Under the pieces are notes generated by a model. That model searched no databases, had not been told where the DNA came from, and was given only the letters and a program-made list of their open reading frames with translations. DNA of 55,212 nt from Candidatus Parcubacteria bacterium (GTDB lineage: Bacteria > Patescibacteriota > Patescibacteriia > Patescibacteriales > Patescibacteriaceae), in the NCBI GenBank assembly GCA_023459655.1, contig JAEWTE010000040.1, positions 1 through 55,212 on the forward strand, given 5' to 3'. A program made the translations under genes and the position numbers. Each line of letters begins with the position of its first letter. The first letter of the stretch is position 1. Of this stretch, positions 1-55,212 are shown piece after piece.

Positions 1-2114
1 GCAATAAATTATCGGTTATTGGTAATATTACTGGTAGTGGCTCATTAAGAATTACCGGAACAGCAACTAGTAGTAATTATTTTGCAAGTAATTTGGGTAT
101 TGGTGGTCTGCCCGGTGGTTATTGGAACAGACTTGTTGATTTAAGTGGCAGCGGTAATTCTGCCTATATTTCTAGAACTAGTAATACTCATGCTATTATG
201 GCTGCTTCAGATACTGGCACACCAGTTGGTACTGGTTATAATTTCACCTATAATAGCAATCAAATGGTTTTAGGTGCTATAACTAATCATCCAATTAATT
301 TTATAACCAACGGTACGTCTAAAATGTTTTTGAGTAATGATGGAAAATTAGGAATTGGGACGATTAGTCCACAGGGCAGCTTAAATGTTTTGAGTAGTTC
401 TGTAATTTCTGATAATTCAAATGTTAATAACTATCAATTACTAATTTCAAGTCCTAGCGACACTAATGGAGCTCAAGCCGGAATTGCTTTCAGAATAAGT
501 TCTACTCAAAACAACACACCTGGTGCAGCCATAACTCATGAGAGAGTCGGAAATTGGTCTCAGGGAGGGTTATTATTTAAAACAAGGCCTGATAACACTT
601 CAAATGCTCCCTTATTCACAAGAATGGTTATTGATAAAGATGGCAATATTGGTATTGGAACAACCACCCCAGAGGCTAAATTAGATGTTAATGGTAATAT
701 TGCGGTTCGGGGTACAATGGCTTTGACTGGTGCTCTTTATACTGGTGGTGGGGCTAAGCTATTGGCTGTTGATAATACAGGTAATGTGATTACTACGACT
801 ACTCCGGCTGGAACATCCTTGCCTTCTGGTAGTCTTAGTCAAACTTTGCGTTATGGTTCGTCTGGCTGGGAATCAACTAGCACGCTTATAGTTAATAATT
901 CTAGTAACGTTGGAATTGGAACAACCACTCCAACCGATAAATTGCATGTTTATGGCAATTCTGTCCTAGGTAAAATTTCAGGATATCCTTATAAAAGTTT
1001 GTGGACTTGGGAATCAGATAATACTGGGTATTATTCTGGTATTGGGTATCAAAAAAATGATGGCACTAGTCAAAAACTTTTTGTTTGGTGGCGTGATTCA
1101 GTGATTGAGACTAATATTAATGATGTCCTTAATGTCGCTACACCAGGTCACACTTTTAATGGATCGCCACCAAATACGGGCAGAGTTATCGGCGTCAAAT
1201 TAAGTTCAAATGGCGATTCATATTTTAATGGAGGTAATGTTGGTATTGGTACTACTAATCCTGGAGCAGCTATTCATGTTAATGGCAATGCTATTGCTTA
1301 TCCGCCGAGTGACCCAACTCATTTAGCCACTAAATCTTATGTTGATACGGTTGCTCAAAGCTTATGGGTTAAATCTGGTAATAATCTTTATACCTCCACT
1401 ACTGCTTGGAATGTTGGAATTGGGACAACTACCCCAGAGTCTAAGTTAGATGTTAATGGTAGCTTAGCGGTTAGGGGGGCGGTATCATTGACTGGTCCAT
1501 CTTATATTAATCAGGGTAGTCGTCTTTTAATGGTAGATAATTCCGGTGCTGTTTCTGTTACCAGCACTATTCCCGGTGGTGGTGGTGATTATGTTTCAAA
1601 GACTGGTGATACTATGACCGGTGGGTTAACGTTTGAAAATATACCGGCGCCGGGAGCAGCAATTGATTTGAACGGGTTTAATATTGTCGGTGTTAATAAG
1701 ATTACTGTTACTACTATTGATCCACTCTATGATATTGGTGGAACTAAGTATTCAACTTATGCTCCATCAGTAGTTGGTGGAGTAAAAGAAGAATATATTG
1801 GTCGAGGTCAGATTAGCAATTGTGGAGTTGATGATTGTTCTTGGCGATTAGATTTTTCTAAAGTTGCTATAGGAAGTGATTTATGGGTTTGGCGTAAAAT
1901 TGTTGAATTTAATTCTAAAACGATTGATGTGGTTATGACTGCCTATGGTCGGCCGGCTTTGTTATCTTATGAAATTGAGGGTAATCAATTAATATTTTAT
2001 GCTGATCGGCCGACTGAATTTTCTTATCGATTAATTGGGCCTCGTTTTGATTGGCGTAAATGGCCGACTTTGGCTGAAGATCAATCTGAAAAGGCTTCTT
2101 TGACTATTGAATAG
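1..2114 (+). CDS. Large surface protein, 5'-truncated by the window edge, with tail-fibre-like N[VI]GIGT repeats and a conserved C-terminal domain
   Basis: The reading frame is open from nt 3 (NKLSVIGNITGSGSLRITG...), so the TTG at 93 in the ORF track is not the real start. The motif GN[IV]GIGTTTPxxKL[DH]V.G recurs at least 4 times. Stop codon at 2112-2114. Confidence 0.8.
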   Translation, partial: NKLSVIGNITGSGSLRITGTATSSNYFASNLGIGGLPGGYWNRLVDLSGSGNSAYISRTSNTHAIMAASDTGTPVGTGYNFTYNSNQMVLGAITNHPINFITNGTSKMFLSNDGKLGIGTISPQGSLNVLSSSVISDNSNVNNYQLLISSPSDTNGAQAGIAFRISSTQNNTPGAAITHERVGNWSQGGLLFKTRPDNTSNAPLFTRMVIDKDGNIGIGTTTPEAKLDVNGNIAVRGTMALTGALYTGGGAKLLAVDNTGNVITTTTPAGTSLPSGSLSQTLRYGSSGWESTSTLIVNNSSNVGIGTTTPTDKLHVYGNSVLGKISGYPYKSLWTWESDNTGYYSGIGYQKNDGTSQKLFVWWRDSVIETNINDVLNVATPGHTFNGSPPNTGRVIGVKLSSNGDSYFNGGNVGIGTTNPGAAIHVNGNAIAYPPSDPTHLATKSYVDTVAQSLWVKSGNNLYTSTTAWNVGIGTTTPESKLDVNGSLAVRGAVSLTGPSYINQGSRLLMVDNSGAVSVTSTIPGGGGDYVSKTGDTMTGGLTFENIPAPGAAIDLNGFNIVGVNKITVTTIDPLYDIGGTKYSTYAPSVVGGVKEEYIGRGQISNCGVDDCSWRLDFSKVAIGSDLWVWRKIVEFNSKTIDVVMTAYGRPALLSYEIEGNQLIFYADRPTEFSYRLIGPRFDWRKWPTLAEDQSEKASLTIE

Positions 2115-2119
2115 GGTTA

Positions 2120-2147
2120 TTGCGACTATTATTGTTTGTGCTATAAT
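2120..2147 (+). promoter_or_regulatory. Sigma70-like promoter with extended -10
   Basis: TTGCGA (2120-2125), 16-nt spacer, TGcTATAAT (2139-2147), upstream of the 2196 gene. Confidence 0.5.
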
Positions 2148-2195
2148 ATATGTATTATATAATTAATTTATAAAATAATTTTAATTAAAATTATT

Positions 2196-2810
2196 ATGAA
2201 CAACAAAAAAAATCTATTGATTATCGCTGGACTAGCCATTTTGGCTATCATTGTGATTATCATTGTGGCCAATCTTGGCAACAGACAGGCTGGACCAGTT
2301 AGTCAATCAGGTGAAGAGATTAGGATAGCCCCAACTGATCTAGACCGAGAAACTCCAATTGCCACTCCTGAAGAAGTTATGCAGGCTAAACCAGTGATTG
2401 AAGGAACTAGTAAGGTCTTGGACAATGTGGTTGTTACTCCAACTGGTAAGCCAGTTAAAAATGATGTTCGACCTGGTTCACCAGAAGCTCCTCAACAGAC
2501 TGCGCCAGTCAATCCTGAGACTTTGCCTAGTGACTCAGTTAAATTAACTGGTAGTGCTGCCGGCTTTAGTCCAGATAGATTTGAAGTTAAAGCTGGTCAA
2601 TTAGTTACTTTATCTTTGACCTCAGTTGATGACATGACCCATGTTTTATTGTTTGCTGATCCAGAATTATCGGCCGTAGCTATTGGTGTTGGGCCTAACG
2701 AGACCAGAGCGATTACCTTTAATGCTCCTAAGGCGGGTGAATATCCATTTCATTGTGATGTTCCCGGGCATCTTTCTCGCGGAGAAAAGGGCGTGATGGT
2801 TGTTAACTAG
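2196..2810 (+). CDS. Membrane-anchored cupredoxin-fold (blue copper-like) protein
   Basis: N-terminal TM helix LLIIAGLAILAIIVIIIVA, Pro-rich linker, then FEVKAGQLVTL...THVLLF...GEYPFHCDVPGH...GVMVV. This is the His/Cys/His/Met spacing of type-1 Cu cupredoxins (C..PGH...GM pattern). Confidence 0.7.
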   Translation: MNNKKNLLIIAGLAILAIIVIIIVANLGNRQAGPVSQSGEEIRIAPTDLDRETPIATPEEVMQAKPVIEGTSKVLDNVVVTPTGKPVKNDVRPGSPEAPQQTAPVNPETLPSDSVKLTGSAAGFSPDRFEVKAGQLVTLSLTSVDDMTHVLLFADPELSAVAIGVGPNETRAITFNAPKAGEYPFHCDVPGHLSRGEKGVMVVN

Positions 2811-2833
2811 TTTAATCGGTTAATTATTAGTTT

Positions 2834-2860
2834 CAAAGACACGGTTAAGCCGTGTCTTTG
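2834..2860 (+). terminator. 11-bp perfect hairpin after the cupredoxin gene (weak U tract)
   Basis: caaagacacgg / ttaag / ccgtgtctttg. The 3' arm runs straight into a TATAAT box. Confidence 0.45.
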
Positions 2861-2875
2861 GCTATAATCAGATTA

Positions 2876-4237
2876 ATGATGATTAAAAGAATCAATAAAT
2901 TAAGGAATAAAAAATTACTGCTTGGCTTATTGTTGTTAGCAATCACCCTAATATTATTATTTTTATTGTGGTTATTATTTGAGGTGAAATCAATTAGACT
3001 GACCGATAATCGTCAGTCTAGTCGGCCAATTAGTAAATCTACGATTAATTCAATAATTACTCCGTCGCCTAATAGTAATAAAGAGCGCTCGGCTAGTTTT
3101 ACTGACCTATTTTCTGGTTCGGCTTGGCTGGATAAAAATCGAACTAGTTTGTTCCATAATTTTTCTAGTATGACTTTGTCATTTCCTCCAGATATTCATT
3201 GGGAATTGACTGGGTCTTGTTTAGATAATTATGATGCTTGTCAGGCAATTGATCGTTCAATTGATCAACAGTCAACTTGTATTGATGGACGATGTTTAGT
3301 TATGGTTGATGATAATTTAGTTTACCAGGGCCAAACATTAGCTTGGCCAACAGCCATTAACGAGATAGTTGATAGCACTATTTCTACTTTTGATAATCGT
3401 TGGTTAGTTGGTATTGTTGATAATTTCCAACCAGAGCAATATCGAATATCAGTTTGGTGGTTTGATGGTCAGGATTTTCAGCCGATTATTTTGTCAGATA
3501 ATAGTGAAGAACCAATTATTAGTCATTATCGAGGCCGTCTGGCAGTTGGTGGTCAAGCGGATAATCTACTTATTTTATATAGTGCTTATAATGGCCTGGC
3601 TTGGCAGGTTCGAGGATCACAATTTAAAGATTTAAGCTATTATTTTGGTATCAGAGTCAATTATAATGGTTTTTGGCCAGGAATTATTAGTTATCAGTAT
3701 AATGGTGAAACAAAATGGTTAGTGTTTGATCGTAGCCAATCTCGACCAATTTTATTAAAGTTTTGGCAAAACGGCTCGGATTGGATTGAGGGTACGCTGG
3801 ATCTATCTGACCAATTACCGGATAATAGTCGCACAGCGATTGTAGCGACTGACAAATTATTGGATAATTTTAAAATCAAGATTAATGATTTAACCGATAC
3901 AGCTTATCTTTGGCAGATGGTTGATCAAGGGTTTATTTTGCCGACTAGTTCGGCCGAGGTTATTTCGATTAATTTATCCAATTATAATCAAAAACCTCAG
4001 ACTAGCACTATTGGGGCTATAATTACTGAAGTTATTGGTGGCTGGTCTGGTTTTGATAATTCATGGTTTTTATCGACCGATGGGGTTAATTGGCAAACTG
4101 TTCAGCTAAATCAACGATTTAATTTTGATCAGCCAATTGGAAAATTATGGTGGCGTTGGCAAGTTAACCCAAAGACTAATCGTCAGCATTCGCCTTGTTT
4201 GAAAAAAATTGTGTTTTATTTTTATTCCCAGCCGTAG
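2876..4237 (+). CDS. Hypothetical membrane-anchored protein (N-terminal TM, large extracytoplasmic domain, one Asp-box-like motif)
   Basis: ATG at 2876 lies 7 nt after TATAAT (2863-2868). The GTG at 2852 used by the track would lie inside the hairpin and promoter. TM helix LLLGLLLLAITLILLFLLWLLF. Motif STDGVNWQTV near the C-terminus. No family recognised. Confidence 0.6.
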   Translation: MMIKRINKLRNKKLLLGLLLLAITLILLFLLWLLFEVKSIRLTDNRQSSRPISKSTINSIITPSPNSNKERSASFTDLFSGSAWLDKNRTSLFHNFSSMTLSFPPDIHWELTGSCLDNYDACQAIDRSIDQQSTCIDGRCLVMVDDNLVYQGQTLAWPTAINEIVDSTISTFDNRWLVGIVDNFQPEQYRISVWWFDGQDFQPIILSDNSEEPIISHYRGRLAVGGQADNLLILYSAYNGLAWQVRGSQFKDLSYYFGIRVNYNGFWPGIISYQYNGETKWLVFDRSQSRPILLKFWQNGSDWIEGTLDLSDQLPDNSRTAIVATDKLLDNFKIKINDLTDTAYLWQMVDQGFILPTSSAEVISINLSNYNQKPQTSTIGAIITEVIGGWSGFDNSWFLSTDGVNWQTVQLNQRFNFDQPIGKLWWRWQVNPKTNRQHSPCLKKIVFYFYSQP

Positions 4238-4251
4238 TTTAGTCCTTTAGC

Positions 4252-4280
4252 TTGTGGCCGTTATTAAAAAATGTTATAAT
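4252..4280 (+). promoter_or_regulatory. Sigma70-like promoter with extended -10
   Basis: TTGTGG, 17-nt spacer, TGtTATAAT (4272-4280). Confidence 0.45.
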
Positions 4281-4306
4281 ATCAACAATCAATTGTCTTT
4301 AAATTT

Positions 4307-5797
4307 ATGGATAAAAAATGGGTTTTTAGCGGCTTGGTGATTATTTTCATAGCGGCTAGTTTATTTTTTTGGCTACCAGCCGATGCCCAAGAAGAGTGTC
4401 CGGTTGGTAAAAAGTGTATTTTTAATTATGCTGGAACTTTAATGTTGCAGGCCACTGGTGGAGACATTGAATTATTTACTAATGGTGATAGTAAAGATGG
4501 CGGTAATATTAAGCTTGATATTTCAGGTTCCAAAAGTGCTAGTAATATTTTTCTAAAGACTCAAGAGTCAGGTGAGAGTAACATCTATCTTAATTATTTT
4601 GCTCCTGATCACTATGGTTTAGCGGTCACGGCTAATGGCGGATTATATCATAATAGTTTTTCAGTTTTAGTGGCTGATGGTGGATATTATGATATTAATA
4701 TTGACGGGATCAGTAAAGGTCTTAGCTTAATTAGAAGTGAAGTGACGCCTGGTCAAATTGATAGTAGTCGTCAATTATTTGTTGCTTCTGATAGCTATTA
4801 TTATTGGGGGGCAGCTGATCCGACTATTGGGCTAAGCTCATTGTATGCTGATGTTACTAATAATTTATTTGGTCAATTAGCCTTTATTCGCAGTGGCGAT
4901 GTTAAAGTTGGAGCCAGACAATATTTACAATATCGATTTAATGATATTGATAACCCAAGTAATTGGGGTCAATGGGTAGAGATGTGTGATAATTCAAATA
5001 ATTGTCGTAATTTTTTAAATATTTTAGATGAAACCAGTAATGGTTCATTATTGGTTTATCAGGACCCGGACTTATTAATGGATGCTGGTTTAAAAATAAA
5101 CGATCCATTAGCCTTGGCTAATTGTGATGCTTTAAATACTTCAGGTGGAGTCATTGGTTGCGGTTCAGGCGGCACTGGTGGTGGAGTTAGTGGATCCGGT
5201 ACAATTAATTATATCCCTAAATGGAGTAGTGCCAGTAGTTTAGCTAACAGCACTATTTTTGATAATGGCAACGTTGGCATCGGCACCACTACCCCCGACG
5301 CCAAATTAGATGTTAATGGTAGTCTAGCAGTTAGGGGGCCAGTCTCTTTGACTAATCAGCTTTATATTGGTCAAGGTAGTCGTCTCTTAATGGTTGATAA
5401 TTCCGGTGCTGTTTCTGTCACCAGCACTATATCTGGCGGCAATATGGTTACTTTCGCTGGTACTTCTGTTTCAGCAGTTACTGGTAATCGAGGAGGTTAT
5501 AATAATGCTAATGCTCTTTGTGTGTCGGTTGATCCGGCCAGTCATATTTGTACTGCTGAAGATATTTTAAGCATTATTAATCAGGGTGATGTTAACACTA
5601 TTCCCGACAATAGTGATGGATATTGGATTAGCAATGGTCCACCAGGCTATACTGCTAACGTTAATGATTGTGCTGGTTTTACTGAAGGTTCTACTAATTT
5701 TTTTGGCGCAGTCTGGTATAAATATACTACTTATCCTAATGGTGTTGGCGCCATAGCTCATTGTGGTAATTCTAAATATTTTGCTTGTTGTAAATAA
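4307..5797 (+). CDS. Secreted tail-fibre-like protein with a C-terminal Cys-containing lectin/endostatin-like (DUF1554-like) domain
   Basis: Signal peptide ending LPADA|QEE. Cassette NVGIGTTTPDAKLDVNGSLAVRGPVSLT...GSRLLMVDNSGAVSVTSTI is nearly identical to the one in ORF 1-2114. C-terminus reads VTFAGTS..TGNRGGYNNANALC...DCAGFTEG...AHCGNSKYFACCK. Confidence 0.7.
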   Translation: MDKKWVFSGLVIIFIAASLFFWLPADAQEECPVGKKCIFNYAGTLMLQATGGDIELFTNGDSKDGGNIKLDISGSKSASNIFLKTQESGESNIYLNYFAPDHYGLAVTANGGLYHNSFSVLVADGGYYDINIDGISKGLSLIRSEVTPGQIDSSRQLFVASDSYYYWGAADPTIGLSSLYADVTNNLFGQLAFIRSGDVKVGARQYLQYRFNDIDNPSNWGQWVEMCDNSNNCRNFLNILDETSNGSLLVYQDPDLLMDAGLKINDPLALANCDALNTSGGVIGCGSGGTGGGVSGSGTINYIPKWSSASSLANSTIFDNGNVGIGTTTPDAKLDVNGSLAVRGPVSLTNQLYIGQGSRLLMVDNSGAVSVTSTISGGNMVTFAGTSVSAVTGNRGGYNNANALCVSVDPASHICTAEDILSIINQGDVNTIPDNSDGYWISNGPPGYTANVNDCAGFTEGSTNFFGAVWYKYTTYPNGVGAIAHCGNSKYFACCK

Positions 5798-5802
5798 AAT
5801 AT

Positions 5803-8800
5803 ATGCTTAAATTAAAACAAAGTTTGGCTAGAAATTTGTTTCGGTTATTTATTGTATTAATAATTTTTAAGGCACCGGCGGTATTAGCTGTAACTTGTCC
5901 GACCTGGTTTGGTGGCCAGCTTTGTGATGGTGGTGGAAAATCTTGGTGTTATCAAAATAATATTACCAATGGTTGTCAGGTTGAAACAACTTGTTCACCA
6001 ATTAGTAATGGCACTAATACTAATAATTGTCTTACTAATACTTGTGTTATAGAATGTAACGATGGATACATAAAATGTAGCTCAAATTGCCAAATTCCGT
6101 TATCTAAACCAGCAAATTGCTCTAATCATGATTCATGTACTGGGGCTTGTACTGTTTGTAGTGCCGGTTATGAATTAAGCGGCTCAACCTGTGTGTCGGC
6201 GATATTAAAATTAGGTATCAATTCAGTTAGTGGTTCTAATGTTGTTCAGGCGGCCACTGGTGCTTTATTGTATGTCAATAATACCGGAGTTGGTATTGGA
6301 ACAAATAATCCATCATCATCTCTCCATATTATTGGTCATGCCACATTATCTGAGGATTTATCTATGGCGGCCGGCAAATCAATAAAATTAAATAATGCCG
6401 CTAATACAATACTATATATTGGAAATTATCATACCGGTGGCTTTGTTTTTGGTTCTAGTCAAACTGCTTCGATTCATGTTGAAGGTGATGTTCGAGCTAA
6501 TCAGTTATGTATTAAGGATGACTGTAAATCTGCTTGGTCAGAGATTCAAGGGACTAATTATTGGACTGCTTCTGGTAATAATATTTCTGCCAATAATTCT
6601 GGTAATGTTGGTATCGGAACAGCTAGCCCAGTAACTAAATTACATGTTGTCGGTACAATTCGAACTAATCTTTCGGGAACTGGTAATCGTTGTCTTTATG
6701 TTACTGAAAATGGCGATATTTCTGCTAAAGCAGAAGATTGTGGTACAAGTTCTGGAGGAGATAATCTTGGTGATCATGCAGCTACTCAAAATATTAAACT
6801 AGGTAATTATTGGTTATCCGGTGATGGTGGTGATGAGGGAATTTTTGTCAATAGTTCTGGTCAAGTTGGTATTGGGACTAATGCTCCATCAGCTCTTTTA
6901 AATATTTATAGTAGTTCTACCGGCATAATTTCTCAAATAAAACTACGAAATGCCAGTACTGCTATTAATTCAGGTACAGCAATTGATTTTGTTACCAACA
7001 CCAATACCACTGGTAAAATTACTAATATTTACAATGGATCTAGTCAGTCTTCTTTGTCTTTTTCTACTTATTATAGTAGTTTGGCTGAGGCGATGAGAAT
7101 AAATTCTTCCGGTAACGTTGGCATCGGCACCACCAGCCCAGCCTATAAGTTGGCAGTAGTCGGCGATGCTTATTTTAGTGGTCCGATTACAGTTCAAAAT
7201 CCAACCGCGGCTGGTCATGCTGTTAATCGTTCTTATATTAATGGTTTAGAATTTGCTTGGACTAAATTAATGGATTATCCTGCTGCTTGTTCGGCCGGTC
7301 AGTTTATTTCTGCAATTGGTGATACTTTAACTTGTGGCACACCAGCTAGCACGGCTTATACAGCGGGTGGTGGTTTAACGCTCACGGATTCAGTTTTTAG
7401 TGTTAATACTACTGTAGTAAGAACTACTGGTACTCAGACTATTGGTGGAGCTAAAACTTTTAGCACCACACCACTTACCCTATCTGCTGCGAGTGCTATA
7501 CTTAGTTTTTCTTCAACCTCGGGAACTAAAACTATAAGTACTGGTGGTACCACTGATCTTAATTTGAATCCTGGCGGCAATGTTGGTATAGGTGAAAGTG
7601 CACCAAACAATAAGCTAACAGTTAATGGAACAATTTCTGCCACTATTTTTAAAAACAGTGCTCTTAATAATTGTAGTAATGGTTTAATTGCTAATTCCAC
7701 TGGTGAAATTAACTGCCGAAGTACTTCCTTTGTCACCACTGATCAATATTGGACTGGTACAAGCACTAATTTAAATGCTGTTACTGCCCGTAGTTCTTTA
7801 GGATTGGGTGCATTAGCTACTTTAGGTGCAGTTTCGGGTGGTACAGGAGGAACAATTTCTGATGGCACCATTACTAATGCTGATATTAATGCTTCAGCAG
7901 CCATCGCAGCCTCAAAGATTGAACATGGAAGCTTTTTTATAACCTCAGCTGGTACTAGTGGACAAGTCTGGACATCTGATGGCACCGGTGCTGGCGTCTG
8001 GGGGGCGGCGGCTGGTAGCCATAATCCTTTAACACTAGGTGATATTGGTTCAAGTCCTAATGCTGAAGGTGCTAGTTTGGACGATCAAAAATTAATGTTA
8101 CAGCCAGCTAGTGCTAATTTTGGTGGTGTTGTTACCACCGGCCCACAGACATTTGCTGGAGCTAAGACATTTACTGTCACTATTAATGGTAATATTAACA
8201 CAGCCAGTGCTTTAGCAGCTGATGGTGCAAATTGTTCGGCTGGTTATTATCCGCTGGGAATAGATGCATCCGGCAATGCTCAAAATTGTACAGTATTGCC
8301 AACTGGTGGTACCTATTCAGCTGATGGGCGAGGTATTGAGTTATCTGGTGATATGTTTAGTTTAAAATTAGATGGAACAACGCTTAGTAAATCCGAGTTA
8401 GGTTTAAAAGTTAATGCTATTACTAATAATCAGATCTCTGCTTCGGCGGGCATTGTTGACACTAAGTTAGCGACAATTACTACTGCTAATAAAGTTTCTG
8501 GATCGGCAGTTCAATTAGCATCCGGTGGTGGATTAGAAAACTCAACCGGCCTTAAAATTATTGATGGTATTTATGCTAAATTAGCTGGAGTTAGTGGTGG
8601 ACAAAATTTAATTGGCGGCACAGCTGCTAATAATACTTTAACTTTTCAAGGTAATTCTGCTGCTTCTGGCAATACGCCAACAGGCATTAATATGTCTTTT
8701 AAAGTTGGTAATAGTGGTGGAACTAATGCCATGACTATTCTTAATAATGGCAATATTGGTATTAATAGAACTAATCCAACTCAAAAATTACACGTAAAGG

Positions 8801-9567
8801 GAAATATTGATTCTTATGTTGAATCGGGTACTGGAAGTATTGGTTTCTCTATCGTTGATGATTTTACTACCTCTGGTGGTCAAACCGCTCATTATGGTTT
8901 GACTAGAAATTCTTTTGGTTTGAACACGATTGCTTTAAGTGGCTATGGTGGCTTAGGTTTATTTACTGGTGGTAGCGAAAGATTAATGATAAACACTACA
9001 GATTCTATAGGCGTAAATATTAAGTCAAGTAATGGCTCTATTAACTGGATGAATATTAAAAGTGTTTCTAATCTTATAACACTAACAGTTGGCGATGGTG
9101 GTGCTAATTCTAAGTTGGATGTTGGTACGGTTGATCCGATTTATACTATTGATGAGACAAGGTATGCTACTTATATGGCTGGTATGACTGGGGTTAAAGA
9201 AGAAACTAGTGGTGCGTTAGTTTTAGATAAGCAATCAGCTGGTTTGTTTATGGCTAAAATTGATTTTCAAAATAGTCCAGCTGGATCAGATATTTGGTTG
9301 TTTGGTCGAACTGCTAACTTGATTAATAATCAAAATCATTTTGATCAAACCGCTTGCTTATTGACACCTAATTTTGCTGGTCAAGCTTGGTATGAAAAGG
9401 ATTGGGCTAGTCGCTCGATTAATATTTTTGCCCGACCAGATAATGATAATCGGACTAGTATTGAGGTTTCCTATCGGTTGACTGCCCCACGGTTTGATAG
9501 TGAGAAATGGACTAATTATGGTGACAGTGAACACGAAGGTTTCAATCTAGATAAATTATTGAAATAA
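5803..9567 (+). CDS. Giant (1254 aa) surface protein: N-terminal EGF/furin-like Cys-rich module, 6 or more GN[VI]GIGT..P..KL.V.G repeats, conserved C-terminal domain
   Basis: Signal/TM region LFRLFIVLIIFKAPAVLA. About 24 Cys in the first ~130 mature residues. Repeats include NSGNVGIGTASPVTKLHVVGT, SSGNVGIGTTSPAYKLAVVGD and NNGNIGINRTNPTQKLHVKGN. The C-terminus is homologous to that of ORF 1-2114. Confidence 0.8.
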   Translation: MLKLKQSLARNLFRLFIVLIIFKAPAVLAVTCPTWFGGQLCDGGGKSWCYQNNITNGCQVETTCSPISNGTNTNNCLTNTCVIECNDGYIKCSSNCQIPLSKPANCSNHDSCTGACTVCSAGYELSGSTCVSAILKLGINSVSGSNVVQAATGALLYVNNTGVGIGTNNPSSSLHIIGHATLSEDLSMAAGKSIKLNNAANTILYIGNYHTGGFVFGSSQTASIHVEGDVRANQLCIKDDCKSAWSEIQGTNYWTASGNNISANNSGNVGIGTASPVTKLHVVGTIRTNLSGTGNRCLYVTENGDISAKAEDCGTSSGGDNLGDHAATQNIKLGNYWLSGDGGDEGIFVNSSGQVGIGTNAPSALLNIYSSSTGIISQIKLRNASTAINSGTAIDFVTNTNTTGKITNIYNGSSQSSLSFSTYYSSLAEAMRINSSGNVGIGTTSPAYKLAVVGDAYFSGPITVQNPTAAGHAVNRSYINGLEFAWTKLMDYPAACSAGQFISAIGDTLTCGTPASTAYTAGGGLTLTDSVFSVNTTVVRTTGTQTIGGAKTFSTTPLTLSAASAILSFSSTSGTKTISTGGTTDLNLNPGGNVGIGESAPNNKLTVNGTISATIFKNSALNNCSNGLIANSTGEINCRSTSFVTTDQYWTGTSTNLNAVTARSSLGLGALATLGAVSGGTGGTISDGTITNADINASAAIAASKIEHGSFFITSAGTSGQVWTSDGTGAGVWGAAAGSHNPLTLGDIGSSPNAEGASLDDQKLMLQPASANFGGVVTTGPQTFAGAKTFTVTINGNINTASALAADGANCSAGYYPLGIDASGNAQNCTVLPTGGTYSADGRGIELSGDMFSLKLDGTTLSKSELGLKVNAITNNQISASAGIVDTKLATITTANKVSGSAVQLASGGGLENSTGLKIIDGIYAKLAGVSGGQNLIGGTAANNTLTFQGNSAASGNTPTGINMSFKVGNSGGTNAMTILNNGNIGINRTNPTQKLHVKGNIDSYVESGTGSIGFSIVDDFTTSGGQTAHYGLTRNSFGLNTIALSGYGGLGLFTGGSERLMINTTDSIGVNIKSSNGSINWMNIKSVSNLITLTVGDGGANSKLDVGTVDPIYTIDETRYATYMAGMTGVKEETSGALVLDKQSAGLFMAKIDFQNSPAGSDIWLFGRTANLINNQNHFDQTACLLTPNFAGQAWYEKDWASRSINIFARPDNDNRTSIEVSYRLTAPRFDSEKWTNYGDSEHEGFNLDKLLK

Positions 9568-9568
9568 T

Positions 9569-10405
9569 ATGAAAAAATCAAAACTTTTTTCTGTTTATGT
9601 ATTAATTCATGCTATTGTTTTAGCTTTAGTTTTGGGTATGGGGGCGGCCGCTTTTTCAATGTATAGCGGCTTGATACTCTTAGAAACCCCAACTACAGCT
9701 GTTCAATCAGCTAATAGCCGAGCAGCACTTGTTGCTAAAATTGAAGCCGATAAAGAGAGGACTATTAAGTCTATTAAATCAGTAGTTGGCGGTTGTGAAA
9801 TGTGGGATTCAGACAATTATTATCGTATTAAGACTTGGGGAGCGGCAACCACTACTTATAATGGAGCAGTTAATACGGCTGACTGTTATTGTCCTAGTGG
9901 TTCAAATAGAGTTTTAATAAGAACCACTAATTCGTCAGTTGTTAATGTACACATCGCCGCTGATGAATGGCGTAGTCATTATTATTCGACTGGTAATCCG
10001 CCAATCTATCCTCTTTGCGCTCGAACAGCGACCACTAGTGGTCATCCTTTATTAGTATCCGGCAATACTTCTTGTTATAAATATTCATGTGCTCAATGTT
10101 GTTGTGATTGCGATAAGGCAATTGAAGAAGAAGATTTCTATAATAACCTCCAAAGCATGTCTTTTAATCATGAACTACAAAAATCTTCGATATTTAGTTA
10201 TATTTTGCGAAACTATCTTTCTCCTACGGCTTTAGCTGCTGAAGACAAGGCTAATGGCTGTGTTCTAATAGTGTTACATCCTTGGCCTAATGATTTGTAT
10301 GAACCAATTGCAACGACTAATAAGGCTTGGCTGTGTGTTAAAACAACTGTTAATGGTTGGGACAATAATTGGGGGTTACCACCGTCAGGGGGAACTCAAT
10401 ATTAA
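9569..10405 (+). CDS. Cys-rich membrane-anchored protein, paralog A (unknown family)
   Basis: Starts 1 nt after the stop of the giant gene. N-terminal TM helix. Shares motifs GGCEMWDS..YYRI..WG, CYCPSGSNRVLIRT, AAED..GC and WLCV.T with ORF 12245-13063. Confidence 0.65.
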   Translation: MKKSKLFSVYVLIHAIVLALVLGMGAAAFSMYSGLILLETPTTAVQSANSRAALVAKIEADKERTIKSIKSVVGGCEMWDSDNYYRIKTWGAATTTYNGAVNTADCYCPSGSNRVLIRTTNSSVVNVHIAADEWRSHYYSTGNPPIYPLCARTATTSGHPLLVSGNTSCYKYSCAQCCCDCDKAIEEEDFYNNLQSMSFNHELQKSSIFSYILRNYLSPTALAAEDKANGCVLIVLHPWPNDLYEPIATTNKAWLCVKTTVNGWDNNWGLPPSGGTQY

Positions 10406-10421
10406 TTTTAATTAAACCCAT

Positions 10422-10679
10422 ATGTTTAAATATATTGCTGTCTCCTTACTCACTATAGCTTTTCTTTTTGGTTTTTTATTGCAGGTTGGGGCATTTAGTG
10501 TCGAGCGAGGTGTTCTAAGTGATCCTAGCACGGCCTATCCAGCTGTTACTGGTGTAACTGATGATGCTATCTATAATGAATGGAAAACTAAAGATGATGC
10601 AGCGGTTTATAGAGGAGCATTATTAGATTATTTAGAAGAAACCATATCAACCACCAGTATTTCTGGTTTTTGGCAATAA
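10422..10679 (+). CDS. Small secreted or membrane protein (85 aa)
   Basis: ATG start and a hydrophobic N-terminus (VSLLTIAFLFGFLLQVGA). No family recognised. Confidence 0.45.
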   Translation: MFKYIAVSLLTIAFLFGFLLQVGAFSVERGVLSDPSTAYPAVTGVTDDAIYNEWKTKDDAAVYRGALLDYLEETISTTSISGFWQ

Positions 10680-10681
10680 CC

Positions 10682-10710
10682 TTGACTTTTCATTGTTTTA
10701 GTGGTATAGT
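10682..10710 (+). promoter_or_regulatory. Sigma70-like promoter
   Basis: TTGACT (10682-10687), 17-nt spacer, TATAGT (10705-10710) preceded by TGg. Confidence 0.5.
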
Positions 10711-10796
10711 TTAAGCTTGAATAATCTGAGTATAATTGAAATTGCTTGGACTTTAAAAAATCAATAATAAAAACCAAAAGCACGGGAGGTGCTAAA

Positions 10797-12134
10797 ATGA
10801 AAAAGATATTAATTCTTCTGGCCTTAGTGGTTACTCTCCAGCTTTTGGTTGGAGAGGTCAACTGGGAATTGCAGTATACGGCTAGCTTAGAGCAGTTACA
10901 AATGCTCAGACACTCAGCTGGTCAAATTTATGGAGTTGGATGGAAATGTTTTGTGAAATCTATAGATGGTTTAAATTTCCAAAATGTTGTTGTTGACGAT
11001 ATTGACTCGCTTTATTTGGAATCAGCTCACATGGTTACTCCGTTAGTGGGCTATTGTGGCGGATCAATCTGGTACCCGGCCAATCCTGATTTGAGTCGAC
11101 CGGTTCTGTACAAAACCACCAATGGTGGTCAAACTTGGACCCGGACCTATCAATTTGAAGACTACACAAGTCGTCAGTGGCTGAAGCATATCCAGTTTGT
11201 TTCTGAAACAGAAGGTTATATTGTAATTGAGCCGTTTAATGTTTTCGGTGAGCATCTGAAGATTTACCGAACTACTAATGGTGGTCAAAATTGGAACTTA
11301 GTTTTTGGCATATATGGTTCTTATATGGCGGCCGATTTTAGATCGAACCTCATGATTTTAGCTAAATCTAATCCTCAGGGTAAAGGCGTTCTAGTTAGTA
11401 CTGATGGCTTAAATTGGGAGTTTCATCAAGATGGTTTAACTTGGTCACCCTCCTCGGTTTTAGTGAGTAGTAATAGACTAGTTATTGGAGTTTCCACTTA
11501 TCTTTATTCAGATGACTTAGGAAATAGCTGGTCAGAGGCAGATACTACTGGACTGGGTGGTGATTTTGGAATGTTAGGTTCACTAACTGACTGTGTCATG
11601 AGCGTTCAAGATCAAAACATCTATGCTGTCGGTGCTACTTGGGATGGCAATAATACTCATCCTGGTATTATCCGTTCACTAAATAACGGAACCAGCTGGA
11701 ATTGGTTAGTTCAACCAGTCGATATGCCGGATCAAAGTGGTCAGACATATGGAATATGTTATTGGGGTGAATATTTATATATCGCTCATAGCGGTAAGAT
11801 TTATCGGTTAAATGTTGGTAATCCGGTAAATAATGATGACCCTGTAGCCCCTTCTCTCGATTTAAAACTTACCTGTTACCCTAATCCATTTAGAGGTAGC
11901 ACTAATATCAAAATCGAACAGACAGATAATAGCCCAACTACTATTACTGTCTATAATCTGCGCGGTCAACTGATTCGGACCGTAGTGAATAGTCAGAAAC
12001 TGTCACCAGGTGAACATTTGTTTACTTGGGATGGTAAAAATGATAACGGTCAACTAGCAGCGGCCGGAATCTATTTCTTTAAAATGAAATCAGGGTCATA
12101 TTCGGCTACGCGGAAGATGATTTTGATGAAATAA
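10797..12134 (+). CDS. BNR/Asp-box (sortilin/Ycf48-like beta-propeller) protein with T9SS-type (Por_Secre_tail / FlgD-Ig-like) C-terminal sorting domain
   Basis: Strong SD GGGAGGTG (10784-10791) 5 nt before ATG 10797. Signal peptide MKKILILLALVVTLQLLVG. Asp-box-like repeats TTNGGQTWT, TTNGGQNWN, STDGLNWE, SDDLGNSWS, LNNGTSWN. C-terminus YPNPFRGSTNIKI...ITVYNLRGQLIRTV...GEHLFTWDGKNDNGQLAAAGIYFFKMKSG..SATRKMILMK. Confidence 0.75.
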   Translation: MKKILILLALVVTLQLLVGEVNWELQYTASLEQLQMLRHSAGQIYGVGWKCFVKSIDGLNFQNVVVDDIDSLYLESAHMVTPLVGYCGGSIWYPANPDLSRPVLYKTTNGGQTWTRTYQFEDYTSRQWLKHIQFVSETEGYIVIEPFNVFGEHLKIYRTTNGGQNWNLVFGIYGSYMAADFRSNLMILAKSNPQGKGVLVSTDGLNWEFHQDGLTWSPSSVLVSSNRLVIGVSTYLYSDDLGNSWSEADTTGLGGDFGMLGSLTDCVMSVQDQNIYAVGATWDGNNTHPGIIRSLNNGTSWNWLVQPVDMPDQSGQTYGICYWGEYLYIAHSGKIYRLNVGNPVNNDDPVAPSLDLKLTCYPNPFRGSTNIKIEQTDNSPTTITVYNLRGQLIRTVVNSQKLSPGEHLFTWDGKNDNGQLAAAGIYFFKMKSGSYSATRKMILMK

Positions 12135-12145
12135 TAAACCAACGA

Positions 12146-12180
12146 CCGACAACAGAGTAATCTGCTGTCGGTTTTCTTTT
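12146..12180 (+). terminator. Rho-independent terminator
   Basis: ccgacaacag / agtaat / ctgctgtcgg (one mismatch), followed by ttttcttttt. Confidence 0.7.
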
Positions 12181-12244
12181 TGATGGTTTTTTATTTTTAT
12201 CAAAAGTGGTATAATGTTAATATATTTTTTATTTGAATAAAATT

Positions 12245-13063
12245 ATGGGCAAAAAATTTATTAAGTATTATGTGGTTGGCCATTTGGTTTTATTATCTTT
12301 AATTGGTGGTTGGTCAGCTTGGTCGTTTACAGTTATAAGCGGTGGTGGTATTGCTATCTCCACTCCTGCTTCCGATCCAAGAGCAATAGTTGGTAATAAT
12401 ACCATCAATTCTTTTATTGCTGCAGCTACTTCTTCGGCCTATCTAAGACAAGCCAAAAGAATCGCTGGTGGTTGTGAAATGTGGGAATCGACTGATTTTT
12501 TTCGAATTGATCGTTGGGGAATGGCCACTTCTTCGCCTAATCCAGTTTCTAGTATGACCTGTAATTGCCCAGCTGGTTTTACTAAAGTACAGATTAGAAC
12601 TAGAACAGAAAATATTAAAAGTTTTTCCAGTGGTAATTGGTATAATCGTTTTAGTAGTTGGAGTGGTAATCATAATGAACCAGTTGTTTGCGGAGCAGTT
12701 AATTCAACAGCAGCCCATGTATCAGTTAATAGTTGTATTTATCGGAGTATTGGTGGGGCTGGTTATAATAAATTTTGTTTTAAAACTTTATGTAATCAAG
12801 GCTGCGGTTGTAGCAGTTTGAAACAATGCGATGATCAGCAAGTAATTTCTCGTCATGATAATTTTTTTGATTTTGTTTTTAAAATAAAACCGGTTATGGC
12901 GGCTGAAGATGGTTGTATTATTGGTGGTGGAACTGCTTCTGGTTGTGGTTTGGTTATGATGTGTCAATATAACGATTTAGCTGTTGAACAACCAACTGAT
13001 GTCACCACCTGGCTATGTGTTAACACTGGCACCAATTCTCTTACGGGCTGGTTAGCTGATTAA
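12245..13063 (+). CDS. Cys-rich membrane-anchored protein, paralog B (unknown family)
   Basis: TGgTATAAT at 12207-12215 upstream. ATG at 12245, with an in-frame TTG at 12233 as an alternative start. Motifs GGCEMWEST.FFRI.RWG, CNCPAGFTKVQIRT, AAEDGC and WLCVNT are shared with 9569-10405. Confidence 0.65.
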   Translation: MGKKFIKYYVVGHLVLLSLIGGWSAWSFTVISGGGIAISTPASDPRAIVGNNTINSFIAAATSSAYLRQAKRIAGGCEMWESTDFFRIDRWGMATSSPNPVSSMTCNCPAGFTKVQIRTRTENIKSFSSGNWYNRFSSWSGNHNEPVVCGAVNSTAAHVSVNSCIYRSIGGAGYNKFCFKTLCNQGCGCSSLKQCDDQQVISRHDNFFDFVFKIKPVMAAEDGCIIGGGTASGCGLVMMCQYNDLAVEQPTDVTTWLCVNTGTNSLTGWLAD

Positions 13064-13082
13064 TTTTTTATAACTTTTATTT

Positions 13083-13643
13083 ATGTGGAAAAAAATTATT
13101 ATTTATTGTTTTATCTCGTTTATTTTTGGTTTTGCCATAGCTACTTGGATTTTTCCGCCGACTAAAATTGATCAGCCAACCAACCAACAACCATTGGTTG
13201 AGACTAGCCCAATTATTAATATAGATGGAGCTACTATTGTTGCGCCAGGGACTAGTCCCATTAAAGATGGGGTGGTTATTAATGATTTAAGTCAGTCAGC
13301 GGATAATAGTGCGCCAGAATATTCAGCTGAGGCTCCTAAATTAAGTAAGAATATTCCTCAAGAACAACTTCCTCAAGATGGTATCCAAATTAATATTAGT
13401 CGTGATGGTTTTTCACCAAATGAATTTAAAGTTAAAGCCGGGGAGCCAGTGATAATAAAAATTTCAGCCGTGGATCAATGGGCTCATATTTTGGTTTTTG
13501 AAGATAAGGATTTACAAGGATTGACTATGGGTCTGTATGGTGGAGAAAATCGGGTCATGGCTTTTAATGCTCCCAATGAAACTGGAGAATATTTTTTCCG
13601 TAATGATATTTTTGGCAGTCAAGGCAAAATGATTGTTGAATAA
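13083..13643 (+). CDS. Membrane-anchored cupredoxin-fold protein, degenerate (copper ligands lost)
   Basis: Paralog of 2196-2810 (FKVKAGEPVIIKI...WAHILVF...GEYFFRNDIFGSQGKMIV). The Cys and second His of the HCDVPGH site are replaced (RNDIFGS). Confidence 0.65.
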   Translation: MWKKIIIYCFISFIFGFAIATWIFPPTKIDQPTNQQPLVETSPIINIDGATIVAPGTSPIKDGVVINDLSQSADNSAPEYSAEAPKLSKNIPQEQLPQDGIQINISRDGFSPNEFKVKAGEPVIIKISAVDQWAHILVFEDKDLQGLTMGLYGGENRVMAFNAPNETGEYFFRNDIFGSQGKMIVE

Positions 13644-13649
13644 TAATCT

Positions 13650-14720
13650 ATGTCAATCAAAATTAATAACCCAATTCGCATTAGTATTACCACTGCCACC
13701 ATTGTTAAGGCAATGGCTATTTTGCTCTTGCTTTATTTAGCTTTTCTAGTCAAAGAAATTTTAGCCCTGATGTTTGTAGCTCTGGTTTTTGCTAGTGCTT
13801 TTGATCCGTGGGTGGATTTCTTGCAGCGTCGTAAATGGCCACGAGTTTTAAGTATTACCTTGATTTATCTAGTGGTACTTGGACTAATTACGGCGATGAT
13901 CTATATGATGGTGCCGGTTATTGTTAAAGAAGCGACTGATCTGGCGGCTAGTTTTCCTTATTATTTTGATAAATTATCTGATTTATTTAATAGTTTACGT
14001 CAAACTTTCGGTCATTATGGTTTGGCCGATAACTTTCAAAGCAATTTAGATAATTTAGCCGGAACCTTATCCGGTTGGACACTGCAATTGGTCAACGCTA
14101 TTTATGGAGCATTTAATGGTTTATTCTCAGTTTTTCTGATCATGGTCTTGACTTTTTACATGGTGGTTGAGGAAAATGCCATTAAAAAAACCGTCTGGTC
14201 GTTGACCCCAGCTCGTAGTCAGGCCTATGCTTTAAATTTAGTTGGTCGGATGCAGTTACAAATTGGCTATTGGCTTCGAGGGCAACTAATTCTTTGTTTG
14301 GTTATTTTTCTATTGACCTTTTTAGGTCTGTCGATCTTGGGGGTTCGTTACGCCCTATTATTAGCCCTATTTGCTGGCCTAACTGAGGCCATACCTTATC
14401 TTGGTCCAGTATTAGGGGCTATTCCAGCAATTTTATTAGCCTTAACCCAATCTCCTCGATTAGCTATAGTTGTGGTAATTATGTATTTAATCATACAACA
14501 ATTAGAAAATAATATCCTAGTGCCGCAAATTATGAAACGAGCAGCCAATGTTAATCCAATTACCAGTATTATTGTTCTATTAATTGGCTATAAAATAGCC
14601 GGAGTGGCTGGGGCAGTGATTGCTATTCCAGTCGCCACGGCGGTTAGTGTTGGTATTAAAGATTTGTTTAATTTTAAAGAAAAGAAAGAATTACAGGCCA
14701 GCAAAGTGGCTGTTAAATAA
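13650..14720 (+). CDS. AI-2E family transporter (PerM/UPF0118-like permease)
   Basis: About 8 TM segments, size and pattern typical of the family (...AGLTEAIPYLGPVLGAIPA...ENNILVPQIM). Confidence 0.7.
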   Translation: MSIKINNPIRISITTATIVKAMAILLLLYLAFLVKEILALMFVALVFASAFDPWVDFLQRRKWPRVLSITLIYLVVLGLITAMIYMMVPVIVKEATDLAASFPYYFDKLSDLFNSLRQTFGHYGLADNFQSNLDNLAGTLSGWTLQLVNAIYGAFNGLFSVFLIMVLTFYMVVEENAIKKTVWSLTPARSQAYALNLVGRMQLQIGYWLRGQLILCLVIFLLTFLGLSILGVRYALLLALFAGLTEAIPYLGPVLGAIPAILLALTQSPRLAIVVVIMYLIIQQLENNILVPQIMKRAANVNPITSIIVLLIGYKIAGVAGAVIAIPVATAVSVGIKDLFNFKEKKELQASKVAVK

Positions 14721-14728
14721 TTTAGCCT

Positions 14729-15718
14729 ATGCAGACGATATTAACCGGTGATCGACCAACTGGCCAATTGCATATCGGCCATCTTTTTGGTTCATTACTG
14801 AATCGGGTTAAATTGCAAAACGATTATGATACTTATGTTATGGTCGCCGATGTTCAGGCTCTGACCGATAACTTTAATCATCCCGACAAGGTTCGGGATA
14901 ATGTTTATGAGGTGGTTTTAGATAATTTAGCAGCTGGTCTCAATCCCGATCAAGCAATAATTTTTATCCAATCACTGGTGCCGGAAATTGCTGAACTAAC
15001 TGTCTTTTTTTCTAATCTAGTAACACTGGCCCGATTAGAACGTAATCCAACAGTTAAGACTGAATTAGAACAGAAAAAAGATCTATTTAAGGGTGGCGTC
15101 ACCTATGGTTTTTTGGGCTATCCAATTAGCCAGGCGGCTGACATTTTAACCTTCCAAGCCGATTTGGTGCCAGTTGGTCAAGATCAGGAACCAATGCTGG
15201 AACAAACCCGAGAGATTGCCCGTAAATTTAATCATATTTATGGTCAAACCTTTCCTGAGCCAAGAGCTTTGCTTGGTGATTTTCCTCGACTGTCAGGACT
15301 GGATGGTAATGCCAAGATGAGCAAGAGTTTGGGTAATGCTATCTATATTGCCGATGAACCAGTAATTATTGAAAAAAAGATTAAAGCTGCTAAGACTGAT
15401 CCGCAGAAGATTCGTAAAAATGATCCGGGCCGTCCAGAGATTTGTCCAGTTTTTGGCTATCAGCAGATTTTTAACGCGGTTGAGGCCAAAAATATTGCTA
15501 AAGATTGTCAATCTGGTCGCCTAGGTTGTGCTGATTGTAAGCGTAATCTGGCCACTAAAATGATTGCTTATTTAGCCCCACTCCAAGAACGGCGGCGTGC
15601 CTATGCCAGCGATATGCCCAAGGTTCGCGATATTGTTCGTGATGGCACCTCTAAGGCTAATCATCGGGCTCGTCAGACTATGGCTGAGGTCAGAGAGAAG
15701 ATGAAGATTGATTATTAG
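14729..15718 (+). CDS. trpS: Tryptophan--tRNA ligase
   Basis: TGDRPTGQLHIGHLFG (HIGH), VPVGQDQEPMLE, KMSKSLGN (KMSKS). Confidence 0.92.
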   Translation: MQTILTGDRPTGQLHIGHLFGSLLNRVKLQNDYDTYVMVADVQALTDNFNHPDKVRDNVYEVVLDNLAAGLNPDQAIIFIQSLVPEIAELTVFFSNLVTLARLERNPTVKTELEQKKDLFKGGVTYGFLGYPISQAADILTFQADLVPVGQDQEPMLEQTREIARKFNHIYGQTFPEPRALLGDFPRLSGLDGNAKMSKSLGNAIYIADEPVIIEKKIKAAKTDPQKIRKNDPGRPEICPVFGYQQIFNAVEAKNIAKDCQSGRLGCADCKRNLATKMIAYLAPLQERRRAYASDMPKVRDIVRDGTSKANHRARQTMAEVREKMKIDY

Positions 15719-15719
15719 G

Positions 15720-15965
15720 TTATAGTTCTCTTTTTATCTCTTCCCAACTAATTCCTGATATTTTTTCTATTTCTTTTAATAAATAAAGCAAAACAACTTT
15801 GTTTAAGTGCTTTGGAATAGTGATTAATTTTTGGTTTATCTGATAAGTCGCCTTATAGTGGCTGCCCTTGCCGCCAGTTTTGTTAATTGTAAAGCCGATT
15901 TTTTCTAAAGCTGCAGCTAATTTTCTTTGCGGTAAAGTGTCAGGCAAATACTTAAGCGATAGCAT
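15720..15965 (-). CDS. hicA: HicA-like (YcfA family) toxin, putative mRNA interferase
   Basis: LAAALEKIGFTINKTGGKGSHYKATY...ITIPKH fits the HicA pattern (..L...GF....kGSH......P.H). I take Met at 15965 as the start; the track's longer ORF overlaps the upstream gene. Confidence 0.55.
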   Translation of the reverse strand: MLSLKYLPDTLPQRKLAAALEKIGFTINKTGGKGSHYKATYQINQKLITIPKHLNKVVLLYLLKEIEKISGISWEEIKREL

Positions 15966-16275
15966 ATTCCCTTTTCTTTTCGCCAATCTGGCGTAAGCCA
16001 GTTTCTTTGGCGTAAGCGGAGGGAATTTCAAAAGAGGTCAAGATAGCATCTTTGATATTATTATCTAATTCATTGGCATTTTTTCCTGAGGTGATGATAG
16101 AGCCGTAGATAAAATTACTACTAACAACGACTATTAGGCCATTTTTGCGGTGTTGATCAAATTTAATCGGGCCATTATTTTTAAAATAGCTATGCATTTC
16201 TATTAGTCCAGCCGGCATGCTTCGGCCAGATGTTACTCTGGTGGCTAAATCTTTAGCCTGCTTAATAATTGACAT
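15952..16275 (-). CDS. hicB: HicB-like antitoxin candidate
   Basis: Small acidic protein that overlaps the hicA-like start by 14 nt. The segment GSIITSGKNANELDNNIKDAILTSFEIP resembles the HicB N-terminal domain pattern (G.t.eE...ni.dAi). Confidence 0.45.
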   Translation of the reverse strand: MSIIKQAKDLATRVTSGRSMPAGLIEMHSYFKNNGPIKFDQHRKNGLIVVVSSNFIYGSIITSGKNANELDNNIKDAILTSFEIPSAYAKETGLRQIGEKKREYAIA

Positions 16276-16342
16276 ATTTTCTTTGGCGGGAGGATAGTAA
16301 TGTAGATATTATAAAGCCTTTGTTAGTAAAAATAAATAGCCG

Positions 16343-16885
16343 TTAATTATTAATAAATTTTTTTATTTCCGTTAAATCAATATTTTGTAAATTTTTTAAT
16401 TCACTAGCTGAGAAATTTTTTAAAACATAAGCTATTGTGTCGGTTGGTGGTTCAATTGGTTGAATACCGATACGGTAGCGAATAAAGTTTTGTGTCCCTA
16501 GGTGATCAATAATCGACTGGACACCGTTATGACCAGCTGAACGGCTATTGTTTGACCAGCGAACTGTGCCACTAGGTAGATCTAATTCATCATGAATAAC
16601 CAGTAGTCTATTACTCAGGTCGGTTACTACCAGGTCATAATAACTTAAGATAGCTCGAACCGCTTGACCCGAATTATTCATCATGGTTTGTGGTTTGACT
16701 AAAAGGATATTGTCAATCTCAGCAATTTCTGCTAACCAATCTCGCTTACTTCGCCAAGTGATTGTTTGATTAGTTTCTTTTTGTAATTCGTTAATCAGGT
16801 GATCTAGAATTAGCCAACCAGCATTATGGCGAGTTTTAGCGTATTTAATGCCGGGATTACCGAGCCCAACAATAATTTTTTTCAT
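16343..16885 (-). CDS. pth: Peptidyl-tRNA hydrolase
   Basis: MKKIIVGLGNPGIKYAKTRHNAGW... Start placed at Met 16885; the 50-aa N-terminal extension in the track overlaps der and is not conserved-looking. Confidence 0.9.
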   Translation of the reverse strand: MKKIIVGLGNPGIKYAKTRHNAGWLILDHLINELQKETNQTITWRSKRDWLAEIAEIDNILLVKPQTMMNNSGQAVRAILSYYDLVVTDLSNRLLVIHDELDLPSGTVRWSNNSRSAGHNGVQSIIDHLGTQNFIRYRIGIQPIEPPTDTIAYVLKNFSASELKNLQNIDLTEIKKFINN

Positions 16886-16889
16886 ATCA

Positions 16890-18374
16890 TTAGTGATTGC
16901 TTTTATGCTGGGGATTGATTTGACGGCCACGAGCGACATGAATACTAATTGGTGTGCCCATAAAGCCGTAGGTGTGGCGCAATTGATTTTGAATAAACCG
17001 TAAATAGGAAAAATGGAGGTTGTCTTTGATGCCAATCGTTGCTGTAAAACAAGGTGGGCCAGCTTCAGTTTGAATAAAGCTATAGATATGGGGGTGTTTT
17101 AGGCCCTTGCCTTTGGCTGGACGATGATATTTAACAATTCGTGATAGAAAATGATCAAGCTGACTCTTGCTTAAACTAATTGATCGTTGGGCACCAATCT
17201 CAATAATTAAGTCTAATATTTTGTGGACTTTAGATTTAGTTTTGGCTGAAACAAAAGCAATTGGAGCAAAGCTAATAAACGGTAGGCGATGATAGATTGC
17301 CTCGGTAAAGTGGTTCGTATCTCGTTCTTCGACTTTATCCCATTTATTGGCAGCAATAATTAAACTCTTCTTACGGTTAACAACTTCTTCGGCCAGACTA
17401 GCTTCTTGATGGCTAATTGGTTCACTAATATCAACCATTAAAATGGCAATATCGGCTTGATTGAGTCGTTGCAGACTTTTGGTCATGCCCATTTTTTCTA
17501 AAGCTTTTTTCTTGCCTGGGTCTTTACGAGCAATTCCGGCGGTATCAACAATTTGAATTATTTTATCACGGTATTTAATAAAAGTATCTTGTGGTTCGCG
17601 AGTGGTATGAGGAATAGCACTGACTAAGACGCGATTATAGCCAAGTAGAGCATTGAGTAGGCTGGATTTACCAACATTGGGTTTGCCCAGTAGACAGACC
17701 TTGTAGTCTGGTTTTTCAGTATAGGCGACAATTTCTAATTCTGTAATGATTGACTGATCGGTTATTATTTCTGAGGTTAATTCAATTGATTGAGCTAACT
17801 TGTTCTTGGCGGTTCGGTGACGTTGACGACCAATTTGTTTGACGATTTCATCTAGTAAATCACCAGTTCCCATGCCAGTAGCGGCGCTAACTGGCCAAGG
17901 CTCACCCCAGCCTAATTGATAGAATTCATTAATTTTTTCTCGATGACGGGGACTATCAATTTTGTTGGTTACTAATAAAACCGGGGTTTGTTTAGGTAAT
18001 AATTTTTTACAAGCCATCGCCAACTCGCGATCTTGGGGTAGTAGTCCGGCTTGGCCGTCAACCATAAATAAAACCACCACCGCTTCTTTTAATAATTGAC
18101 CAGTTTGGTATTGAATTTTTTCTTCTAATTCGGTTAGTTGTTTGGATTTTTTCTGACTCATCGTCAGATAAATTAATTCATTTAAACCAGCGGTATCGAC
18201 CAGTTCTAAACGCCGTCGATTCCAGCTAATAGTGTGTTGATTGGCATCGCGGGTAGTGTGATCAAGATCAGCTACTAAAGCCCGCGGCGAACCAACCAAA
18301 CGATTAAATAAGGTTGATTTGCCGACATTAGTCCGGCCGAAAATAATAACTTGGCTTGGCTTGATAGTCGGCAT
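16890..18374 (-). CDS. der: Ribosome-associated GTPase Der/EngA (two GTPase domains plus KH-like C-terminus)
   Basis: Two P-loops, GRTNVGKSTLFN and GKPNVGKSSLLN. DTAG appears twice, NKxD twice. Confidence 0.92.
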   Translation of the reverse strand: MPTIKPSQVIIFGRTNVGKSTLFNRLVGSPRALVADLDHTTRDANQHTISWNRRRLELVDTAGLNELIYLTMSQKKSKQLTELEEKIQYQTGQLLKEAVVVLFMVDGQAGLLPQDRELAMACKKLLPKQTPVLLVTNKIDSPRHREKINEFYQLGWGEPWPVSAATGMGTGDLLDEIVKQIGRQRHRTAKNKLAQSIELTSEIITDQSIITELEIVAYTEKPDYKVCLLGKPNVGKSSLLNALLGYNRVLVSAIPHTTREPQDTFIKYRDKIIQIVDTAGIARKDPGKKKALEKMGMTKSLQRLNQADIAILMVDISEPISHQEASLAEEVVNRKKSLIIAANKWDKVEERDTNHFTEAIYHRLPFISFAPIAFVSAKTKSKVHKILDLIIEIGAQRSISLSKSQLDHFLSRIVKYHRPAKGKGLKHPHIYSFIQTEAGPPCFTATIGIKDNLHFSYLRFIQNQLRHTYGFMGTPISIHVARGRQINPQHKSNH

Positions 18375-18378
18375 ATTT

Positions 18379-20091
18379 TTAGGGGTTATTGGAATAGTCT
18401 AGTCCTAGAATTAAAATAAAATCAGGTTGAGTCATGGCTGGCTGTTGTTTGATTAATCGACTAGTTTCATTGACTAGCCAATCAGGTATTTCGGCTGATA
18501 AAGTTGCCTTGGTTTGGTATTGTAATAAAGCTAAATCATCGGGCTTAGCCCCATAGGTCAAATCATAAATAGTTGTTTGGGCCAGATTCTTTTTTTCAGT
18601 ATTGCTGGTATTGACCATAGTAAAGCCATATTTTTGTAGTCTGGTATTGGTCCGAGCGGCTAGTCCATTAATGGTAGTGCTATTGCGGATGTCTAATTTA
18701 GCATTAGCTCGACTAGGTAGATCAGCTGGATTAATAGTGGTAGTGGCTTGGTCAGTCTTTATTTTATTATCTTTGGCAATTGTTTCAATTGGGGCTGAGT
18801 CAGTAATCGGCTGGATTAATGCTCCGTTAAAGCGGTCAATTATTTGACTAAAATCTCCACCTTTAGGCATTAGTAAATAGGCTCCATCAGTGCCAATTTG
18901 ATCTTGAAGCAGGCCAGTTGGACTATTGTCTAGATTTAAATTAATAATATCATTTGGTGAAATATCTTTAGCCAGTTGCCAGGCACTAACTAGTTCTTCT
19001 GGTTGTAAGTTAGTAGTAATATGTTCTTCGGCATCACCGATAATATTCATAATTAATTTTGGTTTGAATAGATTAGCAGCATCAAAGAGCTTTTCTTTAA
19101 CTGCGGCTAATATTTTTTGCTGACGCTTGGATCGGGCAAAATCAGACCCTTCAACTCCAGCTGCATGTCGTGATCGGGCATATTTTAAAGCTAATTCTCC
19201 ATCCATTTTTTGCCAACCAGCTTCAATTTGTAAATGTTCAAAGCGGCTATAATAATCAGGATGATCTTCTCGACCAGCAATTGGATATCTATAATCGTTT
19301 AGTGTATTATCGACTTCAATTTCGATGCCACCTAAATCATCAATCATTTCTACAAAACCGGCGAAATCAACCCGTAAATAATAATGAATTGGTAGTTCTA
19401 AAATTGATCCAATTAAGTCGGCCATCGCTTGTCCGCCGCTACCTGATTCTCTGGCTTCAGCTAGTGAATTAGCACTATTAATTTTTCGCCAACCATAACC
19501 AGTTATTGGTACGGTTAGGTCACGGGGTATCGACATAAGGGCAACCTTTTTGGTTGATGGTTGAAAACTAGCCACCATAATTGTATCAGCTAGATTGCCG
19601 CCGTCATGGTTTTTGCCACCAACACCCAATAGAATAAAATTAATTCGATCTTGGTCTTCTCCTTTAAGAATAGTTCTTTGGCTGACCCCCAACTTGAATT
19701 TTGTTAACAAAGACAGGCTTTTCCAAAAAGAAAAATTTTGGCCATTGGCGGCTGTACCGCTTGAAGTCGTTGGCCAAACCCGCCAGCCTAGATAGCCAAG
19801 TAGTATTAAAGCAATGATTAGAAATAATTTACCAAATCGTGGATGACGTTGTTTTGGTCGTTCAATTGCTGATGATTGTAACCGAACTGAGCCTTGATCA
19901 TTATATCGAGATTGATTGATTGGTGCTGTTGGACGGTAAAGTTGATTGGCTGGTTCTACTGTGATTTTAATTGGTTGATTAATTCGATCAGCCGGTTCTA
20001 ATGGTCCGGGGTTAATCGTTTCGTTGGTAGTTGAATCGTCTAACATTTCTTCAAAAATATCGGTCATGGGTTTATTTGTTTGATTATCCAT
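18379..20091 (-). CDS. LytR-CpsA-Psr (LCP) family cell-envelope phosphotransferase with LytR_C-like C-terminal domain
   Basis: Long N-terminal tail, one TM (LFLIIALILLGYLGW), and the core INFILLGVGG...DTIMVASF...SIPRDL...VDFAGFVEMIDDLGGIEI...ALKYARSRH. Confidence 0.85.
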   Translation of the reverse strand: MDNQTNKPMTDIFEEMLDDSTTNETINPGPLEPADRINQPIKITVEPANQLYRPTAPINQSRYNDQGSVRLQSSAIERPKQRHPRFGKLFLIIALILLGYLGWRVWPTTSSGTAANGQNFSFWKSLSLLTKFKLGVSQRTILKGEDQDRINFILLGVGGKNHDGGNLADTIMVASFQPSTKKVALMSIPRDLTVPITGYGWRKINSANSLAEARESGSGGQAMADLIGSILELPIHYYLRVDFAGFVEMIDDLGGIEIEVDNTLNDYRYPIAGREDHPDYYSRFEHLQIEAGWQKMDGELALKYARSRHAAGVEGSDFARSKRQQKILAAVKEKLFDAANLFKPKLIMNIIGDAEEHITTNLQPEELVSAWQLAKDISPNDIINLNLDNSPTGLLQDQIGTDGAYLLMPKGGDFSQIIDRFNGALIQPITDSAPIETIAKDNKIKTDQATTTINPADLPSRANAKLDIRNSTTINGLAARTNTRLQKYGFTMVNTSNTEKKNLAQTTIYDLTYGAKPDDLALLQYQTKATLSAEIPDWLVNETSRLIKQQPAMTQPDFILILGLDYSNNP

Positions 20092-20109
20092 AATTTTCTT
20101 GATCGTTTA

Positions 20110-20146
20110 TGACAAAAAAATGGTTTTGTCAGGCACAAAACCATTT
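20110..20146. promoter_or_regulatory. Two overlapping inverted repeats in the LCP/lepB divergent control region
   Basis: IR-B is aaatggtttt (20118-20127) / aaaaccattt (20137-20146), perfect 10 bp with a 9-nt loop. IR-A is tgacaaaa (20110-20117) / ttttgtca (20124-20131). The two are mutually exclusive. Confidence 0.5.
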
Positions 20147-20148
20147 CT

Positions 20149-20177
20149 AGTATAAAAGATTTTATGAATTTAAGCAA
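20149..20177 (-). promoter_or_regulatory. Sigma70-like promoter for the LCP gene
   Basis: On the minus strand: TTGCTT (20177-20172), 17-nt spacer, TATACT (20154-20149). Confidence 0.5.
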
Positions 20178-20178
20178 C

Positions 20179-20207
20179 TTGACCAACCAGTTCGCCAGTG
20201 TTATATT
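20179..20207 (+). promoter_or_regulatory. Sigma70-like promoter for lepB with extended -10
   Basis: TTGACC (20179-20184), 17-nt spacer, TGtTATATT. It lies back-to-back with the minus-strand promoter. Confidence 0.5.
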
Positions 20208-20265
20208 AAGCCTAGGCTTTTTTCGCAAAGCTATTGATTGTTTTAAATAATATTAAACAAAATTA

Positions 20266-20865
20266 ATGATATTTACTCATGATTTTCGAGCTCGTTGGCG
20301 ATTGCGCTGGCTATCATTTCTAGAGGTAATTAAGATTGGTTTGATTGCCGCGGCCATTGTTTTGCCAATCAGACTATTTATTGTTTGCCCGTTTTATGTT
20401 AAAGGGGCCTCAATGGAGCCTACTTTTTATGATAAAGAATATTTATTAATTGATGAAATTAGTTATCGGTTTCAAGCTCCTCGTCGTGGTGAGGTTGTTG
20501 TTTTTCGTTATCCTCAAGATCCCCGTGAGTATTTTATTAAACGATTGATTGGTTTACCAGGTGAAACTTTAAAGATTGAAAATGGTCAACTTTATTTATT
20601 TGATAAGTCTAATAATTCTTGGACCGAAATCAATGAAGATTATTTAGGTTCAACCAGTCAAACCTTTGCTTTTGATTCTGGTCAAGTTACGCTAGGGCCG
20701 GATGAATTTTTTGTTTTAGGTGATAATCGTGAACATTCGCGTGATTCTCGTTTCTTTGGTCCATTAAATCGCCGCTATTTAACTGGTCGAGTGATGTTTA
20801 GGGGCTTGCCGATTAATCGGGCTAAGTTTTTTAAAGCCCCGATCTATAGTAATTTGATAGATTAA
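20266..20865 (+). CDS. lepB: Signal peptidase I
   Basis: GASMEPT (catalytic Ser), KRLIGLPGE (catalytic Lys), GDNREHSRDSR. Confidence 0.9.
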   Translation: MIFTHDFRARWRLRWLSFLEVIKIGLIAAAIVLPIRLFIVCPFYVKGASMEPTFYDKEYLLIDEISYRFQAPRRGEVVVFRYPQDPREYFIKRLIGLPGETLKIENGQLYLFDKSNNSWTEINEDYLGSTSQTFAFDSGQVTLGPDEFFVLGDNREHSRDSRFFGPLNRRYLTGRVMFRGLPINRAKFFKAPIYSNLID

Positions 20866-20896
20866 ATTTAAGTTTGAGTTAATTTTATTGTAGATT

Positions 20897-22237
20897 ATGA
20901 CTGACAAAAATAAAACAGCAGCTAGTCAGGCTGTCCGACGTGAAACAACAATTAATCCTTTTCGACGAGTTAAGGGAATGAAAGATGTTTTACCAGGTGA
21001 TTATCCGGCTTGGGATTTGGTGTTGCGATCAGCCTTAGGTTTAGCCGAAGCCCATGGTTTTGAACGAATCGATACTCCAGTAGTTGAAAATCTTGGTTTA
21101 TATGAACGATCTAGTGGCCGAACTAGTGATATTGTTACCAAAGAAATGTATAGTTTTGTAGATAAGAGTGGTGATCGGGTAGCTTTGCGCCCGGAGGCAA
21201 CTCCTGGAATCGTTCGTTCTTATATTGAACATGGTTGGCTCAATTTACCTCAACCGGTTAAAACGATTTGGTATGGGCCATTGTTTCGTCACGATAAGCC
21301 TCAGCTTGGTCGTTATCGTCAGCATTATCAGATAAATTTTGATATTTTTGGTGAGGATAGTCCGTTGGCCGATGTTCAGCTTATTTTTCTAGCTCATCAA
21401 TTGCTCAAAGATTTGGAAATTGAGGCTCAAATTGATATCAATAGTCTTGGTTGTCCAGATTGTCGTCCTGGTTATATTAATAAATTATTAGCTCATTATA
21501 AGGAGAAAAAACATCGTGATAAACTATGTCCAGATTGTCGTAAGCGTTTATTAAAGAATCCATTGAGAGTGCTTGATTGCAAAGAATCAGCTTGTATTGC
21601 CGCGGCCCAAGAGGCTCCGCAAATGGTTGATCATCTTTGTGAACCTTGTAAACAACATCTTGTTAAGATTTTAGAGTTTTTAGATGGTTTAGCGGTTCCC
21701 TACAATTTGAATTCTCAATTAGTTCGGGGATTAGATTATTATACTCGGACGGTTTTTGAAATTATTGTGCCCAGTCAATCAGCTCAGCGACCATTGTCGC
21801 TAGGCGGTGGCGGTCGCTATGATCAATTGGTTGAATATTTAGGTGGTCGACCTACTCCAGCTTGTGGTTTTGCTTTTGGAGTGGAAAGACTACTCTTGCA
21901 TCTTGATGATAATCGTGTTAAGCTAGCCGCCAGCCTGGTTAAGCCGGATATTTTTTTGGCTCAACTCGGTGATGGAGCTCGTTTAAAGTCGTTGTTATTA
22001 TTTGAAGATCTTCGGCAGACTGGATTAGTTGTTCGACAATCTTTTACTAAAGATAGTCTTAAGGGTCAATTAGCTTTAGCTAGTCAATTAGGAGCTAAAT
22101 ATACTTTGATTATTGGTCAAAAAGAATTGTTGGATGGCACTATTTTGCTTCGGGATATGGAATCGGGTTCACAAGAGGTATTAGATTTTAAGAAGGCGAA
22201 ATCGTCGATTATTAAGAGATTAAACAAACTTAATTAA
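20897..22237 (+). CDS. hisS: Histidine--tRNA ligase
   Basis: GMKDVLP, ALRPEATPG, FRHDKPQLGRYRQHYQ, GGGGRYD, and an anticodon-binding C-terminus. Confidence 0.92.
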   Translation: MTDKNKTAASQAVRRETTINPFRRVKGMKDVLPGDYPAWDLVLRSALGLAEAHGFERIDTPVVENLGLYERSSGRTSDIVTKEMYSFVDKSGDRVALRPEATPGIVRSYIEHGWLNLPQPVKTIWYGPLFRHDKPQLGRYRQHYQINFDIFGEDSPLADVQLIFLAHQLLKDLEIEAQIDINSLGCPDCRPGYINKLLAHYKEKKHRDKLCPDCRKRLLKNPLRVLDCKESACIAAAQEAPQMVDHLCEPCKQHLVKILEFLDGLAVPYNLNSQLVRGLDYYTRTVFEIIVPSQSAQRPLSLGGGGRYDQLVEYLGGRPTPACGFAFGVERLLLHLDDNRVKLAASLVKPDIFLAQLGDGARLKSLLLFEDLRQTGLVVRQSFTKDSLKGQLALASQLGAKYTLIIGQKELLDGTILLRDMESGSQEVLDFKKAKSSIIKRLNKLN

Positions 22238-22278
22238 TCTTTAATTAATTTATATAAAGCTAGAAAGGCAGGTGTAGT

Positions 22279-22512
22279 ATGGTTGAATTTAAACGTAAAA
22301 AAGGCGAAAGTTTTGAAGGATTTTTGCGTCGCTTTAATAAGCGGCTGCAACTTGATGGCAAATTAATGTTAGTTCGCAAAAGCCGTTATCATAAAGATGA
22401 TCCAAATAAGCGACAGGTTCGTTTAAGCGCTTTAGTTCGTAAAGGTTTGCGTGAAAAAAGAGCTTATTTGAGAAGAATTGGCAAACTTAAAGATGAATTT
22501 CGTCAATGGTAA
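22279..22512 (+). CDS. rpsU: 30S ribosomal protein S21
   Basis: 77-aa basic protein with ESFEGFLRRFNKRL...LVRKSRYHKD. Confidence 0.85.
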   Translation: MVEFKRKKGESFEGFLRRFNKRLQLDGKLMLVRKSRYHKDDPNKRQVRLSALVRKGLREKRAYLRRIGKLKDEFRQW

Positions 22513-22532
22513 TTAATTCACTGACTACAAAT

Positions 22533-22559
22533 AAAAAACCGCGTTGAACGCGGTTTTTT
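22533..22559. terminator. Bidirectional rho-independent terminator between rpsU and rel
   Basis: aaaaaaccgcg / ttgaa / cgcggtttttt, with A and T runs on both sides. Confidence 0.75.
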
Positions 22560-22561
22560 AT

Positions 22562-24064
22562 TTATAATTCGTTTGATTTTTTATTATCATAACGATGCCA
22601 TAAAGATCGTAAATCTTTTAAATTGGCTAGTCTGGCTAAAGCCGATTGTCTGGCGTATTGTTTAATGGAATTTTTAGCTTTACTGGTTTTGACGAATTTG
22701 AGCCAAGCTAAATCAGGACAGGTTTGTTTTTGATCGATTATTATTTCTATTAGGTCATTATTATGTAAGGATTCATTAAGTTGACCTATTTTATTATTAA
22801 TTAAAACCCCCTTGGCTTTGTTGCCGATTTCGGTATGAACGGCGTAGGCAAAATCAATTGGCGTAGCCCCAAGTGGTAATTCATAAACATCCCCTTTGGG
22901 AGTTAAGACAAATAAATGATCATTAAAAATATCTAATTGTAGTTTTTGAATAAAGTCTTGAGTATTGGGGTGGTCTTTTTGAGTAGCTAAAATTTCTTTA
23001 GTCCAATTAGGACTAGGAGCAGGACTTTGACCACCATATTCTTTATAACTCCAATAAGCGGCAATACCATATTGAGCTTGTTCGTGCATTTGTTGAGTTC
23101 TGATTTGAAATTCAGTGGCTCGTCCTTCTGATCCAAAGACAGTAGTATGAAGACTTTGATAGCCGTTTGGCTTAGGTAGAGCAATATAATCTTTAAAACG
23201 AGTAGCATTTGGTCGCCACAAACTATGAATGACTCCCAGGGTTCGATAGCAACTATCAATATCAGGGACAATTATTCTTAAAGCAAAAACATCGTATATT
23301 TCATCGAATTTACGATTTTTATTTTGCATTTTTTGCCAGATACTGTAGAGATGTTTAAATCGTCCATTAATTTCGTGACTTATTTTTAATTTGGTCAGTA
23401 GCTTACTTAATTCGGTGGCGGTGCGGTTAATATATTGGTTTAATTCTAGTTTTTTTTCTACTTCGTATTTTTGAACTAATTTTTTATAGTCATCGGGTTG
23501 AAGACACTTAAAACAGATATCTTCCATCTGCCATTTTAAATGCCAGATGCCAAGTAATCCAGCGATTGGTACATAAATTTCTAGTGTTTCTTTGGCTATT
23601 TTTTGTTGTTTTTCGTCAGGTAAATATTCTAGTGTCCTGAGATTATGTAATCGATCGGCAAATTTAATTAGAATAACTCGCAAATCTTTGGCCATTGCCA
23701 AAAACATTTTTTTTAGACTTTCGCGGTATCTTTGTTTGCCATGATATCTAACCAGGCTTAACTTAGTTACACTGTCAACTAAAAAAGCGACATCTTCGCC
23801 GAATAATTTTTTAATGTCGGTTAATTTATAGTTAGTATCTTCAGGAACATCATGTAATAAACCAGCCGCAATAGTTTTAGCGTCGGCGCCGATTTGGGCT
23901 AAAATGAAGGCGGTATGGAGAGGGTGTTGAATATATGGTTCACCAGTTGCTCTTTTCTGATCTTTATGAGCTTTAGTCGCAAAAAGATAGGCCTTTTTAA
24001 GCATGGCTAAATCAGAGTCGGATAAGTGGTTTTTGGTTTTAGTAATGATTTGATCGATTGTCAT
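22562..24064 (-). CDS. rel: Bifunctional (p)ppGpp synthetase/hydrolase, short form (HD, synthetase and TGS domains only)
   Basis: HD motif LLHDVPEDT. Synthetase motifs GYQSLHTTV and EFQIRTQQMHEQAQYGIAAYWSYK. TGS segment FVLTPKGDVYELPLGATPIDFAYAVHTEIG. Ends about 70 aa after TGS, so there is no ACT/RRM region. ATG at 24064 is preferred over the TTG at 24070. Confidence 0.88.
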   Translation of the reverse strand: MTIDQIITKTKNHLSDSDLAMLKKAYLFATKAHKDQKRATGEPYIQHPLHTAFILAQIGADAKTIAAGLLHDVPEDTNYKLTDIKKLFGEDVAFLVDSVTKLSLVRYHGKQRYRESLKKMFLAMAKDLRVILIKFADRLHNLRTLEYLPDEKQQKIAKETLEIYVPIAGLLGIWHLKWQMEDICFKCLQPDDYKKLVQKYEVEKKLELNQYINRTATELSKLLTKLKISHEINGRFKHLYSIWQKMQNKNRKFDEIYDVFALRIIVPDIDSCYRTLGVIHSLWRPNATRFKDYIALPKPNGYQSLHTTVFGSEGRATEFQIRTQQMHEQAQYGIAAYWSYKEYGGQSPAPSPNWTKEILATQKDHPNTQDFIQKLQLDIFNDHLFVLTPKGDVYELPLGATPIDFAYAVHTEIGNKAKGVLINNKIGQLNESLHNNDLIEIIIDQKQTCPDLAWLKFVKTSKAKNSIKQYARQSALARLANLKDLRSLWHRYDNKKSNEL

Positions 24065-24145
24065 AATCAATAGGCTCTTGTTGGTTCAGGTTGGCTTATG
24101 CTATACTAAAACTATACTTTAATTTTGCTAATCAGTCAAAATATC

Positions 24146-33334: not shown

Positions 33335-34693
33335 ATGTCGGAAACTCCGGCTAAAAACCTTAATATTGCTTATTCTGATGAAATCAATTCTTCAGCCACA
33401 CAGCTTGAATTTGTAAAACAGAGTGAGACTGGCCCAGGTAGTGAAGATGGCCAATATATTTATACTATGCCTAGAGCTTTTCGCTTTGGGTCTAAAACCA
33501 ATTCAGGCAATAAAGTTGGCTTATTGGTTATGTTTTTTGGTTTGTTATTATTTATTGCTTTGGTTTATGTTGGTTTTTTAGTTTTAAGTAAGAAGCCAAT
33601 TTTTAATTTTAATCCCGATAACTCAGTTGAATCAGTTTCTCCTACTAATACTATTAGCCCAACTACTACTCCTAGTCCAATTAATCAGGCTGAAGAAGTT
33701 AGTATTGATTTATCTGATCCCGAACAAGCTTATTTGCAATTACGCTTAAAACTTGATCAAGCATTGACTCTTGAAGATTATCTTAATATTTTTATTGCTG
33801 GTGCTAGCCAAGATAAAGCTCATCAATTATATGAGCAGACTATTGGTCTAGAGGCATTATCAGCTAGTCAAAAATCAAGCACGCTTAGTATTAGTAAGAC
33901 TATGTTGATTCCGTTATCATCGGCTGATCAAATTACTAAAGAAATTAATGGTAATCAAGCTACTCTTACTATTACTAAAGCAGATACCAATCGGTCAGCG
34001 ATTGTTAAGCTGTTATTGGAAGATGGTCAGTGGCGATTTGATAATGAGGGTTGGCAAGATAATTTTATTGAACCAGCCACGTCTAGCCCCGCGATTATTG
34101 ATGAACCAATTTTGGACGATAATGATGATTTTATAATCAAAGAATTTTCTTTAGATGTTGATACTGATCAAGACGGTTTAACTGATAAAGAAGAAATTAT
34201 TTTGGGTACTAATCCCAATAGTTCTGATAGTGATAGTGATGGTTATGATGATTTAACGGAGTTACGATCTGGCTATAATCCGGCTGGTAGTGGTAAATTA
34301 GGTGGCAATAAGGGTTTGCGATTGATTAAACATGGTGATTGGTCAATTTTGATGCCAAGCTTGTGGAGTAGTCAATTGGGTCGTGATAATTCAGCTATTT
34401 TTCGAGCTGATGATGGACAATTTATTCAATTGAACATTGCCAACAAACCGGTTAATCAATCATTAATTGACTGGTATCAAGAAATATTTAAAGTTTTTAC
34501 TGAACAAATTCCAGACATTTTAATAATTGATCAACATCAAGCTGTTTTTAGTCCGGATGGTTTAACTTATTATATTACCAAGCCAGAACTTGATTATTTA
34601 ATCAGTTTGACTTATAGTCCGGAGTCTAATAATTTATTGAGTTATAATAATATTTTTCATTTAATGTCAGATAGTCTGACGATTGATAATTAA
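33335..34693 (+). CDS. Single-pass membrane protein with TSP3 repeats and an unknown C-terminal domain
   Basis: TM LLVMFFGLLLFIALVYVGFLVL, plus DVDTDQDGLTDKEEIILGTNPNSSDSDSDGYDDLTELRSGYNP. Confidence 0.7.
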   Translation: MSETPAKNLNIAYSDEINSSATQLEFVKQSETGPGSEDGQYIYTMPRAFRFGSKTNSGNKVGLLVMFFGLLLFIALVYVGFLVLSKKPIFNFNPDNSVESVSPTNTISPTTTPSPINQAEEVSIDLSDPEQAYLQLRLKLDQALTLEDYLNIFIAGASQDKAHQLYEQTIGLEALSASQKSSTLSISKTMLIPLSSADQITKEINGNQATLTITKADTNRSAIVKLLLEDGQWRFDNEGWQDNFIEPATSSPAIIDEPILDDNDDFIIKEFSLDVDTDQDGLTDKEEIILGTNPNSSDSDSDGYDDLTELRSGYNPAGSGKLGGNKGLRLIKHGDWSILMPSLWSSQLGRDNSAIFRADDGQFIQLNIANKPVNQSLIDWYQEIFKVFTEQIPDILIIDQHQAVFSPDGLTYYITKPELDYLISLTYSPESNNLLSYNNIFHLMSDSLTIDN

Positions 34694-34697
34694 AGTT

Positions 34698-35105
34698 ATG
34701 ATATTTTGTCGTAACCTAACTAGACAATCAGTAGATTTATTAAAATGGCAAAAATTGAGTCAGCTTTTTTTAAATGAACAGGGTGGTCAAGGTGAAGTTA
34801 GTTTGGTGGTGGTTGGTGATCAGCGAATGCGTAATTTAAATCGACAATATCGCCAGCAAGATAAAGTTACCGATGTTTTGTCATTTGTTGCTACCGATTT
34901 TGGGCAATTAGGTGAGGTTATTATTGATTATCAGCAAATTATACGACAAGCCAAGCGTTTTGGTAATTCAGTTTGGCAGGAGTTTATTTTTATAACTACT
35001 CATGGGTTATTGCATTTACTAGGTCATGATGATAATGATCAATTAGGTTGGCAGACCATGGAAAAAATTAGTCAAAATTTTATTGATAATCATCAAATAT
35101 GTTGA
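34698..35105 (+). CDS. ybeY: rRNA maturation endoribonuclease YbeY
   Basis: Zinc motif HGLLHLLGHDD. ATG 34698 is preferred over the in-frame TTG at 34683. Confidence 0.88.
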   Translation: MIFCRNLTRQSVDLLKWQKLSQLFLNEQGGQGEVSLVVVGDQRMRNLNRQYRQQDKVTDVLSFVATDFGQLGEVIIDYQQIIRQAKRFGNSVWQEFIFITTHGLLHLLGHDDNDQLGWQTMEKISQNFIDNHQIC

Positions 35106-35479
35106 GTCGTCGTCGTTTATGGAAAAGCTTTCGTTATGCTCAGTCTGGTTTAAAGCGAGTTGCTCATGAAGAGCAGAATTTTGCGGTTGAATTATTAATT
35201 GGTTTAATAGCGGTTATTCTGGCCGGTTTATTAAAGTTTGGTCTGGTTGAATGGGCCATTTTGTTATTAACTATCGGTTTTGTATTATTGGCGGAATTGC
35301 TTAATAGTGCCGTGGAAAGAGTTAGTGATTTATTAAAACCACGGTTAGATATTGGTGTCAAAGAGATTAAAGATATTATGGCCGCGGGTGTGTTTGTAAC
35401 CGCTATTATTGCCGTGACAATTGGTTTTTTATTGTTCATTCGGCCATTATTTAATTTTGTTTATCAATATTTTCAATAA
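35099..35479 (+). CDS. dgkA: Diacylglycerol/undecaprenol kinase family protein
   Basis: 126 aa with 3 TM segments, EEQNFAVELL and AELLNSAVERVSD motifs. Overlaps ybeY by 7 nt (ATGTTGA). Confidence 0.85.
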   Translation: MLSRRRLWKSFRYAQSGLKRVAHEEQNFAVELLIGLIAVILAGLLKFGLVEWAILLLTIGFVLLAELLNSAVERVSDLLKPRLDIGVKEIKDIMAAGVFVTAIIAVTIGFLLFIRPLFNFVYQYFQ

Positions 35480-35484
35480 AAAAT

Positions 35485-36738
35485 ATGAGAGATCAAGCAT
35501 TAGTTGCCGGTTTAGATATTGGATCAACAGAGATTAGACTGGTGGTCGGTCAGGCTACAGCCGGACAATTGCAGGTTATTGGGGCAGTGGCTGCTCCGGC
35601 CGCCGGTATGAACAAAGGTATTGTTAATAATATTGAAGAGGTTGCCTCTTCGGTAGTAGCTTGTCTGGAAAAATCAGAAAGATTAATCGGTGTTCGAATT
35701 GACAGTGTTTATGTCGGAGTTAGTGCACCTAATTTAAAATGTGAGCGGAGTAAAGGTGTTGTAGCGATTAATCAACTCAATAATGAGATTACTCCAGAAG
35801 ATGTTAATCGAGTTATTGAAGCAGCTCAGGCCCTATCTTTACCAGCCAATTATGAAGTTTTACATGTTATACCAATAAAATATCGAGTTGATAATCAAGA
35901 AGATGTTAAGAATCCCGTGGGCATGTCGGGTATTCGTTTAGAGGTTGAAGTTTTAATAATTCAATCATTGGCTAATCAGATTCGCAATTTAACTAAAGCC
36001 ATTGAACAATCAGGTTTATCGATTATTAGTCCAGTTTTAGCTCCATTGGCCGCGGCTGAGGCAGTGGTCAGTGCTAGATCAAAAGAATTAGGGGTAGCGT
36101 TAGTTAATATTGGTTCATTAACTACTAGTTTGGCGGTGTTTGAAGAAGGTGAGTTATTGCATGCGGCTATTTTACCGATTGGTTCTGATCATATTACGGC
36201 TGATATTGCTATTGGTTTGCGTTGTTCAATTAATTTAGCTGAGAAAATCAAATTAGAATTTGGTCAAGCCAATCCAGATAAAATTGATAAAGATGATGAG
36301 GTAGATATTACTCCGTTAATTTCGCCAGATAATGAAGTTGATGAACCGATGACTGTGCCAATGAAATATCTATCAGGAATTATTGAAGCTCGAGTTGCTG
36401 AAATATTTCATAAAATCGATGCTGAATTAAAAAAAATTAATCGTTCAGGAATGTTGCCAGCCGGAGTAGTTTTATTAGGTGGTGGTGCCAAATTAGCTGG
36501 CTTAACCGATTTGGCTAAAAAGAATTTGCGTTTGCCGGTTTGTTTAGGAGCAAATCGTAATGTTGCGGCAGTAATTGATAAGGTTAATGATTTAAGCTAT
36601 TTAACAGCTTTAGGTTTAGTAGCTTGGGGTGATCATTATGATTTTATAAATGGCGGAGAGGCTAGTGGCCGAATTTTTCAACCTGGTCAAGCAATTAAAA
36701 AAGCTAAAGATTGGTTTGGTTCATTATTTTTAAAATAG
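35485..36738 (+). CDS. ftsA: Cell division protein FtsA
   Basis: Actin-like ATPase: GLDIGSTEIRLVVG...VNIGSLTTSLAVFEEG...VVLLGGGAKLAGL. It sits immediately upstream of ftsZ. Confidence 0.9.
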   Translation: MRDQALVAGLDIGSTEIRLVVGQATAGQLQVIGAVAAPAAGMNKGIVNNIEEVASSVVACLEKSERLIGVRIDSVYVGVSAPNLKCERSKGVVAINQLNNEITPEDVNRVIEAAQALSLPANYEVLHVIPIKYRVDNQEDVKNPVGMSGIRLEVEVLIIQSLANQIRNLTKAIEQSGLSIISPVLAPLAAAEAVVSARSKELGVALVNIGSLTTSLAVFEEGELLHAAILPIGSDHITADIAIGLRCSINLAEKIKLEFGQANPDKIDKDDEVDITPLISPDNEVDEPMTVPMKYLSGIIEARVAEIFHKIDAELKKINRSGMLPAGVVLLGGGAKLAGLTDLAKKNLRLPVCLGANRNVAAVIDKVNDLSYLTALGLVAWGDHYDFINGGEASGRIFQPGQAIKKAKDWFGSLFLK

Positions 36739-36820
36739 CCAGCTTGATTTTTTTGCTTAGATAATCTACAATCAAGACAATTATATCTCTTAATTTTATA
36801 GCTTGTTAGCTAATATCTCT

Positions 36821-38023
36821 ATGACAGAAATCAAGCCAGCAGTTGAGGCGCCAGCCAAAATTAAAGTCGTTGGCGTCGGTGGTTCCGGCGGAAACGCCAT
36901 TAATCGGATGATTGAAGGTGGTATCAAGGGTGTCGAATTTATTGTTATTAATACTGACATCCAAGATCTTAACTACAATAAAGCGCCAGTTAAAATTCAT
37001 ATTGGCAAAACTGTTACCAAGGGTTTAGGAGCTGGTATGAATCCCGATCTTGGTCGTGATGCTGCCGCTGAATCTCAAAATGAAATCAGAGATGCTCTTA
37101 AAGGAGCTGATATGGTTTTTGTAACCTGTGGTTTAGGTGGGGGTACTGGGACTGGTGCTTCGCCGGTTGTGGCAGAATTAGCTCATGATTTAGGAGCTTT
37201 AACTATTGCTGTAGTTACTAAACCATTTACTTTTGAAGGAGCTCAACGACGCAAGATTGCTGAGCGTGGTCAAATTGAATTGACTGATAAAGTTGATGCG
37301 GTTATTACTATTCCCAATGATCGTATTTTCCAGGTGATTGAAAAAAAGACTACCATTTTAGAAGCATTTGGTATTGTTGATGATATCTTAAGACAAGGTG
37401 TTCAGGGTATCTCTGAAATAATTAATGTTCCAGCTTTGATTAATGTTGATTTTGCTGATGTTAAATCAATCATGATGAATGCTGGCAGTGCTTTGATGGG
37501 GATTGGTCAGGCTAGTGGTGAGAATCGAGCCATTGAAGCAGCCAAAGCCGCCATTAATTCACCGCTATTAGAAATGTCAATTGACGGGGCTAAAGGTGTG
37601 CTATTTACTATTACTGGTGGACCGAGCTTAGCTTTAGATGAAATTCATGAGGCGGCTAAGATTATTACTAATTCAGTTGATGAAGAGGCTAGAATAATTT
37701 TTGGTACTTCAGTTGATAATAATTTTAAAGATGAAGTTCGAGTTACTGTAATTGCGACCGGCTTTGATGGTCAGATTGGATCCGATAGTCAATCTAATAG
37801 TAAGAACTACGATCATTTTTATAAACCAACTACCTTTGTTGAAAAAAATCAGCCAGATGATGAGGGTGAAGAAGTTAAAGAAAATCGTAAAGGTTTAATG
37901 TCGGCCTTAAAGAAAGCTCAATCAGAACCAGCTCGACCGATTGTACCAGCCAGCTCGATGCCTGAAAATGAAGATGAAGATGATTTAAGTATTCCAACTT
38001 TTTTGCGAAAAAAATTGATGTAA
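36821..38023 (+). CDS. ftsZ: Cell division protein FtsZ
   Basis: [13 protein letters not shown] and [16 protein letters not shown]-terminal peptide [15 protein letters not shown] 36821 is preferred over the TTG at 36803. Confidence 0.95.
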
Positions 38024-38049
38024 AACGAATAAAATTTTTATACAAAAAA

Positions 38050-38085
38050 ATGTCACCTTTTTATAGGGTGGCATTTTTTATTATT
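38050..38085 (+). terminator. Rho-independent terminator after ftsZ
   Basis: atgtcacctt / tttat / agggtggcat (10 bp including 2 G-U pairs), followed by ttttttattatttttt. Confidence 0.65.
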
Positions 38086-38106
38086 TTTTAGCCTATTTTT
38101 TAGCCC

Positions 38107-38134
38107 TTGTTCACTTTTTTAAAAGTGCTATAAT
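38107..38134 (+). promoter_or_regulatory. nrdR-nrdD-nrdG promoter
   Basis: TTGTTC (38107-38112), 16-nt spacer, TGcTATAAT (38126-38134). Confidence 0.55.
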
Positions 38135-38146
38135 TAAGTCATCAGA

Positions 38147-38195
38147 TAACTACATTTTGTGGATAAGCAATTAGTTTTAACACAATATGTAGTTT
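38147..38195 (+). promoter_or_regulatory. Pair of NrdR-box-like operators
   Basis: Box 2 acacaatatgtagttt (38180-38195) matches the published NrdR box acaCwAtATaTwGtgt at about 14 of 16 positions. Box 1 (38147-38162, core actacattttgtgg) is close to the reverse complement of box 2. Centres are ~31-33 bp apart. Confidence 0.6.
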
Positions 38196-38207
38196 TAGCC
38201 AAAAATT

Positions 38208-38663
38208 ATGAAATGTCCGATTTGTTATCATTCTGAGACCAAGGTGGTGGACTCGCGAGTCGCTAGTGACGGCTTGTCGATTCGCCGCCGCCGCGAATGT
38301 TTAAAATGCAGTTTTCGTTTTTCTACTTATGAAGAAACAGAAATTCTGGACTTATTAATAGCTAAACGCAATGGTCATAAGGAGGCGTATAGTCGAGATA
38401 AAATGATTTGTGGCTTGCGCAAAGCTACTGAGAAGCGACCGATTAACAGTGATCAATTTAAGCGGCTAGTCAATTTAATTGAGCGAGATATTCAGGCCAA
38501 GCGTCAAAGTGAAATTGATAGTCAAGATATTGGTCGGATTGTTATGCGTCACTTAAAAAAAATCGACAAAGTTGCTTACATTCGTTTTGCTAGTGTTTAT
38601 TCTGATTTCGAGTTGCAAGATTTAAGTCAAGAATTAAACCGGCTACTTAAATTAAAAAATTAA
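38208..38663 (+). CDS. nrdR: Transcriptional repressor NrdR (zinc ribbon plus ATP-cone)
   Basis: MKCPICYHSETKVVDSR...RRRRECLKCSFRFSTYE. Confidence 0.93.
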   Translation: MKCPICYHSETKVVDSRVASDGLSIRRRRECLKCSFRFSTYEETEILDLLIAKRNGHKEAYSRDKMICGLRKATEKRPINSDQFKRLVNLIERDIQAKRQSEIDSQDIGRIVMRHLKKIDKVAYIRFASVYSDFELQDLSQELNRLLKLKN

Positions 38664-38675
38664 AACTTAAGTTTT

Positions 38676-40718
38676 ATGAGTCAAGGTATTAGCAAAATTT
38701 GTAAGCGTTCGGGGGAAATAGTTGATTTTGATCAAGTTAAAATTTTTACCGCAATTAATAAGGCAATGATTGCTGCTGGCCAACCAGACGAAGTCAGAGC
38801 TCAAGTTATTGCTGACGAGGTTATTAAATTGATTAATCAAAAATTTCATGCTCGTAGTATTCCAGCGGTTGAAGAAGTTCAAGATACAGTTGAAGAAGCC
38901 TTGATTAATAATCGTTTAATTAAAGTAGCCAAGGGCTATATTTTGTATCGTGATCAACATGCTCGTTTGCGCAATCTTTCTTTGATGATTGATTCAGAAA
39001 AGATCATGGATGATTATTTAAAACAAACTGATTGGCGAGTTAAAGAAAACTCTAATATGAGTTTTAGCTTGCAGGGTTTAAATAATCATCTAGCTTCAAT
39101 TATTTCATCAACTTACTGGTTAAATAAAGTTTATGATGCGCCAATCCGTGATGCTCATCAAAATGGTGATTTTCATTTGCACGATTTACAGATTTTAGCG
39201 GCTTATTGTGCTGGTTGGGATATTAAAGATTTATTATTAAAGGGATTTGGTGGAGTTGGTGGCAAGGTTGAATCCAAACCACCAAAGCATTTTAGAACCG
39301 CTCTAGGGCAGATAACTAATTTCTTTTATACTGTTCAAGGTGAAGTAGCTGGAGCCCAAGCTTTTTCTAGTTTTGATACTTATTTGGCGCCTTTTATCCG
39401 CTATGACAAACTGACCTATGCTGAAGTCAAGCAGGCCATGCAAGAGTTTCTTTATAATGTTAATGTGCCCACTAGAGTTGGTTTTCAAACACCGTTTACC
39501 AATATTACAATGGATTTAAGACCATCTAAATCATTGGGTGAAGAAAATGTTATTATTGGTGGTGAATTGAAGGCGGAGCGATATCAAGATTTTCAACCGG
39601 AAATGGATATGCTTAATATTGCCTTTGCTGAATTAATGATGGAAGGTGATGCCAAGGGGCGAGTATTTTCTTTTCCAATTCCAACCTATAATATTACCAA
39701 AAATTTTGAATGGGATTCGTCGGTGGCTGACAAGATTTTTGAGATGACTCGCAAGTATGGTATTCCCTATTTTTCTAATTTTATTAATTCTGACATGGAT
39801 CCAGATGATGCTAGGTCAATGTGCTGTCGTTTGCGGTTAGATAATCGTGAATTACGCAAGCGTGGCGGTGGTCTATTTGGAGCCAATCCATTAACTGGAT
39901 CAATTGGTGTAGTGACTATTAATTTGCCGCGGATTGGTTATTTGAGCCAAACCAAAGAAGAATTCTTTGAACGATTAGCTAGTTTGATGAGATTGGCACG
40001 AGAGAGCCTGGAGGTTAAACGAGAGATTATTGAAAAATTAACCGAAGGCGGACTCTATCCTTATGCTCGTCATTATTTAGAGGGTATCAAGGAGCGGTTT
40101 GGTGGTTATTGGAATAATCATTTTGGAACTATCGGTTTGGTTGGTATGAATGAAGCCTTGATTAATTTTGCGCCAATTGCTAGCGACATTGCTAGTCCAG
40201 CTGGCCATCAATTTGCTGAAGAAATTCTAGAGTTTATGCGTGAAACCCTGGGTAAATTTCAGGAAGAAACCAATCATTTGTATAATCTAGAAGCGACTCC
40301 AGCTGAAGGTACTTCCCGGCGTTTGGCTCGGCTGGATCGCGATCTTTATCCAAATATTAAGGTGGCCAATAGCTCTAATCCAGAACAAGCTCCATTTTAT
40401 ACCAATTCAACCCAATTACCGGTTAATTTTACTAGTGATATTTTTGAAGCTTTGGAATTACAAGATAGTCTGCAAACCAGATATACTGGTGGCACGGTTT
40501 TACATTTTTTCTTAGGTGAGTCTTTGCCAAGTTCTTCAGCTGTTCGTACATTAGTCCGTAAAATTGCCGAAAATTATCATTTACCATATTTTACGATTAC
40601 CCCAACTTTTTCAGTTTGTCCTAAACATGGCTATATTGCTGGTGAACATCCTTATTGTCCCAAATGTGATGAAGAGATTGGCTATCATCCTGAGCCTGGT
40701 TTGGCTCGAACTATTTAG
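38676..40718 (+). CDS. nrdD: Anaerobic (class III) ribonucleoside-triphosphate reductase, large fragment lacking the glycyl-radical loop
   Basis: N-terminal ATP-cone, then a class III core (thiyl-radical loop region DDARSMCCRLRLD..., LYNLEATPAEG, FYTNSTQLP). Ends after the Zn-ribbon TFSVCPKHGYIAGEHPYCPKCDEE at TAG 40716-40718. Confidence 0.85.
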   Translation: MSQGISKICKRSGEIVDFDQVKIFTAINKAMIAAGQPDEVRAQVIADEVIKLINQKFHARSIPAVEEVQDTVEEALINNRLIKVAKGYILYRDQHARLRNLSLMIDSEKIMDDYLKQTDWRVKENSNMSFSLQGLNNHLASIISSTYWLNKVYDAPIRDAHQNGDFHLHDLQILAAYCAGWDIKDLLLKGFGGVGGKVESKPPKHFRTALGQITNFFYTVQGEVAGAQAFSSFDTYLAPFIRYDKLTYAEVKQAMQEFLYNVNVPTRVGFQTPFTNITMDLRPSKSLGEENVIIGGELKAERYQDFQPEMDMLNIAFAELMMEGDAKGRVFSFPIPTYNITKNFEWDSSVADKIFEMTRKYGIPYFSNFINSDMDPDDARSMCCRLRLDNRELRKRGGGLFGANPLTGSIGVVTINLPRIGYLSQTKEEFFERLASLMRLARESLEVKREIIEKLTEGGLYPYARHYLEGIKERFGGYWNNHFGTIGLVGMNEALINFAPIASDIASPAGHQFAEEILEFMRETLGKFQEETNHLYNLEATPAEGTSRRLARLDRDLYPNIKVANSSNPEQAPFYTNSTQLPVNFTSDIFEALELQDSLQTRYTGGTVLHFFLGESLPSSSAVRTLVRKIAENYHLPYFTITPTFSVCPKHGYIAGEHPYCPKCDEEIGYHPEPGLARTI

Positions 40719-40742
40719 CTATTAATTATTTAATTTTATTTT

Positions 40743-40901
40743 ATGTCCCCTTTAGAAACCCAACGCACTCCTTGTGAAGTTTATAGCCGCGTAACTGGTT
40801 ATTTACGACCAGTTAAACAATGGAATGATGCTAAGCAAGCTGAATTTGCTAATCGTCAAACCTTTGTAGTTGGTGATGAATCAGCTGGTTGTGATTGTTA
40901 G
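40743..40901 (+). CDS. Stand-alone 52-aa glycyl-radical domain of NrdD (not in the ORF track)
   Basis: MSPLETQRTPCEVYSRVTGYLRPVKQWNDAKQAEFANRQTF... carries the canonical NrdD C-terminal radical motif (RV.GY.RPV..WN..K..EF..R). It is in the same frame as nrdD, but two stops separate them (TAG 40716, TAA 40731). Confidence 0.7.
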   Translation: MSPLETQRTPCEVYSRVTGYLRPVKQWNDAKQAEFANRQTFVVGDESAGCDC

Positions 40902-40910
40902 TCATAGTTC

Positions 40911-41642
40911 ATGATTATTGGCGGGTTACAACCGATTAGTTTATTAGATTATCCTGATAAATTAGCGGCAATAATTTTTACCCAAGGTTGTAATTTTCAG
41001 TGTCGATATTGTTATAATCCCATGCTTGTCCGGCCGGCAACGGCTGGTGCCACAAATACCACAGGTCAGCCAGCTTATTCGCTGGCTGACCTGTGGGCGT
41101 TTTTAGATCAACGGCAAGGCCGTCTCGAAGCAGTGGTAATCACTGGTGGTGAACCAACTTTGCATCGCGATTTACCAGAATTTATTGCCGAAATAAAACG
41201 GCGCGATTTATTAGTTAAATTAGATACCAATGGCACAAACAGTCAAATGGCTAAACAGTTAGTGCAAGATGGTTTAATTGATTATTTAGCTATGGATATT
41301 AAAGCTCCCTGGGATAAATATGGGCAGATTATGTCTTTGCCGGATGATATTTTAAACCGATTAACCAAGGAGTCTAGAACAACAGCTGAATGGTTAATTG
41401 CCGATAAACCGCTTGATTATGAATTTCGAACCACAGTTATTCCAAAATTAACAACAATACTAGATATTCAATTAATGGCCGAACAATTAGTTGGGGCCCG
41501 ACTATGGTATTTGCAAAAGGGTCGATTGACCGGTGATTTACTCGATACCAGTTTAATTGGTGGACAAACTTATACCGATGCTGAAATGGCTGAATTATTG
41601 GTCTTAGCTCAAGCTAAGGTACCGACTGCTCAAGTTCGTTAA
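40911..41642 (+). CDS. nrdG: Anaerobic ribonucleotide reductase activating protein (radical SAM)
   Basis: ISLLDYPDKLAAIIFTQGCNFQCRYCYNP (CX3CX2C) and VVITGGEPTL. Confidence 0.88.
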   Translation: MIIGGLQPISLLDYPDKLAAIIFTQGCNFQCRYCYNPMLVRPATAGATNTTGQPAYSLADLWAFLDQRQGRLEAVVITGGEPTLHRDLPEFIAEIKRRDLLVKLDTNGTNSQMAKQLVQDGLIDYLAMDIKAPWDKYGQIMSLPDDILNRLTKESRTTAEWLIADKPLDYEFRTTVIPKLTTILDIQLMAEQLVGARLWYLQKGRLTGDLLDTSLIGGQTYTDAEMAELLVLAQAKVPTAQVR

Positions 41643-41671
41643 TTGGTCGACTGAGATTTTTTTGCTATAAT
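41643..41671 (+). promoter_or_regulatory. Sigma70-like promoter with extended -10
   Basis: TTGGTC, 17-nt spacer, TGcTATAAT (41663-41671). Confidence 0.45.
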
Positions 41672-41701
41672 ATTGAAATAAGCTAGCTTAATTTTGATCT
41701 T

Positions 41702-41917
41702 ATGGATGAAGATTTAAGGCGTATTTTAGCTGAACAAGCCGCAGCTATTGCTGAAATTAGAGAAAATTCTCGATTGACCTATAAATATATTCGTCGTCAG
41801 CGCCTGTGGGGATGGATTAAATTAATCATCATCATCATTCCATTGATTGCCAGTATAATTTATTTACCACCGCTATTAAAAGATTTATTTGATTTGTATA
41901 AATCTAATTTATGTTAG
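41702..41917 (+). CDS. Small membrane protein (71 aa, one TM)
   Basis: Amphipathic N-terminus followed by WIKLIIIIIPLIASIIYLPPLL. Its own promoter-like element lies upstream. Overlaps the prfB start by 7 nt. Confidence 0.45.
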   Translation: MDEDLRRILAEQAAAIAEIRENSRLTYKYIRRQRLWGWIKLIIIIIPLIASIIYLPPLLKDLFDLYKSNLC

Positions 41918-43030
41918 AAACAATTAATAATCAGACTTTTGAGGCGATGCGTCAGCGCCTTCTAGAAATTGGGAGGTGGCTTTGACCTAGCTACTAAGCA
42001 ACGACAATTAGCTATCTTACAAGAAAATGCTCAGGCAACTGATTTGTGGTCTGATCCAGAACAAGCTGGGCAATTATTAAAAAAAATTGAAGCTATCCAA
42101 ACTGAGATTAATGATTACCAAGCGGTATTGCAGAGGTTGGATGATTTAACCGAGTTAGTAATTGCTGGTCAGACCGATGCAATGGCGGCTGACTTGGTTC
42201 AAAATGAATTAGAACAATTGTCTCAAATTTTAGATCAATTAGAAAATAGTCGTTTTTTTGATCAACCGCATGATGATTTGCCGGTTATTTTATCTATTCA
42301 TGCTGGTACCGGTGGGGTTGATGCTCAAGATTGGGCGGCGATGTTGGAGCGATTATATTTGCGTTACGCTGATCGACAGGGTTGGTCTAGTCGGATTATA
42401 GATGAACAGCTTGGTAATGAGGCTGGCATTAAAAGTGCTACTTTACGTTTAGTCGGACCATTAGCTTATGGTTATCTGCGTGGTGAAGGTGGTACTCATC
42501 GGTTATTGCGTAATTCGCCTTTTAATGCTCAGCATTTGCGTCAAACTTCTTTTGCTATGGTCGAAATTTTACCTGAATTGCCAATTAGTCAAGCACCGGT
42601 TATTGCTGATAATGATTTACAAGTTGATGTTTTTCGATCTTCTGGTCCGGGTGGCCAGGGGGTCAATACGACTGATTCAGCAGTTCGTTTAACTCATCTG
42701 CCAACTGGTTTAGTGGTAAGTTGTCAAAGTGAGCGCTCACAGCATCAAAACAAGGCCCTAGCTTTAGTGGTTTTACAATCAAAATTGGCTCAACGACAAG
42801 TTGAAGAATTAAATCAGCAAAAACAAGCACTCAAAGGTCAGCAAATCAAGGCTGATTGGGGTTTGCAGATTAGATCATATTTTTTATATGGTAGTCAGAT
42901 TGTTAAGGATCATCGGACCAATATTAGCACCAGTGATATTGCTGGAGTTTTTGATGGTAATTTGGATTGTTTTTTAAAAGCTTATTGGCTTTGGGATTGG
43001 CAGCGTCGTCAGGTTGAAAAATCTGATTAA
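41911..43030 (+). CDS. prfB: Peptide chain release factor 2, requiring a programmed +1 frameshift at CTT TGA C (41980-41986)
   Basis: Frame 0 reads MLETINNQTFEAMRQRLLEIGRWL, then TGA at 41983. GGGAGG (41971-41976) lies 3 nt before CTT. The +1 frame continues DLATKQRQL... with SPF (NSPFNAQ) and GGQ (SSGPGGQGVN). Confidence 0.93.
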
Positions 43031-43047
43031 TAATAATTTATAATTTT

Positions 43048-44547
43048 ATGTCCGGAGGGGGACAATTCTTTCCGGCTAGCCGTTATTGGCTAGCTTTTGT
43101 TTTAGGTATTGCTCTAGTGGGCTTGTGGCCAGCAATTTGGCCAGCAGCTTATTTTTATAGTAGCTTATTAGGAATATTATTATTTAGTGGTTTAATTAAT
43201 CGATTAAATTGGCCTAGTCTCTTAATTATTATCTGTTTGGCTAGTGGGTTTTGGCGAGCGACTAGTGTTTTGCAGTCAGCTCAGGTAGCAACTAAAGCCT
43301 TAACTTGCCCTAGTCGTAATATCATGGTTAGTGGTCAATTAGTCAACCAACCACAGGCTAGATCTAGTGGTGGTTCGCAAATGGTTATTAAACAAGTGCG
43401 TTATAATTGTGGTTCAACCTGGCAGACTTGGTCCGGGCGAGTTCTGATTTATGGGCCTGATCTTTGGTTAACTGCTGCTCAGATTGGTCAAAAATGGCAA
43501 TTTAATGGCCAGCTGGTCAATTGGCCGACTGGTGGTATTTTTAGTTATCGCTATTATTTATTTAATCAAGGAGTCCGAGTTGTTTTAAAGGCTGATCAGC
43601 GTCAATTGATAGCTAATCAGCCTAGAAATTGGTGGTTTTATTTGGTCAATAGCCAACAACGACTATCTCAAGCTTTGTCTAATAGTTTGCCAGAACCAGC
43701 GGCTAGTTTGGCTGGTCCTTTGGTTTGGGGTGGAGCTGGTCGGCTGTCAGTCGAGTGGCGCCAGCGTTTAGCTATTACTGGTCTAAGTCATATTACAGCG
43801 GTATCGGGTTTTAATATTAGTCTTTTAGTTATGTTATTTGTTAATAATTTAATTATACTAGGTTGGCCCCGGCGTTGGGCGACGATTATGACTAGTTTAA
43901 TTATAACCGCCTATGTTCTAGTTATTGGTGCGCCAGCCTCAGCGGTTCGAGCTGGATTACTAGGATTATTAATGCTTTGGGGTCAGCAATTTGGTTATTT
44001 AAGTCGAGTTGGTCACTTACTTTTAGTTAGCGCCGCCTTGATGCTAATAGTTAATCCTTTTTATTTTTGGGGTGATTTAGGTTTTAGTTTGTCTTTTGCC
44101 GCGGTTTTCGGTTTGATTTATTGGACTGATTGGTGGCAGAAATGGTTTCAGCGTTTACCATTATTGCGTCAACCATTGATTAGTGAAAATCTGGCTGTTA
44201 CTTTGGCTGCTCAAGTCTGGACTTGGCCGTTAATTTTTTGGCAATTTGGTCAAATCTCTTTGATTGCGCCGCTGGCCAATTTATTAGTTATTTGGTCTTT
44301 GCCCTGGTTGACCATTTTTTTATTATTAGCTAGTCCCTTAGCCTGGCTGTGGCCAACTGGTGGTGTTTTTATCTTTGCTCCAGCTGGTTGGTTATTAAAT
44401 AGTTTATTAGCTATAATTGCCAATTTAGCTAATTGGCCTTTTGCTGGTTTTGTTGTGGAGTGGTCGGATAATTGGCGGATAGGTATTATTTTGATTTATT
44501 ATGGGTTGACCGTAATTTGGTTAAGAAAATTATCTTTAAAAGATTGA
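43048..44547 (+). CDS. comEC: ComEC/Rec2 family DNA-uptake channel protein (N-terminal OB/DUF4131-like plus competence domain; no metallo-beta-lactamase domain)
   Basis: Polytopic membrane protein containing ITGLSHITAVSGFNISLL...GAPASAVRAGLLG. Confidence 0.8.
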   Translation: MSGGGQFFPASRYWLAFVLGIALVGLWPAIWPAAYFYSSLLGILLFSGLINRLNWPSLLIIICLASGFWRATSVLQSAQVATKALTCPSRNIMVSGQLVNQPQARSSGGSQMVIKQVRYNCGSTWQTWSGRVLIYGPDLWLTAAQIGQKWQFNGQLVNWPTGGIFSYRYYLFNQGVRVVLKADQRQLIANQPRNWWFYLVNSQQRLSQALSNSLPEPAASLAGPLVWGGAGRLSVEWRQRLAITGLSHITAVSGFNISLLVMLFVNNLIILGWPRRWATIMTSLIITAYVLVIGAPASAVRAGLLGLLMLWGQQFGYLSRVGHLLLVSAALMLIVNPFYFWGDLGFSLSFAAVFGLIYWTDWWQKWFQRLPLLRQPLISENLAVTLAAQVWTWPLIFWQFGQISLIAPLANLLVIWSLPWLTIFLLLASPLAWLWPTGGVFIFAPAGWLLNSLLAIIANLANWPFAGFVVEWSDNWRIGIILIYYGLTVIWLRKLSLKD

Positions 44548-44553
44548 ATTTTT

Positions 44554-44579
44554 CACCTTGCTTTTCCAAGGTGTTTTTG
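44554..44579 (+). terminator. Rho-independent terminator after comEC
   Basis: caccttg / cttttc / caaggtg followed by tttttg. Confidence 0.65.
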
Positions 44580-44609
44580 TTATGCTAACAGCAGTTTCTA
44601 TTGATTTTT

Positions 44610-47237
44610 ATGACTGAATTAGCTAAAACCTACGAACCGCAAAATCACGAAGCGGCAATTTATCAGCGCTGGCTAGATAGCGGCTTGTTTAATCCAGATA
44701 ATTTGCCCTTACCAGCTGAGGCCCCCAGCTATACTATTGTTTTACCGCCACCCAATATTACTGATAAGTTGCATTTGGGTCATGCTGCCATGCTGGCTAT
44801 TGAAGATCTATTGATTCGTTATCATCGGGCTCGTGGCTATCGGACGCTGTGGTTACCTGGCACCGACCACGCCGCTATCGCTACCCAGAATGTGGTTGAA
44901 AAGTTACTCTATCAGACCGAGGGTAAGACTCGTCATGATTATGGTCGAGAAGAGTTTTTGCGTCGGGTTTGGGAATTTGTCGGGCCAACCAGAGAGACTA
45001 TTCTGCATCAAATCAAAAAAATGGGGGCCTCGCTAGATTGGTCGCGGATGGCTTTTACTATGGATGAACCGCGGCAAAAGGCAGTGCGGACGATGTTTAA
45101 ACAGATGTATGATGAGGGAGCGATTTATCGTGGTGAACGGGTGGTTAATTGGTGTCCACGTTGTCAAAGTACTCTATCTGATGATGAGGTTGAATATAAA
45201 GAACAGCCGACCGAATTATATACTTTTAAATATTCGACTGATTTTCCTATAGCTATTGCTACCACTCGTCCAGAAACCAAGTTGGGTGATACGGCAGTAG
45301 CTGTTAATCCTCAAGATGAGCGTTATCAACAATATATTGGTCAGACCTATCAGGTTGATTTTTGTGGTCAACCGTTAACCATTAAGATTATTGCTGATCG
45401 GGCTGTTGATATGACTTTTGGTACCGGTGCGGTTGGGGTGACTCCAGCTCATTCTATGACCGATTGGCAGTTTAAAGAAAAACACGACTTAGCTGTAGTT
45501 AAGGTTATCAATCCAGATGGTTTAATGGCCGAAAATTTGGGTCATTTTAGTAATTTGTCGGTTCAAGCAGCTCGTCAACAAGTGGTGGCTGAATTGGAAC
45601 AGCGAGGATTATTAATTGCCCAAGAAACGATTACTAATAATTTATCTATTTGCTATCGTTGCGGTACTGCTATTGAACCATTGCCATCTAAACAATGGTT
45701 TATTGGCGTTGATCAGCCCTTAGAACGATTGGGCGGTCAGTCGTTGAAACAGGCAGCCATGGCGGCCGTGGAGCAAGGTCAAACTAAATTTGTGCCTGAG
45801 CGTTTTCAGAAACGCTATTTAGATTGGATGGCTAATTTACATGATTGGTGTATTTCTCGACAGATTTGGTTTGGTCATCAGATTCCAGTTTGGTATAAAG
45901 ATGAAGAAATTGTGGTTGGTGAAGTAGCGCCTAGTGGTAGTGGTTGGCGTCAAGATCCAGATACTCTAGACACCTGGTTTTCTTCAGGCATGTGGACTTT
46001 TTCTACCTTAGGCTGGCCAGATAATTTAGTTAATGGTCAAAAAAATGGTGACTTGGGTCGTTTTCACCCAACTCAAGTTCTAGAAACCGGTTATGATATT
46101 TTGACTTTATGGGTTTCACGAATGATGATGATGACTATCTTTGCTTTAGGCGAGGTGCCATTTACTGATGTTTATTTGCACGGTTTAGTTTTGGATGAAC
46201 ATGGCAAAAAGATGAGTAAGTCCAAAGGTAATGGTCTAGATCCATTAGATATGATTGAGCTTTATGGCACTGATGCGGTCCGCTTGTCACTGCTAATTGG
46301 TATTACTCCAGGTAATGATTGTCGTCTGGGAGCCGATAAGATTGCTAGCTATCGTAATTTCGTTAATAAGCTTTGGAATATCGGTCGCTATATTTTGTCG
46401 ACCTTACCAGATCAAGCAGTTTTTGTCCAGAATAATATAGACTTATCTCAGACAACTTTAGCTGATCGTTGGATTTTAAGTCGGTTTGATAAATTAATCG
46501 AAACAGTTAGTCAGCGGATTAGTCATTATGAATTTTCTTTAGCTGGTGAGGCTTTGCGAGATTTTACTTGGAACGATTTAGCTGATTGGTATTTAGAGAT
46601 TAGTAAGATGGAGCCGACTAGTCAGAAGGCCAATATCTTGGGTTATATTTTTAAGAATTTGTTAATTTTATGGCAACCATTTATTCCTTTTGTTAGCGAA
46701 GTTTTGTGGCAACAATTAGGAATTGATCAATCGTTGTTAATTGCTAAATGGCCCAAGCCACTAAACAATGATTGGTCTGAGGCCGATGAGTTTAGTACAG
46801 TTCAACAATTAATTACTGAGATTCGTAATTTGCGCAGTAATCATCAGATCGCTCCCAGTCAGAAATTATCTGCCTTAATCATTGCCGGGCAACAAGCTGA
46901 GATTTTGAATAGTCAAATAGATTTATTAATGAAATTGCGAACTGGCTTGGATCAAGTCGAGGTTGTTGTTACTGGTCAAGCTCCAATTGATTCTTTAGCC
47001 GGAGCTTGTGGTCAGCTGAGTTTTTATTTGTCTGGTCAAATTGATCAAACTGGAGCTAAAGAAAAAACTATTAAGAAGATTGCTGAGCTGACTGCGGCAA
47101 TTAAGCAATTGAGTGCTCGATTAGATAATCCTGAATTTATAGCCAAAGCGCCAGAAAAAATTATTTTAGCCGAAAAAAATAAACTAGCTGGTTGGCAAGC
47201 TGAGCTAGCTACTTTAAATCAGCAAATAACTAAATGA
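44610..47237 (+). CDS. valS: Valine--tRNA ligase
   Basis: PPPNITDKLHLGHA (HIGH), KMSKSKGN, and a C-terminal coiled coil. ATG 44610 is preferred over the TTG at 44601. Confidence 0.93.
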   Translation: MTELAKTYEPQNHEAAIYQRWLDSGLFNPDNLPLPAEAPSYTIVLPPPNITDKLHLGHAAMLAIEDLLIRYHRARGYRTLWLPGTDHAAIATQNVVEKLLYQTEGKTRHDYGREEFLRRVWEFVGPTRETILHQIKKMGASLDWSRMAFTMDEPRQKAVRTMFKQMYDEGAIYRGERVVNWCPRCQSTLSDDEVEYKEQPTELYTFKYSTDFPIAIATTRPETKLGDTAVAVNPQDERYQQYIGQTYQVDFCGQPLTIKIIADRAVDMTFGTGAVGVTPAHSMTDWQFKEKHDLAVVKVINPDGLMAENLGHFSNLSVQAARQQVVAELEQRGLLIAQETITNNLSICYRCGTAIEPLPSKQWFIGVDQPLERLGGQSLKQAAMAAVEQGQTKFVPERFQKRYLDWMANLHDWCISRQIWFGHQIPVWYKDEEIVVGEVAPSGSGWRQDPDTLDTWFSSGMWTFSTLGWPDNLVNGQKNGDLGRFHPTQVLETGYDILTLWVSRMMMMTIFALGEVPFTDVYLHGLVLDEHGKKMSKSKGNGLDPLDMIELYGTDAVRLSLLIGITPGNDCRLGADKIASYRNFVNKLWNIGRYILSTLPDQAVFVQNNIDLSQTTLADRWILSRFDKLIETVSQRISHYEFSLAGEALRDFTWNDLADWYLEISKMEPTSQKANILGYIFKNLLILWQPFIPFVSEVLWQQLGIDQSLLIAKWPKPLNNDWSEADEFSTVQQLITEIRNLRSNHQIAPSQKLSALIIAGQQAEILNSQIDLLMKLRTGLDQVEVVVTGQAPIDSLAGACGQLSFYLSGQIDQTGAKEKTIKKIAELTAAIKQLSARLDNPEFIAKAPEKIILAEKNKLAGWQAELATLNQQITK

Positions 47238-47238
47238 T

Positions 47239-48006
47239 ATGTGGTTTTTAAATCTATTAATTTCTTTATTAGTCGCTTTAATTACTTGGTCGCTAGCTCG
47301 TTGGTCGACTAGTTTTAGTTTACATTGGGCCAATCGTCAGCCTAAAATAACTACATTTAATCCGACTATGCGCTTGATTATTCAGCGGGCGGTTCAGATT
47401 CTGATTTATATAGCCGGCTTATTAATTATTGGTCGAATTTGGAGTGTTGATATTAGACCATTATGGGCTGGACTTGGTGTGGCTGGGATAGCCATTGCTT
47501 TGGGCCTACAGGAGACCTTGTCCAATTTATTTGCGGCCTTTTTTGTTATTATTGATAAGACTATTCATGTTGGTGCCTATCTTAAACTAGATGATGGCAC
47601 AGTGGCCAAGGTGGAAGATATTTCTTGGCGATCGACTAGGCTTAAGGCCCCTAGTGGCGAGAAAATCATCATGCCTAATCGTTTATTTGCTAATCAGAAG
47701 GTTATTAGCCGTGGTCAGACCGACAAAGATTGGACAGTTGCTATTAACGCCGTGGCTGGACCAGGTAGTCAGTTAGAAGAAATTGAGGCCGGCGCTATAG
47801 TGGCTGGTCAAATTGTGGCTAAAAAATATCAGGCTAAGCCGACACCAGCTAAATTTTATTTTGAAGAATTAACCTCAGCTGGTTTGAAATTTAAATTATC
47901 TATTAAAATTGATAATGCTGTTAATGAGATGACAGTGCGTCATGAGTTATTAAAGAATTTGACCATCGAGCTAGCCAAGCGGTCTTGTCCGCTAGTTGGT
48001 CGCTAA
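47239..48006 (+). CDS. Small-conductance mechanosensitive channel (MscS family)
   Basis: GVAGIAIALGLQETLSNLFAAFFVIIDKTIHVGAYLKLDDGTVAKVEDISWRSTRLKAPSGEKIIMPN. Confidence 0.8.
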   Translation: MWFLNLLISLLVALITWSLARWSTSFSLHWANRQPKITTFNPTMRLIIQRAVQILIYIAGLLIIGRIWSVDIRPLWAGLGVAGIAIALGLQETLSNLFAAFFVIIDKTIHVGAYLKLDDGTVAKVEDISWRSTRLKAPSGEKIIMPNRLFANQKVISRGQTDKDWTVAINAVAGPGSQLEEIEAGAIVAGQIVAKKYQAKPTPAKFYFEELTSAGLKFKLSIKIDNAVNEMTVRHELLKNLTIELAKRSCPLVGR

Positions 48007-48010
48007 ATAT

Positions 48011-49210
48011 ATGATTAAAACCGATTCTAAATTAATTGATGAATTATTAGAGCGTGGTGTTGACGAAGTTATTATTAAAGATCAACTGCGTCAAAAGCTT
48101 TTAAGCGGCCAAAAGTTGCGGATTAAGTTAGGTATTGACCCAACCAGCCCCAATTTACATTTGGGTCGATCTATTCCTTTACTTAAATTGCGTGACCTGC
48201 AGCAATTGGGTCATCAGATTGTTTTCATTGTTGGCGATTTTACTGGGGTGATTGGTGATACCTCAGACAAGGATAGTGAACGGCCAATGTTGTCGCCAGA
48301 AAAAATCAAGGAAAACATGATTCAGTATCTCAAGCAAGTTGGCCAATTGATTGACTTAGATAATTGTGAATTTCATTATAATAGTCAGTGGCTAGGCAAA
48401 TTAACCTATAGTCAGATTGGCGAGCAGGCTGATCAGTTTTCAGTAGCTGAATTTATTGCTCGTGATAATATTCGCCGTCGCCTAGAGACTGGTTCGCGGG
48501 TGTCAGTTCGGGAAATGTTATATCCATTAATGCAGGGGTATGATAGTGTTGTGGTCAAGGCTGATGTTGAATTGGGCGGCACTGACCAGCGTTTTAACCT
48601 ACTAGCCGGTCGTAAATTACAAGAGCACTTTGGTCAAGCACCGCAAAATATCATTATGACTGAATTGGCTGAAGGTACTGATGGTCGTAAAATGAGTTCT
48701 AGTTGGGGTAATACTATTAATTTTACCGATCAGCCGACGGCGATGTATGCTAAAGTAATGGGCATTGGTGATAATTTAATTATTAAATATTTTATTTTAA
48801 TGACGCGGTTGCCACTAAGCCAAGTCCAAGAATACGAACAGGCGATTAATAATGGTGGTAATCCGCGTGATGCTAAAATGGCTCTGGCTAAAGAAATTGT
48901 TAGTATTTATCACGGTCAAACCGCTGCTGATCAAGCTGAGGATTATTTTATCAAAGTTGTCCAACAAAAAACTCGGCCAGAAGATATTGTTACCATTAAA
49001 CTAACTAAAGCCGAATGGTCAATCATTGATTTATTATTAGAAATTAAAGCAACCACTAGTCGTGGTGAGGCTCGTCGATTAATTGAACAAGGTGGAGTTA
49101 AGTTGTCTGAACAGGTGATAACGGATAGTCAGTCGTTGGTTAAACTAAATGATGAACCGATTTTATTACAAAAAGGCAAGAAACAGTTCTGGTATTTAGT
49201 TACTGAATAA
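48011..49210 (+). CDS. tyrS: Tyrosine--tRNA ligase
   Basis: GIDPTSPNLHLGR (HIGH-like), KMSSSWGN (KMSKS), and a C-terminal S4 domain SRGEARRLIEQGGVKL. ATG 48011 is preferred over the TTG at 47996. Confidence 0.9.
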   Translation: MIKTDSKLIDELLERGVDEVIIKDQLRQKLLSGQKLRIKLGIDPTSPNLHLGRSIPLLKLRDLQQLGHQIVFIVGDFTGVIGDTSDKDSERPMLSPEKIKENMIQYLKQVGQLIDLDNCEFHYNSQWLGKLTYSQIGEQADQFSVAEFIARDNIRRRLETGSRVSVREMLYPLMQGYDSVVVKADVELGGTDQRFNLLAGRKLQEHFGQAPQNIIMTELAEGTDGRKMSSSWGNTINFTDQPTAMYAKVMGIGDNLIIKYFILMTRLPLSQVQEYEQAINNGGNPRDAKMALAKEIVSIYHGQTAADQAEDYFIKVVQQKTRPEDIVTIKLTKAEWSIIDLLLEIKATTSRGEARRLIEQGGVKLSEQVITDSQSLVKLNDEPILLQKGKKQFWYLVTE

Positions 49211-49211
49211 T

Positions 49212-50909
49212 ATGAGTGATTATTACCATAACATAACTTCAAGAATTGCTGAATTAATTAATCAGCAATTGTCAGAGCCGTTAACTAGGGCTGAAGAGAT
49301 TGTTGTTCCACCGCAAGCTGACATGGGTGATTTGAGCTGGCCTTGTTTTCAAGTAGCTAAACAATTAGGGTTAGCCCCGGGTTTATTAGCTCAGAATTTA
49401 GTGGCCAAATTAAGTGTTATTAATGATCCATTAATTTCTGGTTGGCAAGCCTCCGGTCCTTATTTAAATATTATTTTGTCATCGCAATTAGTAGCTAAAG
49501 ATATTTTAAAAGAAATTAACCAAGAAAAAGAAAATTACGGTCGTTCTACTAATGGTCAGAATCAGCGGATCATGATTGAATATTCCAATGCTAATACTCA
49601 TAAAGAATATCATATTGGTCATTTGCGTAATCTATTTTTTGGTGATAGCATTCAACGGATTTTAAATTTTACTGGTTATCAGGCTATTCCCGTGTCATAT
49701 TTAAATGACTTTGGCATTCATACGGCTAAAGTTTTGTGGAAATTGAGCCAACAGCCCGCTAATCAGCCGATACCGGAAAATCGTGGTTATTATTTAGGGC
49801 AATTATATGCTCAAGCTAGCCAGGAGCTACCCAATGATCCAATTGGTCAAGGCTTGGTCGGGGCGATTATGAAACATCTGGAAGCTAAACAACAGCCAGA
49901 ATATAGTCGTTGGCAAGAAACTAGACAATGGAGTATCGATCAATTTAATGAGATTTATCGTCAATTAGATATTAAATTTGAACAAACTTTTTTTGAAAGT
50001 GATTATTTAGATCAGGGTCGTCAATTGGTTAATCAAATGTTAGCTGATGGTCGTTTAGAAAAAAGCCAGGGAGCAGTCTTGGCTAATTTAGAAGCTGATA
50101 AATTAGGTGTATTATTATTTTTGCGGAGTGATGGTACTGCTCTTTATCCAGTGGCTGATTTACCACTGGCTCAAGATAAGTTTGCCAAATATCAATTAGC
50201 TGAATCTTGGTATGTGATTGATGAACGACAAAGTCTTTATTTTCAGCAATTAGCCGCCGTTTTACGTCGATTGGGGATTAATCAACCAATTCGTCATTTG
50301 TCCTATAGTTTTGTCAAGTTACCAACCGGTATGATGGCTTCGCGACAGGGCAATGTTATTACCTATGAACAATTAAAACAGGAGTTATTAGATAAAGAAT
50401 TAGCTGAAATAAATAGTCGCCACAGTGATTGGAGTGAAGAGCAACGTCAACAAACCGCTTGGCAAGTTGTAGTTGGTGCGTTAAAATTTGAAATGATTAA
50501 AGTTGGTCCGGATAAGCCAATTAGTTTTGATCTTAATCAGGCGCTTAGTTTTGATGGTTATACTGCTGCCTATATCCAATATGCTGCTGTTCGTCTGGCC
50601 GCTATTTTGCGCCAAACTGAGCTGGCTGAGCAGTTATCCATACCAGTAGACTTATCAACTGAAAAAGGTCTTTTATTAACTTTGGCTCGGTTTGGTCAAG
50701 TGGTTAGTCAGGCTGGTCAGCAGGCTGACCCATCAGTTTTGGCTAAATATTTATTTGAATTAGCTCAGCAATTTAATGATTATTATCAGCGAGTGCGGAT
50801 TATTGGTTCGGCTGAGCAAGATTTCCGTTTACACTTGGTCGCAGCGATTCGTCAAGTTTTAATTAATGGACTTAATCTTTTAGGCATTCAGGCCCCTGAA
50901 ATAATGTAA
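49212..50909 (+). CDS. argS: Arginine--tRNA ligase
   Basis: SNANTHKEYHIGHLRN (HIGH) and a DALR-type anticodon-binding C-terminus. Confidence 0.9.
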   Translation: MSDYYHNITSRIAELINQQLSEPLTRAEEIVVPPQADMGDLSWPCFQVAKQLGLAPGLLAQNLVAKLSVINDPLISGWQASGPYLNIILSSQLVAKDILKEINQEKENYGRSTNGQNQRIMIEYSNANTHKEYHIGHLRNLFFGDSIQRILNFTGYQAIPVSYLNDFGIHTAKVLWKLSQQPANQPIPENRGYYLGQLYAQASQELPNDPIGQGLVGAIMKHLEAKQQPEYSRWQETRQWSIDQFNEIYRQLDIKFEQTFFESDYLDQGRQLVNQMLADGRLEKSQGAVLANLEADKLGVLLFLRSDGTALYPVADLPLAQDKFAKYQLAESWYVIDERQSLYFQQLAAVLRRLGINQPIRHLSYSFVKLPTGMMASRQGNVITYEQLKQELLDKELAEINSRHSDWSEEQRQQTAWQVVVGALKFEMIKVGPDKPISFDLNQALSFDGYTAAYIQYAAVRLAAILRQTELAEQLSIPVDLSTEKGLLLTLARFGQVVSQAGQQADPSVLAKYLFELAQQFNDYYQRVRIIGSAEQDFRLHLVAAIRQVLINGLNLLGIQAPEIM

Positions 50910-50914
50910 AATAT

Positions 50915-51940
50915 ATGTTACCCAATGAATTATTAGATCAATTGCGTTCTGAACTGGCAGCAGTAGCTGATGAGGCTGGTCTGAGTGCTGTTTGGCAAAA
51001 ATATTTAGGTAAACAAGGCTTAATTAAACAGCAGGTTAAGGCGTTGTCAGCTTTAGCAATTGAAGAAAAACGGCAACAAGGCCCAGTCTGGCAGGCTGCT
51101 CAACAATCAGCTCAAGAATTATTAGATAGTCGGGCGGCTGAATTGGTTGCTATTAGTCGCCAAGCTGCTTGTCAAACAGAAGCTCAAGAGATTAGTTTGA
51201 AACCGGTTAAGCTTGGACATTTGCATCCAATTACTCAAACTATTCGTCAGCTCAATGATTTATTTATTAAAATGGGTTATAGCGTGATGGAAGATCGAGA
51301 AATTGAAACTGATGAATTTTGCTTTCAGCGTCTTAATGTTCCAATGGATCATCCGGCTCGTGACATGCAGGATACATTTTATTTGCAGGAACCTAATATT
51401 CTACTGCGAACTCAAACTTCATCAGTTGAGGCGCGATTATTAGCTAATTATAAACCGCCCTTTAAGGTAGTTTGTCCCGGTCGGGTTTATCGCAATGAGA
51501 CTGTTAATAAAAGCAATCACTTTATTTTTCACCATTATCAGGGCATCGTGGTTATGGAAAAGGTTAGTTTGGCTGATTTATTTGGTACATTTACAGCTTT
51601 ATTTCAATCGATTTATGGACCGGAAGTGAAAATTCGTTTTCGTAATAAATATTATCCTGAAGTTGAGCCCGGCGTTGGTCCAGATATGCAGTGCTTTAAT
51701 TGTCAGGGTTCAGGTTGTTCAATTTGTAAAGGAGTTGGTTGGATTGAGATGGGCGGTGCTGGCTTAATTCATCCCAAGGTTTTAACGATGGCTGGACTAG
51801 ATCCGGAACAATGGCAAGGCTTTGCTTTTGGTCTTGGTCTTGATCGTTGGGCGATGGCCCATCATAATATTACAGATATCCGCACTTTATTGGGCGGTAA
51901 TTTAGGTTATAAACCCTACCACCATGAAAATACTTTATAA
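50915..51940 (+). CDS. pheS: Phenylalanine--tRNA ligase alpha subunit
   Basis: HPARDMQDTFY, LLRTQTSSV, FRNKYYPEVEPG, Zn knuckle CFNCQGSGCSICKGVGWIEMGGAG, and FAFGLGLDRWAM. Confidence 0.92.
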   Translation: MLPNELLDQLRSELAAVADEAGLSAVWQKYLGKQGLIKQQVKALSALAIEEKRQQGPVWQAAQQSAQELLDSRAAELVAISRQAACQTEAQEISLKPVKLGHLHPITQTIRQLNDLFIKMGYSVMEDREIETDEFCFQRLNVPMDHPARDMQDTFYLQEPNILLRTQTSSVEARLLANYKPPFKVVCPGRVYRNETVNKSNHFIFHHYQGIVVMEKVSLADLFGTFTALFQSIYGPEVKIRFRNKYYPEVEPGVGPDMQCFNCQGSGCSICKGVGWIEMGGAGLIHPKVLTMAGLDPEQWQGFAFGLGLDRWAMAHHNITDIRTLLGGNLGYKPYHHENTL

Positions 51941-53885
51941 TCAGATTAAACAATTGGTTCCAGGTCTAGTGGCGACGCCAGCTGAAGTTGGTGAGGCCTT
52001 GACTATGACGGGAATAATGCAAGAAAGCTTAACCGCTGTTAATTATAATGGTCAACCCGATACTTTATTTAGTTTAGAAGTTCGTCAAAATAGGGCGGAT
52101 TGTTTTTCGGTTTTGGGGATTGCTCGTGAAGTAGCTGCTTATTTTAATTTGCCACTCAAACTGCCAACTACTAAGGCTTGGCAGTCGACTGATTTTGTTT
52201 TACCCATTCGAATTGATACTGATCAGGTTCGACGAGTGCGAGCGGTTAAATTGGCTAAAGCTGTTGCTAAGCCATCCCCACAATGGTTGGTTGATTATTT
52301 AGCGTTTTACGATATTAAAAGTGTTAATTTAGCGGTTGATTTGTCTAATTATGTCATGGTTTTAACTGGCTATGCCTCTCATTTAATCGATTACGATCGT
52401 CTCGATGGTGATATGGTTTGGTCGATTAATAATAAAGTAACCAAGGTTACCACGCTTGACGGTAGTCAAATTGATTTGACTGGTGGTGAGTTATTAATTA
52501 GCGATCGGCGAGAGATTATTGCGTTAGCTGGGATTGTTGGTACTAGTTATGCGGCGATTAAGCCAGAAACAGCTAATATTTTATTAGAAATGGCCGCCTA
52601 TAATCATAGTTTAGTGCGTCAGAATTCTCGTCGTTTACATATCGTGACTGAGGCTAGTAATAAGTTGGAAAAAGATTTAAGTTTAGCTGGACTAGATTAT
52701 GCTTTTGATTTATTGATTAATTTATTAATTGATCAAATTGGTGTTCAAGTAGCTAGTCAATTATTTGAACATTATCCTAATCCAGCTCAGTCATTAGATA
52801 TTAAATTGGATCCACAATTAGTTTCTCAAATGGCTGGTGTTGTAATTGGTCAAGAACAGAGTCGACAATTATTACAACAACTTGGTTTTACGGTTAATGA
52901 TCAACAAACCCCTTGGATTGTAACCGTGCCGATTTGGCGAACTGATTTAGAAATGGCCCAAGATTTGGTTGAAGAAATTTTACGTCTTTATCGTTTTGAT
53001 AAAATTCCAGCTATTTTGCCAAACTTGACTATCACTCCCGAAATTACCTTGCCATTAATTAAAGCTAAGGAGCGTTGGCGTGATTGGTTAGTAGCTCAAG
53101 GTTGGGATGAGGTTTTATCTTGGACCATGGTTACTAGAGCTAATAATCAAGCAACTAATTATTTGCCTTGGTCGATTGCTAGTACTCAAAATGCGATTAA
53201 TGAAGATTATCCTGATTTACGACAGACTATTTTGGCTAGTTTAGTTGAGCAATCGCGTGAATATTTAAAAAAGCAGGTACCTGATTTACAGATTTTTGAA
53301 ATTGGTAAGGTTTTTGGTCGCTTAGATGATAATTATCAAGAAGCTGAACATTTAGGCTGGCTATTGGCTGGGTCGGATTCGGTAGTTGAACAGCTGCGCC
53401 AGACCGTGACTGGCTTTTTGGCTTGGGCTGGAGTTGATCAATTGGTTTGGTCTAAATTAGAGGTTGGGCCGACGGTGGCCAATCCTTATGCTGCTTGGCA
53501 GATTTTGTTAGATAGTCAACCTTTAGGTATTTTGGTCCAATTAGCTGATGATTATAATGGTCAGATTATGGCCGCGGCTGAAATTGATGCTAATTTATTG
53601 ATTAACCATTTAATGACTATTGATAGCACTCCAGCGACGGTTGAATTAACTCAAAAACTGGTTAGTTTAGATGCCAATCTTGAACTAGATAATCGTCAAG
53701 CATTGACTGCTGAACTAGCTGAAATATCAGCTAAAGTTGGTTATGAGGGTTTATGGAGTTTGTCAGTGGTAGATGAATTTGCCCTGCCCAATGGTCGTTA
53801 TCGTTATACAGTGCGAGCAGTTTATAAAGAGTTGGATGATCAGTCAGCCAAGAAATTACATTTGCAAGTTTTTGGTCTTAATTAA
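51924..53885 (+). CDS. pheT: Phenylalanine--tRNA ligase beta subunit (short form)
   Basis: Overlaps pheS by 17 nt. B3/4 and B5 patterns (NRADCFSVLGIAREVAA, IWRTDLEMAQDLVEEILRLYRFD). At 653 aa there is no room for the N-terminal tRNA-binding domain. Confidence 0.85.
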   Translation: MKILYNQIKQLVPGLVATPAEVGEALTMTGIMQESLTAVNYNGQPDTLFSLEVRQNRADCFSVLGIAREVAAYFNLPLKLPTTKAWQSTDFVLPIRIDTDQVRRVRAVKLAKAVAKPSPQWLVDYLAFYDIKSVNLAVDLSNYVMVLTGYASHLIDYDRLDGDMVWSINNKVTKVTTLDGSQIDLTGGELLISDRREIIALAGIVGTSYAAIKPETANILLEMAAYNHSLVRQNSRRLHIVTEASNKLEKDLSLAGLDYAFDLLINLLIDQIGVQVASQLFEHYPNPAQSLDIKLDPQLVSQMAGVVIGQEQSRQLLQQLGFTVNDQQTPWIVTVPIWRTDLEMAQDLVEEILRLYRFDKIPAILPNLTITPEITLPLIKAKERWRDWLVAQGWDEVLSWTMVTRANNQATNYLPWSIASTQNAINEDYPDLRQTILASLVEQSREYLKKQVPDLQIFEIGKVFGRLDDNYQEAEHLGWLLAGSDSVVEQLRQTVTGFLAWAGVDQLVWSKLEVGPTVANPYAAWQILLDSQPLGILVQLADDYNGQIMAAAEIDANLLINHLMTIDSTPATVELTQKLVSLDANLELDNRQALTAELAEISAKVGYEGLWSLSVVDEFALPNGRYRYTVRAVYKELDDQSAKKLHLQVFGLN

Positions 53886-53886
53886 A

Positions 53887-53915
53887 TTGACAGCCCTAAT
53901 TAGCCATGCTATTAT
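53887..53915 (+). promoter_or_regulatory. Near-consensus sigma70 promoter
   Basis: TTGACA (53887-53892), 17-nt spacer, TATTAT (53910-53915). Confidence 0.55.
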
Positions 53916-53965
53916 TTTGGCATAATGTTAGGTAGTTTAGCCTAATCTTAAGTAAAGTAAAAAGT

Positions 53966-54301
53966 ATGGAGCTTCATGACAAAGAGTTTTTAGAGTATGT
54001 TGTCAAGGCCATCGTCGGCAATCCGGAAGATGTTTCCGTTGATCGCACTGTTGACGAGATGGGTGTCCTGTTGACCTTAAAAATTAATCCGGCCGACATG
54101 GGCTATGTTATTGGTCGTCGCGGTCAGACTGCGCAGGCTATTCGCACTTTATTAAAGATTGTTGGCGCTAAGAATAGCGCTCGGGTCAATTTAAAGATTT
54201 ATGATCCAAATGGCGGTCAGCGGCCTAATCGGGAATTCCAACAGGAACAGCCGGTTGAAGAAAAGATTGATACTTCTTCGGTTGAAGATTTATCCATTTA
54301 A
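53966..54301 (+). CDS. khpA: KH-domain RNA-binding protein (KhpA/YlqC, UPF0109) with an acidic C-terminal tail
   Basis: LEYVVKAIVGNPEDVSV...MGYVIGRRGQTAQAIRTLLK (GxxG KH loop). Sits in the usual position upstream of trmD. Confidence 0.8.
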   Translation: MELHDKEFLEYVVKAIVGNPEDVSVDRTVDEMGVLLTLKINPADMGYVIGRRGQTAQAIRTLLKIVGAKNSARVNLKIYDPNGGQRPNREFQQEQPVEEKIDTSSVEDLSI

Positions 54302-54317
54302 TATTTTTGCTCATAAT

Positions 54318-54346
54318 AAAAAGACCAGAATTATTCTGGTCTTTTT
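54318..54346 (+). terminator. Rho-independent terminator after khpA
   Basis: aaaaagaccagaa / ttat / tctggtcttttt followed by attttat. Confidence 0.7.
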
Positions 54347-54352
54347 ATTTTA

Positions 54353-54361
54353 TGCTATAAT
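54353..54361 (+). promoter_or_regulatory. Extended -10 TGcTATAAT only 6 nt before the trmD ATG (possible leaderless transcript)
   Basis: TATAAT at 54356-54361, ATG at 54368. Confidence 0.4.
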
Positions 54362-54367
54362 AATTCT

Positions 54368-55018
54368 ATGTTATTCCAAATTATTTCAGTTTTGCCCGAG
54401 GCTTTTGGTTATTTAGATCAATCAATTATCGGTCGTGGTCAATTGCAAGGTCATTTTCAAGTCAAAATTCATGACTTACGTGATTGGTCGCTTAATCAAC
54501 AGCGGCGGATTGATGACACGCCTTATGGTGGTGGACCAGGTATGGTTATGCAAGCTGAGCCGATTGCTACAGCGCTGGAGGCAATTAAAACTAAACATAA
54601 AAATAAGAAAATAGTTTTGCTATCGGCCAAAGGCAAGACTTGGACCCAAGCTCGAGCCCGTCAATATAGTAAATTAGACGAAGTCGTTTTAATTTGTGGT
54701 CGTTATGAAGGGGTTGATCAGCGGATTAATAATTTGATTGATGAAGAAATCTCAATTGGCAATTATGTCTTAACTGGCGGGGAGTTGGGGGCGATGATTA
54801 TAATTGATTCAGTTGCTCGTCTTCTGCCCGGTGTTCTAGGTAATGCCGATAGCTTACTCCAAGAATCGCATAGTCGAGTTGGTCAATTAGAATATCCACA
54901 ATACACCAAGCCAGAAATTGTTAAATTAGCTGGAAAAAATTATGCTGTGCCCGAAGTTTTATTGTCTGGTAATCATCAGGAGATTGCCAAGTGGCGTCAG
55001 GCACAAATGAAAAAGTAA
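54368..55018 (+). CDS. trmD: tRNA (guanine37-N1)-methyltransferase
   Basis: DDTPYGGGPGMVM, ICGRYEGVDQR, and GNYVLTGGELGAMIIIDSV. Confidence 0.93.
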   Translation: MLFQIISVLPEAFGYLDQSIIGRGQLQGHFQVKIHDLRDWSLNQQRRIDDTPYGGGPGMVMQAEPIATALEAIKTKHKNKKIVLLSAKGKTWTQARARQYSKLDEVVLICGRYEGVDQRINNLIDEEISIGNYVLTGGELGAMIIIDSVARLLPGVLGNADSLLQESHSRVGQLEYPQYTKPEIVKLAGKNYAVPEVLLSGNHQEIAKWRQAQMKK

Positions 55019-55056
55019 AAAAATAGAGCAGATACCGCAATGGTAGAGCTGCTCTG
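55015..55056 (-). terminator. Terminator-like hairpin for the convergent minus-strand gene
   Basis: On the minus strand: agagcag / 17-nt loop / ctgctct, followed by attttttt. The large loop lowers confidence. Confidence 0.4.
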
Positions 55057-55081
55057 GGTTGTTATGGGTTGGACCCTTGGA

Positions 55082-55212
55082 TTATAGACTTAACATATCC
55101 AAGAGGCCATTTCCGATGACGGGAAGTTGTTTGGGGAGGATTTTCATAAGTTCCTCTCCCAACTGTTCCCGCATAAATTGAACTTGTTTAACCGACAGTT
55201 CTTTGGCCAGCA
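55082..55212 (-). CDS. 3' end of an unidentified convergent gene (truncated by the window edge)
   Basis: The minus-strand frame is open to the window end (...LAKELSVKQVQFMREQLGEELMKILPKQLPVIGNGLLDMLSL) with stop TAA at 55084-55082. It is too short to identify. Confidence 0.4.
   Translation of the reverse strand, partial: LAKELSVKQVQFMREQLGEELMKILPKQLPVIGNGLLDMLSL

What the first reader, a model, noticed from the sequence alone, without database searches (positions are those of the whole stretch)
38676..40901. Class III ribonucleotide reductase split into a 680-aa body and a separately encoded 52-aa glycyl-radical peptide
In known NrdD enzymes, the Zn-ribbon (C..HGY...CP.C) and the glycyl-radical loop (EVYSRV.GY.RPV..WN.GK..EF) are the last ~60 residues of one polypeptide.

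Here the large ORF stops at TAG 40716-40718, directly after YCPKCDEE. The radical loop (EVYSRVTGYLRPVKQWNDAKQAEF) begins a new ORF with its own ATG at 40743. That ORF is missing from the supplied track because it is shorter than 60 aa.

The two pieces are in the same frame. The 24-nt spacer carries a second in-frame stop (TAA 40731) and has the same AT-rich ...ttttATG context as other gene starts in this window. A single-codon readthrough or recoding event therefore cannot explain it.

nrdR (with NrdR boxes) and nrdG are intact on either side, which argues that the locus is functional.

A radical domain supplied in trans would be conceptually analogous to the GrcA/YfiD spare-part protein of pyruvate formate-lyase. 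It could allow replacement of an oxygen-cleaved radical domain. I do not know of this being described for NrdD.
Basis: partly seen in the sequence, partly recalled or inferred. Interest (0 to 1): 0.72.

Follow-up and report, generated by a model that had tools for sequence, protein, structure and literature searches.

The report
Two-piece anaerobic ribonucleotide reductase
In this uncultured bacterium the enzyme that makes DNA building blocks without oxygen is encoded in two pieces, a 680-residue body and a separate 52-residue peptide carrying the radical glycine. The same arrangement is conserved across many small-genome bacteria, archaea and viruses, and I found no published description of it.

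Summary
nrdD stops at TAG 40716-40718, a second in-frame TAA lies at 40731-40733, and a 52-aa ORF (40743-40901) carries the glycyl-radical loop. One detail is wrong: the body runs 13 residues past YCPKCDEE.

It is not an assembly error or a pseudogene:
- The identical gene pair occurs in four independent samples.
- All 120 closest body homologues lack the Gly loop.
- 149 of the 150 best peptide-family clusters are stand-alone proteins of 48-159 aa.
- 30 of 80 related species loci are split, with gaps from -4 to 355 nt in all three frames, often with their own ribosome-binding site. The order nrdR-body-peptide-nrdG is kept wherever the flanks are held.
- The peptide is under strong purifying selection (pN/pS 0.04).
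- A sister Patescibacteria clade has the same residues in one chain.

The best reading is a two-polypeptide class III reductase whose radical domain docks non-covalently. That the split serves oxygen-damage replacement is an inference.

Orphan peptides of the same type, with no body or activase nearby, occur in Desulfobacterota and in phage contigs. The published archaeal virus ANMV-1 also carries one, and no body or activase anywhere in its genome.

No description was found in the literature searched; a 2026 review says spare-part proteins are known only for formate lyases.

The parts
38150..38192 (.). Two NrdR-box-like inverted copies of CTACATWTTGTG (38150-38161 on +, 38181-38192 on -), 31 bp apart, upstream of nrdR.
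   Evidence: two exact matches. With one mismatch allowed the window holds 3 matches against 0.76 expected. Sequence read.
38208..38663 (+). nrdR, 151 aa (Zn-ribbon plus ATP-cone repressor).
   Evidence: PF22811, E 2e-20; PF03477, E 1.3e-17.
38676..40718 (+). nrdD body, 680 aa. It holds the ATP-cone (residues 7-96), the catalytic barrel with the finger-loop motif RSMCCRL (C383, C384), and the complete Zn ribbon. It has no glycyl-radical loop.
   Evidence: PF13597 600.6 bits, protein 124-666 to profile 1-529 of 562; NF006126 1041 bits, profile 3-650 of 684; family-invariant residues are retained.
40617..40667 (+). Zn-ribbon knuckles C648-P-K-H651 ... C661-P-K-C664, all in the body.
   Evidence: Position 651 is His in most relatives and Cys in Elusimicrobia (CPKCGY...CPKC), as expected of a metal ligand. 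That these residues bind metal is inferred.
40668..40715 (+). Body tail DEEIGYHPEPGLARTI, specific to split enzymes. D-[EQ]-E-[IL]-G-[YF] follows CPxC in nearly all of 119 split bodies.
   Evidence: D 119/119, G 113/119. Unsplit relatives read CPxC-(3-5 aa)-CEVYSRVVGY instead.
40716..40742 (+). TAG stop of the body plus the 24-nt AT-rich spacer, which carries a second in-frame TAA at 40731-40733.
   Evidence: The spacer is identical in four independent assemblies (L001-L004).
40743..40901 (+). 52-aa glycyl-radical peptide MSPLETQRTPCEVYSRVTGYLRPVKQWNDAKQAEFANRQTFVVGDESAGCDC. The radical glycine is G19 (codon 40797-40799).
   Evidence: NRDD profile 531-562 of 562. (17 invariant columns, G19 among them). 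(pN/pS 0.043). (hairpin with the Gly at its tip in the model).
40911..41642 (+). nrdG, 243 aa, radical-SAM activase.
   Evidence: TIGR02495 NrdG2, 178.7 bits (cut-off 131.15). PF04055.

Best explanation
This is a naturally split class III (anaerobic) ribonucleotide reductase. The 680-aa body supplies the ATP-cone, the catalytic barrel with the finger-loop cysteines, and the whole Zn ribbon. The 52-aa peptide is translated from its own start codon and supplies the glycyl-radical hairpin (RVTG19Y) and the short helix that follows it.

Shown: there are two ORFs, both are conserved, and each is translated independently in relatives.

Inferred:
- The peptide inserts non-covalently into the barrel, in the position the C-terminal radical domain occupies in one-chain NrdD.
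- NrdG abstracts the hydrogen from G19, either on the free peptide or while the peptide is swung out of the barrel.
- The radical then passes to the finger-loop cysteine for nucleotide reduction.
- The split-specific body tail (DEEIGY..., plus a C-terminal [ED]R[DEN][IL]I.A[LM]A motif in many relatives) and the conserved peptide N-terminus (MSPIxTKR) probably act as docking handles.

A likely but unproven consequence follows. Oxygen is known to cleave NrdD at the glycyl radical (from my own knowledge, not checked here). After such a hit, only the small peptide would need replacing, so it would work as an exchangeable radical cartridge. Orphan genes for the same kind of peptide in phages and in Desulfobacterota suggest the peptide can act in trans.
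For: Not an artefact:
- The identical body and 52-aa gene pair occurs in 4 independent samples.
- The exact peptide is recorded on 48 contigs.

Conserved as two genes:
- The 120 best body homologues (70-91% identity) all lack the Gly loop.
- The 120 listed peptide hits (of 143 found) are 41-84 aa.
- In a library clustered at 50% identity, 149 of the best 150 hits are 48-159 aa, and nearly all begin with Met.
- 30 of 80 species-representative loci are split. The 26 measured gaps run from -4 to 355 nt, in frame relations 0, 1 and 2, using TAA, TAG or TGA. Several have AGGAGG-type sites before the peptide ATG.
- The order body-peptide-nrdG, preceded by nrdR where present, is kept.

Selection:
- Against L005, the peptide core has pS 0.69 and pN 0.03 (ratio 0.043), stricter than the last 200 codons of the body (0.135).
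- 17 columns of the peptide alignment are invariant, the radical Gly among them.

Completeness:
- Body and peptide tile NF006126 positions 3-650 and 650-682.
- An unsplit sister clade of Patescibacteria (119 of 120 hits) reads CPKC-xIEQP-CEVYSRVVGY in one chain.

Structure:
- AlphaFold2 on body plus peptide joined as one chain gave pLDDT 81.8 and pTM 0.78. The peptide forms a beta hairpin (692-697 and 700-703) with G699 at the tip, then a helix (709-717), at pLDDT about 81. The junction (673-685) is disordered.
- The best structural matches are NrdD structures.

Action in trans:
- Orphan peptides with no body or NrdG within 4 kb occur in 3 Desulfobacterota loci and in 64 of 80 viral loci.
- In two phage loci the peptide gene lies between the terminase and portal genes.
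- The ANMV-1 virus genome, described by its authors as complete, has only a 144-aa radical-domain protein.
Against: - There is no biochemical, transcript or proteomic evidence. Assembly of the two chains, activation by NrdG and enzyme activity are all inferred.
- The structure model was forced to be one chain and used unsplit homologues as its alignment. It cannot test non-covalent binding, and no coordinates were available to measure distances.
- The window's spacer has no ribosome-binding site. This is normal for the genome, but it leaves the mode of initiation open.
- Whether this genome has another reductase could not be checked.
- Net charge of the body tail and of the peptide N-terminus correlate only weakly (rho -0.34, p 0.08, no correction for relatedness).
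- The 80 loci were ranked by similarity to the peptide, so 30 of 80 is not an unbiased frequency.
Confidence: 0.85

Rival explanations
1. The split is a neutral 'gene in pieces'. An insertion or rearrangement at a structurally permissive hinge, between the Zn ribbon and the mobile radical loop, was fixed by drift and later became irreversible. The enzyme works as two chains, but the split brings no benefit such as a replaceable cartridge.
For: - The break always falls at or near the same hinge, which is where the radical domain must swing out in one-chain enzymes.
- Spacers are highly variable and carry hairpins or small inserts. L008 has a 34-nt hairpin that L007 lacks, although the two encode identical tail and peptide sequences. 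L013 has a 355-nt spacer.
- Split RNR genes without any known benefit are recorded in phages (PMC3653736).
Against: - The split recurs in lineages with different junction sequences: Patescibacteria, Elusimicrobia, DPANN archaea and viruses.
- Split-specific motifs on both sides of the break are conserved.
- Orphan peptide genes are maintained in phages and Desulfobacterota, which is hard to explain unless the peptide has value in trans.
Confidence: 0.3
2. One full-length chain is made after all, by recoding: stop-codon readthrough, ribosomal bypass of the spacer, or protein splicing or ligation.
For: In this window the two ORFs are in the same frame and only 24 nt apart.
Against: - There are two in-frame stops in the window.
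- In relatives the gap ranges from a 4-nt overlap to 355 nt, in all three frames, with TAA, TAG or TGA.
- The peptide's Met and N-terminal residues are conserved.
- All three stop codons are in use as stops, and RF2 carries its UGA frameshift site.
- Body tails as short as 10-16 residues leave no room for an intein, and no intron-sized sequence is present.
Confidence: 0.02
3. It is an assembly or sequencing error, or a decaying pseudogene.
For: None beyond the unusual appearance.
Against: - Identical sequence in four independent assemblies, and the peptide on 48 contigs.
- 120 of 120 relatives are split.
- pN/pS is 0.04 for the peptide and 0.135 for the body.
- The body keeps all family-invariant residues.
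Confidence: 0.01
4. The small protein is chiefly a regulator or decoy. It competes for NrdG or plugs the barrel, so as to tune or, in phages, to hijack or block host dNTP synthesis. It is not simply the catalytic radical carrier.
For: - Orphan copies sit in phages without a body or activase.
- A GRD-less body could be switched on or off by the supply of peptide.
Against: - In the window's clade the body has no other source of a glycyl radical, so the peptide must at least be the radical carrier if the enzyme works at all.
- Every residue of the canonical radical motif is invariant, which a decoy would not need.
Confidence: 0.07

Closest known systems
One-chain class III ribonucleotide reductase NrdD (phage T4, E. 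coli, Thermotoga maritima, Prevotella copri; PDB 1H79, 4COI/4U3E, 8P23)
   Same: Same family by sequence profile and by predicted fold. It has the ATP-cone, the barrel, the finger-loop cysteines, the Zn ribbon, the RVxGY radical loop, an adjacent NrdG activase and NrdR control.
   Different: In every characterised NrdD the radical loop is the last 40-60 residues of the same polypeptide. Here it is a separate 52-aa gene product, and the body ends in a tail found only in split enzymes.
GrcA/YfiD of E. coli and Y06I of phage T4: autonomous glycyl-radical 'spare part' proteins for pyruvate formate-lyase
   Same: A small stand-alone protein that consists essentially of a glycyl-radical domain and is thought to act in trans on a large barrel protein. 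There is a phage-encoded version too: Y06I for PFL, and the orphan peptides found here for the NrdD type.
   Different: - GrcA is homologous to the PFL C-terminus, whereas this peptide is homologous to the NrdD C-terminus.
- GrcA rescues an enzyme that has its own radical domain. Here the adjacent body has none, so the peptide is obligatory.
- A 2026 review states that formate lyases are the only GRE class with known spare-part proteins (PMC13450708).
Split class II reductase NrdJa/NrdJb (Pseudomonas aeruginosa), and phage RNR 'genes in pieces' (for example Aeromonas phage Aeh1 nrdA; split phage nrdD genes with introns or inteins)
   Same: An RNR catalytic subunit encoded as two adjacent ORFs that together cover the full-length homologue (PMC9669993; PMC3653736).
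   Different: - NrdJb carries folded accessory domains, not the radical-bearing element.
- The phage cases are interrupted by introns, inteins or homing endonucleases, or look degenerate.
- Here a short non-coding spacer cleanly releases the radical loop as a peptide of about 50 aa, and this is conserved across a large clade.
Small subunits of other glycyl-radical enzymes (benzylsuccinate synthase beta and gamma, 4-hydroxyphenylacetate decarboxylase gamma); this row is from my own knowledge, not tested here
   Same: A glycyl-radical enzyme built from a large barrel subunit plus one or more small subunits.
   Different: Those small subunits carry Fe-S clusters or have structural roles. The radical glycine stays on the large subunit.

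Membership tests
Class III RNR catalytic subunit NrdD (Pfam PF13597; NCBIfam NF006126/TIGR02487) | Match to the family profile above the curated cut-off | tested here: met
   Body: PF13597 600.6 bits (cut-off 26.2); NF006126 1041.3 bits (cut-off 548); TIGR02487 515 bits (cut-off 326).
Class III RNR catalytic subunit NrdD (Pfam PF13597; NCBIfam NF006126/TIGR02487) | Finger-loop cysteine(s) that carry the thiyl radical | tested here: met
   R380-S-M-C383-C384-R-L is invariant across the split and unsplit homologues aligned.
Class III RNR catalytic subunit NrdD (Pfam PF13597; NCBIfam NF006126/TIGR02487) | C-terminal Zn ribbon with four Cys/His ligands | tested here: met
   C648-x2-H651 ... C661-x2-C664 lies in the body. 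Position 651 alternates between His and Cys among relatives. Metal binding itself was not tested.
Class III RNR catalytic subunit NrdD (Pfam PF13597; NCBIfam NF006126/TIGR02487) | Glycyl-radical motif RVxGY at the C-terminus of the same polypeptide | tested here: not met
   The body ends at profile position 650 of 684 without the motif. The motif (RVTG19Y) lies on the separate 52-aa ORF. The feature is met for the gene pair but not for either chain alone.
Class III RNR catalytic subunit NrdD (Pfam PF13597; NCBIfam NF006126/TIGR02487) | Cognate radical-SAM activase NrdG encoded alongside | tested here: met
   TIGR02495 NrdG2, 178.7 bits (cut-off 131.15), 9 nt after the peptide's stop codon. nrdG follows the peptide gene in every split locus.
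Class III RNR catalytic subunit NrdD (Pfam PF13597; NCBIfam NF006126/TIGR02487) | Glycyl radical formation and NTP reduction | not testable with these tools
   Needs EPR and activity assays.
GrcA/YfiD-type spare-part protein | Homology to the PFL-type glycyl-radical domain (Pfam Gly_radical) | tested here: not met
   The Pfam scan of the peptide returns only PF13597 NRDD.
GrcA/YfiD-type spare-part protein | Small autonomous protein consisting essentially of a glycyl-radical domain | tested here: met
   52 aa with its own ATG. A family of stand-alone homologues of 41-159 aa exists.
GrcA/YfiD-type spare-part protein | Backs up a full-length enzyme that has its own radical domain | tested here: not met
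   The adjacent body has no radical loop. The rest of the genome could not be searched. The orphan versions in Desulfobacterota and viruses might meet this feature, but that is untested.
GrcA/YfiD-type spare-part protein | Restores activity to the oxygen-cleaved enzyme | not testable with these tools
   Requires biochemistry.
Split RNR genes caused by mobile elements (intron, intein or homing endonuclease) | An intervening intron, intein or endonuclease gene, or a recognisable remnant of one | tested here: not met
   The spacer is 24 nt in the window. In relatives the gap runs from a 4-nt overlap to 355 nt, with no endonuclease- or intein-sized ORF. The shortest body tails are 10-16 aa.
Programmed recoding (readthrough or bypass) | Fixed frame relation and conserved recoding signals across relatives | tested here: not met
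   Frame differences of 0, 1 and 2; all three stop codons; spacers that cannot be aligned.

The most novel reading that the evidence does not exclude
NrdD-type glycyl-radical peptides may be a widespread, unrecognised family of exchangeable radical cartridges that act in trans on class III reductase bodies. They are encoded in three settings:
- Next to radical-domain-less bodies in Patescibacteria, DPANN archaea, Elusimicrobia and some phages.
- As orphans, with their own Zn ribbon, in Desulfobacterota.
- As orphans in phages and in the archaeal virus ANMV-1. These would plug into, repair or take over the host's anaerobic dNTP synthesis.

This would be the class III RNR counterpart of GrcA/Y06I. 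It would also be the first glycyl-radical enzyme whose radical cofactor is by design a separate polypeptide.
Probability: 0.4. Interest if true: 0.9.

Novelty: new variant of a known kind. Interest (0 to 1): 0.78.

Why it matters
Glycyl-radical enzymes are thought to keep their radical on a C-terminal domain of the catalytic chain, which must swing out to meet the activase and back in to work. A natural enzyme in which that domain is a free 50-residue peptide would open three questions to direct test.

1. It gives a handle on activation. Does NrdG act on the free peptide? How is the radical protected during docking?
2. It would extend the spare-part idea from pyruvate formate-lyase to ribonucleotide reduction, an essential step in DNA synthesis. 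The organisms concerned have tiny genomes and live at oxic-anoxic boundaries.
3. The viral orphan peptides would be a very small auxiliary gene for taking over host nucleotide supply.

It also corrects annotation. Thousands of 45-160-aa proteins are labelled 'anaerobic ribonucleoside-triphosphate reductase' or 'hypothetical'. At least one published virus genome was read as encoding an RNR when it encodes only the radical domain (PMC4372165).

Tried and rejected
- A sequence search of the PDB with the last 104 residues (body end plus peptide) found nothing. The full joined sequence was needed.
- A first alignment that included split bodies (A2) misaligned the body's ...EIGY with the radical loop ...VVGY of unsplit enzymes. 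It was rebuilt without them (A3).
- That misalignment raised the idea that the body tail is a relic of a duplicated radical loop. I could not test it, and the DNA shows no convincing similarity.
- I considered whether the peptide's conserved Cys11 is the fourth zinc ligand, bridging the two chains. I rejected this as unlikely. The body already has C-x2-[H/C]...C-x2-C, and the position is Ala, Thr or Asp in some relatives.
- Charge complementarity between body tails and peptide N-termini was inconclusive (rho -0.34, p 0.08).
- To ask whether orphan viral peptides have a body elsewhere on the same contig, I scanned the viral collection with the body. Only 80 of 275 hits are listed, so the test is incomplete. 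Among those listed, only unsplit contigs overlap.
- Literature searches for any description of a split NrdD or a stand-alone NrdD radical peptide found none. The library lacks most subscription-journal papers.
- No other RNR was found among the nine largest ORFs of the window. The rest of the genome could not be searched.
Full report
**1. What is in the sequence**

- A 680-aa ORF (38676-40718) ends at TAG 40716-40718.
- A 24-nt AT-rich spacer follows, with a second in-frame stop (TAA 40731-40733).
- A 52-aa ORF starts at ATG 40743 and ends at 40901, in the same frame as the body.
- nrdG follows at 40911-41642, and nrdR precedes at 38208-38663.

One detail is wrong. After YCPKCDEE the body continues for 13 residues (IGYHPEPGLARTI) before the stop.

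The body scores 1041 bits against NCBIfam NF006126, covering profile positions 3-650 of 684. The peptide matches positions 650-682 of the same profile, and the last 32 positions of Pfam NRDD (E 3.2e-10). Together the two ORFs make one complete NrdD, interrupted by about 31 extra codons.

Other points that bear on the reading:
- Two inverted NrdR-box-like copies of CTACATWTTGTG lie 31 bp apart just upstream of nrdR.
- This genome hardly uses Shine-Dalgarno sites (1 of 33 starts). The peptide's ...TTTT ATG context is therefore ordinary here.
- TAA, TAG and TGA all serve as stops (23, 7 and 3 genes). prfB carries the classical CTT TGA C frameshift site. A changed genetic code is not the explanation.

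**2. Not an error and not decay**

- The identical 680-aa gene, followed by the 52-aa gene and nrdG, was assembled in four independent samples.
- The exact peptide is on record from 48 contigs. Close variants are deposited under names such as 'anaerobic ribonucleoside-triphosphate reductase' or 'hypothetical protein [Candidatus Falkowbacteria bacterium]'.
- Against the nearest species-level relative (L005), synonymous sites in the peptide core are nearly saturated (pS 0.69) while non-synonymous change is 0.03. The ratio is 0.043, stricter than the last 200 codons of the body (0.135). The tail and spacer DNA differ freely.

**3. The split defines a large clade and recurs elsewhere**

- A search with the peptide found 143 proteins. 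The 120 listed are all 41-84 aa. An alignment of 28 of them has 17 invariant columns, the radical glycine among them, and a conserved start MSPIxTKR.
- A search with the body returned 120 best hits at 70-91% identity. None has a Gly loop.
- A profile search of 1.84 billion cluster representatives gave 4698 hits. Of the best 150, 149 are 48-159 aa, and nearly all begin with Met.
- A scan of one genome per species returned 80 loci, of which 30 are split.
  - In 26 loci the gap could be measured. It runs from a 4-nt overlap to 355 nt, the two ORFs stand in all three frame relations, and all three stop codons are used.
  - Several loci have clear AGGAGG-type sites in front of the peptide's ATG.
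  - Wherever the flanks are held, the order is body-peptide-nrdG, preceded by nrdR where present.
- These facts rule out readthrough, bypass or splicing as general mechanisms. They show two independently translated products.
- Split loci come from Patescibacteria (Falkowbacteria, Parcubacteria, Saccharibacteria), DPANN archaea, a Thermoplasmatota MAG, Elusimicrobia and Hippea.
- A sister clade of Patescibacteria (Portnoy-, Nealson- and Pacebacteria) is unsplit in 119 of 120 hits. It reads CPKC-xIEQP-CEVYSRVVGY in one chain.
- In a rough neighbour-joining tree the Patescibacteria split clade is monophyletic, next to this unsplit clade. Other split lineages are scattered among unsplit ones and have different junction sequences. 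This points to several split events or to transfer. The tree is indicative only.

**4. Anatomy of the break**

- The break falls after the second Zn-ribbon knuckle and before the strand that leads into the radical hairpin.
- The Zn ribbon (C648-x2-H651...C661-x2-C664) lies wholly in the body. Position 651 is Cys in Elusimicrobia, as expected of a ligand.
- Split bodies carry a tail that unsplit enzymes lack.
  - An almost invariant D-[EQ]-E-[IL]-G-[YF] comes right after CPxC.
  - A variable, mostly acidic linker follows.
  - In many relatives the tail ends in [ED]R[DEN][IL]I.A[LM]A.
- In Elusimicrobia both the body tail and the peptide's N-terminal extension look like heptad-rich helices.
- I read these as docking handles, which is inference. 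A simple test for charge complementarity was not significant.

**5. Structure**

- AlphaFold2 was run on body and peptide joined as one chain, with unsplit homologues as the alignment. It gave pLDDT 81.8 and pTM 0.78.
- Residues 692-697 and 700-703 form a hairpin with G699 (peptide G19) at its tip, followed by a helix at 709-717, at pLDDT about 81. The junction (673-685) is disordered.
- The best structural matches are the NrdD structures of P. copri, S. thermophilus, T. maritima and T4.
- This shows the peptide is compatible with the canonical radical-domain position. It does not test non-covalent binding, and no coordinates were available.

**6. Orphan relatives, found while following the family**

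- Three Desulfobacterota loci encode proteins of about 115-120 aa with their own Zn ribbon (CHDC...KCDAC) and the same Gly loop. No NrdD body or NrdG lies within 4 kb.
- In the viral collection, 64 of the 80 best loci carry a stand-alone Gly-loop ORF of 41-157 aa with no body or NrdG within 4 kb.
  - In two of these loci the gene sits between the large terminase and a P22-like portal gene.
  - Another lies in a phage-like region with no body within 10 kb.
  - Some viral peptides keep the Patescibacteria-type start MSPIKTKRQEC.
- Ten of 80 viral NrdD loci have bodies that stop after the Zn ribbon. In three of them the peptide ORF lies within the 500 nt held downstream.
- The archaeal virus ANMV-1 was published as a complete genome. 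It encodes only a 144-aa protein of this kind, and tblastn finds no body or NrdG anywhere in the record. The paper took this protein to be an oxygen-sensitive ribonucleotide reductase (PMC4372165).
- PHROGs has no family of its own for these peptides.

**7. Mechanism**

The best-supported reading (confidence 0.85) is a heteromeric class III reductase.
- The body provides allostery, the barrel, the thiyl cysteine and the Zn ribbon.
- The peptide provides the radical glycine and docks into the barrel.
- NrdG activates the peptide.

Shown: two conserved, separately translated genes that together make a complete NrdD. Inferred: assembly, activation and activity.

Why the split persists is less certain. 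The orphan genes in phages and Desulfobacterota favour a peptide that works in trans and can be exchanged, for instance after oxygen cleaves it at the radical. A neutral split at a permissive hinge remains a serious rival (about 0.3).

**8. Comparison with known systems, and novelty**

- By profile, fold and operon the pair is a member of the NrdD family. Neither chain alone meets the family's defining one-chain architecture.
- It works like GrcA/YfiD only by analogy. It is not homologous to GrcA, and here it is obligatory rather than a spare.
- Split RNRs are known: NrdJa/NrdJb, and phage genes broken by introns, inteins or endonucleases. None of them releases the radical-bearing element.
- Nine literature searches and the papers read turned up no description. 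A June 2026 review states that formate lyases are the only glycyl-radical enzymes with known spare-part proteins.
- The library misses most subscription-journal papers, so prior description cannot be excluded.
- I rate it a new variant of a known kind, of high interest to the ribonucleotide reductase and glycyl-radical fields.

Noticed in passing
L037 3773-4135; L068 3764-4123; L051 about 3770-4129: Desulfobacterota encode orphan proteins of about 115-120 aa. They have the N-terminal motif RLHxLFDENP, their own Zn ribbon (CHDC...KCDAC), and an NrdD-type Gly loop. No NrdD body or NrdG lies within 4 kb. These are candidates for a true GrcA-like spare part for class III RNR.
   Followed up: partly
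L085-L164 (IMG/VR); e.g. L102 3941-4141, L111 3941-4135, L088 3992-4144, L245 10001-10156: 64 of 80 viral loci carry stand-alone NrdD-type radical peptides of 41-157 aa with no body or activase nearby. In L102 and L111 the gene lies between the large terminase and a P22-like portal gene. One 90-kb contig carries two such genes (L091, L096).
   Followed up: partly
L246 3186-3620 (KP703175.1, ANMV-1 virus, AJP62049.1): The published complete ANMV-1 archaeal virus genome annotates a 144-aa Zn-ribbon plus Gly-loop protein as 'anaerobic ribonucleoside triphosphate reductase'. The paper inferred from it that the virus has an RNR. The record has no NrdD body and no NrdG.
   Followed up: yes
L187, L201, L224 (also L165, L173, L200, L213, L215, L218, L239): Some viral contigs carry split-type NrdD bodies that stop after the Zn ribbon. 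In L187, L201 and L224 a separate downstream peptide ORF is visible. In the other seven only 500 nt downstream are held and no Gly-loop ORF was seen.
   Followed up: partly
P0363 (92 aa): The N-terminus looks like ribosomal protein bL32 (MAVPKSKVSKQRGNTRFANWKL...CSQC...CPECGG). It runs straight into ECEVYSRIVGYIRPIKQWNKGKQAEF. This is either a chimeric gene call or a real fusion of a Zn ribbon to the radical loop.
   Followed up: no
window 40668-40715, and 119 homologous bodies (P0121-P0240): Split bodies share a tail with an invariant D-[EQ]-E-[IL]-G-[YF], a variable acidic linker, and a C-terminal [ED]R[DEN][IL]I.A[LM]A motif. MAFFT aligns the ...IGY with the radical ...VGY of unsplit enzymes, which raises the untested idea that it is a relic of a duplicated loop.
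   Followed up: partly
L007 vs L008, L011, L013-L016 (spacers between body and peptide): Spacers in relatives hold GC-rich hairpins and long inverted repeats. L008 has a 34-nt hairpin insert that L007 lacks, although their tail and peptide sequences are identical. The 355-nt spacer of L013 contains a small hydrophobic ORF. These could be small mobile inserts or signals that set the body-to-peptide ratio.
   Followed up: no
window 40881-40898 (peptide C-terminus ...SAGCDC): Cys-rich C-terminal tails (CDC, CGC, CPTC, CSCGCEC) recur on some peptides and on some unsplit NrdDs. They recall the redox-shuttle cysteine pairs at the C-termini of class I and II reductases.
   Followed up: no
window 41911-41986: prfB has the classical +1 frameshift site. 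The short ORF MLETINNQTFEAMRQRLLEIGRWL ends at CTT TGA C (41980-41986), preceded by GGGAGG. This is notable in a genome where only 1 of 33 gene starts has a Shine-Dalgarno-like motif.
   Followed up: partly
window 24125-32440: Two adjacent giant ORFs of 863 and 1904 aa carry Big_5, TIG and fn3 repeats. The larger has a T4SS-pilin-like N-terminus. They are probably surface or attachment proteins, as expected of an episymbiotic small-genome bacterium.
   Followed up: no
L075 (Syntrophomonas palmitatica JCM 14374): The nrdD reading frame is interrupted about 80 codons upstream of the Gly loop, not at the Zn-ribbon/Gly-loop junction. This is probably a frameshift or sequencing error in the draft genome rather than the split described here.
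   Followed up: no
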